From NCBI GenBank assembly GCA_034530615.2, contig JAVRCV020000049.1:192001-256000 (forward strand): a stretch of 64,000 bases of DNA, written 5' to 3'. Made by a program: the position numbers and the translations under genes. The stretch comes from Aulosira sp. ZfuVER01 (GTDB taxonomy: Bacteria; Cyanobacteriota; Cyanobacteriia; Cyanobacteriales; Nostocaceae). Below are positions 1 to 64,000 of the stretch, in pieces. How positions within the stretch are numbered: the stretch's first letter is position 1; each line of letters starts with the position of its first letter. The notes under the pieces are model-generated. The model did not search any database, was not told where the DNA came from, and saw only the letters and a program-made list of their open reading frames with translations.

Positions 1-3000
1 GTAAAACTACCTGTACTTGCTACTGGAGAAATACAAGCAGACGTACAGCTTGTCGGCGCACCCAATAAACCAATTCTTACAGGTACAGTTGCAACGATTA
101 AACCTGCTCGCATTGACAAAGTAGATTTTAAAACTGTTAGTAGCAAGTTTGAGTTTTCTACCAGCAATTCCCTAGTTAGCCTGAAAGATATTCAAGGTAC
201 ACCGATAGTTGGTGGAAAGGTTGCGGGTGCTGGCGTTATCAAACTGGGGAAAACCCCGCAACTGGATTTTAATTTTACTGGTGAGAATGTTCCAGGGGAT
301 GCGATCGCGCAAATTTATAACACTACACCGTCATTTCAAATCGGTGCTGTCTCTGGTACAGGTCAGTTAACTGGTACTGCTGGTAAGATTCAAACTGTAG
401 TGCAATGGCAAGCTCCCAAAGCAACTTACCCTGCAACTGGTATAGCCACCATTGCCCCAGATCGCACTGTTTTCTTCCGTGATGTGGCTTTTAATCTCAA
501 TGGTGGTAAGGTGCAGGTCTCTGGTAGTTACGCTTACCCCAATCAAAGTTGGCAAGCTATAGCCCAAGCCTCTGGTGTACAGGTAGAATCTTTTGTTGAT
601 AAAAATAAACTGCAAAATGTCTCTTTAGCTGGGGCAGAATTTAACGGTCGCCTGCTGCTTTCTGGGACAACATCACCATTTAAAATTGCCTCAATTCGCA
701 CTGAAGGTGCGGCTGTGCAAATAGGTGGGGGAACGGTTGCAGTTTCTAAGATTCAACTACAAGACCAAAACTTTGCAGCTCAATTAGTCACTAATGGTGT
801 TAGGTTGGGACGGATATTAAAGAATATTCCCCCTGCTTTGACTGGGCCATTGGCGGGTACTTTCCAAATAGCAGGCAGCAGAGATAATTTTAGCTTGAAA
901 ACTCTGCGCGGTACTGGCGAGGGTAGCTTGGCTGTGGCTGGTGGGACGGTCACGGCAAAAAATATTCAACTTGCTAATGGTGTGTACCTAGCGCAACTGC
1001 GGGCTAATAATTTGGCTGTGCAGGAATTAGCGCCAACTATTAAGCAATTTCGGGGTAATTTGAATGGTGATTTCGACGTTGCTGGGTCAGTTGATTCCTT
1101 TAAACCAGAAGCTATTGTAGCTACTGGTCAAGCACGGGTAAATGTTGCAGATGGCACAATTACAGCCTCAAATATTGAACTAGCTAATGGTCGCTATCAG
1201 GCTGTAGTTAAGGCTGCTGGTGTGAAGTTAAATCAGTTAAATCAGCAATTACGAGGTCAATTTGGCGGTCAGCTGCAAGTAGTTGGGACAGTAACATCAA
1301 CTAAATTAGCTGATGTGCGTGCTGCTGGTGAGGTACAGTTTTCTCAAGGTATTGCGGCGATTCAGCAACCCTTGAGTGCAGCGATCGCCTGGGATGGACA
1401 AAAGCTGAACATTGAACGCGCTACAGCACCTAATTTAAATGCCAGTGGTTATATATTAGCCAATGCTCAGGGAGCAGGTATACCTCAAATTACAGATTTA
1501 AATCTGAATGTGCAAGCCCAAGATTACGACTTGCAACAGTTGCCAATTAAGCTACCTAATGCCATTAACCTAGCAGGGAAAGCAGATTTTGCTGGGCAAG
1601 TAACTGGTAACTTACCTGTCCCCAATATCCAAGGGCAACTCAGGTTACGGAATTTGGCAGTGAAGAACTTTGCCTTTGAGCCAGTTTTAACTGGAAATAT
1701 CCAGTCTGTGCGAGGCAAGGGTACTAATTTAGACGTAGCCGGAAACCGCGATCGCATTTCTTTCAACCTCAATGCCAACAATCGCCCTAACTCTTTCTTA
1801 GTCAACTGGCAGCAAGCATCAGCCAGCGGTCAAGTGCAAGGTGATAACTTGGCTTTGAAATTAGATAACTTCCCCTTACAAGTACTAAATTTATCTTTGC
1901 CTGCTAACACTCGCCTTGGTAGTACTGCATTAGCCGGGGCTTTAACAGGGAATTTGCTTGTAAATCAAGATACATTAGCAGCCAGCGGCAATATTGCGAT
2001 CGCCAATCCCGCGATCGGACGTATTAAAGGCGAACAGTTAACTGCGCAATTCCGCTATGGCAATGGCACGGCGAATATTACAGATAGTGCATTTGTTAAA
2101 GGTAAAAGTCGCTACGCTTTTACAGGCTATCTCAGTACATCCACTAAAATTCCTCAAATTCAAGGTAAGCTCAACATCAACGAGGGAAATGTTCAAGATG
2201 TCCTGACAGCAATACAGGTATTTGAGTTGCAAGATCTCCGCAACGGTATGGAAGCGCCAACTTACGGTACAGCGGCCGATCTAGTAACAGTCCCCCAAGG
2301 ATTAGCCAATCAGCCATTATTAACCCAAATTGAGCGTTTTTATCAAGTAGATGCTTTATTAGCAGAACAACAACAACAGCGGCGTGATGTAAATCCAGTG
2401 CCAGAGTTAGCAGACTTGCAAGGAACTTTCAACGGCGAAGTTACTTTAGACACTGCTACAGCTAAAGGAATAGCAGCACAGTTTAACTTGAATGGCCAAA
2501 ACTGGACTTGGGGTAAAGAGGCAGAAAAGACTGAACCAGGTCGTTTTTATCGTGCCGAACAGTTGATTGCTAATGGCAGATTTGAAAACGGTGTTTTGAC
2601 GTTATTACCTTTACGAATTGAGTCTAAAGACAGGCTAATCGCTTTCAAAGGTAATATTGGCGGTAACGATCAATCCGGTAATTTACAGGTCAAAAATTTC
2701 CCAATCCAGGCACTGAGTAATTTTGTGAAACTGCCAGTTGGGGTGACAGGTAATCTCAACACTTCAGTAGCTTTAGCAGGTAGTATAGGCAATCCCAAAG
2801 CTAGAGGGGAATTACAAGTCACAGAAGGAACAATTAATCAGAAAAAAGTAGAATCAGCTATAGCCAGTTTTAGTTACGATAATGGCCGCTTAAATTTTGG
2901 CAGTAACGTCACAGTTGCTGGGCCAGAACCCGTCAACATTAACGGCAGCATACCCTATAAGTTGCCTTTTGCTTCTGTAGCTCCAGATAACGATCAAATC

Positions 3001-4395
3001 AGCCTGGATGTGAAAGTAAAAAATGAGGGACTTGCCCTGTTAAACGTGTTAACTAGCCAGGTCATGTTTGAGAAAGGTGAAGGTGAAGTAGATATCACAG
3101 TGCGTGGAACTAGACAGCAACCACAAGTTGTTGGAATTGCCAGTGTTAATGATGCCACTTTTTCAGCCCAAGCTTTGCCAGGAAAAATAAGACGTGTTAC
3201 AGGCAAAGTAAATTTTGATTTTGACCGCATATTAGTAGAGAACCTTCAGGGTAGATTTAGCCGAGGTCAAGTAGACGTGGCTGGAGAAATTCCCATTTTC
3301 AATTCTCAACAGGCAATTGTTACCAATCCTCTTACCGTTAACCTCGATCAGCTAACCTTGAGACTCAAAGGACTGTACGAAGGAGGTGCTAGCGGTAATT
3401 TACAGATTACTGGTTCTGCCCTTAACCCAGTCATTGGCGGAAAAGTAGAGTTATTTGATGGTCAAGTGTTGCTTGCAGAATCTGCCAACACTGCTAACTC
3501 TCAAGATAGCGCTCAAAGTTTTTTACCAATCGAAGCTAACAAGCAAGACAAGACTGAGACAAAAAATACAACAGCAAGATTGAATAATCTAGAACTATTA
3601 CTAGGTAAAAACGTACAAATTTCTCGACCACCAATTATCAACTTCCAAGCAACAGGTAGCCTCGCAGTTAATGGTTTTTTAAATCAGCCAGTACCAGATG
3701 GTACGATTCGGCTAGAAAAAGGAGGAGTAAATTTATTTACTACCCAATTTAATCTTGCTCGTGGTTATGAACACACAGCAACTTTTAAAAAGGAACAACC
3801 CCGCGACCCCAATTTAGATATTCTGCTATTTGCCAAAGTATTAGATGGAAATTTAACGGGTGATATTAGCAAGCTCAACACCACAGGTTTATCAAGTTTA
3901 GAAACTGTGCGAGTTGAAGCCAGAGTTAAAGGGCCTGCTAGTAAATTAAACGAAAATCTGCAACTGACAAGCAGTCCTACTCGCAGCGAAACAGAACTTG
4001 TCGCGCTTTTAGGCGGTGGGTTTGTAGATACTCAAGGACGTGGCGACAGCACTTTAGGGCTAATCAATATAGCAGGTTCAGCTGTATTCAACAATTTTCA
4101 GGGAGCCTTTAACCAAATTGGTAATGCTTTTGGCTTAAGTGAACTGCGTCTATTTCCAACTGTTATCTCTGATAATCCCGAAGCAGGAAAGAGCAATTCA
4201 ACTTTAGAATTAGCACTGGAGGCTGGGGTTGATATTTCTTCTAAGTTTTCTGTTTCCGGCATCAAAATTTTAACAGCAAATGACCCATTACAATGGGGTC
4301 TCAATTATCGAATTACCGATACAATTCGCCTCCGCGCTTCTACAAATTTATTTGATGATAGCCGTGCTGTAGTTGAGTATGATAGGCGATTTTAA
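1..4395 (+). CDS. tamB: Translocation/assembly module TamB-like protein (AsmA/DUF490 family), 5'-partial
   Basis: Frame is open from base 1 (VKLPVLATGEIQADVQL...). Long Gly-rich beta-taco repeats; C-terminal TamB-type region (GGVNLFTTQFNL...LTSSPTRSETELVALLGG...VVEYDRRF). Confidence 0.85.
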   Translation, partial: VKLPVLATGEIQADVQLVGAPNKPILTGTVATIKPARIDKVDFKTVSSKFEFSTSNSLVSLKDIQGTPIVGGKVAGAGVIKLGKTPQLDFNFTGENVPGDAIAQIYNTTPSFQIGAVSGTGQLTGTAGKIQTVVQWQAPKATYPATGIATIAPDRTVFFRDVAFNLNGGKVQVSGSYAYPNQSWQAIAQASGVQVESFVDKNKLQNVSLAGAEFNGRLLLSGTTSPFKIASIRTEGAAVQIGGGTVAVSKIQLQDQNFAAQLVTNGVRLGRILKNIPPALTGPLAGTFQIAGSRDNFSLKTLRGTGEGSLAVAGGTVTAKNIQLANGVYLAQLRANNLAVQELAPTIKQFRGNLNGDFDVAGSVDSFKPEAIVATGQARVNVADGTITASNIELANGRYQAVVKAAGVKLNQLNQQLRGQFGGQLQVVGTVTSTKLADVRAAGEVQFSQGIAAIQQPLSAAIAWDGQKLNIERATAPNLNASGYILANAQGAGIPQITDLNLNVQAQDYDLQQLPIKLPNAINLAGKADFAGQVTGNLPVPNIQGQLRLRNLAVKNFAFEPVLTGNIQSVRGKGTNLDVAGNRDRISFNLNANNRPNSFLVNWQQASASGQVQGDNLALKLDNFPLQVLNLSLPANTRLGSTALAGALTGNLLVNQDTLAASGNIAIANPAIGRIKGEQLTAQFRYGNGTANITDSAFVKGKSRYAFTGYLSTSTKIPQIQGKLNINEGNVQDVLTAIQVFELQDLRNGMEAPTYGTAADLVTVPQGLANQPLLTQIERFYQVDALLAEQQQQRRDVNPVPELADLQGTFNGEVTLDTATAKGIAAQFNLNGQNWTWGKEAEKTEPGRFYRAEQLIANGRFENGVLTLLPLRIESKDRLIAFKGNIGGNDQSGNLQVKNFPIQALSNFVKLPVGVTGNLNTSVALAGSIGNPKARGELQVTEGTINQKKVESAIASFSYDNGRLNFGSNVTVAGPEPVNINGSIPYKLPFASVAPDNDQISLDVKVKNEGLALLNVLTSQVMFEKGEGEVDITVRGTRQQPQVVGIASVNDATFSAQALPGKIRRVTGKVNFDFDRILVENLQGRFSRGQVDVAGEIPIFNSQQAIVTNPLTVNLDQLTLRLKGLYEGGASGNLQITGSALNPVIGGKVELFDGQVLLAESANTANSQDSAQSFLPIEANKQDKTETKNTTARLNNLELLLGKNVQISRPPIINFQATGSLAVNGFLNQPVPDGTIRLEKGGVNLFTTQFNLARGYEHTATFKKEQPRDPNLDILLFAKVLDGNLTGDISKLNTTGLSSLETVRVEARVKGPASKLNENLQLTSSPTRSETELVALLGGGFVDTQGRGDSTLGLINIAGSAVFNNFQGAFNQIGNAFGLSELRLFPTVISDNPEAGKSNSTLELALEAGVDISSKFSVSGIKILTANDPLQWGLNYRITDTIRLRASTNLFDDSRAVVEYDRRF

Positions 4396-4422
4396 AACTT
4401 GTCATTGGTCAAGTGTCAATAG

Positions 4423-5034
4423 TCAAGGATTATTATTTCTTCCTTGTCCTTCTTGTCCCCCTTGTCCTTCTTGTGCTTCTGCTCCCTGTTGCTCCTTTTT
4501 ACAAGTACTGCCTGTCAAGGTATAGTTGTCTACTTGAACCCAGCTATCTTGACCTACAGCCCAGAATCCAGTGAAGATGTTGTATTCAGATTCAGTACCT
4601 GTGACGAACCGCAGTGTTAAAGGTATGTATTGGCCTAATCTGCCAAACTTGATTTCTACAAATGCTTTTTGATTCGCATCTCGCACTCCAAAATAACCGT
4701 CTGTGACATTTTCGGATGACCTGACATAGGCTTTTAACTCATACTCAGTGTTAGGTTGTAGCTTGACGCGCTGGCTAATACCATTCCATCCAGAAACATT
4801 TCGCATCCAAACGTTGTTTTGAGCAGAATTGCTGTTTCCCATCCCTCTATCAATGCCAACTTTGCCTTCCGAAACCCAAGGACTGCTGACAATGGGGCTG
4901 CTTTGTTCTTCAAAGTCACCATCTAATAGTGGAGTAGGACAGGAAGCTTTTACTTTAGCAGAGCCAAGACAGTATGTAATTCCAATGGTAATAAATAATG
5001 CAACTGTGCCGATCGCGAACTGTTTGCTAGTCAT
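4423..5034 (-). CDS. Secreted carbohydrate-binding (CBM4/9-like, galactose-binding fold) protein
   Basis: Signal peptide MTSKQFAIGTVALFITIG..., then LLDGDFEE..PW, ISQRVKLQPNTEYELKAYVR and VQVDNY. ATG at 5034 preferred to the TTG at 5070. Confidence 0.65.
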   Translation of the reverse strand: MTSKQFAIGTVALFITIGITYCLGSAKVKASCPTPLLDGDFEEQSSPIVSSPWVSEGKVGIDRGMGNSNSAQNNVWMRNVSGWNGISQRVKLQPNTEYELKAYVRSSENVTDGYFGVRDANQKAFVEIKFGRLGQYIPLTLRFVTGTESEYNIFTGFWAVGQDSWVQVDNYTLTGSTCKKEQQGAEAQEGQGGQEGQGRNNNP

Positions 5035-5212
5035 TATAGATTGACCTCTTGACTCAGGGGTATTACCCAAGTCAATGAGTATATAATATGTCTACAATAT
5101 CGGCTTGAGGGAAATTACTGAAGGTTGCTTTTGAACTTCAGTTCTGGGCGGGATAATACCAAAGCGCGAGACTTTATCTTCACTATATGCAGGCCAGGCG
5201 CAACTATTGACG

Positions 5213-5244
5213 AAAAAAAGTGACCCTGAATTTTCAGAGCCACT
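5213..5244 (-). terminator. Rho-independent terminator of gnd
   Basis: Minus strand reads agtggctctgaa-aa-ttcagggtcact followed by a T-tract. Confidence 0.7.
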
Positions 5245-5300
5245 CTCGTAACATAATATTCAGCCTAAAATCCTTAAAAGTTCACAATAGACTGAGTTTA

Positions 5301-6731
5301 TTATTTCTCAGCTTCAGCAATGGGAACCCACTCAGTGTGGAAACTTCCAGGCTTATCAGTACGCAGGTAGGTATGCGCGCCGAAGTAGTCGCGTTGTGCT
5401 TGAGTCAAGTTTTGAGGTAAGCGATCGCGGCGATAGCTGTCAAAATAATCTAAGGATGCACTAAATGCGGGAACTGGAATACCTAGTTTTGCAGCAGTCA
5501 TGATGACTTCCCGCCAAGCTGCTTGTCTGTCGAGAATTGTTTGCTTAAATTCTGGGGCTAATAGCAAGTTAGGCAATGCTGGATTTTCGTTAAAAGCCTT
5601 CTTAATCTTATTCAAGAAGCCAGCGCGAATAATACAGCCACCTTTCCAAATCCGCGCCATTTCGCTCAGATTCAAGTTCCAATTATATGTTTTTGAAGCT
5701 GTAGATAGCAGCGCCATCCCTTGAGCGTAAGAACAGATTTTTGAGCAATAAAGGGCATCACGTACTTTGTTAACAAAGTCCTTGACTTGCCCATCATACT
5801 TGCCACTAGGCCCTGTCAAAATTTTGGATGCGGCTACCCGTTCGTCCTTAATAGAAGAGATAATCCGGGCATTAACTGCAGCGGTGATGGTGGGAATAGA
5901 AACTCCCAATTCCAATGCAGTCTGCACAGTCCAGCGTCCAGTTCCCTTTTGACCAGCAGCGTCAACAATCAAATCAACTAGAGGTAGATTGGTTTCTGGG
6001 TCAATGTAGGGGAAAATATTCTTCGTAATCTCAATCAAAAATGAATCGAGTTCATCGGTGGTGTTCCATTGAGCGAAGACCTCATGCAGCTGATTGTGAT
6101 CGAGTCCAGCAGCATTTTTCAGCAAATCGTAGGCTTCAGCAATTAGCTGCATATCGCCATACTCAATGCCGTTGTGTACCATTTTGACGTAGTGACCAGA
6201 ACCACCAGGGCCAATGTAAGTTACGCAAGGGCCGTCATCAACTTGGGCAGCAATTTTGTTAAAAATTGGTGACAAATACTCGTAAGAGCTTTTTGTACCA
6301 CCAGGCATTAGTGATGGGCCATTGAGTGCGCCTTCTTCGCCACCACTTACACCCATACCGATATATCGCAGCCCAGCGGGTTCTAATTCTTGGGTGCGTC
6401 GTTCTGTATCTTCAAACCAAGAGTTGCCACCGTCGATAATGATATCGCCTTCGTCTAGCAATGGTCTGAGTTGAGCAATTACCGCATCCACTGGCTTACC
6501 AGCTTGCACCATCACTAAGATTTTGCGGGGACGTTCTAGTGCAGCTACGAATTCTTCCAGGGTAAAGGCGGCTTTAACATTCCGTCCAGGCGCACGTTGC
6601 GCCATAAAGGCATCGGTTTTTTCTCGGGACCGGTTGTAAACTGCAATTGGGAAGCCATTACGCTCGACGTTTAGAGCGATATTCTCGCCCATAACGGCTA
6701 AACCAATCACACCAAAGCTTTGTAGTGTCAT
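5301..6731 (-). CDS. gnd: 6-phosphogluconate dehydrogenase, decarboxylating (NADP+)
   Basis: GVIGLAVMG Rossmann motif, SGGEEGA, YVKMVHNGIEYGDMQ, GQKGTGRWT, QAQRDYFGAHTY. Confidence 0.98.
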   Translation of the reverse strand: MTLQSFGVIGLAVMGENIALNVERNGFPIAVYNRSREKTDAFMAQRAPGRNVKAAFTLEEFVAALERPRKILVMVQAGKPVDAVIAQLRPLLDEGDIIIDGGNSWFEDTERRTQELEPAGLRYIGMGVSGGEEGALNGPSLMPGGTKSSYEYLSPIFNKIAAQVDDGPCVTYIGPGGSGHYVKMVHNGIEYGDMQLIAEAYDLLKNAAGLDHNQLHEVFAQWNTTDELDSFLIEITKNIFPYIDPETNLPLVDLIVDAAGQKGTGRWTVQTALELGVSIPTITAAVNARIISSIKDERVAASKILTGPSGKYDGQVKDFVNKVRDALYCSKICSYAQGMALLSTASKTYNWNLNLSEMARIWKGGCIIRAGFLNKIKKAFNENPALPNLLLAPEFKQTILDRQAAWREVIMTAAKLGIPVPAFSASLDYFDSYRRDRLPQNLTQAQRDYFGAHTYLRTDKPGSFHTEWVPIAEAEK

Positions 6732-6956
6732 AAACTATGTTTGGCTAACTCTTGCAGATCCTTTTATCTTTAAGGGTAGTCCGAGATTTTCGCTTCTCTC
6801 CTAAAGAAGACATTAAGAAAGAGTTAATCTAGCCCGCAGAGATCCACAGCTAACATAGATAATTAGTTTTAATTTGTATCTAAATCAACAATTAACTTGC
6901 AAAATTTGCAAAAGTGAAATATCTAGTCAAAGGACACAGTAAGGAGTTACCAAATA

Positions 6957-7736
6957 ATGCTGGCATATGTCCTAGCTTTGGCGGTGGGGCTTGGTAGTTT
7001 AGCTATTTATCTAGCAGCTTTCTTCTTCCCAGAAATCCATCGCAAGAATGATTTTATTTGGAGTGGGATCGGGCTATTTTACGCCTTGATGTTATGGGTT
7101 TTTGCACAACGCATTAATGGCGGTCTTTTGCTGGGTCATGTAGCTAGTGTTGCTCTTTTGGGTTGGTTTGGCTGGCAAACTTTCTCATTACGTCGGCAGG
7201 TTACACCAAAGGCACAACAAACACCAGTTCCCAGTTCAGATGCTGTAAAAACTTCAATTCAGCAACAAGTTACTAAGTTATCTTTACCAGAAAGGCTAGC
7301 TCAGTTGCAAAAGGGTGTTGGTAATACCTTTAGTGGAGTAAAAGATAAATTCCAAAAACCTGCGACAAAAGCACCCGCAAAATCCAAAACTAAAGCGTCG
7401 TCTCTGGTTGAAATTATCGACAACACTACTGCTACAACAGAAACCCCAGCAGGAGAAGTAGTTACCGCCACTGAAACCGAGTCTCAAACTGTCATATCAG
7501 AAAAACTAAATGATGAGGTAGTCACCACTACTGAAATAGAAGCGAAAACTGAGGCTATCCCAGAAGTCATTCCGCCAAATCCCCCATCTCCAGAATTGGT
7601 GGAAGCAGCACAAGCACATTCTGAGACTGAGAATAAAGAACCGATTCCTGTCGAGGAAATTGCGCCGGATGCGGTACTTGCTCCCCCAGCGGAAGCACCA
7701 CCAGAACAAATACCACCAAATAATCAGCCTAGTTGA
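6957..7736 (+). CDS. ycf66: Ycf66 family membrane protein with low-complexity C-tail
   Basis: N-terminal FFPEIHRKNDFIWSGIGLFYAL motif with TM helices; Thr/Glu/Pro-rich tail. Confidence 0.8.
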   Translation: MLAYVLALAVGLGSLAIYLAAFFFPEIHRKNDFIWSGIGLFYALMLWVFAQRINGGLLLGHVASVALLGWFGWQTFSLRRQVTPKAQQTPVPSSDAVKTSIQQQVTKLSLPERLAQLQKGVGNTFSGVKDKFQKPATKAPAKSKTKASSLVEIIDNTTATTETPAGEVVTATETESQTVISEKLNDEVVTTTEIEAKTEAIPEVIPPNPPSPELVEAAQAHSETENKEPIPVEEIAPDAVLAPPAEAPPEQIPPNNQPS

Positions 7737-7744
7737 ATTGAGTG

Positions 7745-7780
7745 AAACCCAGCATTAACCTAAGATGATGCTGGGTTTTA
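7745..7780. terminator. Hairpin (REP-like or terminator) after ycf66
   Basis: aaacccagcat...atgctgggttt inverted repeat. Confidence 0.5.
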
Positions 7781-8253
7781 CTTAATTTGTTTTAATGTTT
7801 TGCCAATTCCAGAATCTGTTCAAAAAGTTGATATACTTGCGCGAACAATATGCCTCATTTCTGGTAGATGCTTGAATATCTCTGGCTTATATCCTAACTC
7901 TGGTTACTTATAGAGCTTGCCTTGAAAGTTGCTAATTCGTTCTTTTCCTATTTTGACCAGTATCTCGTTCCATCTCATATTTAATCACTGTGAAGCTACC
8001 ATCTTTTTAAAAGAGTCACACCCAAATAATTTTATTTAGATATGTCTGTACAAGAGTTTCAGGTAATGCATTAGTTGAATTCGGTAGATGACTATTTAGT
8101 GACTATAAACAATATATTAATATTTTCTTGAACCGGAACCCGATTGTCATACCAAGTTGCACTCAAAAGTGGTATCTGTTATTGCAACCGGAACTTAGTG
8201 AACGGAAAAAATCTCATTAATTCCAAGTTACTACAGCAGACCACAAATTAGTA

Positions 8254-9435
8254 TTAGATCTGTGGCTGTATGCGCTCCCAAGAGAAGGGACCGAAGGTGT
8301 TCGGGCCTGAGACGTTGTTAGCTCGTGGGTTGATTGTCAGTTTTAACCACTCCAGCGGGGAGGTACTACCGTGGACGACGACGCGGTGGAAGTTAGGCAC
8401 ATTATACCCTGCCGGATGGATGTAGGCTACAGAAGTGCAGGGAGTTGATAGTTCCCATGTACAGGAGGCTGTCGGTGATAGGGGATTATCCGATCGGTAG
8501 ACGTGCGAATCACCGTTAAACATAAGTACGGGCTTGCCAAACGCGGTGCTATGTGAAGCGATGCTCTGGACGATAGGCTCGTATTCAGTCTGGTGATCGA
8601 TACCCTTCTCAGTATCCCACATATCAGCCTGAGCCACGATCGCAATAGCCTCAGCTTTGTTGGTGGCAGCAATGGCGAAGGCAGTGTCGAGCCAGCGTAG
8701 GTCAGCAGCTGTACGCTCGCTTCTTTCCTGGTTCTGTGCAGCGCTGGCAATGGGAGCACCGTACCATACGTCTTTGTCATTGTTCGACCCACCAGGCAAA
8801 TTGATGGTTACGAACAGTACTTTTGACTGCATCCACATCACATTCTCGACGAACTTAGCATCTGTTGGGTATGCAGAGTTATAATACTGAGCCTGTGATT
8901 GTACCTGCTTCTTGCGCCCACCGAGTGAGTATCCGGGGTTGGCAAAGAAAATTGACCGGATGAGTTCGAGATTGGCGATTGGATCGCCGTTCTGGTAGTC
9001 AACGGGGTTACCATTTGCGTCAAATTTGTTGCCACCTTCGCCTGACTTTTGGCAGTCTGTCCACTCGTTATCGCCGGGAGTGTAGATGAGAGGGTTCTTA
9101 AACGCAGTCCATAGGCTGAAGAGTGTGCGATCGTAAGCTTCAGTGCAATACTGCTTGCCAGAGTGGATATCGCCGACATGGATGACGAGATCGACCTTTG
9201 GGTCAGCGTTGATGGAGTTAATAAATGCTGGTGTTGCCTCCGTTTGTTGGGTATCGGTGGGTGTTGTACCGTAGGGCGAGTCTCCGTAGACAGCGAGTGT
9301 GAGGACGTTTGCTGAGTTAGGATCAATGGCAGTACCGTTACCAGCTTGGGCAACTTTATTGGTTGCCAGTATTAGCGCAAGAGTGGTTGTCAGCGCGAAA
9401 AGAATTTTGCGCTTGCCTTCCTTTCTTATTTTCAT
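8254..9435 (-). CDS. Secreted calcineurin-like metallophosphoesterase
   Basis: Signal peptide ending AQA; motifs GDSPY, HVGDI, PGDNEWTD, GDSH. Confidence 0.85.
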   Translation of the reverse strand: MKIRKEGKRKILFALTTTLALILATNKVAQAGNGTAIDPNSANVLTLAVYGDSPYGTTPTDTQQTEATPAFINSINADPKVDLVIHVGDIHSGKQYCTEAYDRTLFSLWTAFKNPLIYTPGDNEWTDCQKSGEGGNKFDANGNPVDYQNGDPIANLELIRSIFFANPGYSLGGRKKQVQSQAQYYNSAYPTDAKFVENVMWMQSKVLFVTINLPGGSNNDKDVWYGAPIASAAQNQERSERTAADLRWLDTAFAIAATNKAEAIAIVAQADMWDTEKGIDHQTEYEPIVQSIASHSTAFGKPVLMFNGDSHVYRSDNPLSPTASCTWELSTPCTSVAYIHPAGYNVPNFHRVVVHGSTSPLEWLKLTINPRANNVSGPNTFGPFSWERIQPQI

Positions 9436-9592
9436 TGGTTCAATTTCCTTAGGGCTTAGGTATCAGATACAAGTATCATCAGAACAGAAAATTGTTAGCC
9501 AAAGCACTACATAAAAAGTTTTACGCAATAGGGCTTTTAAGCTTAACCCGGTTTTCTGTTGCCATAATTTTCATACCTCATTTGATGCTATG

Positions 9593-9622
9593 AGGTTAAA
9601 ATTTAGTTAATAAATATTTAAG
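9593..9622 (-). promoter_or_regulatory. Putative Pho box (SphR/PhoB site)
   Basis: Minus strand CTTAAATA-ttt-ATTAACTA-aat-TTTAACCT: three 8-mers at 11-bp period resembling the cyanobacterial CTTAACCT consensus, upstream of a secreted phosphoesterase. Confidence 0.5.
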
Positions 9623-9744
9623 AGTCTTGGTTAAATATAATTTATTAAAGAAAAGCAGAAAGTTTCACGAAATGTAGATTTTAGCTTTTCATCGATGAGT
9701 ATTAAGAATTTGTTGGGCGATCGCCTCATACACATCCTAATACT

Positions 9745-9940
9745 CGGCAACCTTAGTACCAAAACTACAAACGAAAGTATCACCATCAACGCAGTCTTAA
9801 CCACAGCTTCGATGTTGGTAACGACAATCGCGACGTTGATAACGACAGCTTCAACTTTCTTTACAAAGCAGGAGTTTTCCTCTAGACAGCTTCTACATTC
9901 AAAATGACAGCGAATGAAGTGGTGACGACAGATGTTTGGA
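9745..9940. repeat. Degenerate 21-bp-period tandem array
   Basis: acagc/acaat-type core at 9803, 9824 and 9845, then 9886, 9907 and 9928 (period 21 with a one-base slip). Confidence 0.55.
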
Positions 9941-10005
9941 GAATCAAGCAGACGCTAACTTATAGATGTATTGCGATTGTGCTTTACAAAAAGGCATATC
10001 TCCGC

Positions 10006-10425
10006 TCAGGCTCTTTTAGGGCTAATTTCAAACGCCAATTCAGAACGGTAGAAACACACATCAAACGCTAAGAAGAAATTCATGTGACCTAAAATTAAGG
10101 GGGCATTTCTGTCTGTTGTCCAAGCAAAAGCTAGCTCTACTGGAGGAAATAGCTCAACATTTGCTGTTAAGACCAACGCCCGCGCCTCAAATCTAGCTAA
10201 ATTACCCCCTAAGGGAACGGACAGCCTTTGACGTTCCCAAACTGCTCCCAGTCTTAAACCGATTTCATAAGGTAATACGTTGACAGTAGAGCCAGTATCT
10301 AGCAAGCCTGACACACTTAAAGAACGATCCCGATAAGTTAAGATCAGCGGTAAATAAGGCAGTGTACTCAATACACCGAATTGTGGGTTTACCTCAGTAA
10401 AAACAAATCTTACCTTATCAACCAT
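10006..10425 (-). CDS. Retropepsin-like (clan AA) aspartyl protease
   Basis: LLDTGS catalytic motif and C-terminal LILG motif in a single 139-aa domain. Confidence 0.8.
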   Translation of the reverse strand: MVDKVRFVFTEVNPQFGVLSTLPYLPLILTYRDRSLSVSGLLDTGSTVNVLPYEIGLRLGAVWERQRLSVPLGGNLARFEARALVLTANVELFPPVELAFAWTTDRNAPLILGHMNFFLAFDVCFYRSELAFEISPKRA

Positions 10426-10636
10426 GTGTTGTTGCTTTTTCCTCTGCCAGCGCCTTTGCTAAAACAGCAGCAGCTTCAAAAGAATTATGTAAGCCTTGAC
10501 TACCAACTTTGCCTTGAGCGTCCAATGGGACTAAACTTGATTCCTGTAACAATTCGCCTAGCAAAAAATGTGTAAGCAAGAGTTTATCAGAGTAGGGTAA
10601 TTCTTTCAGGAGGGGTATCAGTTCTGAGAGAGGCAT
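10418..10636 (-). CDS. Small hypothetical protein, antitoxin-like
   Basis: 72 aa (MPLSELIPLLKELPYSDKLLL..., EAAAVLAKAL); stop overlaps the protease start by 8 nt. Confidence 0.65.
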   Translation of the reverse strand: MPLSELIPLLKELPYSDKLLLTHFLLGELLQESSLVPLDAQGKVGSQGLHNSFEAAAVLAKALAEEKATTHG

Positions 10637-10811
10637 CAGATAAAGCTTTAATGAATTTGGGTTACATCAATTTTAGAGCATAGTTTTTGAACAGAAATAC
10701 TTGGGCTTACTCACCCATCCCTATCAAGCTGAATAAAATAGCGAATTTTGGTTTTCCTGTCATCTTCTATAATTGATAAAACCTGGACAACTAAATCTTA
10801 GGCATGAGACA

Positions 10812-13742
10812 GTGACAGAAGCAGGAAGTTACAAAGATACTGTAAATCTACCCAAAACGAACTTTGATATGCGGGCGAACGCGCTCAAGCGTGAGCCAGA
10901 AATCCAAAAATTTTGGGAAGAAAATAAAATTTACGATCGCCTTTCGCAAAATAATCCCGGCGAATTATTTATACTGCACGATGGGCCTCCCTACGCAAAT
11001 GGCTCACTTCATACTGGTCATGCCTTAAATAAAATTCTCAAAGATATTATTAATCGCTACCAACTGCTGCGGGGGCGAAAGGTTCGTTATGTGCCAGGTT
11101 GGGACTGCCACGGCTTGCCAATCGAACTGAAAGTTTTGCAGAATATGAAGTCAGCAGAACGGCAAAATCTCACGCCTTTACAACTGCGGCAGAAAGCGAA
11201 AGAATTTGCCCTCGCAACAGTAGATGCGCAACGCCAAAGTTTTAAACGTTATGGTGTTTGGGGTGATTGGGATAATCCTTATCTGACTTTGAAGCCGGAA
11301 TATGAAGCAGCGCAAATTGGTGTTTTTGGTCAGATGGTGTTGAAAGGCTACATCTATCGTGGCTTAAAGCCGGTTCACTGGAGTCCTAGTTCTAAGACTG
11401 CTTTGGCTGAGGCTGAGTTGGAATACCCGGAAGGTCATACTTCTCGCAGTATCTACGCGGCTTTCCCCGTCACTAGTTTGTCGGAAGCAGCTAAACCACT
11501 GCTAGGAGAATATTTACCAGATTTGGGTGTGGCTGTTTGGACAACTACACCTTGGACAATTCCCGGTAACTTGGCGGTAGCGGTGAATGCAGACCTAAAC
11601 TACGCTGTGGTGGAAGTTTCAAGCAGAGACGCGGAGGAGGACACTTGCGTGGGCGGGTCTCCCGACTTGAGCAAAGTGTCCGTCGCGCAGAGAGGATTTA
11701 AGTATCTAATTGTGGCGGCTGATTTGGTGGAACGTTTAGCTGCTACTTTGGAACTAGAGCTAACTGTAAAAGCCATATTCAAAGGGAAAGATTTAGAACA
11801 TATCACCTACCGTCATCCTTTATTTGACCGCGAAAGTCCGGTGGTTGTAGGTGGCGATTACATTACCACTGAGTCCGGTACAGGGTTGGTACATACTGCG
11901 CCCGGTCACGGTCAAGAAGACTACATTGTAGGTCAGCGTTACGGTTTGCCTATCCTTGCACCAGTAGACGATAACGGCAACTTTACCCAAGAGGCGGGAC
12001 ATTTTGCTGGGTTGAATGTGCTGGGTGATGGAAATCAGGCGGTAATTGATGCGTTAGCTGCGGCTGGTTCTCTGTTGAAGGAAGAACCCTATCAGCATAA
12101 ATATCCTTACGACTGGCGGACGAAAAAGCCGACGATTTTCCGCGCCACCGAACAATGGTTTGCTTCGGTGGAAGGATTTAGAGAAGAAGCATTAAAAGCG
12201 ATCGCCTCGGTAAAATGGATTCCAGCCCAAGGTGAAAATCGCATCACGCCAATGGTGGCGGAACGTTCTGATTGGTGTATTTCCCGTCAGCGCGCTTGGG
12301 GTGTGCCAATTCCGGTTTTCTATGATGAAGAAACTGGGGAACCACTGCTGAATGAAGAAACCATCAACCACGTCCAAGCCATTATCGCCGAAAAAGGTTC
12401 CGATGCTTGGTGGGAATTGTCGGTAGAGGAATTATTACCAGAACAATACCAGAATAACGGTCGGTCTTACCGCCGAGGTACTGACACAATGGATGTGTGG
12501 TTTGATTCTGGTTCATCTTGGGCAGCTGTTATCAAGCAGCGTCCAGAATTGCGCTACCCTGCGGATATGTATTTAGAAGGTTCCGACCAACATCGCGGTT
12601 GGTTCCAGTCCAGTTTGCTCACCAGTGTAGCAGTGAATGGCATTGCACCTTACAAAACTGTCTTGACTCACGGCTTTGTCCTTGATGAACAAGGGCGGAA
12701 GATGAGTAAGTCATTGGGGAATGTGGTAGATCCGCAAGTGATGATTGTCGGCGGTAAAGACCAGAAAAAAGAACCCCCCTATGGTGCTGATGTGTTGCGG
12801 TTGTGGGTGTCGTCGGTAGATTACACCTCCGATGTGCGTATAGGTAACAACATCATCAAGCAGCTAAATGATGTCAGGGGTAAGATTCGCAATACAGCGC
12901 GTTTCTTGCTGGGTAGCTTGCATGATTTTGACCCAGAAAAAGATGCAGTACCTTTCGAGGAATTGCCAGAACTCGACCGCTATATGCTGCACCGCATCAC
13001 CGAGGTATTCGGTGAAGTCACAGAAGCTTTTGACAGTTTCCAATTCTTCCGCTTCTTCCAGACAGTGCAGAATTTCTGCGTTGTGGATTTATCCAACTTT
13101 TATCTGGATGTTGCTAAAGATAGACTGTACATCAGCACACCTAAAGCTTTCCGCCGTCGCAGTTGTCAAACAGTGCTGAAGATAGCTTTAGAGAATTTAG
13201 CACGAGCGATCGCCCCTGTGTTATGCCACACCGCCGAAGATATTTGGCAACATCTCCCCTACGCAACACCTTACAAATCGGTGTTTGAAGCCGGTTGGGT
13301 ACAAGTAGAGGGAGAATGGCTAAATCCAGAATTAGGTGAATTTTGGGAAGCATTGCGACAACTCCGCACCGATGTTAACAAGGTCTTAGAACTAGCCAGG
13401 ATCGAAAAACTCATTGGTTCATCCCTGGAGGCGAAAGCTTTAATTCACATACCTCACAAACAGTTAGGCGATGCTATCAAAGCTTTTAATCCTGTTAGCG
13501 GTAACGGTATTGATGAACTGCGGTACTTATTGCTGACTTCTCAAGTGGAATTATTAGATTCTGCCGAGAAATTGCAAGGATTGAAATATACAGCGCAGAC
13601 GGAAGACTGGACAATAGGTGTAGTGAATGCAGATGGCGAGAAGTGCGATCGCTGTTGGAACTACTCCACCCACGTGGGAGAATCAAAAGAACATCCCCTA
13701 CTTTGCGAACGGTGCGTTCCAGCCTTAGCAGGTGAGTTTTAG
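10812..13742 (+). CDS. ileS: Isoleucine--tRNA ligase (type 1)
   Basis: PPYANG-HTGH, GWDCHGLP, WTTTPWT, GTGLVHTAPGHG, DWCISRQR, KMSKS and C-terminal CDRC...CERC Zn finger. GTG start at 10812. Confidence 0.98.
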   Translation: MTEAGSYKDTVNLPKTNFDMRANALKREPEIQKFWEENKIYDRLSQNNPGELFILHDGPPYANGSLHTGHALNKILKDIINRYQLLRGRKVRYVPGWDCHGLPIELKVLQNMKSAERQNLTPLQLRQKAKEFALATVDAQRQSFKRYGVWGDWDNPYLTLKPEYEAAQIGVFGQMVLKGYIYRGLKPVHWSPSSKTALAEAELEYPEGHTSRSIYAAFPVTSLSEAAKPLLGEYLPDLGVAVWTTTPWTIPGNLAVAVNADLNYAVVEVSSRDAEEDTCVGGSPDLSKVSVAQRGFKYLIVAADLVERLAATLELELTVKAIFKGKDLEHITYRHPLFDRESPVVVGGDYITTESGTGLVHTAPGHGQEDYIVGQRYGLPILAPVDDNGNFTQEAGHFAGLNVLGDGNQAVIDALAAAGSLLKEEPYQHKYPYDWRTKKPTIFRATEQWFASVEGFREEALKAIASVKWIPAQGENRITPMVAERSDWCISRQRAWGVPIPVFYDEETGEPLLNEETINHVQAIIAEKGSDAWWELSVEELLPEQYQNNGRSYRRGTDTMDVWFDSGSSWAAVIKQRPELRYPADMYLEGSDQHRGWFQSSLLTSVAVNGIAPYKTVLTHGFVLDEQGRKMSKSLGNVVDPQVMIVGGKDQKKEPPYGADVLRLWVSSVDYTSDVRIGNNIIKQLNDVRGKIRNTARFLLGSLHDFDPEKDAVPFEELPELDRYMLHRITEVFGEVTEAFDSFQFFRFFQTVQNFCVVDLSNFYLDVAKDRLYISTPKAFRRRSCQTVLKIALENLARAIAPVLCHTAEDIWQHLPYATPYKSVFEAGWVQVEGEWLNPELGEFWEALRQLRTDVNKVLELARIEKLIGSSLEAKALIHIPHKQLGDAIKAFNPVSGNGIDELRYLLLTSQVELLDSAEKLQGLKYTAQTEDWTIGVVNADGEKCDRCWNYSTHVGESKEHPLLCERCVPALAGEF
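11636..11683. mobile_element. Small palindromic dispersed repeat inserted in frame in ileS
   Basis: ggacacttgc...cggg-tct-cccg...gcaaagtgtcc hairpin inside gcagagacgc/cgcagaga repeats; translates as EDTCVGGSPDLSKVSV. Boundaries approximate. Confidence 0.7.
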
Positions 13743-13744
13743 GT

Positions 13745-13797
13745 ATTGGGCATAGGGCATGGGGCATAGGGCATTTTGTCCCCATCCCCCATTCCCC
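13745..13797. repeat. STRR heptamer repeats (GGGCATN)
   Basis: attgggcatagggcatggggcatagggcat followed by cccat/cccatt repeats. Confidence 0.85.
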
Positions 13798-13881
13798 TAA
13801 AATGAATTAAAGATAGACTATTTCTAGATACAGTATTTATTCAGGTTCTACTGAACAAGAATGTTCTAGGACACAAAATCT

Positions 13882-14127
13882 ATGACTAATCTCTTACAAG
13901 AAGCATTTGCCGTCGTCTCACAGCTACCGGAAGCTGAACAAAATGCGATCGCTCAACTGATTTTGCAGCAAATAGCCCAGCGCGATCAATCACTGCATAA
14001 AATACCTATAGATTTTATGCAATTCGCTGGTATTGCTAGTGCTGAAGAAACAATACTTTTGCAAACTCTTGAACGTGAGATTGAAGAACAGCGATCGTTA
14101 GACTTGCAAAGACAAATCGACCTGTGA
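13882..14127 (+). CDS. Putative antitoxin of a VapBC-type pair
   Basis: 81 aa (MTNLLQEAFAVVSQLPEAEQNAIA); GTGA overlap with the PIN gene. Confidence 0.7.
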   Translation: MTNLLQEAFAVVSQLPEAEQNAIAQLILQQIAQRDQSLHKIPIDFMQFAGIASAEETILLQTLEREIEEQRSLDLQRQIDL

Positions 14128-14540
14128 AAAAAGCTTTATTGGATACTAATATCTTGTCATACTTCCTGCGAGGTGAATTGCAAGTTGTCACAAAATTAAG
14201 TGAATACCAACAATTTCACAGCAATTTAACTTTTTCTGTTCTCACCTACTATGAGATCAAGAGTGGCTTACTCTACAAAGATGCAAGGAAACTGCTTCAA
14301 CAATTTGAAATTCTTGCCAATGGCAGTGAAATTTTACAACTCGATTTAGAAACAGCTAATATTGCAAGTATCATTTACACAGACTTACGTCAAAAAGGTT
14401 TACTAATTAGTCCGATTGACTTGCTTATTGCAGCATCAGCAATTCAACATGAGTGTGTTTTAATTACTGCAAATATTAAACATTTTCAGAATATCGTTAA
14501 CTTAGAATTTGACAATTGGGCAGCACCTCCCTTGTCATGA
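14124..14540 (+). CDS. vapC: PIN-domain VapC toxin
   Basis: LLDTNIL, TYYEI..G, DLLIAASA, LITANIKHF. Confidence 0.9.
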   Translation: MKKALLDTNILSYFLRGELQVVTKLSEYQQFHSNLTFSVLTYYEIKSGLLYKDARKLLQQFEILANGSEILQLDLETANIASIIYTDLRQKGLLISPIDLLIAASAIQHECVLITANIKHFQNIVNLEFDNWAAPPLS

Positions 14541-14568
14541 AAATTGTACACCAGCAAGGCTTTTATTT

Positions 14569-14640
14569 GGGGGAATGGGGCATTGGGCATGGGGCATAGG
14601 GCAAGAAGGCAATAGTCCTCCTTGTCCCCCTTCCAGTCCC
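14569..14640. repeat. STRR heptamer repeats
   Basis: gggaatggggcattgggcatggggcatagggca ... ccttgtcccc. Confidence 0.8.
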
Positions 14641-15525
14641 CTACAGCTTCTCCAACAACTCCTGAGTTAACTGAATAAATGATTTAGAACCAGGTGATTG
14701 AGGACTCATTAAAACAGCCGGCATAAAACTATCAACAGCTTTTGCCACATTCACATCAACTGGAATTTGGTTTTTACAAATTTTATCTACACCAAAATCT
14801 TCGACAACGCGATGCATAACTTGTTTATAGTATCTGCCAGTCAGGAGATTTGCACTCGACATACTGAATACAATCCCCAGCATTTTTATATCGATTTTCG
14901 CTTCATGTTCGTGACTGTCTTTTAATTGTCCAATGCGTCTTTCCAACAATTGAATACCTACTACAGATAAAGGTTCTGGTTTAGCAGGTAAAATATAAAA
15001 ATCACTGCAAGCCAAAGCGCTACGAGTTAATAGATTATAGCCAGGCGCACAATCTAGAATGATAAAATCATACTCTTGGCGAACTGGTTTTAAGATGTTA
15101 TTAATTAACACCCTTTCAAAACGATTCCAAACTGTTTCAAAATCCTGCTCGCCTAAAGCAACCGATTGTTCGTGCAGCATTTCTGAAACAACAAATTCAT
15201 CATATAAATCGATATCTCCTGGTAATAAATTCAATCCAGGTAGATTACAAACGTTAGTGTGAACGATATCCTGAATCGTCAACTTAGCGTTTGGTTCTGG
15301 TGCGATAACTTGATCTATTAGATATCGAAATGTCTTTCTATTTTTTCGACGCTTGGCAAATTCCAAAGGCGACATCAGGCTGAGTGTGGCACTAATTTGG
15401 CTATCTAAGTCCAGAACCAGCACCCGTTTTCCATGATATTTAGCTAAACAAGTAGCTAAATTAACTGTAATGGTGGTTTTACCGACACCACCTTTCATAT
15501 TTGCAGTTGCAATTACATATCCCAT
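14641..15525 (-). CDS. ParA/Soj family ATPase
   Basis: Deviant Walker A KGGVGKTT, LDLDSQ, YDFIILDCAPG. Confidence 0.92.
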   Translation of the reverse strand: MGYVIATANMKGGVGKTTITVNLATCLAKYHGKRVLVLDLDSQISATLSLMSPLEFAKRRKNRKTFRYLIDQVIAPEPNAKLTIQDIVHTNVCNLPGLNLLPGDIDLYDEFVVSEMLHEQSVALGEQDFETVWNRFERVLINNILKPVRQEYDFIILDCAPGYNLLTRSALACSDFYILPAKPEPLSVVGIQLLERRIGQLKDSHEHEAKIDIKMLGIVFSMSSANLLTGRYYKQVMHRVVEDFGVDKICKNQIPVDVNVAKAVDSFMPAVLMSPQSPGSKSFIQLTQELLEKL

Positions 15526-15709
15526 TGGTTAAGTCCTTTGATGGCGCATCCCCATGTAGGTAGCGTACATCTCTCCTGATATATGGAAATTTTCGTTAAA
15601 TTTAATATTTCTGGAATACACAAAGTTATTCCAGTAACACGACTGTGATTGAGGCAGTCAGAATTATAGCAGTGAGTAGCACATTACTAACATTGAGAGG
15701 AAATTAATT

Positions 15710-18271
15710 TTAGGTTGATGGTAGCTGAATTTTAGTAGCTAATAAACTTTGTAAGCGTTGTAGTTGTGGCCCGACTTGATAAAGTAAATCACCTTTTCCT
15801 AACAAGTAAGCTGCTGCCGTTGATGTACCGCCTAAAATAATTTTGGAATCTGCTTCACTTCTGGTGCTGAGAGCAATTCTTCCTGGTAAATTAGAGCGAA
15901 TCAGTGGAGTAACAATACCCGCTTCGGGACGTTGAGTAGCAATAATCAGATGAATGCCCGCAGCTCTTGCTTTTGCTCCCAATCTTTTAATACTTTGTTC
16001 TAATGCAGTACGAATTTCCTTTTCTGCCATAAAGTCAGCATATTCATCAAAAATGCAGACAATGCGAGGTAGAAGTTGAGCAGAACGATGATTATAAGTA
16101 CTCAAATCAGCACACCCAGCTTTCTCAAACCTTTGGTAACGAGACTCCATCTCTGCAACTAATTCATCCATCAGTTCAATAGCGCGATCGCTATCCTTGA
16201 CAATAGATGAATATGACCAAGACATTTGCTCAAACTCTGGAAACGTCACCCGTTTAGGATCGACAAGGGCGATTTTGAGGTGTTGTGGAGAATGACGATA
16301 TAGTAAGCTGAGGAGGAGCGATCGCAAAAATTCGCTCTTACCACTCCCAGTTGTACCTCCAACTAAAAAGTGACAGGTATTCGGATCGGATAAATCAGCT
16401 TCTATTAATTCTCCTTCCAAATTCACCCCAATCGCAATTTTTACAGGTGCATTTGCAGGTAAGAATAGCGGTTGAATATATGCCTCAAAGCTAGCAACCT
16501 CTCTATCTGAACGGGGTAAATCTATACTGACATACCCAGCTTGTGGAGCAATTAGAGGTGGATTTGCTAACCCTAACTGCACTTGTAAGTCATTAGACAA
16601 GCGTAAAATCGAATTTACACTTACGCCTAAATGGGGTTTCAGCTTCACCCGAATAAAAGCAGGCCCCACAGCAGCGCCTTGATAATCAACTTTAATTTTA
16701 AAAGATTGCAAGGTAGTAACTAATTTTTCACCCATGACATCGCCTAATGCTGATGTCTCCTCCTTTTTAATTGAAGGTTGCGGAGTCTCAACTTCTGTAT
16801 CCACAAAAAAAGTCTGACACTTTTTCTGCTGGGGACAAATTTCACACAGATAAGGCTGAGTTGTTCGTGGTGGTGAATTGGGATGAGGCGGTTCCCAAGT
16901 TAGCCATTCTTGCATTTGTTGCAATTTATAGGGAATCAACTGATGCACAGTATTTTCTAGCTGTTCCCAAGAATATTGATACTCTTTAAATTCTGGTAAA
17001 ACACAGTAAACTGCTGAGTCAACTGGTACTTTTTTCTTTTGCCATAACAAATAACTATACAATGAAACCTGAGCCAACTGCGCTGATGGATCAACAGGTT
17101 GATAGGTTTTAAACTCCACCACAAAAAGGCGATTTACTTCAAAATTAAAAACTAAACAATCAAATTCTCCCCTAACTAGTTGCTGTGTTCCATTAGGGAG
17201 ACTAAAGTAATGCTCAATACTGCGTTCTCCAGAGAGAAAGGTATTACTAATAACGGTTTCTGCATTGCAATAGCGCCGATTAATTACTAACAATTCTGCA
17301 AAGCGCTTAATTAATCCTTGTAATCCTTGCCAAACTTGTAAAAGTGCTTGAGCTTGACTACCATCTTTCGCAACTGCTTCCTGTAGATAGGGAAAGAATT
17401 CAAGTTGATAAAATATTTGTTGCATTTGTGAGGCAACTTCCTCTACCTTTATTTGTGCAGCCTCTGGTTTAAACAAAGTTTTAAATTGCGGTTCAATCAC
17501 AGCTAATTTCACAAATTTATCCGCTAATTTATGAAACGGATTACCGATGCCAATAGCTGTATCTGGTGGTAAAAATATTGCCTTATCGCCAAATGTATGA
17601 TTTAGGTAGAATAAGCGGGGACACTCAAAAGCAAGACGGACTTTAGTCACCGTTAAAGATGAATTATCAGATTTTTCTTTTGGCTGTTTTGAGCTATTAT
17701 TTCCCATATCAAAAATATTAATTACAGCATTGGGATATGATATTTCTAGTAACCGACGATGCACAGCCGCCAAATAAACCGTATCCATCGCCGCATATTT
17801 TAGCTGCTTGTCGCTAAGAGGACGCTTTCCCCAATCACTTCCCTGTTCTTCAATTTCTACATTCGAGAAATTGCAAAGTTCTGCTGCTAAAGTTTTCAGT
17901 TTTAAATTGGAAACTTCCAAGCGTTGACGAGTAATTTTTCTGGCTAATTGTAAAGTACAAGTAACATTCTGCGCTAGCTTACCTCCTAAATACTTTACGT
18001 CATAGCTAGCATTATGAAAAATCTTCTCAATATTGGCATTACTCATGATTTGGTTAACAAAATATGCTGCCAAATCACGTTTATTTAAGACATCGAGAAT
18101 GTAAGCACATACACCTGTTGAGTCTGTCGGATCAGCTAATACCTGAATCAGCGATAATTTTGGATAGTAAGTATTCCAGTCAGCAGTTTCTGTATCTAAC
18201 CAAAGAATTTTAGTAGATGCTAATTTAGATATTAATTCCCGGATTTCCGGAGCTTCTGTCAGGTATTGCAT
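15710..18271 (-). CDS. Fusion: DEDDy 3'-5' exonuclease + RecB/Cas4-like PD-(D/E)XK nuclease + FtsK/SpoIIIE translocase
   Basis: ExoI WLDTE, ExoII FHNASYD, ExoIII YAAMD; FECPR...GEFD...VVEFKT...AQVSLY...CEICPQQKKC; FtsK motifs GGTTGSGKS, LVDPK, IFDEYAD, RAAGIHLIIATQRP, LLGKGDLL. No TM anchor or gamma domain visible. Confidence 0.88.
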   Translation of the reverse strand: MQYLTEAPEIRELISKLASTKILWLDTETADWNTYYPKLSLIQVLADPTDSTGVCAYILDVLNKRDLAAYFVNQIMSNANIEKIFHNASYDVKYLGGKLAQNVTCTLQLARKITRQRLEVSNLKLKTLAAELCNFSNVEIEEQGSDWGKRPLSDKQLKYAAMDTVYLAAVHRRLLEISYPNAVINIFDMGNNSSKQPKEKSDNSSLTVTKVRLAFECPRLFYLNHTFGDKAIFLPPDTAIGIGNPFHKLADKFVKLAVIEPQFKTLFKPEAAQIKVEEVASQMQQIFYQLEFFPYLQEAVAKDGSQAQALLQVWQGLQGLIKRFAELLVINRRYCNAETVISNTFLSGERSIEHYFSLPNGTQQLVRGEFDCLVFNFEVNRLFVVEFKTYQPVDPSAQLAQVSLYSYLLWQKKKVPVDSAVYCVLPEFKEYQYSWEQLENTVHQLIPYKLQQMQEWLTWEPPHPNSPPRTTQPYLCEICPQQKKCQTFFVDTEVETPQPSIKKEETSALGDVMGEKLVTTLQSFKIKVDYQGAAVGPAFIRVKLKPHLGVSVNSILRLSNDLQVQLGLANPPLIAPQAGYVSIDLPRSDREVASFEAYIQPLFLPANAPVKIAIGVNLEGELIEADLSDPNTCHFLVGGTTGSGKSEFLRSLLLSLLYRHSPQHLKIALVDPKRVTFPEFEQMSWSYSSIVKDSDRAIELMDELVAEMESRYQRFEKAGCADLSTYNHRSAQLLPRIVCIFDEYADFMAEKEIRTALEQSIKRLGAKARAAGIHLIIATQRPEAGIVTPLIRSNLPGRIALSTRSEADSKIILGGTSTAAAYLLGKGDLLYQVGPQLQRLQSLLATKIQLPST

Positions 18272-18301
18272 TGACTAATTATTAACACTTATAGCAAGAA
18301 A

Positions 18302-20338
18302 TTATTTTTTAGGTACTAAGCAAATTAACTGAGCTTCCAGCCTAGCTTTAGGGTCAAGTAATTTAATTTGATTTTTTTGACATAATTCTTGAATAGATGC
18401 TTCTATTTGAGCTTCAATTGCAGTAGGAAAGTGACTGAGGGTATTTTGAATCAAAGTTTGTCTACTTAATAAATACTGAGTAGTGACTAAATTTAATATA
18501 AAGTCATTTATTGGTAATTTTGGTGGAGGTTTGATTGTTCCTTTAACTATGCCTAAATCTTTTAATAAAGGACAGTCTTCTAAAACTTTAGATTCACGAA
18601 TAAGAGCTTGCAAATTCTTTAGGTTGATTGTTTGACTACCAATAACTAAATCATTTTCACGAGCATCTCTAACTAAACTTTGGTAAGTCTCTAGGAAATG
18701 AACAGAGATAAGATTTGGCTTGATGTGTTTATGAGGTGATTCTGTAAAAATCTCTACAAATACTTTATGTCCTTTATTTTTAGAATCACCCAATCCTTCT
18801 GCGCGAATCAGATATAGAGTTAAAGAAGGATCTTTTTTAATAGCTTTTTTGCAAGCTTCCATGATGTAGAAGAAGTTGGTCATATTAGCATCTTCTGTCC
18901 AAACTACTCCGAAGTTTCCAGGGTTATTAGGCAATTGATAGCCTATTGAATAACTAGCATACTTAGTTCCAGTAAAGAGTGGAGTTTTAATTCCTTCTAT
19001 TTGCAACCCTGCTAAAGATTCTTTTATAATCTGAATCAAGTCTGGTGAAGATAAATGGCGAAATTTTGTAATTCGCTGTTGAACTTTAGTAAATTCTTCC
19101 TGCCATTTTAATTTAAATGATGCTAGTAATTTTAGTTTTTTATTTTTGTCCTCTACTTCATCATTTTTAGGATATGTAAAATCTGCTGGATTTTTGCCAT
19201 TTACTAACCATTCTTTATAGTATTGAAATATATCTCTACCAAGAATTATAATATTTCTGGGATCAGTCTTTCCTGAAGGAAATTCTTCTTCTAAATATTG
19301 GCGATTTAAAGGATAAAGGGCAGAATTGGGTTTAGGATTTACCTGACGATGAAGCAAATAAAGACGAGATGCTAGTAGTAGTTCTGCTTGTTGTAAATTG
19401 ATAGGTCTGAGAGGAACTTGTCGTTCTATTCTAGCTTTATCAGTCTGATCAATCTGCCTTGCTTGCTTATTCCAAATATCTGTATTAATGCTGATAATAA
19501 TTAGAAAATTGTTATCTTCATCATGTATTTTTGTGTTAACGTCAAACAAGTTTTGCAAGGCAAGTGAACCATCTGGGAGACGCGCAATATTGTTTAACTG
19601 ATCAAAGCAAAGTACAATTGGCTGGGTATCAGCTGCAATTCTACTAAAGTTCGCTAAAGTTTCTCTTGCAGCTTCTTCTGTATCAATAGACCTCTTAACT
19701 TTTAGCTCTTGCAAAGACTCTTCAGCTAAATCATCTCCACGTAACCACTCGCAAGCTACAGGATACAGTTCTAAATCCGTCAGATCATGTAAAACTCCGA
19801 AAAAGCTGTCTGCATTATAGATACCTACTTGTTTGTATATATCTTTTAGTTTGTGAATAAATCTGCGGCGATCACTTCGCAATAAATCAAATATATCATC
19901 CTTAAAAATGCGTTCTTTAACGCTGCGTTGTTTAATAGCAAATAGAACATTTTCCAGCCAAAGTAACAGTTGAGAATCTTTTTGTCCCTCTGGAACTTGT
20001 ACTAAACTATCAACTGTGTAGCGTAAAATGTGCCTCCAGATGCTATCAGTCTGAGGAAATGGAGGAATATAAACAAAAAATGCTTTATGGTTTAATTTGT
20101 TCTTAAGTCTACCCAAAAGATAGGTCTTGCCAGAACCACCATCACCGTCCAATATCAGAGTACGTGTGCGATGATCTTGAGCAACTTGGTCGAGTATTAC
20201 TTCAATTGTAGTGATCGCTTCTTGATGGATAGAATCAACTATAGGTTCTGGCTGTTGCTGTTTGTGCCAAAAGTTGACAGAGCGAAAGTTATCGAAGGGG
20301 TTGATACTCCTCAGAATAATTTCATCTATAGATACCAT
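18302..20338 (-). CDS. P-loop (AAA-like) ATPase, possibly RcaG-like
   Basis: INPFD N-terminus, Walker A GDGGSGKT, Walker B-like IVLCFDQ, WLRG motif; long C-terminal extension. Confidence 0.8.
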   Translation of the reverse strand: MVSIDEIILRSINPFDNFRSVNFWHKQQQPEPIVDSIHQEAITTIEVILDQVAQDHRTRTLILDGDGGSGKTYLLGRLKNKLNHKAFFVYIPPFPQTDSIWRHILRYTVDSLVQVPEGQKDSQLLLWLENVLFAIKQRSVKERIFKDDIFDLLRSDRRRFIHKLKDIYKQVGIYNADSFFGVLHDLTDLELYPVACEWLRGDDLAEESLQELKVKRSIDTEEAARETLANFSRIAADTQPIVLCFDQLNNIARLPDGSLALQNLFDVNTKIHDEDNNFLIIISINTDIWNKQARQIDQTDKARIERQVPLRPINLQQAELLLASRLYLLHRQVNPKPNSALYPLNRQYLEEEFPSGKTDPRNIIILGRDIFQYYKEWLVNGKNPADFTYPKNDEVEDKNKKLKLLASFKLKWQEEFTKVQQRITKFRHLSSPDLIQIIKESLAGLQIEGIKTPLFTGTKYASYSIGYQLPNNPGNFGVVWTEDANMTNFFYIMEACKKAIKKDPSLTLYLIRAEGLGDSKNKGHKVFVEIFTESPHKHIKPNLISVHFLETYQSLVRDARENDLVIGSQTINLKNLQALIRESKVLEDCPLLKDLGIVKGTIKPPPKLPINDFILNLVTTQYLLSRQTLIQNTLSHFPTAIEAQIEASIQELCQKNQIKLLDPKARLEAQLICLVPKK

Positions 20339-20349
20339 AAAGTTACTCT

Positions 20350-21207
20350 TTAGTTCACGGTAAGTTTAATGAAAAACAGCGGACTTCCTGAACGCTGGTT
20401 AATTCCAGCGTTGACTTGCTCTTGAGTGTATTCTTGAGCGTGTACAAGCGCTCTCAATTCAATTTGGTCATTCTTTTGCAAACGATACAGTACTTGATCT
20501 AATTCATCCCTTGAAAGCGGTGGTTGTAACTTTTGTCGCAGATGGAAAATAGGTAAATAATTATCTGTACCCAATTCCTTATCTAATTTTTCAATAATTT
20601 GTAAAATTTCTTCATCACTGAGATTACTAATTATTTCAGAAGCTGACTCTGTAGCAATTGTTAGTGAAGTAGAAACTTGTTCTGACTTTACTCGCAAGTT
20701 CTTGCGTAAAAACCGCAGGTAATTACCCAGCAATTCCAAACTAATGACGGGGTTAGAGCCTTTGTTAGGACTGTAATCATCCCGCAAATACTCAATTCCT
20801 CTTTCAGTTAACCAAACTTCGGCTTTAGTTCTTTGAATTTTGATTTCAGCTTCAATCAACCCCCGTTCCTTCAGGGTGTTCAATATCGCATCTCGTTCAG
20901 CAGCTTTTGGCGAGGTGATTTTGCTGGGGGCGATTTTCCCAGAAGCTTTACTTATCTTGTCCAGTACTTTGAGTTCTTTGTCTGTGATCGGTACTTGGGC
21001 TGCATCAAGCTTCAGCAGAGCTTGACCCGGCGGTAAAATTTTAACTGTGGCAATCTCACGGGTATAGTCTACCAGTTCGCGATCGCCCAAATCTCGACAA
21101 ATTTTGTCTTTACCTTTAAACGAGCTAAAAGCACTTGCAGTAAGGCTAGAGCGATAATTGGGACATCCCAACAACTTGAGTAGAAACTTTAACTCGTTCG
21201 TTTCCAT
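20350..21207 (-). CDS. rcaD: RcaD-like multi-winged-helix DNA-binding protein
   Basis: ELKFLLKLLG N-terminus; wHTH-like segments (LKERGLIE...VWLTERGIEYL; YLPIFHLRQKLQPPLSRDELDQVLYRLQ). Matches my recollection of proteins annotated RcaD; not verified by search. Confidence 0.6.
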   Translation of the reverse strand: METNELKFLLKLLGCPNYRSSLTASAFSSFKGKDKICRDLGDRELVDYTREIATVKILPPGQALLKLDAAQVPITDKELKVLDKISKASGKIAPSKITSPKAAERDAILNTLKERGLIEAEIKIQRTKAEVWLTERGIEYLRDDYSPNKGSNPVISLELLGNYLRFLRKNLRVKSEQVSTSLTIATESASEIISNLSDEEILQIIEKLDKELGTDNYLPIFHLRQKLQPPLSRDELDQVLYRLQKNDQIELRALVHAQEYTQEQVNAGINQRSGSPLFFIKLTVN

Positions 21208-21376
21208 GCTGGTAATCTTGCCTGTATCTAATTAAGCATTAAGCACTACTCTAGCTCGAATGGCAAAAATTGACACACTTTTCCTAGCGTAGCATTAGTA
21301 TCCATGACTACGGAAAAGTAGGTGATCAGAATATACAGCGTTTCTAGCTATTAACTGACTTAACATTTCATAGCCA

Positions 21377-21455
21377 GTAGGGTACGTTATGGCAGAACGA
21401 CTAACGCACAGATGAGCAAATCAAAATGGTGCGTTACTTAGTTAACGCACCATAC
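21377..21455. repeat. Inverted GTAG-type REP doublet (REPIN-like)
   Basis: gtagggtacgtta...taacgcac and ggtgcgtta...taacgcaccatac. Confidence 0.65.
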
Positions 21456-21479
21456 TTAAGAAATATAAGACTGTTGAAG

Positions 21480-22217
21480 TCAATTCGATAACATCGTTGC
21501 TAGAGCTTTTTCAACTGCTTTGGGATCTGTGAGTAACTGTGCGGCTATTTCTTTAGCTTGCTCACCTGGATAAACATCCTCTACGCCATCGATGACAGCT
21601 TGCAATGCTTCTTGAACAACAACCTCTGGAGCCACTTTTGGCGGCGGAAAGTGTTTACTCATTCCTGTGTCTACTGTTCCAGGCATGACACCTACAACTA
21701 ATGTACCCTGTGCTGCTAACTCAGCCCGAATACTTTGGGTCATCAACAACGCTGCTGCTTTAGAAGCACAGTAAGAAGCATTGAGTGGTAAATTGACTTT
21801 TGCCAGAATAGTCAGCATATTAACGATCGCACCGCCACCATTCACTTTTAATACCGGAGCAAACGCCCGACACACGTTCAAAGTGCCAAAATAATTGACT
21901 TCTATTTCTGATCTAGCAGCAGAAAGGTCAGGGGTAGAGATAAATCCTTTGAGCAGACCAATTCCCGCATTGTTGATCAGCAAATTTACATCTGGGCACT
22001 CTACAGCAGCAGCTTTGACCGATTGCTCATCGGTAATATCCAGTGCAATCGGGATGATGCGTCGCGGATCGACCGCCACTATCTCAGCGAGAGAATCAGG
22101 GTTTCTGGCTCCTGCATAGATGCGAGATGCCCCAGCTGCTCGTAACCCTTCTACGTAATTTTTCCCAATCCCACCGTTAGCGCCTGTAACCAATGCAACT
22201 GAATTTTGGATCTGCAT
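21480..22217 (-). CDS. Short-chain dehydrogenase/reductase
   Basis: TGANGGIG, NNAG, YCASK. Confidence 0.92.
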   Translation of the reverse strand: MQIQNSVALVTGANGGIGKNYVEGLRAAGASRIYAGARNPDSLAEIVAVDPRRIIPIALDITDEQSVKAAAVECPDVNLLINNAGIGLLKGFISTPDLSAARSEIEVNYFGTLNVCRAFAPVLKVNGGGAIVNMLTILAKVNLPLNASYCASKAAALLMTQSIRAELAAQGTLVVGVMPGTVDTGMSKHFPPPKVAPEVVVQEALQAVIDGVEDVYPGEQAKEIAAQLLTDPKAVEKALATMLSN

Positions 22218-22262
22218 TTTTGGCTCCTTATGTATTCATGTAGTTGTAAAACTTTCTTTTCT

Positions 22263-23450
22263 CTATTCCCCAGTGCCCGATCGCCAGACAACAATGACCG
22301 CGATCGCACTCATGATCAGCATTAATCCTCCAGCCCAACCATAGGTTGACCCTAAACCTACCTGCTGACTCAAAGGCTGACTGAGAATAGGCGAGATAAA
22401 CTGTCCGAGAAAAAGTGAAGTTGTCAAGCCACCCAATACCCGACCGCGTGCCGTTGCCGGGACAGTCGCAGTTAGGCAGACATTCATATTTGGCATCAGC
22501 AATCCAATACCCAGCCCACCAATTGCTAAACCGATAAGAATTAGTTCATAGCTGCCAACCAAGCTGATGATGCTGTAGCCAATCGCCATCAAGCCAAAGG
22601 CGATCGCATAAATGGCATTAAAGGAAAACTGCTTTTTGAGTTGGGGATAGCCAAGGGCGCTAATAGAGGTGGCGAGTGTAGTGAGGGCAATTGCTAAACC
22701 ACTTTGAGCAGCCCTAGCGTTGATCAGTTGTTGCAAATAAAAAGGTAACTGTGTAGGAATCAAATAGAAGACAATTTGAGTAATCAGAGCGATCGCGTAA
22801 ATGGTAAGCAGCAATTCCCAAGGCAACGGTTCGGAAGTTGAGGGTAGTTGGCTTTGATTTGATACAGCATCGCGATCGCGCTGTGGTTCTGGTAAAACGA
22901 AAAGTACTAACGGTAGAATCAGCCAAGCTACCAGATAAATCAAGAATGGTAGTCGCCAGTTAACATCTGCCAACACACCCCCAAGGGACAAAAACACAAC
23001 ACCACCCAACCCCATGAAAGCTGCTTGCAACCCTAAAAATTGGGCGCGCGCTGCTCCAGTGTAGTAGTCTGCTATTAAGGTTGTGGCAGTTGTCATCACT
23101 CCAGCAACGCTCAAGCCTAGCAGCACTCGTCCGAATAACATTAAATCAATGGAGTTGAGAACAAACCCAGAACTCCCGGCTAGACCATAGAGCAGCATAG
23201 CCAATACCAGCAGCAATTTCCGCCCAAAACGGTCAATAAAAGTCCCCACGAATGGCGCACCGATGGCGATAAACAGAGCCGGAATCGTCAAAATCAGCCG
23301 AGTCCAATAATCTACATTGCTGACATTGCTAAAGTAATCTCGAATCGCAGGTAGTGATGGGGCGATCGTTGCACCTGCCATAACAGTGAGGGTACTGGTA
23401 AGAAGCAATGTGACTTTAACTAGTAGAGAGTTTGGATCTTGTTGTTTCAT
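22263..23450 (-). CDS. MFS transporter (drug/metabolite efflux type)
   Basis: Multiple TM helices, motif A GTFIDRFGRK, RGRVLG. Start ATG at 23450 (alternative 23483). Confidence 0.9.
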   Translation of the reverse strand: MKQQDPNSLLVKVTLLLTSTLTVMAGATIAPSLPAIRDYFSNVSNVDYWTRLILTIPALFIAIGAPFVGTFIDRFGRKLLLVLAMLLYGLAGSSGFVLNSIDLMLFGRVLLGLSVAGVMTTATTLIADYYTGAARAQFLGLQAAFMGLGGVVFLSLGGVLADVNWRLPFLIYLVAWLILPLVLFVLPEPQRDRDAVSNQSQLPSTSEPLPWELLLTIYAIALITQIVFYLIPTQLPFYLQQLINARAAQSGLAIALTTLATSISALGYPQLKKQFSFNAIYAIAFGLMAIGYSIISLVGSYELILIGLAIGGLGIGLLMPNMNVCLTATVPATARGRVLGGLTTSLFLGQFISPILSQPLSQQVGLGSTYGWAGGLMLIMSAIAVIVVWRSGTGE

Positions 23451-23798
23451 AAGAATGGCGCATGAAGGTGAGGGAGAAATCATTCTCCAAAAGAAGGCTA
23501 TGGATCGTGAAGCGGGGAAACGGAGACTCCTCCCATTTAATATGTCTGCGCTAAAGCTTTTATTTTGCACTTACAAGATATGGATTTACTCTATAAAATC
23601 AACCAAACTTTGTCCCTATCCCAGAGTTAAAGTTTTTGGCATATAGAAATGTCAGTATTAGGTTAACTTTAAGATTAGGCAATGACCTTAACTTATGGCT
23701 AGGTAAGATAAATTGAGATTTTAGATTTTAGGGACATAGATTTAAGCTTGATTTCCATAGCAGATGGACTCACATTAGCAATCAAAAATTAATCAATC

Positions 23799-24548
23799 AT
23801 GACAGGTAAATTAGACGGCAAAGTCGCAATTATTACCGGAGCCTCTTCTGGTATTGGTGAAGCCACAGCAGTAGCACTAGCAGCAGAGGGGGCAACAGTA
23901 GTGCTGGCTGCGCGCAGAGGCGATCGCTTAAATGCCCTCGCACAAAAAATTACTACCAGTGGTGGCAAGGCTTTACCCATCATTACAGATGTTACAGACG
24001 AAACTCAAGTACAGAATTTAGTCCAGAAAACCAAGACAGAATTCGGTCAAATAGATATCCTCGTAAATAATGCAGGTATTGCTGCTGTGGGTGCGATCGA
24101 TGGTGGAAATACCTCAGATTGGAAAGACATGATTAATCTCAACCTGTTGGGATTGCTGTATGTCACTCATGCCGTATTACCAATCTTGAAAGCTCAGGGT
24201 GCAGGGCATATCGTCAATATTTCATCCGTAGCAGGTCGGACGGCACGGGTTGGTATTGGTGTGTACAATGCAACAAAATGGGGTGTTAACGGTTTTTCAG
24301 AATCCTTGCGGCAGGAAGTTTGTAAGCATAATATCCGTGTGACTATCATTGAGCCTGGTTTAGTGAATACAGAAATTAACGACCGAATTTCCGACCCCAT
24401 TGCCAAACAAAATATGGAAGAACGTCGTCGTTCTGTGACACCTTTAGAAAGTGAAGATATTGCGGCGGCTATAGTTTATGCGGTGACACAGCCGCCACGT
24501 GTGAATGTGAATGAGATTCTCATTCGACCAACACTACAAGATTGGTAA
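23799..24548 (+). CDS. Short-chain dehydrogenase/reductase (NADP-dependent type)
   Basis: TGASSGIG, ARR, NNAG, YNATK. Confidence 0.93.
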   Translation: MTGKLDGKVAIITGASSGIGEATAVALAAEGATVVLAARRGDRLNALAQKITTSGGKALPIITDVTDETQVQNLVQKTKTEFGQIDILVNNAGIAAVGAIDGGNTSDWKDMINLNLLGLLYVTHAVLPILKAQGAGHIVNISSVAGRTARVGIGVYNATKWGVNGFSESLRQEVCKHNIRVTIIEPGLVNTEINDRISDPIAKQNMEERRRSVTPLESEDIAAAIVYAVTQPPRVNVNEILIRPTLQDW

Positions 24549-24668
24549 ATTTTGAAGAAATAAGGCAGGTGGCAAAAGCCAGTTGGGAAGGGAGTATTGA
24601 AAGCGGCAAATAACAAATGATTCGATTAGATTAAAATTAGATAGCTAAATAGCAGTTCGTATCTTGTA

Positions 24669-25466
24669 ATGAATCCCTACAATATCTTTAATCAGACCGA
24701 ACTTCAGCGTGTTAGTGATGGCATCACCCGACCCTTACTAGAAAATTGCGAGACTGCCTCACATATCCTTATTTTAGTTTGGCCACAACTTGGGGATTTT
24801 GATAGCCTTGAATATGCATGGTGGTTACAGCACGAAGCTGAAAAATTACCGCCTGAAAAACTCGCTATTCGTGCAGTGGGAATTGGCGATCGCACCTCTG
24901 GAACACGATTCTGTGAATATACAGGATTTCTACCCCAAAATTTATTTGTTGACCCTAATGCAGAACTTCATCAGCAACTCAAACTTTATTCAGGTCTGAA
25001 TCTTTCTGTTCCTGGAGTTTCTGTATCTGTGAAAGCTTGGCTAAATCTAATGTTAATGTGTGCAGGGTTTGGCAGCCCAGGAACTTTAAGAGAAGTTTTT
25101 CGGGGATACAGGGGCGATCGTCAAGCCCCTCAACTCATTGAAGATGATGAAATTATTCAAGCTACTCCTCTACCTGCGTTTAAAGGCTCGTTTTTTAAAT
25201 TAGCTGGCGGAGGTGGGTTTCAACGTCCCTTTGAATTAGCTACTCTCCGGCTACGGAATATGGTGGAAGTTCTGAGCAATTGGCAGACTTATGTACCTAA
25301 TTCTGCCTACTTAACTCAGCGTGGTGGAACTTTTCTGTTTGATTCCAGAGGTCAGTTACTTTACGAACATCGAGATCCGGGAATTCTCGGCTTTGCTGCT
25401 AATATGAGTCAGCCCCTATCATTTTTATCCGCGATCGAAACAGATAGCTTTACTTCAACTCGCTAA
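24669..25466 (+). CDS. Peroxiredoxin-like family protein (AhpC/TSA_2)
   Basis: WPQLGDFDSLEYA, GIG, RPFELATLRL, TQRGGTFLF. Confidence 0.75.
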   Translation: MNPYNIFNQTELQRVSDGITRPLLENCETASHILILVWPQLGDFDSLEYAWWLQHEAEKLPPEKLAIRAVGIGDRTSGTRFCEYTGFLPQNLFVDPNAELHQQLKLYSGLNLSVPGVSVSVKAWLNLMLMCAGFGSPGTLREVFRGYRGDRQAPQLIEDDEIIQATPLPAFKGSFFKLAGGGGFQRPFELATLRLRNMVEVLSNWQTYVPNSAYLTQRGGTFLFDSRGQLLYEHRDPGILGFAANMSQPLSFLSAIETDSFTSTR

Positions 25467-25606
25467 TTCCTGATTGCTATTTGAATGCGTTTCACAGAGA
25501 TTTATAGATGCGGACTCGTGCGCTAACAAACTGCTAGATTTCTCAACTTAGCTAGAGTTACTGGCAGTCCTGTACTAATCTAAGATTATTCAGCTTTAGC
25601 AAAAAA

Positions 25607-26812
25607 GTGATGTCTCAAGTTGTCATTGTTGGGGCAGGGCCTACTGGTGCAACGCTGGCGCTTTTGTTTGCCAAACGCGGCATTGCGGTGAAATTAATTG
25701 AAGCATCTCGCAACTTCCGCCGAATTTTTCGTGGTGAAGGATTGATGCCTAGTGGATTAGATGCGCTCGAACAAATGGGATTGTTACCCATCTTGGAACG
25801 CATTCCCCATCATGCTATAGATGCTTGGGAATTTTTCCTAGATAATCAGTTGCTATTTCGCGTAGAGGAACCATTTGAAATTGGTGGTAAGCCCACAACG
25901 CTTGTCTCACAGCCAGCTTTGCTAGAAGCCTTAATTGAAGAAGCTAGCACCTATCCTAATTTTGAGTTCCTACAGAGTGTAGCTGTACAAGACTTGCTGT
26001 GGGAGGAGGAACGAGTTAGTGGTGTAAAACTCAATGATGAACGCTGTATTGATGCAGATTTAGTTATCGGCGCAGATGGCCGTAATTCTATTGTTCGGCA
26101 ACGAGCAAATTTACATTTAGAGCATTATGACAAAACTTTTGATGTTCTCTGGTTTAAATTAGCCAATAGTCCAGATTTTCAATCTGAAAATATATTTTAC
26201 TCAATTCTTTCTGGCGATCGCGCATTTGGTTTGTTTGCGGGAGCAGAAGGCAATTTGCAATTGGGCTGGTCGCTGAATCAGGACAGTGCTAATGATTGGA
26301 GAAAAGTTGATTGGCCTGCGATGTTGCTGTCAGTATCGCCTCCCTTTTTAGCCGAGCATTTGCAACAAAACGCACAAACCATTGAGCGACCTGTATTGTT
26401 GTCTGTGGTAGTGGGGCGCTGTCCACACTGGTATAGACCAGGATTATTGCTTTTGGGAGATGCGGCTCATCCGATGTCACCGATTCGCGCTCAAGGTATC
26501 AATATGGCATTACGAGATGTGATTGTTGCTGCCAACCATTTAGTTCCAGTATTGCGCTCAACGAAGCCAGAGCAGACAAATATTGATGCCATCTTACCGC
26601 AGATTCAAGCACAACGAGAGCCTGAGATTGTCCTTGTGCAGCAACTTCAAGCTCAAGAAGCAGCTCAGGCTGAACTATTAGGTAAAAGCCCAATTCTGCG
26701 ATGGGCAGTAATTAAGCTAATTCCTGTGCTACGACCGATCCTGCGGCAGTCTTGGCTCTTGCGACAGATCCAGCTGCGTCAAGGGATAAAACACATACAG
26801 TTAACAATGTGA
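25607..26812 (+). CDS. FAD-dependent monooxygenase/oxidoreductase
   Basis: GAGPTG, GADG, GDAAHPMSPIRAQGINMALRD. Confidence 0.9.
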   Translation: MMSQVVIVGAGPTGATLALLFAKRGIAVKLIEASRNFRRIFRGEGLMPSGLDALEQMGLLPILERIPHHAIDAWEFFLDNQLLFRVEEPFEIGGKPTTLVSQPALLEALIEEASTYPNFEFLQSVAVQDLLWEEERVSGVKLNDERCIDADLVIGADGRNSIVRQRANLHLEHYDKTFDVLWFKLANSPDFQSENIFYSILSGDRAFGLFAGAEGNLQLGWSLNQDSANDWRKVDWPAMLLSVSPPFLAEHLQQNAQTIERPVLLSVVVGRCPHWYRPGLLLLGDAAHPMSPIRAQGINMALRDVIVAANHLVPVLRSTKPEQTNIDAILPQIQAQREPEIVLVQQLQAQEAAQAELLGKSPILRWAVIKLIPVLRPILRQSWLLRQIQLRQGIKHIQLTM

Positions 26813-26838
26813 CTCTCCCACCTCTAGTTGATGTTAGC

Positions 26839-26868
26839 TTTTGTCATTTGTCATTGGTCATTGGTCAA
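26839..26868. repeat. STRR heptamer repeats (GTCATTN)
   Basis: ttgtcatttgtcattggtcattggtca. Confidence 0.75.
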
Positions 26869-27070
26869 TTCCCCGCGTCTTGGTGTCTCCTTCTCTTTCA
26901 TCCATAGCGGTGAACTGGTTTCATTGGGGCTGCTTTGTCCTGTGTTTATGCAGGAGGCTGTACTGCTTTACCTACACCGTATTCATACACTAATTCCCCG
27001 CCATAGTGAGAGCCGGAGAAAATTGACAAGTATGTTAATCCATTCAAATTTGTGCATTGACTTGAGTTTT

Positions 27071-28018
27071 TTACAAGCTGGCAAATTGATCTGTGGCTTC
27101 AATCAAAGCGCTGCGAATCCCCGGTTCGCTCATTGAGTGTCCAGCATCAGGAACAACTACAAATTTTGCTTCTGGCCAAGCGCAGTGCAATTCCCAAGCT
27201 GATACCATTGGGCAAACGACATCATAACGTCCTTGCACGATTACTGCTGGAATATGGCGTATGCGATGAATGTTGAGCAGCAATTGATCTTCAGGGTCAA
27301 AAAATCCTTTATTGATGAAATAATGGCATTCAATGCGAGCAAAAGCTGAAGCAAACTCATTCTCACCAAATTTTTGCATCAGTTCAGGGTCTGGAAATAG
27401 CTTACTGGTACTTGCTTCCCAAATTGACCAAGCACGAGCTGCTTCTAGTCTAATTTGCAGATCTGGACTAGTTAAACGTCGGTAATAAGCACCAAGCAGA
27501 TCGTTACGTTCATCTATCGCAATTGGTTTGATATATTCTGCCCAATACTCAGGAAAGATATAGCTTGCACCTTCTTGATAAAACCAGCGCAATTCTTGGG
27601 GTCTGAGCATGAAGATGCCGCGCAGAATTAAGCCTGTGCAACGCGAGGGATGTGTTTGACTGTACGCTAATGATAAGGTACTTCCCCAGCTACCACCAAA
27701 AACTACCCACTTCTCGATCCCTAAATGCTGACGTAGTTTTTCAATGTCGTTAACTAAATCCCAAGTCGTATTTTCCCTTAATTCAGCATGAGGCGTACTT
27801 TGACCGCAACCACGTTGATCGAACATTACTAAGCGCCATTTTTCCGGGTGGAAGTACTGCCGATAAATCGGGAGAAAACCACCACCAGGCCCCCCATGAA
27901 GTAAAACAATCGGCTTACCATCTGGATTACCAGATTCTTCAAAATGAATTGTGTGGAGGCTAGAAACTTGTAAACTACCTTCTCGGTAGGGTTCGATAGG
28001 GGGGTAAAGTTCTTGCAT
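27071..28018 (-). CDS. pip: Proline iminopeptidase
   Basis: LYPPIEPY, HGGPGGG, DQRGCG, GGSWGS nucleophile, GRYDVVCP, AGHS. Confidence 0.95.
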   Translation of the reverse strand: MQELYPPIEPYREGSLQVSSLHTIHFEESGNPDGKPIVLLHGGPGGGFLPIYRQYFHPEKWRLVMFDQRGCGQSTPHAELRENTTWDLVNDIEKLRQHLGIEKWVVFGGSWGSTLSLAYSQTHPSRCTGLILRGIFMLRPQELRWFYQEGASYIFPEYWAEYIKPIAIDERNDLLGAYYRRLTSPDLQIRLEAARAWSIWEASTSKLFPDPELMQKFGENEFASAFARIECHYFINKGFFDPEDQLLLNIHRIRHIPAVIVQGRYDVVCPMVSAWELHCAWPEAKFVVVPDAGHSMSEPGIRSALIEATDQFASL

Positions 28019-28097
28019 TCTTGTTATTGACAAGCACTGACACTTAATAATTTTGGCATTACCCTTAGTCTACTTTTAACTCAGCACTCATAACTTC

Positions 28098-28730
28098 TCA
28101 TTCAAGACTGACAATTCCGCGTTTGAGGGCTGTAATAACTGCTTGGATGCGATCGCTCACTCCCAATTTACTGAGAATATTATTCACGTGGTATTTAACA
28201 GTTCCCTCTGATATCTGCAAAACAGTACCAATTTCCTGATTTGTCTTGCCAGTAGCTATGAGGCTGATTACTTCTAGTTCTCGTCCACTTAGTTGCAAAA
28301 TACCCACTCGCTCTGCTAGTTTAGCTCCTACTGAAGGGGGAATGTACTTTTTTCCAGTATTCACAACGCGAATGGCTGCGAGTAGTTCATCCGGTTCAGC
28401 ATCTTTTAACAAATACCCTTTTGCCCCAGCTTTTAGTCCCCGATAGATGTCTTCGTCACCATCATAGGTAGTCAACACAATAATTCGAGAGTCTTCAAAT
28501 TCGTTACAAATAGCGGTAATGGCTGCAACTCCATCCATTTCTGGCATTCGCAAATCCATGAGTGTGACATCAGGTTGATGTTGCCGAAATGCGGTAACTG
28601 CCTCATACCCATTACAAGCCTGTCCGACGACTGCCATATCTGGTTCGCGATCGATCATTGCGGCTAAACCCTGGCGAACAACGGGATGATCGTCAACAAT
28701 CAAGATGCGGATCGGTTGTTGCTGGCTCAT
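28098..28730 (-). CDS. NarL/LuxR-family response regulator
   Basis: VDDHPVVR, MDLRMP, GYLLK receiver domain; LSGRELEV...GTVKYHV HTH. Confidence 0.95.
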   Translation of the reverse strand: MSQQQPIRILIVDDHPVVRQGLAAMIDREPDMAVVGQACNGYEAVTAFRQHQPDVTLMDLRMPEMDGVAAITAICNEFEDSRIIVLTTYDGDEDIYRGLKAGAKGYLLKDAEPDELLAAIRVVNTGKKYIPPSVGAKLAERVGILQLSGRELEVISLIATGKTNQEIGTVLQISEGTVKYHVNNILSKLGVSDRIQAVITALKRGIVSLE

Positions 28731-28731
28731 T

Positions 28732-31700
28732 TTACTCTCGATTAATTACTATTGTGATTTCCGTTCCTTTTCCTGGGATACTTTGAATTGTCAAGTTTGC
28801 GCCAATGCGATCGCTTCGTTCTTTGATACCCATTAATCCAAAACCTTTAACAGTAGACAAACTATCTGTATCAAATCCTCGTCCATTATCTTGAACTCGC
28901 AAGATAAATTGCGTCGGTTCATACAACAGTTCAATCTTGATGTCATTTGCAAATGCATATTTAATAGCATTTGTCAATGCTTCTTGCCCGATCCGCAGTA
29001 AGTTATTTTCTATGTCCATCGATAAGGGATAAACCCTGCCGATAACATTGCAATTTATCTGCTTATAAATAGAAGCAGACATTTGGGCAGCAAGGCGATT
29101 AAAGGCTTTATACAAATTACTAGTTTCTAAGATTTGGGGACGTAGGGCATTAACCGAGCGCCGTGCTTCAGCTAGTCCTTCACGCGCCAGATCCCGCGCT
29201 TGAGTGATGTGTGCTTGCACCTCTGCCAATTCCCTAGGGACTATCCTAGAAGCAGCACCCAACTGTACAATTACGCCTGTGAAAGCTTGAGCCAGCGTAT
29301 CATGAATTTCTCGCGCCATGCGGTTACGCTCTTCTAAAATCGCAGTTTGGCGACTCTGTTCGGCTAAATGAGTCAAATGAATCGCTAATGTTGCTTGCTG
29401 TGCCAAGGCCATAATCAATTCTATGTTTTGAGGCAAGCTAGTCCTTGGTTCCCGAAAGCACAAACCAATAAATCCGAGGGGGCGAGAACCGAGAATCAAC
29501 GGTACGCGAACAATAGAACGATGTCCTTGATGACGATGCCACTTAATTGCGAAGTCCATCTGTTCATTCCAGTCATCCAAATTAAAGAAAATTGCCTCGC
29601 CTCTAAACAGCGCTTCTTTCCAAAAAGTGAGAAGATCGTCTGTTATAGGTACTCTAAATTGTTCTAGTTCAGCAGATGTCTTAATGGGAAGCACCCGCCC
29701 GTCTCGTACATATCGTTTCATGATTTTTGTATCAGACGATTCATTGTAGAGAAACAGGGCGGCTGCATAGGATTTGACTTGGGCGGAAGCCTCTAGCAAA
29801 ATATGTTCCCAAAATGTTTCTAAGTCTGGTTCATCTGCCAGCCGATTCACACAACCGCGTAGTGATTCGTTGGCTCTTACTAGTTCAGCAATCTGCTCTT
29901 TTGCGGCTTTTTTTTGTTCTTTGAGGATAGCGGCTTGTTTTGCTTGTTCTGCTAACTGAGTTAGTTGAATTGCCAGTGTTGCCTGATGCGCTAAGGCTTG
30001 TGCTAGTTCAAATTCTTCTGGGTTCAAGATAGCTTTATGCGTGAATGATAACCCCAAGAAACCCAAGGCTATATCACCCAGCATCAGCGGAATACACATA
30101 GCTGTCTGATGTCCTAGTCTGCGATGCCATTCCAAGGCGACAGGCCAGTGTTCTGGATGAGCGTTCTCCCAAATCGCAAATTCCAGGGGTTGTTTTGTTT
30201 GGATCATGATTTCCCAAGCTTTGGTAATATCTGCGGGAATGGGATCTAAAAAAGGTTCGATGTCGTGTAGTCGATCCTTGGGTAGTACTCGATCGTTTTC
30301 CGAACCCAAATGTAATCGCAGCGTATGGGAGGACGGATCGTAGAGGAATAGATGCGATCGCTGGGCACCTAATTGATGTTTAATTTCTAAGATAACGTGA
30401 CCAAGAAAGGTATCAAGTTCGGAATCAGCGGCGAGGCGATCGAGACTATTTTTAAGTGCGGTGCTGGCTCTAGAAAGTTCGGCAACTCGTTCTTCTGCGG
30501 CTCTAGCACGTTCTGCAATCAAGCGCTCAACTAACTGTTTACGGTGCAGTGCAGCTCCAATACCCTCAGCCGCAGTGGTGAGTACATCAATTTCCTGCTG
30601 ACTCCAATGTCGAGGGGTAACGCAATCATCAAAGGCAACAGCACCGATGTAACGCCCTTCAATAAATAATGGCACTCCCCCAGAGGATTTAATGCCAATC
30701 GATTCAAACTGCTCTTTGATCGCATGGGGCAAGTTATCAACTATATGCCAAATAGAACGACCTGCATATAGTTCTCTCAGCATGACTTCGACATCATCAT
30801 TATCAATCGCTGCCATTGTGGGATGATTGATTTGAGGGATAATTCCTTCAGCTACCCACTCATAAGTAACGCAGTGCTGTAATTTTTGTGTGGCTGGGTT
30901 TTGTTGTTCGAGAATGAGTTGAACGCGGCTGATATTTGCTACTTCCCCAATCGCTTGCAGGGCTGTGGGAATTGCTACATCAATATCCTCAGTTTCCAAC
31001 AAGTTTTTAGTAATTTGGGCAACTACAGAAAGTAAGCGATCTCGTTGTTGCAATTCTTCATTGACTTTTGCTAGTTCTGCGGTACGTTTTTGTTCGGCTT
31101 TTTGAATGCGTTGACGCTGAATCGCACTCCCAAGGCAAGCGGCTACAGTTTTAAGTAATGCCAGTTCTGCCGATCCCCGGCGCTTGGCCTCGCGACAGTC
31201 ATCAAAACCCAACACTCCCCAGAACTGACATTCTACAAAAATCGGCACAACGTGCAATGCTTTGACACCGAGTGCAGCTTGCCCACTGCGAAATGGCTCA
31301 GGCATTTCTTCTAGGAGATAGCTCAGGCTGTTTCCTTGGCTGATCCGCTCATACCATTCTGCAATTCCTCCTTCTTCATAGCTGCTTTCTGCTACATCAG
31401 GATGGGTGATTTGGGACACTGTATGCGGTGAATCCCATTCGTACAATATCTTCCAATAGTGTAAAGGTTGGGATGGATGAGCAAAATTCTCGATCACCGC
31501 AACGCGATCGCAATCCAAACTTTCGCCAATCAGCTTTAGGGCAGTATTCACCGCTTCATCAAAGTTTTCTATTGTTAGTAAAGCATTGGCTGCCGTTGCT
31601 GTCGCTTCTAAAATGCGATCGCGGTTCTCTAGCAATCGGTTTTGCGCTTCGAGTTTTGCAACTCGTTCTTGTTCGCCACCCAGCAAAGTCTGCTGTGCTT

Positions 31701-31746
31701 CTTGTACTTCTGTAATGTCGGCATTGGTATCCCAAGCACCCACCAC
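28732..31746 (-). CDS. Cytoplasmic multi-GAF sensor histidine kinase (HisKA_3)
   Basis: About four GAF-like repeats (VPIFV..FWGVLGFDDC etc.); EERNRMAREIHDTLAQ H-box, QEALTNAIKY, DNGRGF, GFGLMG; no TM segment. Confidence 0.9.
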   Translation of the reverse strand: MVGAWDTNADITEVQEAQQTLLGGEQERVAKLEAQNRLLENRDRILEATATAANALLTIENFDEAVNTALKLIGESLDCDRVAVIENFAHPSQPLHYWKILYEWDSPHTVSQITHPDVAESSYEEGGIAEWYERISQGNSLSYLLEEMPEPFRSGQAALGVKALHVVPIFVECQFWGVLGFDDCREAKRRGSAELALLKTVAACLGSAIQRQRIQKAEQKRTAELAKVNEELQQRDRLLSVVAQITKNLLETEDIDVAIPTALQAIGEVANISRVQLILEQQNPATQKLQHCVTYEWVAEGIIPQINHPTMAAIDNDDVEVMLRELYAGRSIWHIVDNLPHAIKEQFESIGIKSSGGVPLFIEGRYIGAVAFDDCVTPRHWSQQEIDVLTTAAEGIGAALHRKQLVERLIAERARAAEERVAELSRASTALKNSLDRLAADSELDTFLGHVILEIKHQLGAQRSHLFLYDPSSHTLRLHLGSENDRVLPKDRLHDIEPFLDPIPADITKAWEIMIQTKQPLEFAIWENAHPEHWPVALEWHRRLGHQTAMCIPLMLGDIALGFLGLSFTHKAILNPEEFELAQALAHQATLAIQLTQLAEQAKQAAILKEQKKAAKEQIAELVRANESLRGCVNRLADEPDLETFWEHILLEASAQVKSYAAALFLYNESSDTKIMKRYVRDGRVLPIKTSAELEQFRVPITDDLLTFWKEALFRGEAIFFNLDDWNEQMDFAIKWHRHQGHRSIVRVPLILGSRPLGFIGLCFREPRTSLPQNIELIMALAQQATLAIHLTHLAEQSRQTAILEERNRMAREIHDTLAQAFTGVIVQLGAASRIVPRELAEVQAHITQARDLAREGLAEARRSVNALRPQILETSNLYKAFNRLAAQMSASIYKQINCNVIGRVYPLSMDIENNLLRIGQEALTNAIKYAFANDIKIELLYEPTQFILRVQDNGRGFDTDSLSTVKGFGLMGIKERSDRIGANLTIQSIPGKGTEITIVINRE

Positions 31747-31900
31747 AAATTCATCCTTAATAGTGCTGACTATCTTACATTTAAGATATAAAGTTTTTGT
31801 TCCTTGCTGTCAATTTATTCAGATTCTGGATTGCGAGTTCAATGTTTATTTTAAATATATGTACACAGCATCATTTTGTTGATTTCTGAGTCTGCATTAT

Positions 31901-31936
31901 GAAAATATGTTTAGTTAAACACTAAACATATTTTTC
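31901..31936. terminator. Hairpin downstream of GT2 gene
   Basis: aaaatatgtttagt-taaac-actaaacatatttt perfect stem. Confidence 0.55.
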
Positions 31937-31979
31937 AGTTTTCCAATGTTTTATCTTTGCATTTAGGCGAGAGAAATTT

Positions 31980-32927
31980 CTAACCTCGCACTTTCCGCAA
32001 TGCTTTAAAACCCTTGCTACGCAATCTACCCGGTAACAAAGACAACCCTAAACCAGTCCATGCTTTAGTATTAGAAAAAGATTTACCTGCCAAAACTAGT
32101 TCTCTACCAGTTTGCGTTTCGCCTTTTTCAATTAAACGTAAACCTAATATCAACTGAGCTTCAGTCAGTCTTTTTTGTCTAATTGCCTCTAATTTGTCTG
32201 ACTCAAACTTATAACTTTCTAAATACTGAATCTTATCAAATAAATAAGGAATAGCTCGATTAATGCCTTGCTGTTCTGCATGGCAGCGATATTCCATCAA
32301 TAGTTCTGGTAGATAATAACCTTTTTTACCAGCCAAAGCTAGTCTTACAAATAAATCATTGTCTTCACAATTTTGCATATTGGGAAGCATAAAGCCCAAT
32401 TCTTGCAATGTTTGAAGCCGAAATAATGTTGCGCCAATTTGAAAGCTTTGGTAAATAAATACAACCTCTAGTAAATTATCAACAACACCAGCAGATAATT
32501 GTTCTCTACCCCAACGACGAGAATTTGTCTGAGTTACTTCATCATTACGGACATTATTAATATCGATGATCCAATGGTCAGTGCCTACAAAATCAATGCT
32601 CGATTCTTGCTCTAGAATGGCAACAGTACGTGCTAAGAAATCAGGCGTAAGCCGATCGTCGTCATCAAACTTGATAAAATATTCGCCACTCGCTGCATTA
32701 AACCCAGAGCGCATATTATTACTTTTACCAATATTTTGCTGATGACGGATGTAATGAATACGCGCATCTGTGTACTTTGACATCAATTCAGGTGTACCAT
32801 CACTAGAACCGTCATCACAGATAATTAATTCAAAATCCTGGTAACTCTGCTTAATTACACTCTCAATAGCTTGAGGTAGGAGATTCACCCGATTAAAAGT
32901 AGGAATACAAACAGTAACTTTAGCCAC
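31980..32927 (-). CDS. Glycosyltransferase family 2
   Basis: VCIPTFNR, DDGSSDGT, FDDDD, EDNDL. Confidence 0.92.
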   Translation of the reverse strand: MAKVTVCIPTFNRVNLLPQAIESVIKQSYQDFELIICDDGSSDGTPELMSKYTDARIHYIRHQQNIGKSNNMRSGFNAASGEYFIKFDDDDRLTPDFLARTVAILEQESSIDFVGTDHWIIDINNVRNDEVTQTNSRRWGREQLSAGVVDNLLEVVFIYQSFQIGATLFRLQTLQELGFMLPNMQNCEDNDLFVRLALAGKKGYYLPELLMEYRCHAEQQGINRAIPYLFDKIQYLESYKFESDKLEAIRQKRLTEAQLILGLRLIEKGETQTGRELVLAGKSFSNTKAWTGLGLSLLPGRLRSKGFKALRKVRG

Positions 32928-33367
32928 AGTGATAATAAAAAATGTTGTTTAATTAGCAGTGATTACACAAATCGAAAATTTTAGTCTATTTAATATAATT
33001 GCCATCTTAACACGGGAATTTAAGACTTCAATTGATGAATATCTATCAACCGGAAAAACAAGTGAAATTTATCAAACAATTTATCATCCATAGTTACTAA
33101 CATAATTTGCTCAGTATATATAATCAACCAAGGTGACTTGATTTAATATTGCCATAAAAATTTCCGTATATACAACAGGTTAAATAGTAAAATACATGAA
33201 ATTCATCATATTGCTACTAACTCAGTAAGTAGCTTTTTATTTTCTTTAATTTACTAAAGTTTCATAAAAAATATCTCAGGGATATTCATGATGACAATCA
33301 GCAGTCATTGAAGTCATTGTATAGATATATGATTGTGTTTCTTAGTGTTATTACAGACATCAGTTAT

Positions 33368-34582
33368 ATGAATATCCTCATGCTATCTTCCACTTTTCCC
33401 TATCCACCAACACGGGGTGGAACCCAAGTCAGGACATTTAATTTGCTCAAGTACCTGAGTCAACGCCATAGTATTACTCTTATAACTCAGCGTGATGCTA
33501 CTGTCACAGATGCGGAAATAGCAGGATTAGAAGATTGTGTAGATCGTCTAGTTGTTTTTGAACGTCCCCCAGAAGCTGGAACATCAGCAGGAATGTTCAA
33601 GAAACTCCAACGCTTTAGCTCATTTTTGCAACAGGGAACACCGCCGAGTGTACTCAATCGTTACTCAATTGAAATGCAAGAGTGGATTGATAAGTCTGTA
33701 GAGGCGGGAAAATATGATGTAATTACCTGCGAGCATAGCGTCAATGAGATTTATGTGCGGCCTCATTTTCAAAAACAGCTAAAAACCGTAGTCAATATTC
33801 ATAGTTCTGTCTATGGCAGCTGTCATAATCAACTTGCAACTGGTATTTCCGACAATAGATTGAGGGATCAAATTAATCTGCCACTTTTACGTCGTTATGA
33901 GCAAAGCTACTGCTCTAAGTTTTCTGCCCTGGTGGTGACTACAGAAGAAGATAAAATTCAATTACAAGAATTCAACCCTAATAGTGGAATTACGGTTATT
34001 CCTAATGGTGTTGATTTAGTTTCCTTTCCTTATAGAACAGCCGATCCGGGAGGACATCGCTTAATATTTATCGGCGCAATGGATAATTTAGCAAATATTG
34101 ATGCGGTATGCTTCTTTAGTCAAGAAGTATTGCCAGAAATCCAGAAACATTACCCCGATACAACTTTTGAGATTGTTGGCGCTCATGCTGCACCAGAAGT
34201 TTTAGCACTGAAAAAACAATCAGGAATTACAGTAACTGGGCGTGTGCCCTCAATGGTAGAGTATCTACATAAATCAACCGTCTGCATCGTACCAATGCGG
34301 ACGGGTTTTGGAATTAAAAATAAAACTTTAGAAGCAATGGCAGCTGGTGTACCAATAGTAGCAAGCGATCGCGGTTTAGAAGGACTAGCGGTAGATGGTG
34401 CTGGTACACCCCTAAGAGCGCTCAGAGCAAATGTACCAGCAGAGTATGTTACGGCTATTAGTCAACTATTCGACTCTCCACAGCTACGACATGAGTTGTC
34501 TTATTCTGGTAGAGAACTGGTAGAAACAGAATTTACCTGGGATATTGCCGGTCAACACTATGAGCAAGTATGTTGTAGGTAG
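33368..34582 (+). CDS. Glycosyltransferase family 4
   Basis: FPYPPTRGG, IPNGVD, GIKNKTLEAMAAGVPIV. ATG at 33368. Confidence 0.92.
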   Translation: MNILMLSSTFPYPPTRGGTQVRTFNLLKYLSQRHSITLITQRDATVTDAEIAGLEDCVDRLVVFERPPEAGTSAGMFKKLQRFSSFLQQGTPPSVLNRYSIEMQEWIDKSVEAGKYDVITCEHSVNEIYVRPHFQKQLKTVVNIHSSVYGSCHNQLATGISDNRLRDQINLPLLRRYEQSYCSKFSALVVTTEEDKIQLQEFNPNSGITVIPNGVDLVSFPYRTADPGGHRLIFIGAMDNLANIDAVCFFSQEVLPEIQKHYPDTTFEIVGAHAAPEVLALKKQSGITVTGRVPSMVEYLHKSTVCIVPMRTGFGIKNKTLEAMAAGVPIVASDRGLEGLAVDGAGTPLRALRANVPAEYVTAISQLFDSPQLRHELSYSGRELVETEFTWDIAGQHYEQVCCR

Positions 34583-34660
34583 CGATCGCAAGGCCAATAT
34601 GAAGTGTAAAGCCTGAACTTTCAACCTTAATCATTTTTGAGCTGCTCATCTCAAATCTGA

Positions 34661-35005
34661 TTACTGTTGCATCGAAGGTACAGCAAAAATTCTACTGGAT
34701 ATGGGAACACGTGGATTAGAAATTGGAGCTGTTGTAGTTAGAGCAGCAGTGGTAGGGGGATTAGTAGAATTTTCAGATAATATATCTGCTTTGTTATTGG
34801 TAGAATTGCTCAAATCAATTGGCTGGGATGGCGCAGTTTGTATAGCTTTATCTAAACCCGTAGCTAGCTCTGAAGATATGGAGCTAGCATTCTGAGTATT
34901 GCTATTATTTGCTTCTCCCTGACTTTGTGCGTGACATGGAGTTAGAATGCAAGCAGAAGCTGAGGCTAAAACTAGGGCTATTAGGTTCTGAAGAGATTGG
35001 CGCAT
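34661..35005 (-). CDS. Small secreted Ser/Thr-rich hypothetical protein
   Basis: Signal peptide ending PCHA; C-terminal PRVPISSRIF..PSMQQ. Confidence 0.6.
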   Translation of the reverse strand: MRQSLQNLIALVLASASACILTPCHAQSQGEANNSNTQNASSISSELATGLDKAIQTAPSQPIDLSNSTNNKADILSENSTNPPTTAALTTTAPISNPRVPISSRIFAVPSMQQ

Positions 35006-35505
35006 TTGTTTAAAGGAAGAGATAAAAAAGTAAGAATTGAAAAGGTAGATTCACGCTTGCTGGAAGAGGCAACTTAATCTGCACAGCAATTTTGACTGGA
35101 TAAAAATGCACAAGAAAATTTCAGGATGATTTCTATCCCAAATTTTTATGTGTTGTCATTAATGCTTTATGTAAAAAAATTGCTGCGATCGCCTGAAAAT
35201 CAAACAGGCTTTTAATGCAATACACTTCATTAACAACTAGGCTATGCAGCAGTAACTACTGAGTTGTTAGCTGAAGAGTAAGTTAGCAAATTAATACACC
35301 CCTGGCTCTTCGTGTTAGTTAGGTTGGTGAAACTATCAATAATATACTTGTATAGTCATTCTTCATAAAAGAGGAATTTTACTGATTTTTTGATTTCTCA
35401 GTATTTAGCTAGAATTAGCAACAAATTTGTATATTTAATGAAGTAAAGAATCACATATATAATATTTTCAAGAAGAGAAGTTCTGACAAGCGTTGGACAA
35501 ATGTA

Positions 35506-35622
35506 ATATCATGTCCGCTTAAAGACTTATCATTAAGCAGGAAACAGAGAGCAAGGAGGGAAAGAGTTTTTATTTTTTTGCACAGATGCACCGAATCATA
35601 ACTAGTCAGCAGGACGTGATAT
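35506..35622. mobile_element. Degenerate MITE
   Basis: Terminal inverted repeats atatcatgtcc ... ggacgtgatat (one mismatch); no coding capacity. Confidence 0.55.
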
Positions 35623-35981
35623 CAACTTGGATTTCTTACAGATGCAAAATCTGGGGTTTACCTCTACAAATGAATCAAAAGAGTTTAGCAACCGCAACAA
35701 ACATTGCAACCATACCAACTTAAATATTGTGTCTTCTTTGGGGCAAAAGTTGCGATCGCCAATAACATTGCCGTCATTGCTTCAGTGCGCTGTGAGAAAT
35801 GGGAAATTCTCAATTATGAGGTAATGCGATCGCATCTCTCCTGTAGAGTTGTTGAGACGGGTGCATCCTAGTTTTTATTTTGCTATAAAAAAATAACTGT
35901 CATTGCCAGGAGGAACGACGTATTCCTACTGAGAAGCAAGCTACGCGAATCGTTCGCGTTAGCGTCTCCCCAGGAGAATAG

Positions 35982-36154
35982 CAGGGCCGTTTCATTCGTA
36001 ATGGTATGTATTTTGTCAATATGATTGGCAATAAATATCAGGGCAAAAGTCATAAATTGTTGACCATCTTGATGCCTAAGATTAAATACCAAGCTCGTTT
36101 TTTATCTCCTGAACCTTTGCATTTTCAAGCCTTTTAGGGGATGAAACAGCCCTG
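35982..36154. mobile_element. 173-bp MITE with 14-bp TIRs and 12-bp target-site duplication
   Basis: cagggccgtttcat ... atgaaacagccctg; flanked by ccaggagaatag at 35970-35981 and 36155-36166. Confidence 0.85.
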
Positions 36155-36233
36155 CCAGGAGAATAGGGTTCCCGTTCGGCGTAGCCGTTGCCGCAGGCTA
36201 GGGTAGAGTAGCAATTGCATGAACTCGCTCTGA

Positions 36234-36340
36234 TACTATTCCACTTTAAGAGTGATACAAATACGTGATGGGGGGTTTAGCAATGCTAAACCCCCTACGA
36301 AAAATATATCTGGATCGTGATTTTCGTGAAAACGATATAC
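36234..36340. mobile_element. Degenerate MITE-like element containing a REP hairpin
   Basis: tactattccac...gtgaaaacgatata ends enclosing gggggtttagc-aat-gctaaacccc-ctac. Confidence 0.5.
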
Positions 36341-36369
36341 TGCCACTTGAATCAGTGGATATAAAAATA

Positions 36370-36398
36370 GCGATGTCTACGACGAGCTACGCCTACGC
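36370..36398. mobile_element. 21-nt small dispersed repeat inserted in a HIP1 site
   Basis: GCGAT[gtctacgacgagctacgccta]CGC. Confidence 0.75.
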
Positions 36399-36548
36399 TA
36401 ATTTATACCGAAAAATGCAGTTTGAACGCGAAGAAACCCCAAATTGAAAGATTATCGATATCGGATGCGATCGCTGATGCTGATTAGTGTAGGTTGGGTC
36501 AAAGCATGATACCCAACCATTTTCCAGATTTAATTCATCATGAGCATT

Positions 36549-36731
36549 CTAAACAGCTGTATCTTCTCTTTCTATCTGTTGCCGAATGGTATCAATTGCT
36601 GCATTAATACCAGCCAGCTTGGACTCCAAATCATCTCGCATCCAAGTGAGGAATTTTAGTTTATGCTGTAAACGAGATTTGCGCGAAATAGTTTCGCCAC
36701 CATAACAGTAATTGCCCCAGAAAGGAAACAT
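36549..36731 (-). CDS. Small coiled-coil hypothetical protein
   Basis: MFPFW...LKFLTWMRDDLESKLAGINAAIDTIRQQIER; ATG at 36731. Confidence 0.65.
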   Translation of the reverse strand: MFPFWGNYCYGGETISRKSRLQHKLKFLTWMRDDLESKLAGINAAIDTIRQQIEREDTAV

Positions 36732-37065
36732 AGTTAACCTCTGAATTAAGCCGAGTAACAGTGCAGGATTTTGCACCACCACATTACATTTTGGCTAAAA
36801 ACAATCAGACCGATGGTGTAGCTACCGATCCATTTCTTGGGTGTTTGGCGCACTCTAGCCTTTCTTTGGGGCGATTAATAAATGATTCAGGTGTTTCACA
36901 TTTAACTTGTATTAATTAAGTGAATGCTGAGAATTCACGTTAGGGGTAGACCAAATTCTATTGTTAGAATGCTATCAACAAGCGAAATGCTATCGCTTGG
37001 ATGATGAGATTAAGTACAAAAACAGCATACACTCTTTGATGGTAAATCTGACAAAAGGAGTTGCT

Positions 37066-37815
37066 GTGACTAGTTTTCTATTTGTAACTGATTTAGATAA
37101 TACTCTGGTAGGCAATGACAATGCACTTGTAGAATTAAACGATCGCCTACAGCAACATCGCCAAGAATACGGTACAAAAATTGTCTATGCTACTGGGCGA
37201 TCGCCTCTACTGTACCGCGAACTGCAAATAGAAAAAAATCTCTTGCAACCAGATGCGCTCGTCCTTTCTGTAGGTACGGAAATCTATCTGGATGGTAGCG
37301 ATACACCAGATTCAAGTTGGTCAGAAATACTCTCTCCCGGATGGGATCGCGAACTTATACTATCAATAACTGAAAAATACCCTGAGTTAGTTTTGCAACC
37401 AGAGTCAGAACAGCGCCCCTTCAAAGTAAGTTTTTTTCTCGAACAAGCTGTAGCACCTGGCATTTTATCGCAACTTGAGTTAGAGTTACAAAAATCTAAT
37501 TTAAAGAAAAAGTTAATCTACAGCAGCGGAATTGACCTTGACATTGTCCCCCTTACCAGCGATAAAGGTCAGGCAATGCAATTTTTGCGTCAAAAGTGGA
37601 AATTTGCAGCCGAACAAACAGTTGTCTGTGGTGATTCAGGTAATGATATTGCTTTATTTGCTGTAGGCAACGCACGGGGGATCGTAGTCGGGAATGCACG
37701 CCCTGAGTTAATCCAGTGGCATAATGACTATCCCGCTGACCACCGTTACCTAGCACAAGATTTTTGTGCAGGTGGCATTCTGGAAGGACTGAAATATTTT
37801 GGATTCTTAGAATGA
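37066..37815 (+). CDS. spp: Sucrose-phosphate phosphatase (HAD superfamily)
   Basis: [43 protein letters not shown] precedes GTG at 37066. Confidence 0.93.
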
Positions 37816-38453
37816 TTAGTTATCTAAAAGGTATCGTTGCTGGTGTTCAAACAATTAGCAGTAATCGCGTGATTTTGACTCTTGAGGTCAATAACATGGG
37901 GTATGATTTGCAAATTCCGCAACGGCTAGCAAAGCATTTGCCAGAGTCGGGAGGAGTGGTGCAAATCTTTACCCACTACCAAATCCGCGAAGAAGTGCCC
38001 TTATTGTATGGCTTTGCTTCTCCCGCCGAACGGGACTTATTTCGTCACCTGCTAACTGTTAGCGGGATTGGTGCGGCTTTAGCGATTACTCTGTTAGACA
38101 CGTTGGAACTACCAGATTTAGTCCAAGCAATTATTGCTGCTAACATCCAAATTCTGATTCAAGCTCCAGGTGTTGGTAAGAAAACCGCAGAACGCATCTG
38201 TTTGGAACTGAAAAGCAAATTGATCGAGTGGCGCAAATCAGCAGGATTCTTCGTCGCCACAGGCGGGCCCGCACCAGGGATTCTCGAAGAAGTGCAAATG
38301 ACTCTGTTTGCCTTGGGCTACACTGCTCACGAAGTCAGCCACGCCTTACACGTAGTCAGTGAAGATATTGGACTCCCAAAAGACGCCTATGTAGAAGATT
38401 GGATTAAACAAGCGATCGCTCATCTTAGCAGTAGCGAACAAATTGGTCAGTAG
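37812..38453 (+). CDS. ruvA: Holliday junction branch migration protein RuvA
   Basis: [40 protein letters not shown] overlap with spp. Confidence 0.96.
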
Positions 38454-38512
38454 TCAATGGTCATTTGTCATTTGTCATTGGTAATTTGTCTCCCTTGTCC
38501 TCCTAACTTAAA

Positions 38513-39679
38513 ATGCCTATAGATCCTTATGCTTGGCTAGAGCAGTCTTTGGCAACTATTCATCGGGCGGATTGGTATCGCTCAGTACAACCAATCCACG
38601 GTCGCTCCGGTGCTACTGTGTTGATGGAAGGGCGGGAGGTAATTAATTTTGCCAGCAATGACTATTTAGGCTTGGCAGGGGATCGAAGACTAATTACAGC
38701 CGGGGTTGCAGCTACTCAAGAATTTGGCACAGGAAGCACAGGTTCTCGATTACTTAGTGGACATCGGGAATTACATAAAAACTTAGAAAGAGCGATCGCA
38801 TCTTTAAAGCAAACAGAAGATGCATTAGTATTTAGTTCAGGATATTTGGCGAATTTAGGTGCGATCGCAGCTTTGGTAGGTAAGCGCGATTTAATCCTCT
38901 CTGACCAGTACAATCATTCCAGCCTGAAGAATGGAGCAATACTCAGTGGTGCAGCAGTAATTGAATATCCGCACTGTGATGTTACGGCTTTAAAAAATCA
39001 CTTAATAGAACAAAGACAAAATTACCGACGCTGTTTAATCCTCACCGATAGCGTCTTTAGTATGGATGGTGATTTATGTCCTTTACCCACACTGTTAGAT
39101 GTAGCGGAAGAATTTAGCTGTATGCTGCTAGTTGATGAAGCTCACGCCACTGGAGTACTGGGTAAAACTGGCGCAGGGTGCGTCGAACATTTTGGCTGTA
39201 CGGGAAAGCAATTAATTCAAATTGGCACATTGAGTAAAGCTTTAGGTAGTTTAGGCGGATACGTTGCTGGCAGTGCTACCTTAATTGACTTTTTACGCAA
39301 TCGCGCACCGACTTGGATTTACACCACAGGACTTTCACCCGCAGACACAGCCGCAGCCTTAGCCGCGATTGAGATAGTACAACAAGAACCGCAGCGCCGT
39401 CAGCAATTATGGGCGAATGTAGATTATTTAAAAAAGTTAATGCAAGAGCAGGTAATTGAATTAAAATTACTGCCTTCAGAATCACCTATATTATGTTTTC
39501 AATTGCCAAGTGCCGCAGCAGCATTAGAAGCAGGTAAGTATTTAAAAGAATCGGGGATTTTTGCCCCAGCGATTCGTCCGCCAACCGTCCCCACAAGCCG
39601 CATTCGCATATCTGCAATGGCGACGCATCAAGCAACGCATATTGATAAACTCGTAGCAGCATTGCGCGACATTAATTAG
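38513..39679 (+). CDS. bioF: 8-amino-7-oxononanoate synthase
   Basis: [42 protein letters not shown]. Confidence 0.95.
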
Positions 39680-39814
39680 ATACCCGACTTCTTAGATAAA
39701 TCAGAGATCTGGGTGTTCTGGGCATCGAAAGTAACGCACCTTTAACTTCAAATTTCGTGTGACAATCAACAACATAAGACCAGATAGATCTTGTTTGCCA
39801 CAAATTAGATGAGG

Positions 39815-40033
39815 TTCTCAATGAATGAGTACTCGTTGATAAACAACCTCAACCCGTTCGTTGTGAATGCGATCGCGTTCTCTATAGATGAGGTCTCGTT
39901 AATAAACAACCCGATCTGGTTGGTCACAAATGCGATCGCGTTCTCTATGGATGAGTACTCATTGATAAACAACCTCAACTTGTTCGTTATGAATAGGTTG
40001 AGTTTCTCTATGGATGAGTACTTGTTGATCAAC
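39815..40033. repeat. 63-bp tandem repeat, about 3.5 copies
   Basis: Units start at 39815, 39878, 39941 and 40004 (ttctcWatRRatgag..Yt..ttRatMaac...). Confidence 0.85.
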
Positions 40034-40140
40034 TATCCTGGCGTGGAGGATCTTTTTGGCGGGTGCTTTACCGTTTCGACTAATATTTGGCGATCGCGTT
40101 CTGCTTGTGTGAGATTGACGATGTACTTGCTGGGGTTCAT
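40030..40140 (-). pseudogene. Frameshifted N-terminal remnant of an IS630-family transposase
   Basis: MNPSKYIVNLTQAERDR then, after a frameshift, ISRNGKAPAKKILHARI; resembles the KYIVxL..EER...GK......HA.ILL start of IS630 HTH regions. Confidence 0.6.
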
Positions 40141-40193
40141 TCGGCTCTCGTCCTTAACCTCTCTACCCAATATTTTAAGCTTGCCGCACTAAA

Positions 40194-40367
40194 ATATTAT
40201 GTTTTCAATTGCCAAGTGCCGCAGATGCTTTAAAAGCAGGTAAGTCTTTAAAATATGTAGGGATTTTCGCCCAGCGATTCGTTTGCTAACTGTACCTTAT
40301 CTATCAACCGCATTAGGAGATCTGCAATGGCAACCCATGATGCAACGCCTGATAAACTAGTAGCAGC
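40194..40367 (+). pseudogene. Degenerate duplicate of the bioF 3' end
   Basis: atattatgttttcaattgccaagtgccgcag...cccagcgattcgt...tctgcaatggc...tgataaact.gtagcagc matches 39488-39660 with indels. Confidence 0.9.
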
Positions 40368-40626
40368 TTCAAAAGCAATGCAACCATAGCTTGACATTAG
40401 TTTATTACTTGTCATTAATAACTAATGTTTCATTCTTAAAATACAACACGAAAAGTCAAATTATCCCCTCACTTTGTTTCATCGTGAAAATGAACCCCAC
40501 AAATGGACTGCTTAAGACAAGGCGCTTCACCTCTACGCAGTAATTTTAAGAATAATTTTAAGAAATTGTATAGTCAGCAATTTCAATGAGAGAATCTGAG
40601 CTTATTTTCTCAATGTAAAGGAAGAC

Positions 40627-40902
40627 ATGGACGATCGCAAACAAGCTCTCCAGTCCATCGCTGCTGCACGCTGGCGGGTATCTCTAATGCTAAGTGGGGC
40701 CATGATGGTGATTTATTTTGGCTTTATTCTGCTGATTGCCTTCAATAAGCCTTTATTAGGGTCTTTAATTCTTCCTGGGCTGAGTCTGGGTATTTTGCTG
40801 GGGGCGCTGGTAATTGTCTCAGCATGGGTATTAATTTTTCTCTATGTGCGCTGGGCAAATAACAAATATGACAACCGCATCAGTAATCTAACACGCAAGT
40901 GA
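40627..40902 (+). CDS. DUF485 (YjcH-like) membrane protein
   Basis: Two TM helices, YFGFILLIAF and YVRWAN..YD; directly upstream of actP. Confidence 0.85.
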   Translation: MDDRKQALQSIAAARWRVSLMLSGAMMVIYFGFILLIAFNKPLLGSLILPGLSLGILLGALVIVSAWVLIFLYVRWANNKYDNRISNLTRK

Positions 40903-40944
40903 ATAGCTATACCTGTATCAAAAATTCAAAATTGTAACCAAAAT

Positions 40945-42522
40945 ATGATCGTAAATAGTCTCTGGTATATTCCGCAACTGGCTGTAGCTGATGTTAGCAG
41001 CCTTGGACGTTTCAATCCGTTGGCGATCGCCTTTTTCTTCCTGTTTGTGGCAAGTTCTCTAGGTATTACCTTCTGGGCTGCCAAGATGACTAAAAGCACA
41101 TCCCACTTTTACACAGCTGGGGGTAAGATCAGCGGTTTCCAAAATGGGCTAGCTTTAGCAGGAGACTTTATGAGTGCAGCTAGCTTTTTAGGGATTGCTG
41201 GACTGGTTGCACTCAATGGTTTTGACGGTTTAATTTATTCCATCGGCTTTTTAGTAGGCTGGCCTATCGTCATGTTTCTCATTGCCGAACCACTGCGGAA
41301 TTTAGGCAAATATACTTTTGCAGATGTGGTAGCTTATCGCTTGCAGCAAAAACCTGTACGCATCGCCGCCGCCATTGGTACATTAGCAGTCATCAGCTTT
41401 TATTTAATTGCCCAAATGGTAGGTGCGGGCGAACTTGTCAAACTATTGTTTGGTTTTGATTATGAATTAGCCGTAGTCATCGTTGGCGGCGTAATGATGG
41501 CTTACGTGATTTTTGGCGGGATGATTGCTACTACCTGGGTACAAATTATCAAAGCAGTTTTGCTGTTAGGCGGAACTATTTTGTTATCTATTTTGGTATT
41601 GGCAAAATTTGGTTTTAATCCCCTCAATCTCTTCGCCGCCGCTGCTGATAAATATTCTGGTGTATTAGCACCTGGTAAGCAAGTTTCCGATCCCTGGGAT
41701 GCAATTTCCTTGGGGATGTCGTTGATGTTTGGTACTGCGGGATTACCTCATATTTTGATGCGTTTCTACACAGTACCAGATGCCAAAGCAGCCAGAGTTT
41801 CAGTAACTTATGCCACAGCTTTTATTGGCTTTTTCTATCTTCTCACCTTTATTCTTGGCTTTGGAGCAATGGTACTAGTTGGTCAAGATGCCATCAAGCA
41901 AATTGGCACTGGTGGTAACATGGCTGCACCAATGTTAGCCGAATTTCTCGGTGGAGATGCTTTCTTAGGCTTTATTGCGGCTGTATCCTTCGCCACGATT
42001 TTAGCGGTAGTTGCAGGTTTAACACTTTCTGGTGCAGCGGCATTATCTCATGATTTATGGGTGAATGTGGTGCGAGGAGGTCATGCCAATGAATCAGAAC
42101 AACTGAAAGTAGCTCGTGGTGCGACAATGCTTTTAGGTGCATTGGCGATTATCCTGGGTATCTTATTCAAAGGACAAAACGTAGCCTACATGGTAGGTTT
42201 AGCATTTGCGATCGCAGCTAGTGCCAATTTCCCTGCTTTACTGCTATCGATGCTGTGGCGACGCTTCACCACCAATGGTGCTGTAGCGAGTATGTTAGTC
42301 GGAACCTTCGCCTCTTTGATATTGATTTATTGCTCCCCTACAATCCAGGTAACAATCCTCAATCATCCGGATGCACTTTTCCCATTAAAAAATCCTGGTT
42401 TGGTCACTATTCCCCTATCATTTATTGTGGGGATTATTGTTTCTCTAATGTCTAGCGAAACACAGGCAGAAGAAAAATTTGCAGAAGTCGAGAACCGCAT
42501 CCACATCGGTTCTGAAAATTGA
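40945..42522 (+). CDS. actP: Cation/acetate symporter (SSS family)
   Basis: [64 protein letters not shown]. Confidence 0.92.
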
Positions 42523-42542
42523 GTAACGGATTCTTCATTTTC

Positions 42543-42572
42543 TTATGGGGTGAGGGCAAAACTCATCCCATA
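42543..42572 (+). terminator. Hairpin after actP
   Basis: ttatggggtgag-ggcaaa-ctcatcccataa. Confidence 0.6.
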
Positions 42573-42705
42573 ATTATTTCTATCAAACTTTAGAGATTTA
42601 TCTTATTTTACTAAAATACTAACGATACTATGATACCAAAAGGTTCATAATGACAAGGCTTTCAGCCTGAGAGTCTTAATGTGCAGCCTCACATAAAATT
42701 GATAC

Positions 42706-42887
42706 AAGTAAGTCGGTGCTAATATTTCCAACTATGTTAAGGAATTTAAATGTAGAGTGTGTTGTCGCGCAGCGCAACGCACCGACACACCATTAACCTT
42801 TAAAGGTGCGTTAGCCTATGGCATAACACACCCTACCGATAATTTATATTTCTTTCCATACATTGAATTTTTCTCGTCTACTTACTT
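42706..42887. mobile_element. MITE-like element enclosing an inverted REP doublet
   Basis: Ends aagtaagt...acttactt; internal gtagagtgtgttg..caacgcacc (42752-42783) and ggtgcgtta..taacacaccctac (42805-42836). Confidence 0.6.
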
Positions 42888-42920
42888 AACACTTCTCCAC
42901 CCTATACTCAGCACTTAAAT

Positions 42921-43949
42921 ATGACTCAGGTGCAACAAACGACAATTGAAGGTATTTACGAAGTATGCATTGGAATTACAGAGCCAATTTCTGCAATTCA
43001 ATATTGGGAGCAATTTGGTTATCGCATTGGTGAAACGGGTGAACTATCCGCAGATGTAGCAAATCAATTATATAAAGTAAATTCACCTTTACGCTCGATC
43101 CGCCTTTACCATCAAAATGCCGATCATGGATTAATTCGGTTGATGATTTGGCAAAATCCCACAAATCAGGGATTAGGAACAGGGTCGATGAAAATAAAGG
43201 GAAATCGTTGGGCGACTGCTTTAACTGCTGATGCGTTAACTATTTTAAATCATGCAGAAGAAGCAAAAGCCGCAGGTTGGGATATTAGGTACACCAATCC
43301 TTACTGGGAAATTATCTACAACAAAGAAAGAAAAAGCCGACCTTTTATCGATCCGGCGGTTGGGGTGCGAGAAATGTTGTTATTGCAACCCTTAGCTAGA
43401 CAAGTTTTATTTCAACGCTTTGGTTATACACTGCCACATTATGGGCAAATCAACCAAAATGCTGCATTCAAGACTAGTCAGTTTACCCACATGGGGTTAA
43501 TTGTTCAGGATGACAGCAAGGAAATTCTGAAATTTTACGAAGACGTTTTAGGCTTGCTGCGGGTGCGTGATGATGTCGAGACTAGCTATGAATCTTCATT
43601 AGCAGGTCGGGATCTTTTTGACCTCAACCCTGGTGAAAAATTTATTGTTACCGCTTTTGATGACCCACGTTCTTCTGTGTCTGACTTCACGGCGGCGCGT
43701 AGTGGCAGACTTTATATTGTGCGATTTCCAGATGCGATAAATTTAGAGTCGCGGTTTGAAGCCGCACAACCAGGTAGCTTAGGAATGTCGTTATATACCT
43801 ACCGCGTGCGAGGAATTGAAACATATTGCGATCGCATTAGACAAAGTTCAGCACAAAATATAACTAACTTAGTCACCAATGAATTTGGCGAAATGAGTTT
43901 CTCCTTCATTGCACCCGATGGCTACTTCTGGACTTTGGTAGAAGCTTGA
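42921..43949 (+). CDS. VOC/glyoxalase-like family protein
   Basis: Repeated VOC modules (YEVCIG...YWEQFG; HMGL...FYEDVLGL; NEFGEMSFSFIAPDGYFWTL). Confidence 0.7.
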   Translation: MTQVQQTTIEGIYEVCIGITEPISAIQYWEQFGYRIGETGELSADVANQLYKVNSPLRSIRLYHQNADHGLIRLMIWQNPTNQGLGTGSMKIKGNRWATALTADALTILNHAEEAKAAGWDIRYTNPYWEIIYNKERKSRPFIDPAVGVREMLLLQPLARQVLFQRFGYTLPHYGQINQNAAFKTSQFTHMGLIVQDDSKEILKFYEDVLGLLRVRDDVETSYESSLAGRDLFDLNPGEKFIVTAFDDPRSSVSDFTAARSGRLYIVRFPDAINLESRFEAAQPGSLGMSLYTYRVRGIETYCDRIRQSSAQNITNLVTNEFGEMSFSFIAPDGYFWTLVEA

Positions 43950-43978
43950 GAGAAGGAAGATGAGGGGGAGAATAACAA

Positions 43979-44578
43979 ATGCCAAAATTAACAAAGCGAT
44001 CGCTGATGCTAATTTTACTAGCTTTGGTATCTGCCCTATTGCTAGCAATAACATCTACAGCTATCAGTATTTATGTGTATGGTAATAAAATTAATCATAA
44101 TCAGGCAGAAGCAGCAATTGTTTTAGGTGCAGCAGTTTGGGGAAAAGAACCATCTCCGGTTTTTAGAGAACGAATTAATCATGCTATTAATTTGTATAAA
44201 AATCAGGATGTTAATAAGATAATTTTTACTGGCGGAGTTGGCGAAAGTAATGAACCTGCTGAAGCTGTAGTTGGAAAACGCTATGCTTTAGCACGCAAAG
44301 TAAAATTAAATGATATTCTCACTGAAACGGAATCGCGAACTACTTACCAAAATCTCAAAAATGCTCGTTCAGTAGCATTTACTTCCCAAATAAATAAGTT
44401 TCTCATTGTTAGCGATCCATTACACATGAAACGGGCTGTAATGATGGCAAGAAATTTAGGAATGGATGCATATCCATCACCCACACCTACCACTCGCTAT
44501 AGTACTTTCCGTAGTCAAATTGACTTTCTTATACGAGAGACTTTTTTTTACTTTGTCTATCTCGTGTTTAAAATTTAA
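43979..44578 (+). CDS. YdcF/DUF218 (ElyC/SanA-like) protein
   Basis: N-terminal TM, IVLGAA, FTGG, ETESRTTYQN, VSDPLHMKRA, RE. Confidence 0.88.
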   Translation: MPKLTKRSLMLILLALVSALLLAITSTAISIYVYGNKINHNQAEAAIVLGAAVWGKEPSPVFRERINHAINLYKNQDVNKIIFTGGVGESNEPAEAVVGKRYALARKVKLNDILTETESRTTYQNLKNARSVAFTSQINKFLIVSDPLHMKRAVMMARNLGMDAYPSPTPTTRYSTFRSQIDFLIRETFFYFVYLVFKI

Positions 44579-44670
44579 CTATTAAATTTTTTGCCTAATT
44601 GTCAGCAGCTTCAACCCGGAACATAGGTCAGAAGACTTGAAATAATTAGCAAAAGATCCAACCAAAAAAT

Positions 44671-45207
44671 ATGTTGATGAGAATTTGGGCTGTTACTGTT
44701 GTACTAACTTCTTCTTGGTTAATAACTGGTGTCATAGCTGCTGAACCAATCAAAGCTGTAGCAGCTTCTCCACAAAGCGATGCTCAACCAATTATTGTCA
44801 ATAAAGCAGATTTTGGGGTACAGCGAAAGGATTCCCAAGGTAAAGAAACTTTTATCCCCACTTTTAGAGTGCCACTTCAAGAAGGAAACAAATACGGTTG
44901 GCAAATTCAACTAAAAAATTACAAGGGTGCAGTGACTTGGAGAGAAGTTCTACGATTACCAAAACGTCCAGAAACTTGGGGTGTAGATGGTGGACAAGAC
45001 CTGGCAATCTCCCCAGATGGCAAAGAAGCCGTGACAAAGCGCACACAAAATACTACTGATGGGGTGATTAAAAATTTCTGGACGATCGCACCTGGCGACC
45101 CAGATGGTAAGCATAAGATACAGGTCTATATTGATGACCGCCTGATTGCTGCTTTTGAGTTTGAAATTGTGCCTTTGAAAAAGCCAAAAGCAGAAGGCAG
45201 AATCTAG
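44671..45207 (+). CDS. Secreted hypothetical protein (beta-rich)
   Basis: Signal peptide; YGW..., WREVLRLP..P..W, WTIAPGDPDG. Confidence 0.65.
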   Translation: MLMRIWAVTVVLTSSWLITGVIAAEPIKAVAASPQSDAQPIIVNKADFGVQRKDSQGKETFIPTFRVPLQEGNKYGWQIQLKNYKGAVTWREVLRLPKRPETWGVDGGQDLAISPDGKEAVTKRTQNTTDGVIKNFWTIAPGDPDGKHKIQVYIDDRLIAAFEFEIVPLKKPKAEGRI

Positions 45208-45267
45208 ATCGATGTAGTGTCGTAACTGCAAATAAAGCCCAAATTGTCACAAAGGCTTTACGCTAAA

Positions 45268-45310
45268 CATCTGGAAGCATAGCCTGGATAATTTTGGCTG
45301 CTTCCAGATG
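45268..45310. terminator. Bidirectional hairpin between convergent genes
   Basis: catctggaagca...tgcttccagatg 12-bp perfect inverted repeat. Confidence 0.6.
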
Positions 45311-45333
45311 CAACAGCCTCTTAACCGACAGAG

Positions 45334-45368
45334 GCGATGTCTAGCGACAAGCCGCTTTGCGTCTACGC
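45334..45368. mobile_element. 27-nt small dispersed repeat inserted in a HIP1 site
   Basis: GCGAT[gtctagcgacaagccgctttgcgtcta]CGC. Confidence 0.7.
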
Positions 45369-45375
45369 AATTTTG

Positions 45376-45762
45376 CTAAACCTCAATTTTATAATCGAGT
45401 TCATGTTCATCCCCCGGTAGCCCACGAAAACCCCAATTATGCTTGGGATTCTCGAAGATTGTAATCTCTAAATCTTGGGAAGTGATACCTACTGAGAGCG
45501 ATCGCTCAAACAACAGCCGGATCAATTGTTTTTTTGCTGCTACACTCCGCCCTTCAATCATACTGAACTCGATGATGGTATAACGGTCAGTACGCCCAGA
45601 TGGGTAGTAAAAATCTGACTTATCTAACGGAAAAAAGCGATGTGCCCGCTTATTTGCGGGATACTGTAATGCTTCCATCATACAAGTATGAATTACATCC
45701 GAAAGCTGCTGTTTGATGGGGTTAAGATAATCCCGTATTCCGTAAATCTTGACTTGAACCAT
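45376..45762 (-). CDS. Tautomerase/MIF superfamily protein
   Basis: QVKIYG, LSDVIH..., RTDRYTIIEFSMIEGRSVAAKKQL, NWGFRG. Confidence 0.8.
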   Translation of the reverse strand: MVQVKIYGIRDYLNPIKQQLSDVIHTCMMEALQYPANKRAHRFFPLDKSDFYYPSGRTDRYTIIEFSMIEGRSVAAKKQLIRLLFERSLSVGITSQDLEITIFENPKHNWGFRGLPGDEHELDYKIEV

Positions 45763-45913
45763 ACTTTATTCTCTTTTTCACGATCGCGGTTAACTTTCTT
45801 AACTAAAATTACTTTTAAACCAGTGTTATTGAATGAACTAATAACTTTGATACTCTAGCTCCTCGAAATTTTACTTAATCAATAGTTGTTTTTATTGAGT
45901 AACCTAAAATTTA

Positions 45914-45956
45914 GTATCAAAGATAACAATTTAATGGTTAAATATCAAACTAATAT
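45914..45956 (+). promoter_or_regulatory. NtcA-activated promoter of urtA
   Basis: GTATCAAAGATAAC (GTA-N8-AAC variant) followed 23 nt later by TAATAT (TAN3T -10 box). Confidence 0.75.
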
Positions 45957-46027
45957 CACAGTTTAAAGCTCGATCTAGCGAACTTTCTAGCAGCTAGCTG
46001 ATTCATTGGAGGAAAATTAACAACTAT

Positions 46028-47332
46028 ATGAGTAGACTTAACCGACGTAGGTTTTTGATTTACAGCTCTGCAACTATTGGTAGTAGCATCTTTCTAAAGG
46101 CTTGCGTCAATAATTCTCCCAGCACTACGACGAACACCCCGACTGCTGCTCCTGTGGCTGCTGCTACTGGTGACAAAATCAAAATAGGTATTCTGCACTC
46201 CCTCAGTGGCACAATGGCTATTAGTGAAAAAAGTGTCGTCGATGCTGAGAAATTAGCTATCAAAGAAATTAACGCCGCTGGTGGTGTTTTAGGTAAACAA
46301 ATTGAAGCAATTGTCGAAGATGGTGCTTCTAACTGGGATACCTTTAGAGAAAAAGCCACCAAGTTGATCGATCAAGATAAAGTAGCTGTAGTTTTTGGCT
46401 GTTGGACTTCAGCTAGCCGCAAAAATGTTAAACCAGTCTTTGAAAGTAAAGACCACATGCTGTGGTATCCCGTGCAGTATGAAGGTCAAGAGTGTTCTAA
46501 AAACATTTTTTACACAGGTGCAGCACCAAATCAACAAATTGAACCTTCTGTTGATTGGTTGTTAAAAAATAAAGGCAAAGAATTCTTTTTAGTAGGCTCG
46601 GACTACGTTTTCCCTCGGACTGCTAACACGATTATAAAAGCCCAATTAGAAGCTCTAGGTGGAAAAACAGTTGGTGAAGATTACTTACCCTTGGGTAATA
46701 CAGAAGTTACACCAATCATCACAAAAATTAAGCAAAATTTGCCCAACGGTGGGGTAATTTATAACACATTGAATGGTGATAGCAATGTAGCATTCTTCAA
46801 ACAATTGAAAGGTGCTGGATTAACACCAGACAAATATCCTTCTATGTCGGTAAGTATTGCCGAAGAAGAAGTTAAGGCAATTGGTGTTGAATATCTAAAA
46901 GGTCACTACGCTGCTTGGAATTACTTCCAAACAGTAGACACTCCTGCTAATAAGAAATTTGTCGAAGCTTTTAAAAAAGAATATGGTGCTGACCGGGTAA
47001 CAAATGACCCAATGGAAGCTGCATATATCGCCGTTTATTTGTGGAAGCAAGCAGCAGAAAAAGCAGGTAGTCCTGACTTAGCTAAAGTGCGTGCTGCGGC
47101 TTATGGTCAAACCATCGATGCACCAGAAGGCAAAGTGACAGTAAATGCTAATCATCACATATCCAAAGTAGTGCGGATTGGTCAAGTTAGAGATGATGGT
47201 TTGTTTAATATTGTCTATGCTACACCTGCACCAGTTGACCCAGTTCCTTGGAATCAATTTGTGAAAGAGACTAAGGGATTTGCTTGTGATTGGTCAGATC
47301 CAGCTAAGGGTGGTAAGTACAAAAAAGCTTAA
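46028..47332 (+). CDS. urtA: Urea ABC transporter substrate-binding protein
   Basis: Tat-lipoprotein signal RRRFL...LKAC; GILHSLSGTMAISE, FGCWTSASRK, YPVQYEG, GSDYVFPR. Confidence 0.97.
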   Translation: MSRLNRRRFLIYSSATIGSSIFLKACVNNSPSTTTNTPTAAPVAAATGDKIKIGILHSLSGTMAISEKSVVDAEKLAIKEINAAGGVLGKQIEAIVEDGASNWDTFREKATKLIDQDKVAVVFGCWTSASRKNVKPVFESKDHMLWYPVQYEGQECSKNIFYTGAAPNQQIEPSVDWLLKNKGKEFFLVGSDYVFPRTANTIIKAQLEALGGKTVGEDYLPLGNTEVTPIITKIKQNLPNGGVIYNTLNGDSNVAFFKQLKGAGLTPDKYPSMSVSIAEEEVKAIGVEYLKGHYAAWNYFQTVDTPANKKFVEAFKKEYGADRVTNDPMEAAYIAVYLWKQAAEKAGSPDLAKVRAAAYGQTIDAPEGKVTVNANHHISKVVRIGQVRDDGLFNIVYATPAPVDPVPWNQFVKETKGFACDWSDPAKGGKYKKA

Positions 47333-47340
47333 GCAAAGAT

Positions 47341-47441
47341 AATTCGCAATTCGTGAGGGAGTTGCCGTCTTGGCGCTTTGCGTCGATGGCAAACTCCCGA
47401 ACCCGAAGGGTAATTCGTAATTAATTACCAATTACGAATTA
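47341..47441. repeat. AATTCGT STRR interrupted by a palindromic element
   Basis: aattcgcaattcgt-[gagggagttgccgtc...gatggcaaactccc-gaacccgaaggg]-taattcgtaatt...aattacgaatt. Confidence 0.7.
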
Positions 47442-47469
47442 TTCTGTTAGTAGCTTCGGAGAAAAATAC

Positions 47470-48630
47470 GTGTTAACTGGTTTTTTAGATGCTGTATTTA
47501 ATGGTACAAGCATCGGTTCTGTGTTATTAATTGCTGCCTTGGGATTAGCCATTATCTTTGGCTTAATGGGTGTGATTAATATGGCGCATGGCGAATTGAT
47601 GATGTTTGGAGCTTATACAACATTTGTTGTACAGAATGGCTGTAAACAATTAGGCGGATTTTGGTTTGAAATTTATATATTTTTGGCTTTAATCGTTGCT
47701 TTCATTTTCACGGCATTGATTGGTTTAATTCTAGAAAGAGGTGTGATTCGTTACCTCTATGGCCGACCACTAGAAACTCTGCTAGCAACTTGGGGAGTCA
47801 GTTTGATTTTTCAGCAGTTTGTGCGGAGTGTGAATTGGGTATTATTTATTGGCTTGATATTGTTTTGTTTGTTGTTTTTTGGTGGTTTATGGTTTTTAAA
47901 TTCCCGCACAAATTTAGAGAGAATTCGTAACTGGGTTGTAGGAGCGATTTTCTTGCTATCTTTGGGCATAACGATTACCACCAGCAATTTATTGAGTCAA
48001 ACTTATCAGCTAGCGGCCACTAAACCTTGGTTTGGCGCACAAAATCTTGATGTAACCGCACCTAGTTGGTTACAAACTGGTATATCTTTAGGCGGGGTGC
48101 AATTACCATTTGCCAGGTTATTTATTATTGCTTTGACAGCAATTTGTGTAGGGGGAATTTATCTCTTCTTACAGCGTTCTAACTGGGGATTAAAAATTAG
48201 GGCTGTTACCCAAAACCGCAGTATGAGTGCTTGTTTAGGTATCCCCACTCAAAAAGTTGATGCGATCGCATTTGCTTTGGGTTCTGGTTTAGCTGGTGTG
48301 GCTGGGTGTGCAATTAGTTTATTAGGTTCTGTGGGGCCTAATACCGGGCAAAATTACATTATCGACACATTTATGGTTGTGGTTGTCGGTGGTGTGGGTA
48401 ATTTAGCGGGTACTATTGTCGCTGCTTTAGGAATTGGTACAGCGAACTTTTTAATTGGTTCTGGAACTATAGCTTTGTTGTTGTCTCCTGTGAAGCCTTT
48501 AGCGGACTTTTTGACGTTTTTTGCAACAACAAGTATGGCCAAGGTGATGGTATTTCTACTGATTATTGTGTTTTTACAGTGGAAGCCTGCGGGGATGTTT
48601 CCGCAGAAAGGCCGGACTGTTGATGTTTAA
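47470..48630 (+). CDS. urtB: Urea ABC transporter permease
   Basis: GLMGVINMAHGE, YLYGRPLETLLATWG, FMVVVVGGVG. Confidence 0.95.
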   Translation: MLTGFLDAVFNGTSIGSVLLIAALGLAIIFGLMGVINMAHGELMMFGAYTTFVVQNGCKQLGGFWFEIYIFLALIVAFIFTALIGLILERGVIRYLYGRPLETLLATWGVSLIFQQFVRSVNWVLFIGLILFCLLFFGGLWFLNSRTNLERIRNWVVGAIFLLSLGITITTSNLLSQTYQLAATKPWFGAQNLDVTAPSWLQTGISLGGVQLPFARLFIIALTAICVGGIYLFLQRSNWGLKIRAVTQNRSMSACLGIPTQKVDAIAFALGSGLAGVAGCAISLLGSVGPNTGQNYIIDTFMVVVVGGVGNLAGTIVAALGIGTANFLIGSGTIALLLSPVKPLADFLTFFATTSMAKVMVFLLIIVFLQWKPAGMFPQKGRTVDV

Positions 48631-48651
48631 TATCACGCAGAGGCGCAGAGG

Positions 48652-49773
48652 ATGAAGCAAAAGAGGCGAAGATTAATCTTAATTGAGGCTGGGGTGGTGG
48701 TGGCGATCGCACTCATCCTGATTGTAATAATGCCAGTGGTGCTGTCAGAGTTTCGCTTGAATTTATTGGGGCGATTTTTGTCACTGGCGATTGTGGCTTT
48801 AGGTATTGATTTGATTTGGGGTTATACTGGCTTACTCAGTTTGGGACATGGTATTTTCTTTGGTCTGGGTGGATATGCGATCGCAATGTACCTAAAACTG
48901 CAAGTCCCACAAGGTGAGTTACCTGATTTCATGGGACTGTATGGTGTCACCGAACTTCCCTGGTTTTGGCGACCTTTTTATTCTTTCCCCGTAGCAGTAG
49001 CGGCTGTAGTCATCATTCCTGGGTTGCTGGCGGGATTGCTGGGATATTTAGTATTCCGCAATCGCATTAAGGGAGTTTACTTTTCAATTTTGACTCAAGC
49101 CGCAATTATCGTATTTTTCAACTTTTTTAACGGTCAACAACAATTTTTTAATGGGACAAATGGACTGATAGATTTCACAACATTGTTTGGTGCAACTGTC
49201 AGTTCGCCGCAAACAAAATTTATTTTCTACACACTCACAGTATTGTTTCTCGCCGCTACCTATGGGATTTGTCGCTGGTTAACAAGTGGACGTTTTGGAC
49301 GACTTTTAATAGCGATTCGAGATGATGAAAGCCGGGTAAGATTTTCTGGTTATGACCCTACAGATTTTAAAACATTAGTGTTTGCAGTTTCCGGTGCGAT
49401 CGCAGGCATAGCAGGAGCATTTTACACCCTGCAAAGTGGTTCCGTCTCACCCAGAGCAATGGATATTGCTTTTTCCATTGAAATGGTGATTTGGGTAGCC
49501 GTAGGAGGCCGTGCGACATTAATCGGCGCAATTGTGGGAACTTTATTAGTTAATTATGCTCGTGCTATTTTAAGCGAGCAATTTTCGGAAATTTGGCTAT
49601 TTTTCCAAGGCGCACTCTTTTTAATTGTCGTCACCGTCCTTCCTGACGGACTAGTAGGATGGTTGCGTAGTCAAAACATTGCTATTTTCAAACGTCCTCA
49701 AGAAATTTCTACATATCCCAGCTTGGAAGAAGATCCGGAAGTGCAACATGAACGCCAAAATCTTGGAAACTGA
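48652..49773 (+). CDS. urtC: Urea ABC transporter permease
   Basis: DLIWGYTGLLSLGHG, LPDFM, RIKGVYFSILTQA, SIEMVIWVAVGGR. Confidence 0.95.
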   Translation: MKQKRRRLILIEAGVVVAIALILIVIMPVVLSEFRLNLLGRFLSLAIVALGIDLIWGYTGLLSLGHGIFFGLGGYAIAMYLKLQVPQGELPDFMGLYGVTELPWFWRPFYSFPVAVAAVVIIPGLLAGLLGYLVFRNRIKGVYFSILTQAAIIVFFNFFNGQQQFFNGTNGLIDFTTLFGATVSSPQTKFIFYTLTVLFLAATYGICRWLTSGRFGRLLIAIRDDESRVRFSGYDPTDFKTLVFAVSGAIAGIAGAFYTLQSGSVSPRAMDIAFSIEMVIWVAVGGRATLIGAIVGTLLVNYARAILSEQFSEIWLFFQGALFLIVVTVLPDGLVGWLRSQNIAIFKRPQEISTYPSLEEDPEVQHERQNLGN

Positions 49774-50494
49774 AAACGTCACTGTCAGTTTTGATGGTTT
49801 TAAAGCACTCAACCAGCTAAATTTTAGTATGGATGTGGGAGAATTGCGAGTAGTGATTGGCCCTAACGGTGCTGGTAAAACCACATTTCTTGATGTGATT
49901 ACAGGTAAAGTACAACCAACAGTAGGAAGAGTTTTATTTAAAGGTAAAAACTTACGTTCTATACCTGAACATCAAATTGCACGGCGAGGAATTGGGCGCA
50001 AATTTCAAACACCTAGAGTTTATCTCAACTTAACACCAAGAGAAAATTTAGAAATTACCAGCAACCGTAATAAGAATGTTTTTTCGACATTGTTTGGGCG
50101 TTCTCATACCACTGAACAGAAGAGTATTACAGGGCTATTAGAAACCATCGGTTTAACTTCTAAAGCAGACATCCCAGCTGCCTTATTATCCCACGGCGAA
50201 AAGCAACGTTTAGAAATTGGAATGTTAGTAGGACAGTCACCAGACTTATTACTTGTAGATGAACCAGTCGCAGGTTTAACCGATGAAGAAACATATAACA
50301 TCGGCGAACTACTTTTAACCTTAGCGCAGAGTCATTCAATTTTAGTGATTGAACATGACATGGAATTTGTACGTCAAATTGCCAAAAAAGTCACAGTTTT
50401 ACATGAAGGTACGGTACTGTGTGAAGGCAATTTTGAAGAAGTGCAAAATGATTCTCGCGTGATTGAAGTATATTTAGGAAAACAGGAAGTATGA
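49748..50494 (+). CDS. urtD: Urea ABC transporter ATP-binding protein
   Basis: VSFDGFKAL, GPNGAGKT, GRKFQTP, LSHGEKQRLEIGM, DEPVAG; ATG at 49748. Confidence 0.95.
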   Translation: MNAKILETENVTVSFDGFKALNQLNFSMDVGELRVVIGPNGAGKTTFLDVITGKVQPTVGRVLFKGKNLRSIPEHQIARRGIGRKFQTPRVYLNLTPRENLEITSNRNKNVFSTLFGRSHTTEQKSITGLLETIGLTSKADIPAALLSHGEKQRLEIGMLVGQSPDLLLVDEPVAGLTDEETYNIGELLLTLAQSHSILVIEHDMEFVRQIAKKVTVLHEGTVLCEGNFEEVQNDSRVIEVYLGKQEV

Positions 50495-50526
50495 ATTGGG
50501 GACTGGGGACTGAGAAGATGATAAAC

Positions 50527-50638
50527 AAATGTCTGGATCGCGGATTTTGACGGATTTTAAGATTACGCAGATTTTAAGATTACAACACCATTCCATAATC
50601 TGTGTTATCCCGTAATCCATCTAATCCGTGAGACATTT
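50527..50638. repeat. 9-nt-periodic hairpin repeat, left flank of the GxxExxY gene
   Basis: cgcggattttgacggattttaagattacgcagatt ... aatctgtgttatcccgtaatccatctaatccgtg; closed by aaatgtct/agacattt. Confidence 0.75.
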
Positions 50639-50643
50639 TTCGC

Positions 50644-51021
50644 TCATCTAACCAACCGCTTAAAAGTCATACTTTTACTTCCAAAATTAATTAACAAACC
50701 AACCTCCAACTTATATGCTTTCAAATAATTCAAAGCTTGAGCTAAATGCACATCTTCAAGATTAATAACAGCCTTTAACTCAACCAATACCTTCCTCTCA
50801 ACAACAAAATCAGCCCTGCGAGTCCCAATCGGTTTATCCAAATCCTTATAAAAAATACTCTGTTCAATTTCACGCACAAACTGTAATCCTACTTGGCTCA
50901 TTTCGTGAGCCAAAGCCCTTTGATAAATTACTTCCTGAAACCCATTACCCAAAAACTTATGAACCTCAAAACTAGCCCCGATAATTTTCTGAGTAATATC
51001 AGCATACTTCAAACCCTCCAT
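50644..51021 (-). CDS. GxxExxY protein (PD-(D/E)XK nuclease-like)
   Basis: LGNGFQEVIYQRAL (GxxExxY), RADFVVE..VLVELKA, QALNYL, GLLINFG. Confidence 0.93.
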   Translation of the reverse strand: MEGLKYADITQKIIGASFEVHKFLGNGFQEVIYQRALAHEMSQVGLQFVREIEQSIFYKDLDKPIGTRRADFVVERKVLVELKAVINLEDVHLAQALNYLKAYKLEVGLLINFGSKSMTFKRLVR

Positions 51022-51033
51022 ACAACACACTCA

Positions 51034-51129
51034 ATCACGAATTAAACAGATTTAAAGATTACAGCGATTTTATCTTTCAATACGATCCAAAAAAATCAGT
51101 GACATCCCGTAATCCGTAAAATCCGTGAT
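51034..51129. repeat. 9-nt-periodic hairpin repeat, right flank of the GxxExxY gene
   Basis: atcacgaattaaacagatttaaagattacagcgatt ... aatcagtgacatcccgtaatccgtaaaatccgtgat. Confidence 0.75.
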
Positions 51130-51152
51130 AACTAATAGTAGAAAATTATTTT

Positions 51153-51851
51153 ATGCTAAAAATCTCTAACCTTAACGTTTACTACGGCGAAAGCCACATT
51201 CTCCGCAATGTAGATTTAACTGTACCAGCAGGGCAAATGATTTGCCTAATTGGACGCAATGGTGTAGGTAAAACAACCCTACTTAAAACTATTATGGGGT
51301 TACTTAAACCGCGCAGTGGCACAATTAACTTAGCTGGGAATTTAATTAACTCCAAATCACCAGACCAAAGGGCAAAAATGGGAATTGGTTATGTTCCCCA
51401 AGGACGAGAAATTATTCCCCGTTTGACAGTTAAAGAAAATCTGCTATTGGGATTAGAAGCTAGGCAGAAACAGGTTAAAAAAGCTGAAATTCCAGAAGAA
51501 ATTTTTAGCTTATTTCCGGTGTTGAAAACCATGTTATCGCGGATGGGTGGTGATTTAAGTGGCGGCCAGCAACAACAATTAGCGATCGCGCGTGCTTTAA
51601 TGGGACAGCCGCAATTACTCGTCTTGGATGAACCTACCGAAGGTATTCAACCCTCAATCATCCTCGAAATTGAAGCAGCCGTTCGCCGCATTATTGAAAC
51701 TACAGGCATTTCTGTTTTACTGGTAGAACAACACTTACACTTTGTCCGACAAGCTGATTATTATTACGCCATGCAAAAAGGCGCTATTGTTGCCTCTGGT
51801 TCAACCGATGAACTTAGTCAGGATGTGATTCAAAGGTTTTTGGCGGTTTAA
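51153..51851 (+). CDS. urtE: Urea ABC transporter ATP-binding protein
   Basis: YYGESHILR, GRNGVGKTT, YVPQGREI, LSGGQQQQLAIARAL, DEPTEGIQPSII. Confidence 0.96.
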   Translation: MLKISNLNVYYGESHILRNVDLTVPAGQMICLIGRNGVGKTTLLKTIMGLLKPRSGTINLAGNLINSKSPDQRAKMGIGYVPQGREIIPRLTVKENLLLGLEARQKQVKKAEIPEEIFSLFPVLKTMLSRMGGDLSGGQQQQLAIARALMGQPQLLVLDEPTEGIQPSIILEIEAAVRRIIETTGISVLLVEQHLHFVRQADYYYAMQKGAIVASGSTDELSQDVIQRFLAV

Positions 51852-51937
51852 TATTATTGGGCAATGCCCCATTAAATCACTCACCGCCAAAACACGCAGT
51901 ATCTTTAAGATAGAGAGTTGATACTGTTTGAGTAGCA

Positions 51938-52261
51938 ATGGTGACTTTAGCCGAATTTCAGCAGTTAATCGAAAAACAGAGCTTATGTCCGGAGATAGTA
52001 CCAAAAGCTCTACAAGCTCTGTTTTATGAGAGAAAAGGTAATTGGGGCAAAGCTCATGAAATAGTGCAAAATGCCAGCGATGCAGACAGTGCTTGGGTTC
52101 ATGCCTATTTACACCGCAAAGAAGGCGATTTGAGCAATGCTCGTTACTGGTATCGACGCAGCAATCAGCCAGAGTTTTCTGGAGGACTCAACCAGGAATG
52201 GGAAGAGATTACTTCTTGTTTACTAAATAAGGTGAAAGAAGCATGGACGCAGAAGAATTGA
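51938..52261 (+). CDS. Conserved hypothetical protein
   Basis: W.KAHEIVQ...SAWVHAYLHRKEGDLSNARYWYRR motif. Confidence 0.75.
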   Translation: MVTLAEFQQLIEKQSLCPEIVPKALQALFYERKGNWGKAHEIVQNASDADSAWVHAYLHRKEGDLSNARYWYRRSNQPEFSGGLNQEWEEITSCLLNKVKEAWTQKN

Positions 52262-52611
52262 TCCGACGTTATGCTGGAGGAGAGAGATATTTTCCCGCCG
52301 CCAATTTAATTAAAGCCAAGTTAATTGGAGCCGATTTACCTGGAGTCAATTTCTGGGGAGCAGACTTGAGTGGAGCTAACTTAGCTAAAGCTAAACTATG
52401 GGGATCGGACTTGAGTAGAACTAACCTGGCAAAAGCAAACTTAACCAGAGCAAATTTAAGTGGTGTGAAGCTGAATGAAGCGAATCTCCGGGGAGCCAAG
52501 CTGAATTATGCCAAGATGTATGGAGCTGATTTAAGTGGAGCTTACTACGATGAAAGTACCAAATTTCCTATAGGTTTTGACCCAGTTAGTAGGAATATGC
52601 GAAAGTTTTAA
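52243..52611 (+). CDS. Pentapeptide repeat protein
   Basis: ELIRRYAGGERYF then A(D/N)Lxx repeats; ends TKFPIGFDP. Confidence 0.9.
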   Translation: MDAEELIRRYAGGERYFPAANLIKAKLIGADLPGVNFWGADLSGANLAKAKLWGSDLSRTNLAKANLTRANLSGVKLNEANLRGAKLNYAKMYGADLSGAYYDESTKFPIGFDPVSRNMRKF

Positions 52612-52774
52612 AAGCTTTTTGTCCCCACTCAAATATTTACTTTCGGCTGTATTGGTAGTGAGTGATACTTATACCATTTATACATGAAGATAGATGCACT
52701 AAACAGAGAATTAGTATTAAGCCTTTGTCAATAGCATTTTTACGATTTGTCCTATTTGGGGTATTAATTAAGCA

Positions 52775-53737
52775 ATGAAAGTAAGAAAAACACGGCGGAA
52801 TTTCTTGCTTACGAGTGTTGCTGTAGCTAGCAGCATTGTTAGTGCTGATGCGTTAACAACTAATACTTCGGGAACACCATCAGCAACAATGCCAGAACGG
52901 ATTTTAGGACGCACAGGAATAAAAGTTCCGATTCTGGGATTGGGAGGTGCAGGTACAAATACGCCAATAGACAAGCCAGATCAAGAACGAGAAGCTGTGG
53001 CGATTATTGAAAGAGCGATCGCACTCGGTATTCGTTACTTTGATACTGCTCGAAGTTATGGAGCAAGTGAACTTCATTTAGGGAAAGTACTACCAAAGCA
53101 TCGTGACAAGATTTTCTTAGCAAGTAAAACAGATAAAAGAGATAGAGACGGAGCATGGCGAGAACTAGAAAGTTCGCTGAAACGTCTGAATACAGATCGT
53201 TTAGATTTATGGCAATTACATCATGTTTCTTTCCTTGAAGAACTTGATACTATATTTAGTGCTTCAGGTGCAATCAAAGCTTTAGAAGAAGCAATGCAGC
53301 AAAAAATCGTGCGGTTTGCAGGTATTACCGGACATCACGATACAAAAGTAATAGCGGAAGGACTACGTCGCTTTCAATTTCACACAACACTGATTCCAAT
53401 AAATGCTGTAGAAAATCATCATCCAGACTCATTTATTCCAGCAATTTTACCTTTAGCAAAGCAACAAAACTTAGGTGTAATTGCTATGAAAGTTCCTGCT
53501 TATGGAAAGTTATTTCAAACAGGTGGTTTGCAAAATATACAGCAAGCTTTAGGATATACTCTGTCTCAGTCAGGAGTTCATTGTTGCATCATTCCGGCTG
53601 ATAGCGTGCAACAGTTAGAAGAGAATGTGCAAGCAGCTGTTTCTTATCAACCCTTAACTAATCAGCAACTAGCGGCAATTGAGCAGCTTACTGCGGGGAT
53701 ATGGCAAGATACTACATTTTATCGGGCTTGGCATTAG
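52775..53737 (+). CDS. Aldo/keto reductase with twin-arginine leader
   Basis: TRRNFL leader; LGRTG, YFDTARSYG, ASKT, SLKRLNTDRLDLWQLH, IAMK. Confidence 0.88.
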   Translation: MKVRKTRRNFLLTSVAVASSIVSADALTTNTSGTPSATMPERILGRTGIKVPILGLGGAGTNTPIDKPDQEREAVAIIERAIALGIRYFDTARSYGASELHLGKVLPKHRDKIFLASKTDKRDRDGAWRELESSLKRLNTDRLDLWQLHHVSFLEELDTIFSASGAIKALEEAMQQKIVRFAGITGHHDTKVIAEGLRRFQFHTTLIPINAVENHHPDSFIPAILPLAKQQNLGVIAMKVPAYGKLFQTGGLQNIQQALGYTLSQSGVHCCIIPADSVQQLEENVQAAVSYQPLTNQQLAAIEQLTAGIWQDTTFYRAWH

Positions 53738-53756
53738 AGATGATATTTGAATTAGC

Positions 53757-54956
53757 CTACCACTTGCCAGAGTAATCTTCTTGTTGCAAACCGATAAACT
53801 GTCGCCGCTTCCAAGCATAATGCAGAATATTAATCCCTAATTCCTGGGCTGTTCTAATAGTTAACCGGGGTAAAGTCAATTCTCTATCTAATCCCCAAGC
53901 AGTTGCTAAATCACCAATTACTAAAATAATTCCGCCCCCAATTAACATTTTAATTAACTGTTGATTGATAATTGGCAAAGCAGCAAATAAGAAAGGTTTG
54001 GTTCGTAAAGGATGACTTCTTTGTAATTCTTCTAAAGGTCTTAAAGGATTTTCTAATTGCTGGGCTAAGGCATGTGTACTTTCAATCAGAGGGTTAGCAT
54101 CTTGAGGTGCATCAACTAAAAGTATGCCACCAGAATTTAAATAATTTCGTAGCGATTCAAATTCAATACTGTTAAAAGATAGTGCCTGCTGACCTGTTAA
54201 ATAAAGTAAGTCATAGTCTTGAATATTTTCACTTAAGGAAACCTGTCCTGGCTCATCGATTCCGCGTAAAGATGGGTATAGAGGTTCGATTGATTGCAAC
54301 AAATATGAGAGGTTGAAAAAATTCCGGGCGCATTCAGAATCGCTATGATTTACCTGCGCGATCGCAACATTTGTCTGTGGACGTGCTTGTGCATGACGGC
54401 GGTAACGTAAATCAATGTTTTGATAACCAGGAAAGAAAACATCCGCAGGTTGGCTAATGGCATTTTGTCCTGGCTGCAAAAGTATTCTACACAGTTCTAT
54501 TTCTGAACTTTCTAGGGTAGAGTTTTTTTGGTCAATGCGATATGTTTCTTGGACAATATCTCTTGGTTGTCCACGCCGCAATTCATCAGGATCTACATAA
54601 CTGACTACTAAGTAAATGGTAGCTGGTTCAGAACTTGCTACTTCTAAATCAATGGGAAAGTCATAAGCATTGGGCACTACAATTAAATTTCCAGCTACAT
54701 CAATGGCAATTCCTGGTTGAATTTGTACCCAGCGTCCATCTCGATATTTAGCTTCTACTTGGCGGGGTGCAGGAATGACTCTCACGCCTAAACCGCAGAC
54801 TATTCCAGGTTGGTTTAAGCATTGATAATGAGTGTTTTGTCGCAGTCGGTGGTAATCATGGGCTTTACTCCAACGTTCTGCATTTATTAGTAGTCCATCT
54901 GAAGCTTGTAGGCGTTCAAAGGATTTTATATTTGGTGGTGGGAATGGATGAGTCAC
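53757..54956 (-). CDS. CIS-associated protein: fibre-anchor-like N-terminal domain + DUF4159-like domain
   Basis: N-terminal ERLQASDGLLI...QPGIVCGLGV...IQPGIAIDVAGNLI; C-terminal YDLLYLTG...LRNYLNSGGILLVD...HPL...GINILHYA. GTG at 54956 chosen because the track start (54977) lies in repeat DNA. Confidence 0.7.
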   Translation of the reverse strand: MTHPFPPPNIKSFERLQASDGLLINAERWSKAHDYHRLRQNTHYQCLNQPGIVCGLGVRVIPAPRQVEAKYRDGRWVQIQPGIAIDVAGNLIVVPNAYDFPIDLEVASSEPATIYLVVSYVDPDELRRGQPRDIVQETYRIDQKNSTLESSEIELCRILLQPGQNAISQPADVFFPGYQNIDLRYRRHAQARPQTNVAIAQVNHSDSECARNFFNLSYLLQSIEPLYPSLRGIDEPGQVSLSENIQDYDLLYLTGQQALSFNSIEFESLRNYLNSGGILLVDAPQDANPLIESTHALAQQLENPLRPLEELQRSHPLRTKPFLFAALPIINQQLIKMLIGGGIILVIGDLATAWGLDRELTLPRLTIRTAQELGINILHYAWKRRQFIGLQQEDYSGKW

Positions 54957-55035
54957 GTCGCTTCGCTCCGAATTCAAAATTCAAAATTCAAAATTTAAAG
55001 AAATATTGTAGTAGGGTGGGCATTGCCACATAATT

Positions 55036-56064
55036 TTAATTATTTTGATTTTCTATTAACAATTGATAGGTACAAAATGCAGGTTTTTCTTGTTCAATAA
55101 TTTTTCTGACTAATTGTTCATTTATCTGATGAGAAGAGGTTGTACGCAAGCGGACTATAAAGTGATATGCTTGTCCACCTGCTAAAACTGCGCTGCCGAT
55201 TTGGGCATCACCTAAGATAAAACTGGGGCCGAAGGGTTCTGTAATACTGATATGTTTATCAGCTTCGTTTGGGACATCCTCGTCTAAAGGTAAACCTGTA
55301 TAAAGGTGCAAGTAAAGACGCAATCCTTTCCGAGTTCCTCGCCAGCGATAAATTTCTACTGCACGGCGAATTAAACGGCGCTGTTGGTCGAGATTCCAGA
55401 CGGAATCTACTTGCCAAGCTACCCAATGGGCTAAAAAGGGTAGTATTGCCCTTGGTGCTGTCAAGGGGTCGATGTTTGCCCACATGACGTTAAAACTATC
55501 AATTGCAGGTTGATAAGCTTGTTCAAATATCTTGATGAAACGACCAATAAAGTCTATTTCTCGATAGAGAACTGGCAAAAATTCCATGTAGGCACTGTAG
55601 GGACGAATATATAAATTAAATGTCTCACTTTGCTGGATTTGTTCTTGCTCTGTACCTGGGTCGATATTAACAAGTACTAGACAGCGAAAGTTGAGAGTTA
55701 ATTTGTCTTTTTTCGCTGGTGAAATTGCTTCTTGGTCTTCAAAAAATGTGGCGGGAACAGTGAAATATAGCACTGCATCCATCTGTCCACCGGGCGGAAT
55801 TTCGCTACCTTCTGTACCAATTTGGCACCATTGGGATGGAAATTCACCTTCTACTTTTAAACTTAGTTGTAAGGGACGTTGTTCTAAGTTTTTTACTTGG
55901 ACAATCATCTCGCTGGGTTGTCCCGGATGCAAAAGCAAACTATGCCCTGTTTCATCTATACCTTCTGGGCCAGCAAATGCTAAACCTGCCCCAGGTACAG
56001 CTTCGGGAATTTGCATTGGGGTTAATTGAATGCTGATGGCTGGGCTATAACGGCTTTGAACCAT
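55036..56064 (-). CDS. Baseplate wedge protein (P2 gpI-like, Cis12-like) with N-terminal extension
   Basis: FLPVLYRE.DFIGRFIKIFE, DPLTAP..ILPFLAHWV, IYRWRGTRKGL, IIEQEKPAF. Confidence 0.85.
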   Translation of the reverse strand: MVQSRYSPAISIQLTPMQIPEAVPGAGLAFAGPEGIDETGHSLLLHPGQPSEMIVQVKNLEQRPLQLSLKVEGEFPSQWCQIGTEGSEIPPGGQMDAVLYFTVPATFFEDQEAISPAKKDKLTLNFRCLVLVNIDPGTEQEQIQQSETFNLYIRPYSAYMEFLPVLYREIDFIGRFIKIFEQAYQPAIDSFNVMWANIDPLTAPRAILPFLAHWVAWQVDSVWNLDQQRRLIRRAVEIYRWRGTRKGLRLYLHLYTGLPLDEDVPNEADKHISITEPFGPSFILGDAQIGSAVLAGGQAYHFIVRLRTTSSHQINEQLVRKIIEQEKPAFCTYQLLIENQNN

Positions 56065-56075
56065 AAGGTTTTCCC

Positions 56076-58265
56076 TCAGCGAGTAATGATTTGGATGTCG
56101 TGACCGGAACGCAGATTGGGGTCAAACCAAGAACAAACTAAACCTTGCACTCCTGGGTCAATTAATTGTTCTGGTGATGGTTGTCTTCTCCAGGTTTCTC
56201 CTTGCTTGCGGATGGGAAACAGCAGGACTGGGCCTAAATAACGCACGCCTGGGGTTTGTTGCATTAAGGCGATAATATCTGAAGTATAAACGGGTCGCCC
56301 AAAAGGCCAACCTTTACCTTCAGTGCCTCCGGTGAGGGGATTTAAATATTTATACAGAGCTATTCTTAAGTTGCGAAGAATTTCTGCTCTCGCTAAGGGG
56401 TTGTCATAAGTGGGTTCGAGAATAACTTCTGTTTGTACAGAAACACCGACGTAATCAGGTTCTAAGAGCCTGACTTGTACTCCTAATAACTTTCTTTCGT
56501 CTAAGTATTGTAAAACTTGCTCTTGCAGTGCGGGGCTGAGGGCAAATTGTGTCGGTGCAATACCTTCGCCTTGAGTAATGGCATCTGTATTCGCTTGGGG
56601 AACTACCAATAAGCTCACTGTACCCGCCTGACTAGTAGATAAACAACGCACACGAGCGATCGCACCTGCACCAGCTTGCTGCGCTAATACTTCAAAGTCT
56701 TCCGCAGTCACAGCGCGATCGCGTGTACGCAGGATGCGGGGAGCCTTAATCACAGCTTGTTCCAAAGATTCGGCATCTGCGCCGTTAATCGCAGCTTTGT
56801 AATTTGTGACACTAGCTACGTAGGGTACAGCGGACTTTAAAAACTGGAGTGAGCCTACTTGTACATTACCTTCTCTGCCGCCTCCTGTGCGGTAAGCGAG
56901 GATTCTAATCTCAGCGCCGCGTGGAGGAACTGCTCCGTATTGGTGTTCAAGTTGGTTTTCAATATCACTTACTTGCACAACGGTATCTTCTATTCTTGGC
57001 TGCTGAATACGCGATCGCACTTGTGTTTGGCGTTGGAGTTGTCCAGGTTCCCGAATTAACGGCCCAAACTGGACTACACCAGTTAGCGAATCAATAATAT
57101 AGTGACGGTCTTGGGGTGTAGAATCGGCAAAATCTCGCACCTCACGCCAAGTTTGCGGTAAGCCACCAGGGGGAGTAACGATGATGTATTCAGTTTCACG
57201 GCGTTCTAAAACGGGTGGTGCTTGTAATTGAAAGGTTTGTCCTGGTGTACCGTTACTAATTCCTAAGCGTTCATCTTGCAGCAAGGTGCTATGACTCGCC
57301 CTGACTGTTCCACCAATTGACCGCACCGCTAACCCAGTAATGCGTGGCGGACGGCTATAACCTTCTTGATTTGCTTCTGGGGTGGTAAAGCTACAACGCA
57401 GCCAGCGTCCTCGGTAAGCAGTAAAAGTCGTCACAGGCCAAGATTGGGGTAAATGCAGCCGCACATCTGCACCTTGCGCCGGATTTCCTCCCTGTTGGTT
57501 AATTTCGTAAAAACTGAAACCCCGTGTTTGGTCGTCTGACTCTTTCAGTAACACAGGTTGCCAATTTTCCCCATCCCAAGCTTCCCATTTGCGGGGCGGA
57601 TGATTGGGGTCAATACCTGTAGGTGTCGCCGCAGCCCCTTGGATAGTCACTTCTAGGACATTACCATCTAAAGGATCGTCAGAATTAATTACTAAATAAA
57701 AGCAGTTTCCAGCTTGCGGTTGTTCGTTAAATACAGGTTGTTCGCTACCAGCCCAGTAACCGTTAGGCTGACGAGTCCAGATATTTGAGAGGCGTTCGCG
57801 CAGAGATTGGGGAATATCTTCAATAGCTTGGGCGGTGAGGAAATGCTGTAAACGCGGTTTACCAATAATTAAAGGCGAATCTGTACTAAAGGTAATCGCT
57901 GGTGTAGTTTCCGTGCGGATTGTAGAAACTTCAATACCTGTAGGAATCGTATAAGCTTCAGGTAAGTCAGAACTTAAATAAAAAGTTAATTCTGTATGCG
58001 CTGGGGCGGGAGGTTGGAGGCGAATGCCCAATAATTCTAAAAAAGCTACATAATTTTTTCTTGGTACTTGGTTAAACCTGAGTAACATCTGGTCAGTTAA
58101 CCAAGCAAATAACTCAACTAGCGTCATTCCAGGATCGCTGAGGTTGTGGTCTGTCCATTCAGGACAGTAGCGCGGGATGCGCATTGTACACTCTTCGACT
58201 AAATCATCAAAAGTGCGATCGTCTAAGTTGGAAGATGGTAAGTGCGGTAAAAAATCAAATTTCAC
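56076..58265 (-). CDS. Baseplate J-like assembly protein (Cis11-like)
   Basis: NLDDRTFDDLV..RIPRYCPEWTDHNLSDPGMTLVELFAW, SNGTPGQTF, YRTGGG..GNV, RDRAVTAEDFE, GWPFGR. Confidence 0.92.
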   Translation of the reverse strand: MKFDFLPHLPSSNLDDRTFDDLVEECTMRIPRYCPEWTDHNLSDPGMTLVELFAWLTDQMLLRFNQVPRKNYVAFLELLGIRLQPPAPAHTELTFYLSSDLPEAYTIPTGIEVSTIRTETTPAITFSTDSPLIIGKPRLQHFLTAQAIEDIPQSLRERLSNIWTRQPNGYWAGSEQPVFNEQPQAGNCFYLVINSDDPLDGNVLEVTIQGAAATPTGIDPNHPPRKWEAWDGENWQPVLLKESDDQTRGFSFYEINQQGGNPAQGADVRLHLPQSWPVTTFTAYRGRWLRCSFTTPEANQEGYSRPPRITGLAVRSIGGTVRASHSTLLQDERLGISNGTPGQTFQLQAPPVLERRETEYIIVTPPGGLPQTWREVRDFADSTPQDRHYIIDSLTGVVQFGPLIREPGQLQRQTQVRSRIQQPRIEDTVVQVSDIENQLEHQYGAVPPRGAEIRILAYRTGGGREGNVQVGSLQFLKSAVPYVASVTNYKAAINGADAESLEQAVIKAPRILRTRDRAVTAEDFEVLAQQAGAGAIARVRCLSTSQAGTVSLLVVPQANTDAITQGEGIAPTQFALSPALQEQVLQYLDERKLLGVQVRLLEPDYVGVSVQTEVILEPTYDNPLARAEILRNLRIALYKYLNPLTGGTEGKGWPFGRPVYTSDIIALMQQTPGVRYLGPVLLFPIRKQGETWRRQPSPEQLIDPGVQGLVCSWFDPNLRSGHDIQIITR

Positions 58266-58284
58266 AGTTACACCAAATTAGAGA

Positions 58285-58325
58285 GGGTGGGGTGTGGGGA
58301 GTGTGGGAAGTGTGGGGAGACAAGG
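58285..58325. repeat. Short tandem repeats (GGGAGTGTG-type)
   Basis: ggggtgtggggagtgtgggaagtgtgggga. Confidence 0.7.
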
Positions 58326-58349
58326 GAGTATCTGACAAATTAGGAATTA

Positions 58350-58754
58350 TTATTCAGGAGGCAATAAATAAAACGGATAAACAAAGTTGTGAATATCAGG
58401 ATTGTCTTTAAGTCGATAATTAATATTGATGTCTACTCGGCCACGCACCGGGTCGGGTTCGGTGATGACTTGATCGACAATAATGCGTGGTTCCCAAACT
58501 TCTAGCGCTTCTAAAACATAAATCCGAATTCGCAGTAGAGTGTCGTTATTCATCGGTGCAAATGCCAATTCCGACAAACGGGAGCCAAAATTAGGGCGAT
58601 ATACCCGTTCACCTACGCCAGTCCGAAGAATTATCCAAATAGATTCTTTAACTTTTTGCGCTTCACTGCTGAGTTGTATCCCGCCTTGCAAACTCAAGCG
58701 CAAGGGAAAAGCCCAGCCTGTTCCTAAATAGTCTCGTTGCTGACCATAAACCAT
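58350..58754 (-). CDS. GPW/gp25 family sheath initiator (Cis9-like)
   Basis: LGTGWAFP, IILRT..GERVYRPNFGSRL, WEPRI, NFVYPFY; ATG at 58754. Confidence 0.93.
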   Translation of the reverse strand: MVYGQQRDYLGTGWAFPLRLSLQGGIQLSSEAQKVKESIWIILRTGVGERVYRPNFGSRLSELAFAPMNNDTLLRIRIYVLEALEVWEPRIIVDQVITEPDPVRGRVDININYRLKDNPDIHNFVYPFYLLPPE

Positions 58755-58758
58755 AAAC

Positions 58759-58789
58759 AATTCAAAATTCAAAATTCAAAATTCAAAAC
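58759..58789. repeat. STRR heptamer AATTCAA x4
   Basis: aattcaaaattcaaaattcaaaattcaaaa; a similar run occurs at 54971-54996. Confidence 0.8.
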
Positions 58790-59045
58790 CTAAGGTGGCA
58801 AGCATTAAGTAGCCAAAATGCTCGCAAATTAGACAGTCGTTGCTATATGGCTGTGATATCTATACTTTCAAAGATATCGGCACAGCAGATTTAAGCCTAT
58901 TCGCCAAAGGTCGAGATGAGGAAGACATGGGGACATTAAGACGCGGGGACATGAGGAAGTGCGGAAGTGAGGACATTAGAAAATTGTCATTCTCCATCTT
59001 TCTATCTCCGCGTCTTTGCGTCTCCCCCTCTCCGCGTCTCTTTCA

Positions 59046-59546
59046 TCAGCCCCCAATCAAAACAGTCATTTCACCTTTGGTAATTTTATTAGGTGGGCCG
59101 ACGGCTTCGAGAACGGTGTCACCCATGCGACTGGCTGGTAGTCCATTAATTAATACTGTTTGGCTACCATCAATCACAACACCAGGGCCGTGGGGAGGTA
59201 GAGGTAAGGGTGTGGTGCAATTATGAATATCAGCACCAACGGCGGCGGATGTAATTGCACTACCCATTGTAGCGGCTGCTGTGGCTTTGGTAGTTTGTTC
59301 AGCTGCGATCGCAGCTGGCGCACCTGGTGTCCCCGCCGCTGCTTTGGAAGCAGCCTCAGCTACTTGAATAGCCGTATCAGAAACTTGTTTCGCCGCCTGC
59401 AAAGCCTGCGCCGCCGCCGCAGGTATACCCCGCCATGCAGGTAAAGAGCCAATTAATACATTAGAGCTACCAGGGCCTCCCGTCAAAACTGGCGGTAACG
59501 GATGCGCCACAGAGTCAGTAATTCTTGCTGCTGGTCTTCCACTCAT
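59046..59546 (-). CDS. PAAR spike-tip protein with Ala-rich insertion
   Basis: PAARITD..H, VLIGSLPAWR, H.C...PH, VLINGLPASRMGD, VLIGG. Confidence 0.88.
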   Translation of the reverse strand: MSGRPAARITDSVAHPLPPVLTGGPGSSNVLIGSLPAWRGIPAAAAQALQAAKQVSDTAIQVAEAASKAAAGTPGAPAAIAAEQTTKATAAATMGSAITSAAVGADIHNCTTPLPLPPHGPGVVIDGSQTVLINGLPASRMGDTVLEAVGPPNKITKGEMTVLIGG

Positions 59547-59569
59547 TTTTCTTTGCGCCTACTCTACGC

Positions 59570-59806
59570 TTGTGTTGTTGACCAAAGTACTTGCGTTGTG
59601 AACCAACGGACTTGTGTTGTGAACCAACGGACTTGTGTTGTGAACCAACGGACTTGTGTTGTGAACCAACGGACTTGTGTTGTGAACTAACGGACTTGCG
59701 TTGTGAACCAACGGACTTGTGTTGTTGACCAACAGACTTGTGTTGTTGACCAACGGACTTGTATTGTTGACCAACGGACTTGCGTTGTTGACCAACAGAC
59801 TTGTGT
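59570..59806. repeat. 21-bp tandem repeat, 11 copies plus a partial
   Basis: Consensus ttgtgttgtgaaccaacggac; contiguous units from 59570 with no spacers. Confidence 0.95.
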
Positions 59807-59838
59807 ATACACCCTAGGCCTCATGCCCTCTGCCTTTC

Positions 59839-61578
59839 TTAATTCAACCGAATTAGCGTACCTTTAACAGTCACATTCATCCCTGCGCTAATATCGATGT
59901 TGCCACTGGGTGCATCTAATGACAAGTCGCCTGTGGATTCTACGGAAATCTTTGCTCTACCCATATCGTCCATTTTAATTTTATGCCCGCCGTTGGTTTC
60001 AATTTCAATACAGCGATCGCTATCGTTGAGATAGATTTTATGTCCGCCTTTGGTTTCGACACGCACCCCTGCTTTACTGCTACCTTTATCTTCTTCGACA
60101 AACTGCAAGGTATGTCCTGTACGGGTTTTCACAGTCCGTAATCGCACTTTCCCCCCTACGACTGTATCATCCACTGCTTCGGGTGGCGCGTCTTTGCCGT
60201 TCCAAACACCGCCCAGTACATAAGGACGATGAATATCACCATGTTCACAACCAACTAACACTTCATCATTGACTTCTGGTAGACAGTCAAACCCCCGTTG
60301 ATTCGCTGCGCCCGAAGCTACAACTCGCGCCCAGTTGCTAGCGTGTTCTTCTGTGAGGGTGGGGAATTTGACTTTCACTCTCCCCAATCCCTTGGGGTCT
60401 TTGTTATCGGTGACAATTCCCACTAGAAAGGTTTGACCAGGCTGGAGGCGGGTTTGTGAAGAGAGAGTGGTGAATAAATTACCAGCCCGTAGCCCCCGGA
60501 TGCTGAACTCTGTAGTATAAATTCGCTGGGTGTAGAAATGGCGAGTTTCGGTCACATAATATTTCCCACTATAGCGATCGCCCATACCTGTAAGTTCAAT
60601 CACTTTCCCCGGTCTAACTTTGGGATTACCTACAGCTTTCGCATCTGCATAGACAAATTCTCCTCCCAATTCATCACACAAAGCCTGAGCCATTTTCTGT
60701 GCTTGTGTAGTGCTATTAATTGGTTGATCGACAACGGTCATTTTCGGCGGCTTTAAGTTGGAGAATTTAGTACTACTACTGCTACCTTTTTTATTACCTG
60801 TGTCAGTTATTACCGTTTCTGCTTTAGCTGTGGAAGCGATCGCTTTTTTCTGAGTATAATCCCAGCCACGTACTTCTACAGCACTCACTTGTTCCGCACT
60901 GGTAACGCGGGTACTAAATTTACTAATATCAACTAGCCATTTTAATTGGATAGATTCCTGACTTTCTGGTTTACGAAAATATATTTTGTCATTCTGAATG
61001 AATAATTCAAAACCAATGCGAGCAGCCCGTTCTCGCAAAAACTCCATATTAGTTTGGTTTTCTTGAAAGACATACTCATGAACTTCACCGCTTGCATCTA
61101 TTTTGCCGACTTTGATTCCTACTTCTGAAGCTATTTGCTCTACGATATCGCTATCAGTTTTATTTAAAAAGGAACGATTATAACGACCTCTGTGCAGACG
61201 ATGAGAAATATCATAGCCACGAATAATCATATGGGCTTCAGATTTTTCATTGAAGTGAACTTCCATTGCTGTAATTTCACCTTCAATTAAGTGGTCTTCT
61301 AACTTTTCATCAAAATCAGCATCTTGGGTAGTACTGGAAACAAAACCCAACTTGACTTTTTTACCAATTTCAAACAGTTTTTCATGCCGCCAAGGTTGGT
61401 ATTCTGCACGGTCAACTGTGGGAATATAGCTATTATGTACTACCAGCGTAAACATAGCTGGTAAATGCAAGCTTTCTTCTACGGTAATTTGTAATAAATC
61501 CTTAATTAGCTCAGGAGAAGCCTCTTGTCCTCCTAATTCTAATTTAGGTTGGCTTAAATAAAGACTTTGGTCGGGCAT
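59839..61578 (-). CDS. VgrG-like spike/hub protein (Cis8-like)
   Basis: VEESLHLPAMF, QENQTNMEFLRERAARIG, YSGKYYVTE.RH, GIVTDNKDPKGLGRVKVKFP, LPEVNDEVLV..EHGD..RPYVLGGVWNG. Confidence 0.92.
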   Translation of the reverse strand: MPDQSLYLSQPKLELGGQEASPELIKDLLQITVEESLHLPAMFTLVVHNSYIPTVDRAEYQPWRHEKLFEIGKKVKLGFVSSTTQDADFDEKLEDHLIEGEITAMEVHFNEKSEAHMIIRGYDISHRLHRGRYNRSFLNKTDSDIVEQIASEVGIKVGKIDASGEVHEYVFQENQTNMEFLRERAARIGFELFIQNDKIYFRKPESQESIQLKWLVDISKFSTRVTSAEQVSAVEVRGWDYTQKKAIASTAKAETVITDTGNKKGSSSSTKFSNLKPPKMTVVDQPINSTTQAQKMAQALCDELGGEFVYADAKAVGNPKVRPGKVIELTGMGDRYSGKYYVTETRHFYTQRIYTTEFSIRGLRAGNLFTTLSSQTRLQPGQTFLVGIVTDNKDPKGLGRVKVKFPTLTEEHASNWARVVASGAANQRGFDCLPEVNDEVLVGCEHGDIHRPYVLGGVWNGKDAPPEAVDDTVVGGKVRLRTVKTRTGHTLQFVEEDKGSSKAGVRVETKGGHKIYLNDSDRCIEIETNGGHKIKMDDMGRAKISVESTGDLSLDAPSGNIDISAGMNVTVKGTLIRLN

Positions 61579-61597
61579 AATAAAATTAATTCGTAAT

Positions 61598-61621
61598 ACT
61601 TCGACTTCGCTCAGTACAAGT
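61598..61621. mobile_element. 24-nt small dispersed repeat inside an AATTCGT STRR
   Basis: aattcgtaat[acttcgacttcgctcagtacaagt]tcgtaattcgtaatt. Confidence 0.65.
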
Positions 61622-61693
61622 TCGTAATTCGTAATTAGGAAAAAAAATCAGGGTAGACATTGCCCATCATTTGTCAGTTTTAATTACAAATTT

Positions 61694-62242
61694 TTAGGTT
61701 TTTCCAAGGCTGGGATGTGGCTGACGATTTTCGCCTGTAGAAGCCGATTGTCTGCCCCCTGGAAGGTTATTTTTATCTACTTCTTGCAAAGCTATATCTA
61801 CCATTGCTCTAACTGGTGTGCCATCAGTCAGAAACATATTTAAATTGTAGGTGAGACTAGTAATTACACAATGAAAATATTCTGTTCCCCAAGTAAATAT
61901 ATAAACAGGTGGGCGCTTGTCTGGGTTACGTTCAATAGTTTCTACGCCTTTCTTGATAATGTCTATATATTTCATTACAGATTGTTTGGTTTCATATGTA
62001 TCAAACAGTAGTTGTTTGAGGGTGAATTTGTAAGGCTCTACCCCAGAAAAATTTACTTTAGGTAATAGAGTTGTTCCTCTATTACCTGGATCACTTTGCC
62101 AACTAACAGTCCGAGAAAAACTGATTTCTGTAGGATTAAACATCAATTCAATATCAGGCGCTTCACTGTTATAAGCTACGAGTTTAGCTTTTACCAGTTG
62201 GGGATTTTTCTTTTGGGGAATTACAATTGTTTGATTCGCCAT
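61694..62242 (-). CDS. CIS tube-initiator protein (Cis7/Afp7-like)
   Basis: FNPTEISFSR..W, LLFDTYE, RPPVYIFTWG, F..DGTPVRA.V.I.LQE; AGGAG precedes ATG at 62242. Confidence 0.85.
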   Translation of the reverse strand: MANQTIVIPQKKNPQLVKAKLVAYNSEAPDIELMFNPTEISFSRTVSWQSDPGNRGTTLLPKVNFSGVEPYKFTLKQLLFDTYETKQSVMKYIDIIKKGVETIERNPDKRPPVYIFTWGTEYFHCVITSLTYNLNMFLTDGTPVRAMVDIALQEVDKNNLPGGRQSASTGENRQPHPSLGKT

Positions 62243-62284
62243 TTGAATATTTCTTCTCCTTTGCGGTTCGTTTTTATTAAACAA

Positions 62285-64000
62285 TTACCAAGGTAAGCGA
62301 CCGAAATAGATACCTTGACGCTCTCGCTCAATTTCTATACGTTGTCGCAATCTGTTATATATTTCATAGGCTAAAGCTTCCAAATTTCCAGATTCATCAG
62401 CTTCGGGAACAGCAGCAGATGGACTTTGTATGGTTTCAGTTATTGGCTGTATATCTCTAGCTATATCAGGTGCGATGACTTCTCCACCATTAGCAAAGCC
62501 TTTCGGAGAAGTTAAGGGTTTAGTAAAAATCTGTGGTGATGCTGATGATTGTAAAACTTGAGAATATTCTGGATTTTGCCAGTTAGATTCTCCACTATTA
62601 AAGTTAAAAGATGTAAATGGATCGTTGTTACCGTTGAGTAATTCTTCCACACTTGACCATTGGGTAGGTGTTTCATAGCCTGCGTTAGTATTGGAACTCG
62701 GTTTGCGGAAAATTAATGTAGGTAATGAGTAATGAGGTGAAGGTTCCGTTTTTGCAGTGGCTTTGTTTTCTACAGTATTGAGTTGCAAAAAACTGGGTGA
62801 AGAAAGTCTATGTTTACTAATTTCTGTTCCCAACGAAGAAGGTATTAGCGAGTTAGATTCCTCCGATGAGTGATTTTCAGAGTTTTGCCGCTGTAATGAA
62901 ATGTCAGCAAAAGAATCGACTTTAGTCGGAGTCTCTGGAGTCGGTATTTCTAAACTCGGAAGAATAATATCCTCTGGTGTACCGCCAGTATTGATATGCC
63001 GAAGTATGGGAAGATTTTTTTGAGCATCATTAGCATTAACTACAAACTCCCCAGGTGTGAGCATTGCAGGTATAGTATCCGAAGAGGCTATCTGTGGATT
63101 TTCGACTGAGGACTGTGTTACTTGTCCGCCTGTTGCAAAACCTTGGGGTGCGGGTAAATTGTTTAAGACTGTATTTTGTTCAACTTCTTTGGGAGTCTGG
63201 TCAATAAAGTTTGTCACCGCAGATGGTAAATTTGCTTCTACAGGTTGTTCGTGAGTAGCGACTTCCGGGAAAATACTTGATGCTGTTGTAAAATTTGGTG
63301 GGGTAACAAATGAAAGTGCGATCGCACTCTCATCTAGTTGAGTAACTTCTTTAGTTTCAGCTAATATAGGCGGCTTTACAACAGTCGGAATATCTGTGTT
63401 TGCTTGGCTATCATCTGGTGAGAAAACCATACTTTCCGACGCATCCCCCAAATTAACCGATTCCGCAGACTGTAATTCTGAAGGAACTATCAGGTTATCT
63501 GTAATTACAGGTGAGGTTGGCGCTAGCTGAACGGGTACATTGTTGGTGCTTTCAGTTTGTTGGGGAGTTAGATTTGCTGACGCATCCACAAAATTCACCG
63601 ATTCATCAGACTGTGTTTCTGAAGAAACTATTAGTTTATCTGCAATTACAGGTGAGGTTGGCGCTAACTCAACAGGTACGTTACTGGTGCTGTCAGTTTG
63701 TCGGGAAGTCAGATTTGCTGACACATCTACAAAATTAACTGATTCCGCAGACTGTAATTCTATCGGGTTATCTGCAATTACAGATGAAGTTGGCGCTAAC
63801 TCAACAGGGATATTGCTGGTACTGTCAGTTTGTTGGGAAGCCAGATTTGCTGACGCTTCCACAAAATTCACTGATTCCGCAGACTCTAATTCTATCGGGT
63901 TATTTGCAATTACAGGTGGAGTTGGTGCTAGCTGAATGGGTACATTGCTGATAATCTCAGGTGTGGTTAGAGTTGGAATATCTTCTACGTCTAAAGCATT
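62285..64000 (-). CDS. Acidic low-complexity CIS-locus protein with tape-measure-type motif, 5'-partial
   Basis: Frame open to 64000. Contains 44-47-aa repeats, GFATGG.V...DTIPAMLTPGEFVVNA and C-terminal LEALAYEIYNRLRQRIEIERERQG. Confidence 0.75.
   Translation of the reverse strand, partial: NALDVEDIPTLTTPEIISNVPIQLAPTPPVIANNPIELESAESVNFVEASANLASQQTDSTSNIPVELAPTSSVIADNPIELQSAESVNFVDVSANLTSRQTDSTSNVPVELAPTSPVIADKLIVSSETQSDESVNFVDASANLTPQQTESTNNVPVQLAPTSPVITDNLIVPSELQSAESVNLGDASESMVFSPDDSQANTDIPTVVKPPILAETKEVTQLDESAIALSFVTPPNFTTASSIFPEVATHEQPVEANLPSAVTNFIDQTPKEVEQNTVLNNLPAPQGFATGGQVTQSSVENPQIASSDTIPAMLTPGEFVVNANDAQKNLPILRHINTGGTPEDIILPSLEIPTPETPTKVDSFADISLQRQNSENHSSEESNSLIPSSLGTEISKHRLSSPSFLQLNTVENKATAKTEPSPHYSLPTLIFRKPSSNTNAGYETPTQWSSVEELLNGNNDPFTSFNFNSGESNWQNPEYSQVLQSSASPQIFTKPLTSPKGFANGGEVIAPDIARDIQPITETIQSPSAAVPEADESGNLEALAYEIYNRLRQRIEIERERQGIYFGRLPW
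63430..63950 (-). repeat. Coding tandem repeat, about 4 x 132-141 bp
   Basis: Unit (S/N)NVPV(E/Q)LAPTSPVIADN..ELQSAESVNFVDASANL..QQTDST. Confidence 0.85.

Follow-up and report, generated by a model that had tools for sequence, protein, structure and literature searches.

The window (the whole 64,000-nucleotide stretch of Aulosira sp. ZfuVER01 DNA that was analyzed) carries four co-oriented minus-strand genes in the order rcaD, rcaG, a nuclease/FtsK fusion gene, and parA, as identified from the open reading frame (ORF) listing. The coordinates and the intergenic gaps of 11, 30, and 184 nt were as originally predicted, and the three tightly packed genes proved to be a genuine co-conserved module with intact catalytic motifs.

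Table 1. Genes of the locus and domains of the nuclease/FtsK fusion, in window positions
Feature	Positions	Strand	Description
rcaD	20350..21207	-	285 aa, triple winged-helix protein
rcaG	18302..20338	-	678 aa, Orc/Cdc6-type AAA+ ATPase
Effector gene, nuclease/FtsK fusion	15710..18271	-	853 aa
3'-5' exonuclease domain, residues 3-175	17747..18265	-	DNA_pol_A_exo1 7.5e-31 (Pfam); RNase D TIGR01388 4e-20
Cas4/AddB-like PD-(D/E)XK nuclease, residues 206-486	16814..17656	-	PDDEXK_1 1.8e-11 (Pfam)
FtsK_alpha 504-586 and FtsK_SpoIIIE 607-782	15926..16762	-	2.6e-10 and 7.2e-39 (Pfam)
parA	14641..15525	-	294 aa, AAA_31 1.1e-36 (Pfam)
vapB	13882-14127	+	beside parA
vapC	14124-14540	+	beside parA; PIN domain 1.6e-13 (Pfam)

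The first two genes are, as had been proposed, orthologues of those for RcaD and RcaG, and NCBI labels the homologues "transcription factor RcaD". The window's rcaD product is orthologous to, and of the same 285-aa length as, RcaD of PCC 7601 (Calothrix/Tolypothrix), and an unclassified Tolypothrix protein of 285 aa showed 84% identity with RcaD. It had no Pfam match, and a structure model placed its three winged-helix units at about residues 1-66, 76-145, and 198-285, with a hypervariable, disordered linker at 175-194. Binding of RcaD to DNA was demonstrated experimentally (Noubir et al. 2002, as cited in the available part of PMC2799420, which also describes RcaG as encoded by the ATPase gene that immediately follows rcaD).

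RcaG matched AAA_16 (1.1e-7) and BrxC_BrxD (6.1e-5) in Pfam, and carries an alpha/beta insert at about residues 430-560 as well as a winged helix at its C-terminus (601-676). Its stretch has the lowest GC within the window (0.334). The Walker A motif is GDGGSGKT (residues 64-71) and the Walker B motif is VLCFDQ; because Walker B reads D-Q/N in 39 of 40 sequences, this suggests that RcaG would act as an ATP-bound switch or loader, not as a fast motor. The complex prediction for RcaD with RcaG scored 0.57 against 0.00 for the best control, above a mark with 116 passes among 157 solved complexes and 2 among 215 mismatched pairs, although passes at scores of 0.60 or below comprised only 18 of the 157 solved complexes and yet both mismatches. 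At least 68% of contacts agreed between runs, with a partner pLDDT of at least 76, and the model thus weakly supports a putative RcaD-RcaG complex.

The nuclease domain of the fusion was also matched by Cas4 models (4.9e-5 and 1.8e-4). The DTE and EFK motifs singled out by the original prediction were found at D26-T27-E28 and E386-F387-K388, with D26, T27, E28, E386, and K388 unchanged across 27 homologues. Invariant in the same 27 homologues were the DEDDy residues D26, E28, D91, Y159, and D163, the PD-(D/E)XK residues D371, E386, and K388, the Fe-S cysteines C217, C476, C479, and C485, and, in the motor, Walker A G642-K645-S646 and Walker B D742-E743. The exonuclease domain starts at residue 3, where the membrane anchor sits in cellular FtsK, and no FtsK gamma domain was matched in the fusion (Pfam, E <= 0.01).

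To place the arrangement in a wider context, we searched 301 cyanobacterial genomes, 42 of which had an RcaG orthologue (E < 1e-90). An FtsK-bearing gene directly followed RcaG in 32 of the 42 and a nuclease-only gene in 1 more; RcaD preceded RcaG in all 32 loci, which were chosen by RcaG/FtsK adjacency. Among 79 independently fetched RcaG loci, RcaD lay directly upstream in 74 (four of the other five had less than 270 nt of upstream sequence) and a nuclease/FtsK gene came next after RcaG in 55, with short or overlapping gaps, so the arrangement is far beyond chance. Tandem RcaG-RcaG' occurred in 7 of the 79 loci, two systems stood back to back in two loci (L086 and L101), and the effector genes were also split, permuted, or nuclease-only in some genomes. 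Because RcaD-RcaG pairs lacking the FtsK fusion genome-wide by this query were present in two genomes (G158 and G194), the pair may work alone.

Compared with the window's proteins, those of other genera of the family showed identities of 46-65% (RcaG) and 68-74% (FtsK fusion); the same-family values were 78-90% for ParA and, in loci holding it, 82-86% for IleRS. RcaG fell into three classes with 43-52% mutual identity, and the C-terminal domain of RcaD tracked the same classes. Genomes G236 and G240 of one genus shared 89% identity in FtsK, 82% in the RcaD N-terminus, 73% in the RcaD C-terminus, and 46% in RcaG, and G236 and G020, from different genera, shared 90% in RcaG, 92% in the RcaD C-terminus, and 82% in FtsK. 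Judged by these identities, exchange between deep allelic classes affects RcaG jointly with the RcaD C-terminal winged helix and is independent of the FtsK fusion.

The module was patchy within genera (6 of 8 genomes in genus g7, 1 of 5 in genus g9), and this query did not find it in about half of the sampled genomes of the window's own family. In three genomes of genus g4, all that remained next to parA was a C-terminal piece of FtsK with 80-83% identity; in some genomes the module has decayed at its original site. The same site is filled by a ParA-like/ParB-like gene pair in genomes that lost the module. Since the module occupies one stable chromosomal site in the family, with synteny with parA and IleRS kept, it looks vertically inherited at this level rather than mobile, and the site does not look like a typical defense island. 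A conjugative megaplasmid carries one complete copy, which adjoins a helicase/SWIM pair. No homologue occurred among 50,697 phage records, a result that is uninformative either way.

The suggestion that ParA is a component of the module did not hold: an orthologue was present in 35 of 35 sampled same-family genomes, whether the module was present or absent, and in other families it was distant from the module. Thus, parA is a conserved core neighbor outside the module. Nor did VapBC turn out to be a conserved partner, with 0 matches in the 40, 79, and 18 loci searched; it is a local insertion unique to the window's locus. In 27 of 37 informative loci, spread over several orders, the FtsK gene was followed by a co-oriented parA, often with IleRS beyond. 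RNA-library contigs of one relative (6720 and 6787 nt, from a single study) bridge rcaD to parA, starting 64-112 nt ahead of rcaD and ending shortly past the parA stop, and no terminator-like site was found in the 184-nt gap before parA. Hence parA may be co-transcribed with the module.

The parA pairing, the bridging contigs, and the gap free of terminator-like sites are all consistent with a chromosome-maintenance or repair machine of polyploid, mostly filamentous cyanobacteria, acting alongside ParA, which we consider unlikely but the best of the alternatives. Here, a soluble FtsK with nucleases of both polarities would resect, clear, or resolve the cell's own damaged, trapped, or tangled DNA, and RcaD and RcaG would position the machine. 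Within the window's genome the fusion is indeed the sole protein to match FtsK_SpoIIIE above cut-off, its chromosomal position is stable in the family, and a ring translocase with nucleases resembles, by analogy, the HerA-NurA and AddAB end-resection machines. However, patchiness in the family and within genera disfavors an essential housekeeping role, and ParA is kept unchanged wherever the module is lost. Deep, exchanged RcaG classes would also be unexpected for a housekeeping loader, and the fusion has neither a membrane anchor nor a gamma domain by Pfam.

A chief role for RcaD and RcaG in regulating the transcription of phycobiliprotein operons, with the nuclease/FtsK gene an unrelated operon passenger, is improbable. 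The pair was originally described in that role (Noubir et al., via the available part of PMC2799420) and sometimes occurs without the FtsK gene, but the close spacing of the nuclease/FtsK gene behind RcaG in most loci argues otherwise, as does the presence of the pair in strains of Lyngbya majuscula for which no chromatic adaptation was observed in culture (PMC2799420, same part); an Orc/Cdc6 ATPase with deep allelic classes would also be an odd partner for a transcription factor. Least probable of all is a domesticated or active DNA-transfer or replication module, with FtsK pumping double-stranded DNA in the manner of TraB and the Orc/Cdc6 protein serving as initiator, which would fit the weak match of the FtsK domain to plasmid TraB (3.1e-13), the megaplasmid copy, and the term "mobile gene neighborhoods" that PMC10853773 uses, in its available part, for such systems, but not the two nucleases, predicted to be active from their invariant residues, that would destroy the cargo of the pump, nor the lack of an integrase, relaxase, or repeat boundaries adjoining the window's copy, the scarcity of RcaG homologues on plasmids (1 of 72,556 records), and the syntenic chromosomal position.

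We favor, at a probability of about one half, the reading that the operon belongs to the Orc/CDC6-coupled "HerA/FtsK capture systems", seizing and shredding DNA, most likely from invading elements. This class was predicted by comparative genomics (Rakesh, Aravind and Krishnan, Nucleic Acids Res 2024; PMC10853773, available part), its proposed role being to localize on DNA and deliver it, by pumping, to a nuclease. The original idea of a machine that recognizes, pumps, and degrades DNA is the best reading available. Its claim that no characterization was known needs splitting, as architecture and predicted role were already in PMC10853773, and the literature searched held no experiment on the module, nor one tying any capture-class member to phage or plasmid restriction.

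Support for a capture system comes from the match of the domains to the class, the catalytically intact nucleases and motor, the co-conservation of the genes, their accessory behavior, and their fast, modular evolution. The FtsK domain of the fusion also scored higher against the C-terminal region of the defense protein SspH from PADLOC (3.2e-63) than against cellular FtsK (4e-47), and the complete megaplasmid copy and the weakly supported RcaD-RcaG complex point the same way. The reading is weakened because the sole published role of RcaD/RcaG is phycobiliprotein-operon regulation (PMC2799420, available part), because Pfam and PADLOC found no modification enzyme or other self/non-self device in the operon, and because PADLOC, though giving domain-level matches, returned no system-level match. 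The stable, syntenic family site, the FtsK-parA pairing with its bridging contigs, which fits chromosome handling as well, and the RcaD-RcaG pairs without the fusion weaken it further.

For a capture system of this kind, we infer the biochemical steps, the target choice, and the sparing of own DNA. The RcaD winged helices would contact DNA, with the C-terminal one docking RcaG, which would mark the DNA and load or activate the FtsK-fusion ring, much as ORC/Cdc6 loads MCM. The ring would then reel in duplex DNA, passing both strands on to the two nucleases built into it: the DEDDy 3'-5' exonuclease and the Cas4/AddB-like domain.

Among known systems, those of the capture class are the closest. 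As described in the available part of PMC10853773, they share with the module an active nuclease of the REase fold, an Orc/CDC6 ATPase ending in a wHTH, and a HerA/FtsK motor that bears FtsK-alpha. Also shared are a separate, fast-evolving multi-wHTH protein (2-4 units in the class) and a 3'-5' exonuclease fused to the motor, which, like FtsK-alpha, are optional in the class. The core domains compared (Orc/CDC6 ATPase, active REase, HerA/FtsK, wHTH), which are all those of the class other than the inactive-REase insert, are matched. The words cyanobacteria, RcaD, and RcaG have 0 occurrences in the main text of that paper. The PCC 7601 pair shares with the window the ATPase gene directly downstream; its published role is pigment-operon regulation, and the available part of PMC2799420 does not mention the downstream nuclease/FtsK gene. 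DndFGH/SspFGH likewise combine ATPase, wHTH, and nuclease in several proteins, but only the motor domain matches, the RcaG-SspF match is confined to Walker A (0.0038), and there is no DndF or DndG equivalent. Module presence does not track DndC, because DndC was found in 35 of 35 sampled same-family genomes and had no match (E <= 1e-50) in 4 module-bearing genomes. BREX was rejected: the genome lacks PglZ, neither PglX nor BrxA/B adjoins the operon, and RcaG is roughly half as long as BrxC. Cellular FtsK/SpoIIIE shares the alpha and beta motor domains and intact Walker A/B, but the fusion lacks the membrane domain, linker, and KOPS-reading gamma domain, has two nucleases as its N-terminus, and is dispensable in many relatives. 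ORC/Cdc6-MCM sets an initiator-clade AAA+ with winged helices beside a ring translocase, and HerA-NurA and AddAB couple a translocase to nucleases of both polarities, AddB bearing an Fe-S nuclease; these would serve as working models, by analogy only. New here are the joint exchange of RcaG and the RcaD C-terminus, the D-Q/N Walker B of RcaG, and the ParA-like/ParB-like pair at the vacated site. The module, which fits the predicted anti-invader class, joins a DNA-binding protein, a loader-like ATPase, and a two-nuclease DNA pump.

The module of Aulosira sp. ZfuVER01 is composed of rcaD (P0001), rcaG (P0002) and an effector gene, P0003, which encodes an exonuclease/Cas4-like nuclease/FtsK fusion. 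With parA, these make up four co-oriented genes whose intergenic gaps of 11, 30 and 184 nt in the ORF listing are exactly those of the original prediction. Genes for a short-chain dehydrogenase and an MFS transporter lie upstream of P0001. Scans for promoters (23 found, 22.9 expected) and terminators (4 found, 5.5 expected) performed at chance and defined no transcription unit. Two intergenic stretches of about 35–50 nt, at 13738-13774 and 14565-14615, turn up in many high-depth contigs from the RNA libraries of a relative, flanked there by unrelated sequence, and are probably small dispersed repeats.

Genes of the locus and domains of the effector fusion
Feature	Position	Strand	Remarks
P0001 (rcaD)	20350-21207	-	ORF, 285 aa
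P0002 (rcaG)	18302-20338	-	ORF, 678 aa
P0003 (FtsK fusion)	15710-18271	-	ORF, 853 aa
parA	14641-15525	-	ORF, 294 aa
vapB	13882-14127	+	between parA and IleRS
vapC (PIN)	14124-14540	+	between parA and IleRS
IleRS gene	10773-13742		beyond the vapBC pair
DNA_pol_A_exo1 3'-5' exonuclease	P0003 residues 3-175		Pfam 7.5e-31
PD-(D/E)XK nuclease (PDDEXK_1)	P0003 residues 206-486		Pfam 1.8e-11; Cas4 models also match
FtsK_alpha	P0003 residues 504-586		Pfam 2.6e-10
FtsK_SpoIIIE	P0003 residues 607-782		Pfam 7.2e-39

An alignment of 27 homologues of P0003 revealed that the DEDDy residues of the exonuclease (D26, E28, D91, Y159, D163), the D371/E386/K388 triad of the nuclease, four cysteines placed as in Cas4/AddB (C217, C476, C479, C485) and the Walker A (G642, K645, S646) and Walker B (D742, E743) residues of the motor were all invariant. 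Because the catalytic residues are conserved in this way, all three enzymatic modules look active. Among the best 120 of 767 matches, homologues were full-length, had the same architecture and were 71–93% identical across heterocyst-forming cyanobacteria. The PADLOC run proposed earlier returned domain-level matches for the window's proteins (SspH C-terminus, mad8, HerA and Cas4) and no named system, and NCBIfam gave no equivalog over its cut-off for RcaD, RcaG or P0003.

The effector gene is modular. At one locus (L020, genome G002) the domain order is permuted to nuclease-exonuclease-FtsK, at L027 and L028 the exonuclease and an extra nuclease are encoded by separate genes, at L035 and L075 a nuclease-only gene follows rcaG, and at L016 and L026 the effector has no exonuclease. 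A stand-alone exonuclease of about 307 aa, encoded elsewhere in the Aulosira genome (G000:C36:135018-135551), shares 52% identity with the fusion over the latter's residues 1-178; most cyanobacterial genomes sampled have comparable genes, and the fused domain probably derives from this exonuclease or is its sister. One genome only (G071, locus L040) has the FtsK fusion apart from rcaD-rcaG, and the adjoining divergent gene there is recR, which may be a coincidence.

P0001 matched no Pfam family. Its homologues bear the NCBI name 'transcription factor RcaD', and it shares 84% identity with a 285-aa protein from an unclassified Tolypothrix. According to the available text of PMC2799420, RcaD of Tolypothrix PCC 7601 has 285 aa and binds the cpc2 promoter, and RcaG is a putative ATPase encoded just downstream of rcaD; P0001 and P0002 are orthologous to RcaD and RcaG of Calothrix PCC 7601, and the rcaD-rcaG gene order matches the one this source gives. 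The predicted structure of RcaD has three winged-helix units, and RcaD identity averages 56% per alignment column, the linker being hypervariable. Foldseek with this model gave no match at E <= 0.001, and VIA-align showed generic winged helices only among the 50 rows listed, with DndG, SspB and FokI absent from those rows. RcaG was predicted with a pLDDT of 88.6 and a pTM of 0.89. Between its AAA+ core and C-terminal wHTH, residues 431-511 of the model form an alpha-beta-beta-beta-alpha-beta unit, the order of which fits the REase core topology; conservation of a D...(D/E)xK motif was not seen there. Walker A is intact and Walker B reads D followed by Q/N in 39 of 40 sequences, which suggests that RcaG would bind ATP and hydrolyse it slowly, acting as a switch or loader.

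To describe the distribution of the module, 301 genomes of the phylum were sampled, and an RcaG orthologue (E < 1e-90) was present in 42. The gene directly after rcaG carried FtsK in 32 of these 42 genomes, the window's own counted, and was nuclease-only in one further genome (G274). The FtsK gene was elsewhere in G071 and G162, decayed in the latter; G104, G160 and G166 had RcaG alone; and G158 and G194 had RcaD-RcaG or RcaD-RcaG-RcaG', in which no FtsK fusion was found with the window's query (this tally leaves out G178 and G198). RcaD was directly upstream in 32 of 32 loci chosen by RcaG/FtsK adjacency, one of them cut by a contig end. In a search of 185,579 species with one genome each, RcaG relatives occurred at 505 loci. 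The best 79, a sample overlapping the first, were cyanobacterial by title except for some MAGs and one doubtful "Tatlockia" contig. RcaD preceded RcaG in 74 of the 79 (four of the five exceptions had <270 nt of upstream sequence) and a nuclease/FtsK gene followed in 55 (six of the 24 exceptions had <1 kb downstream). The "Tatlockia" MAG locus (L069, a 7.9-kb contig, 52% identity) probably reflects faulty binning, this being likelier than membership outside the cyanobacteria. Only one of 72,556 plasmid records, a Pseudanabaena conjugative megaplasmid, carried the module, adjoining a DEAD/DEAH helicase and a SWIM protein, and the phage record collection yielded no RcaG homologue. A variant that has two ATPase paralogues in tandem but lacks an FtsK gene, RcaD-RcaG-RcaG', was seen at eight loci (L086, L094, L096, L101, L106, L117, L121, L042); at L086 and L101 a complete RcaD-RcaG-FtsK set follows directly downstream of it.

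Within the family, sampled as 35 other genomes plus the window's own, the intact module stands beside parA in 14 of 36. Three, all of one genus, have at that position only a C-terminal FtsK fragment (80–83% identical), three have RcaG alone, two have a split or decayed module and 14 have nothing of it. Presence varies inside genera (6/8 in g7, 1/5 in g9), and since related genomes are non-independent, these counts are descriptive rather than statistics. The module is thus an accessory gene set, lost in place.

RcaG falls into three classes in the family, with identities of 58–96%, 67–89% and 69% within classes and 43–52% between them. The C-terminal winged helix of RcaD (198-285) tracks these classes, whereas neither the RcaD N-terminus nor the FtsK fusion does so. 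Two genomes of the same genus (G236 and G240) share 89% identity in the FtsK fusion, 82% in the RcaD N-terminus, 73% in the RcaD C-terminus and 46% in RcaG; the corresponding values for G236 and a genome of a different genus (G020) are 82%, 69%, 92% and 90%. Therefore, a cassette of the 3' third of rcaD and the whole of rcaG has been exchanged between lineages; a recombination breakpoint would be expected within rcaD, at about codons 150-197. Such exchange fits the GC minimum of the 64-kb window, which lies over rcaG (0.334 at 18001-20000 vs 0.38–0.47 in adjoining stretches). The joint exchange, read from sequence comparison, argues that the RcaD C-terminus contacts RcaG. Complex prediction for the pair scored 0.57, against 0.00 for the best control, and was graded "weak support": of 157 solved complexes 116 attained the mark, as did 2 of 215 mismatched pairs, and scores of 0.60 or under accounted for only 18 of the 157 and for both passing mismatches. 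The runs agreed in at least 68% of contacts, with a partner pLDDT of at least 76.

Deep exchangeable classes are expected of specificity or immunity genes under balancing selection. We tentatively propose, while holding it rather doubtful, that the C-terminal winged helix of RcaD and RcaG form a swappable 'loader/specificity' cassette, with at least three ancient allelic classes exchanged between genera, that, much as ORC/Cdc6 does, loads the FtsK ring with its nucleases onto chosen DNA. The class structure predicts that the RcaD C-terminus and RcaG are interchangeable within a class only. If the cassette reading is true, it would be a modification-free way of selecting and shredding DNA, and the 2002 pigment phenotype of rcaD mutants would be a side effect of a disturbed DNA-capture machine.

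The original prediction had joined ParA to the system and noted the VapBC pair beside it, and neither could be retained as a component. The ParA orthologue is single-copy and 78–96% identical in 35 of 35 sampled family genomes, with or without the module, and in several other families lies megabases away from the module, which makes it a core gene, not a component. VapB and VapC had no match at the 40, 79 or 18 other loci searched, so the pair was found at no other copy of the locus. Among 37 loci where the motor is full and the sequence extends at least 1.5 kb past it, parA was next downstream in 27, from several orders and often with IleRS beyond. RNA-seq contigs of a relative from one study (6720 and 6787 nt) begin 64–112 nt upstream of rcaD and end shortly after the parA stop, with divergent sequence instead of most of the rcaG part. 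They hint at co-transcription with parA, contigs not being proof of a single transcript and DNA being possible in the libraries. Two other RNA runs, also from a relative rather than the window's strain, gave no contig over the operon (X2) or fragments only (X4), and such missing cover proves nothing.

A different gene pair, a ParA-like ATPase with a 165–240-residue N-terminal extension and a ParB_N-like protein, was seen beside the core parA at L036, L043, L127, L129, L132, L133 and L136-L141, and also in 11 of the 79 loci (L045-L123). It adjoins the core parA in 10 of 18 family genomes without an intact module, and two further genomes, which have RcaG only, also have it there. None was found in 13 fetched module-bearing family loci, nor was an orthologue in the window's genome (best match 34% identical). 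In three genomes the pair abuts the C-terminal FtsK remnant, as if the module had been displaced, and elsewhere it flanks RcaD-RcaG(-RcaG') on either side. At L036 the N-terminal extension passes the Pfam HSDR_N_2 cut-off, and PADLOC gave the pair a weak match to candidate PDC-M28B (4e-10) and nothing else. The pair may serve as an alternative effector or compete with the module for this site.

Taken as a whole, we put the probability that the module is an anti-invader DNA capture-and-shred machine at about one half. The original observation was confirmed, and the proposal of a machine that recognises, pumps and degrades DNA was right in outline, with RcaD and RcaG as its front end. A chromosome-handling role ranks next, on account of the stable locus and of the synteny between FtsK and ParA, and we consider it unlikely, at perhaps half the weight. 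Should the capture-and-shred prediction prove true, a DNA-shredding machine built on an FtsK pump would be widespread in filamentous cyanobacteria. It would be a new class of immunity or DNA quality control in prokaryotes, and its adaptor proteins, RcaD and RcaG, would have been classed for two decades as regulators of the response to light colour. Were it ordinary chromosome housekeeping, the only FtsK-type motor in these genomes would even so have its first described role. The system is present in strains that are genetically tractable and non-pathogenic.

Comparison with known systems separated the module from three of them. Unlike cellular FtsK, P0003 appears to lack both the membrane anchor, at the site of which its exonuclease begins (residue 3), and the C-terminal gamma domain (no Ftsk_gamma match in Pfam at E <= 0.01). 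Unlike DndFGH/SspFGH, the module lacks the full-length DndH/SspH architecture and the F/G partners: only positions 1399-1738 of the 1766-position SspH model in PADLOC match, namely the motor, the SspF match is confined to Walker A (0.0038), and the operon has no other Dnd/Ssp matches. A DndC-family gene does lie in the Aulosira genome (G000:C13:5569-6903; TIGR03183, 735 bits, above the cut-off), and the family, present in 83 of 301 sampled cyanobacterial genomes and in 35 of 35 of the window's family, is distributed in an unexpectedly core-like way for a modification-system gene. The occurrence of DndC is not linked to that of the module, DndC being found in all 35 family genomes regardless of it and giving no match at E <= 1e-50 in four carriers (G014, G128, G250, G038); we therefore rejected both a Dnd/Ssp assignment and a phosphorothioate-modification link. 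BREX, in which PglZ and PglX occur together with BrxC, was ruled out by the absence of PglZ (PF08665) from the window's genome (99.99% complete), and among nine neighbouring proteins there was no BREX partner match, the sole BREX model match being BrxHI (1e-09) to the fusion's exonuclease domain.

The closest likeness is to the Orc/CDC6-coupled 'HerA/FtsK capture systems' predicted in PMC10853773, so that the module's architecture can no longer be called undescribed. The main text of that paper makes no mention of cyanobacteria or RcaD/RcaG, and our literature search found no experimental test of anti-invader function for capture systems; the group made the prediction again in a 2026 paper (PMC12839542). 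As far as the available text of PMC10853773 describes them, their neighbourhoods encode an Orc/CDC6 ATPase with an inactive REase inserted ahead of its C-terminal wHTH, together with an active REase, a wHTH and a HerA/FtsK domain, one set with FtsK-alpha. Rakesh, Aravind and Krishnan proposed that the apparatus is positioned on DNA by its Orc/CDC6 part and that the motor intercepts invader DNA and pumps it to the nuclease (PMC10853773). RcaG likewise is an AAA+ ATPase of the Orc/CDC6 family with a C-terminal winged helix; RcaD, with its three winged-helix units and hypervariable linker, corresponds to the wHTH protein; and P0003 supplies both the REase-fold nuclease (PDDEXK_1, judged active from its motifs) and the HerA/FtsK ATPase with FtsK-alpha. 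The module therefore has every feature of the capture systems that was open to testing.
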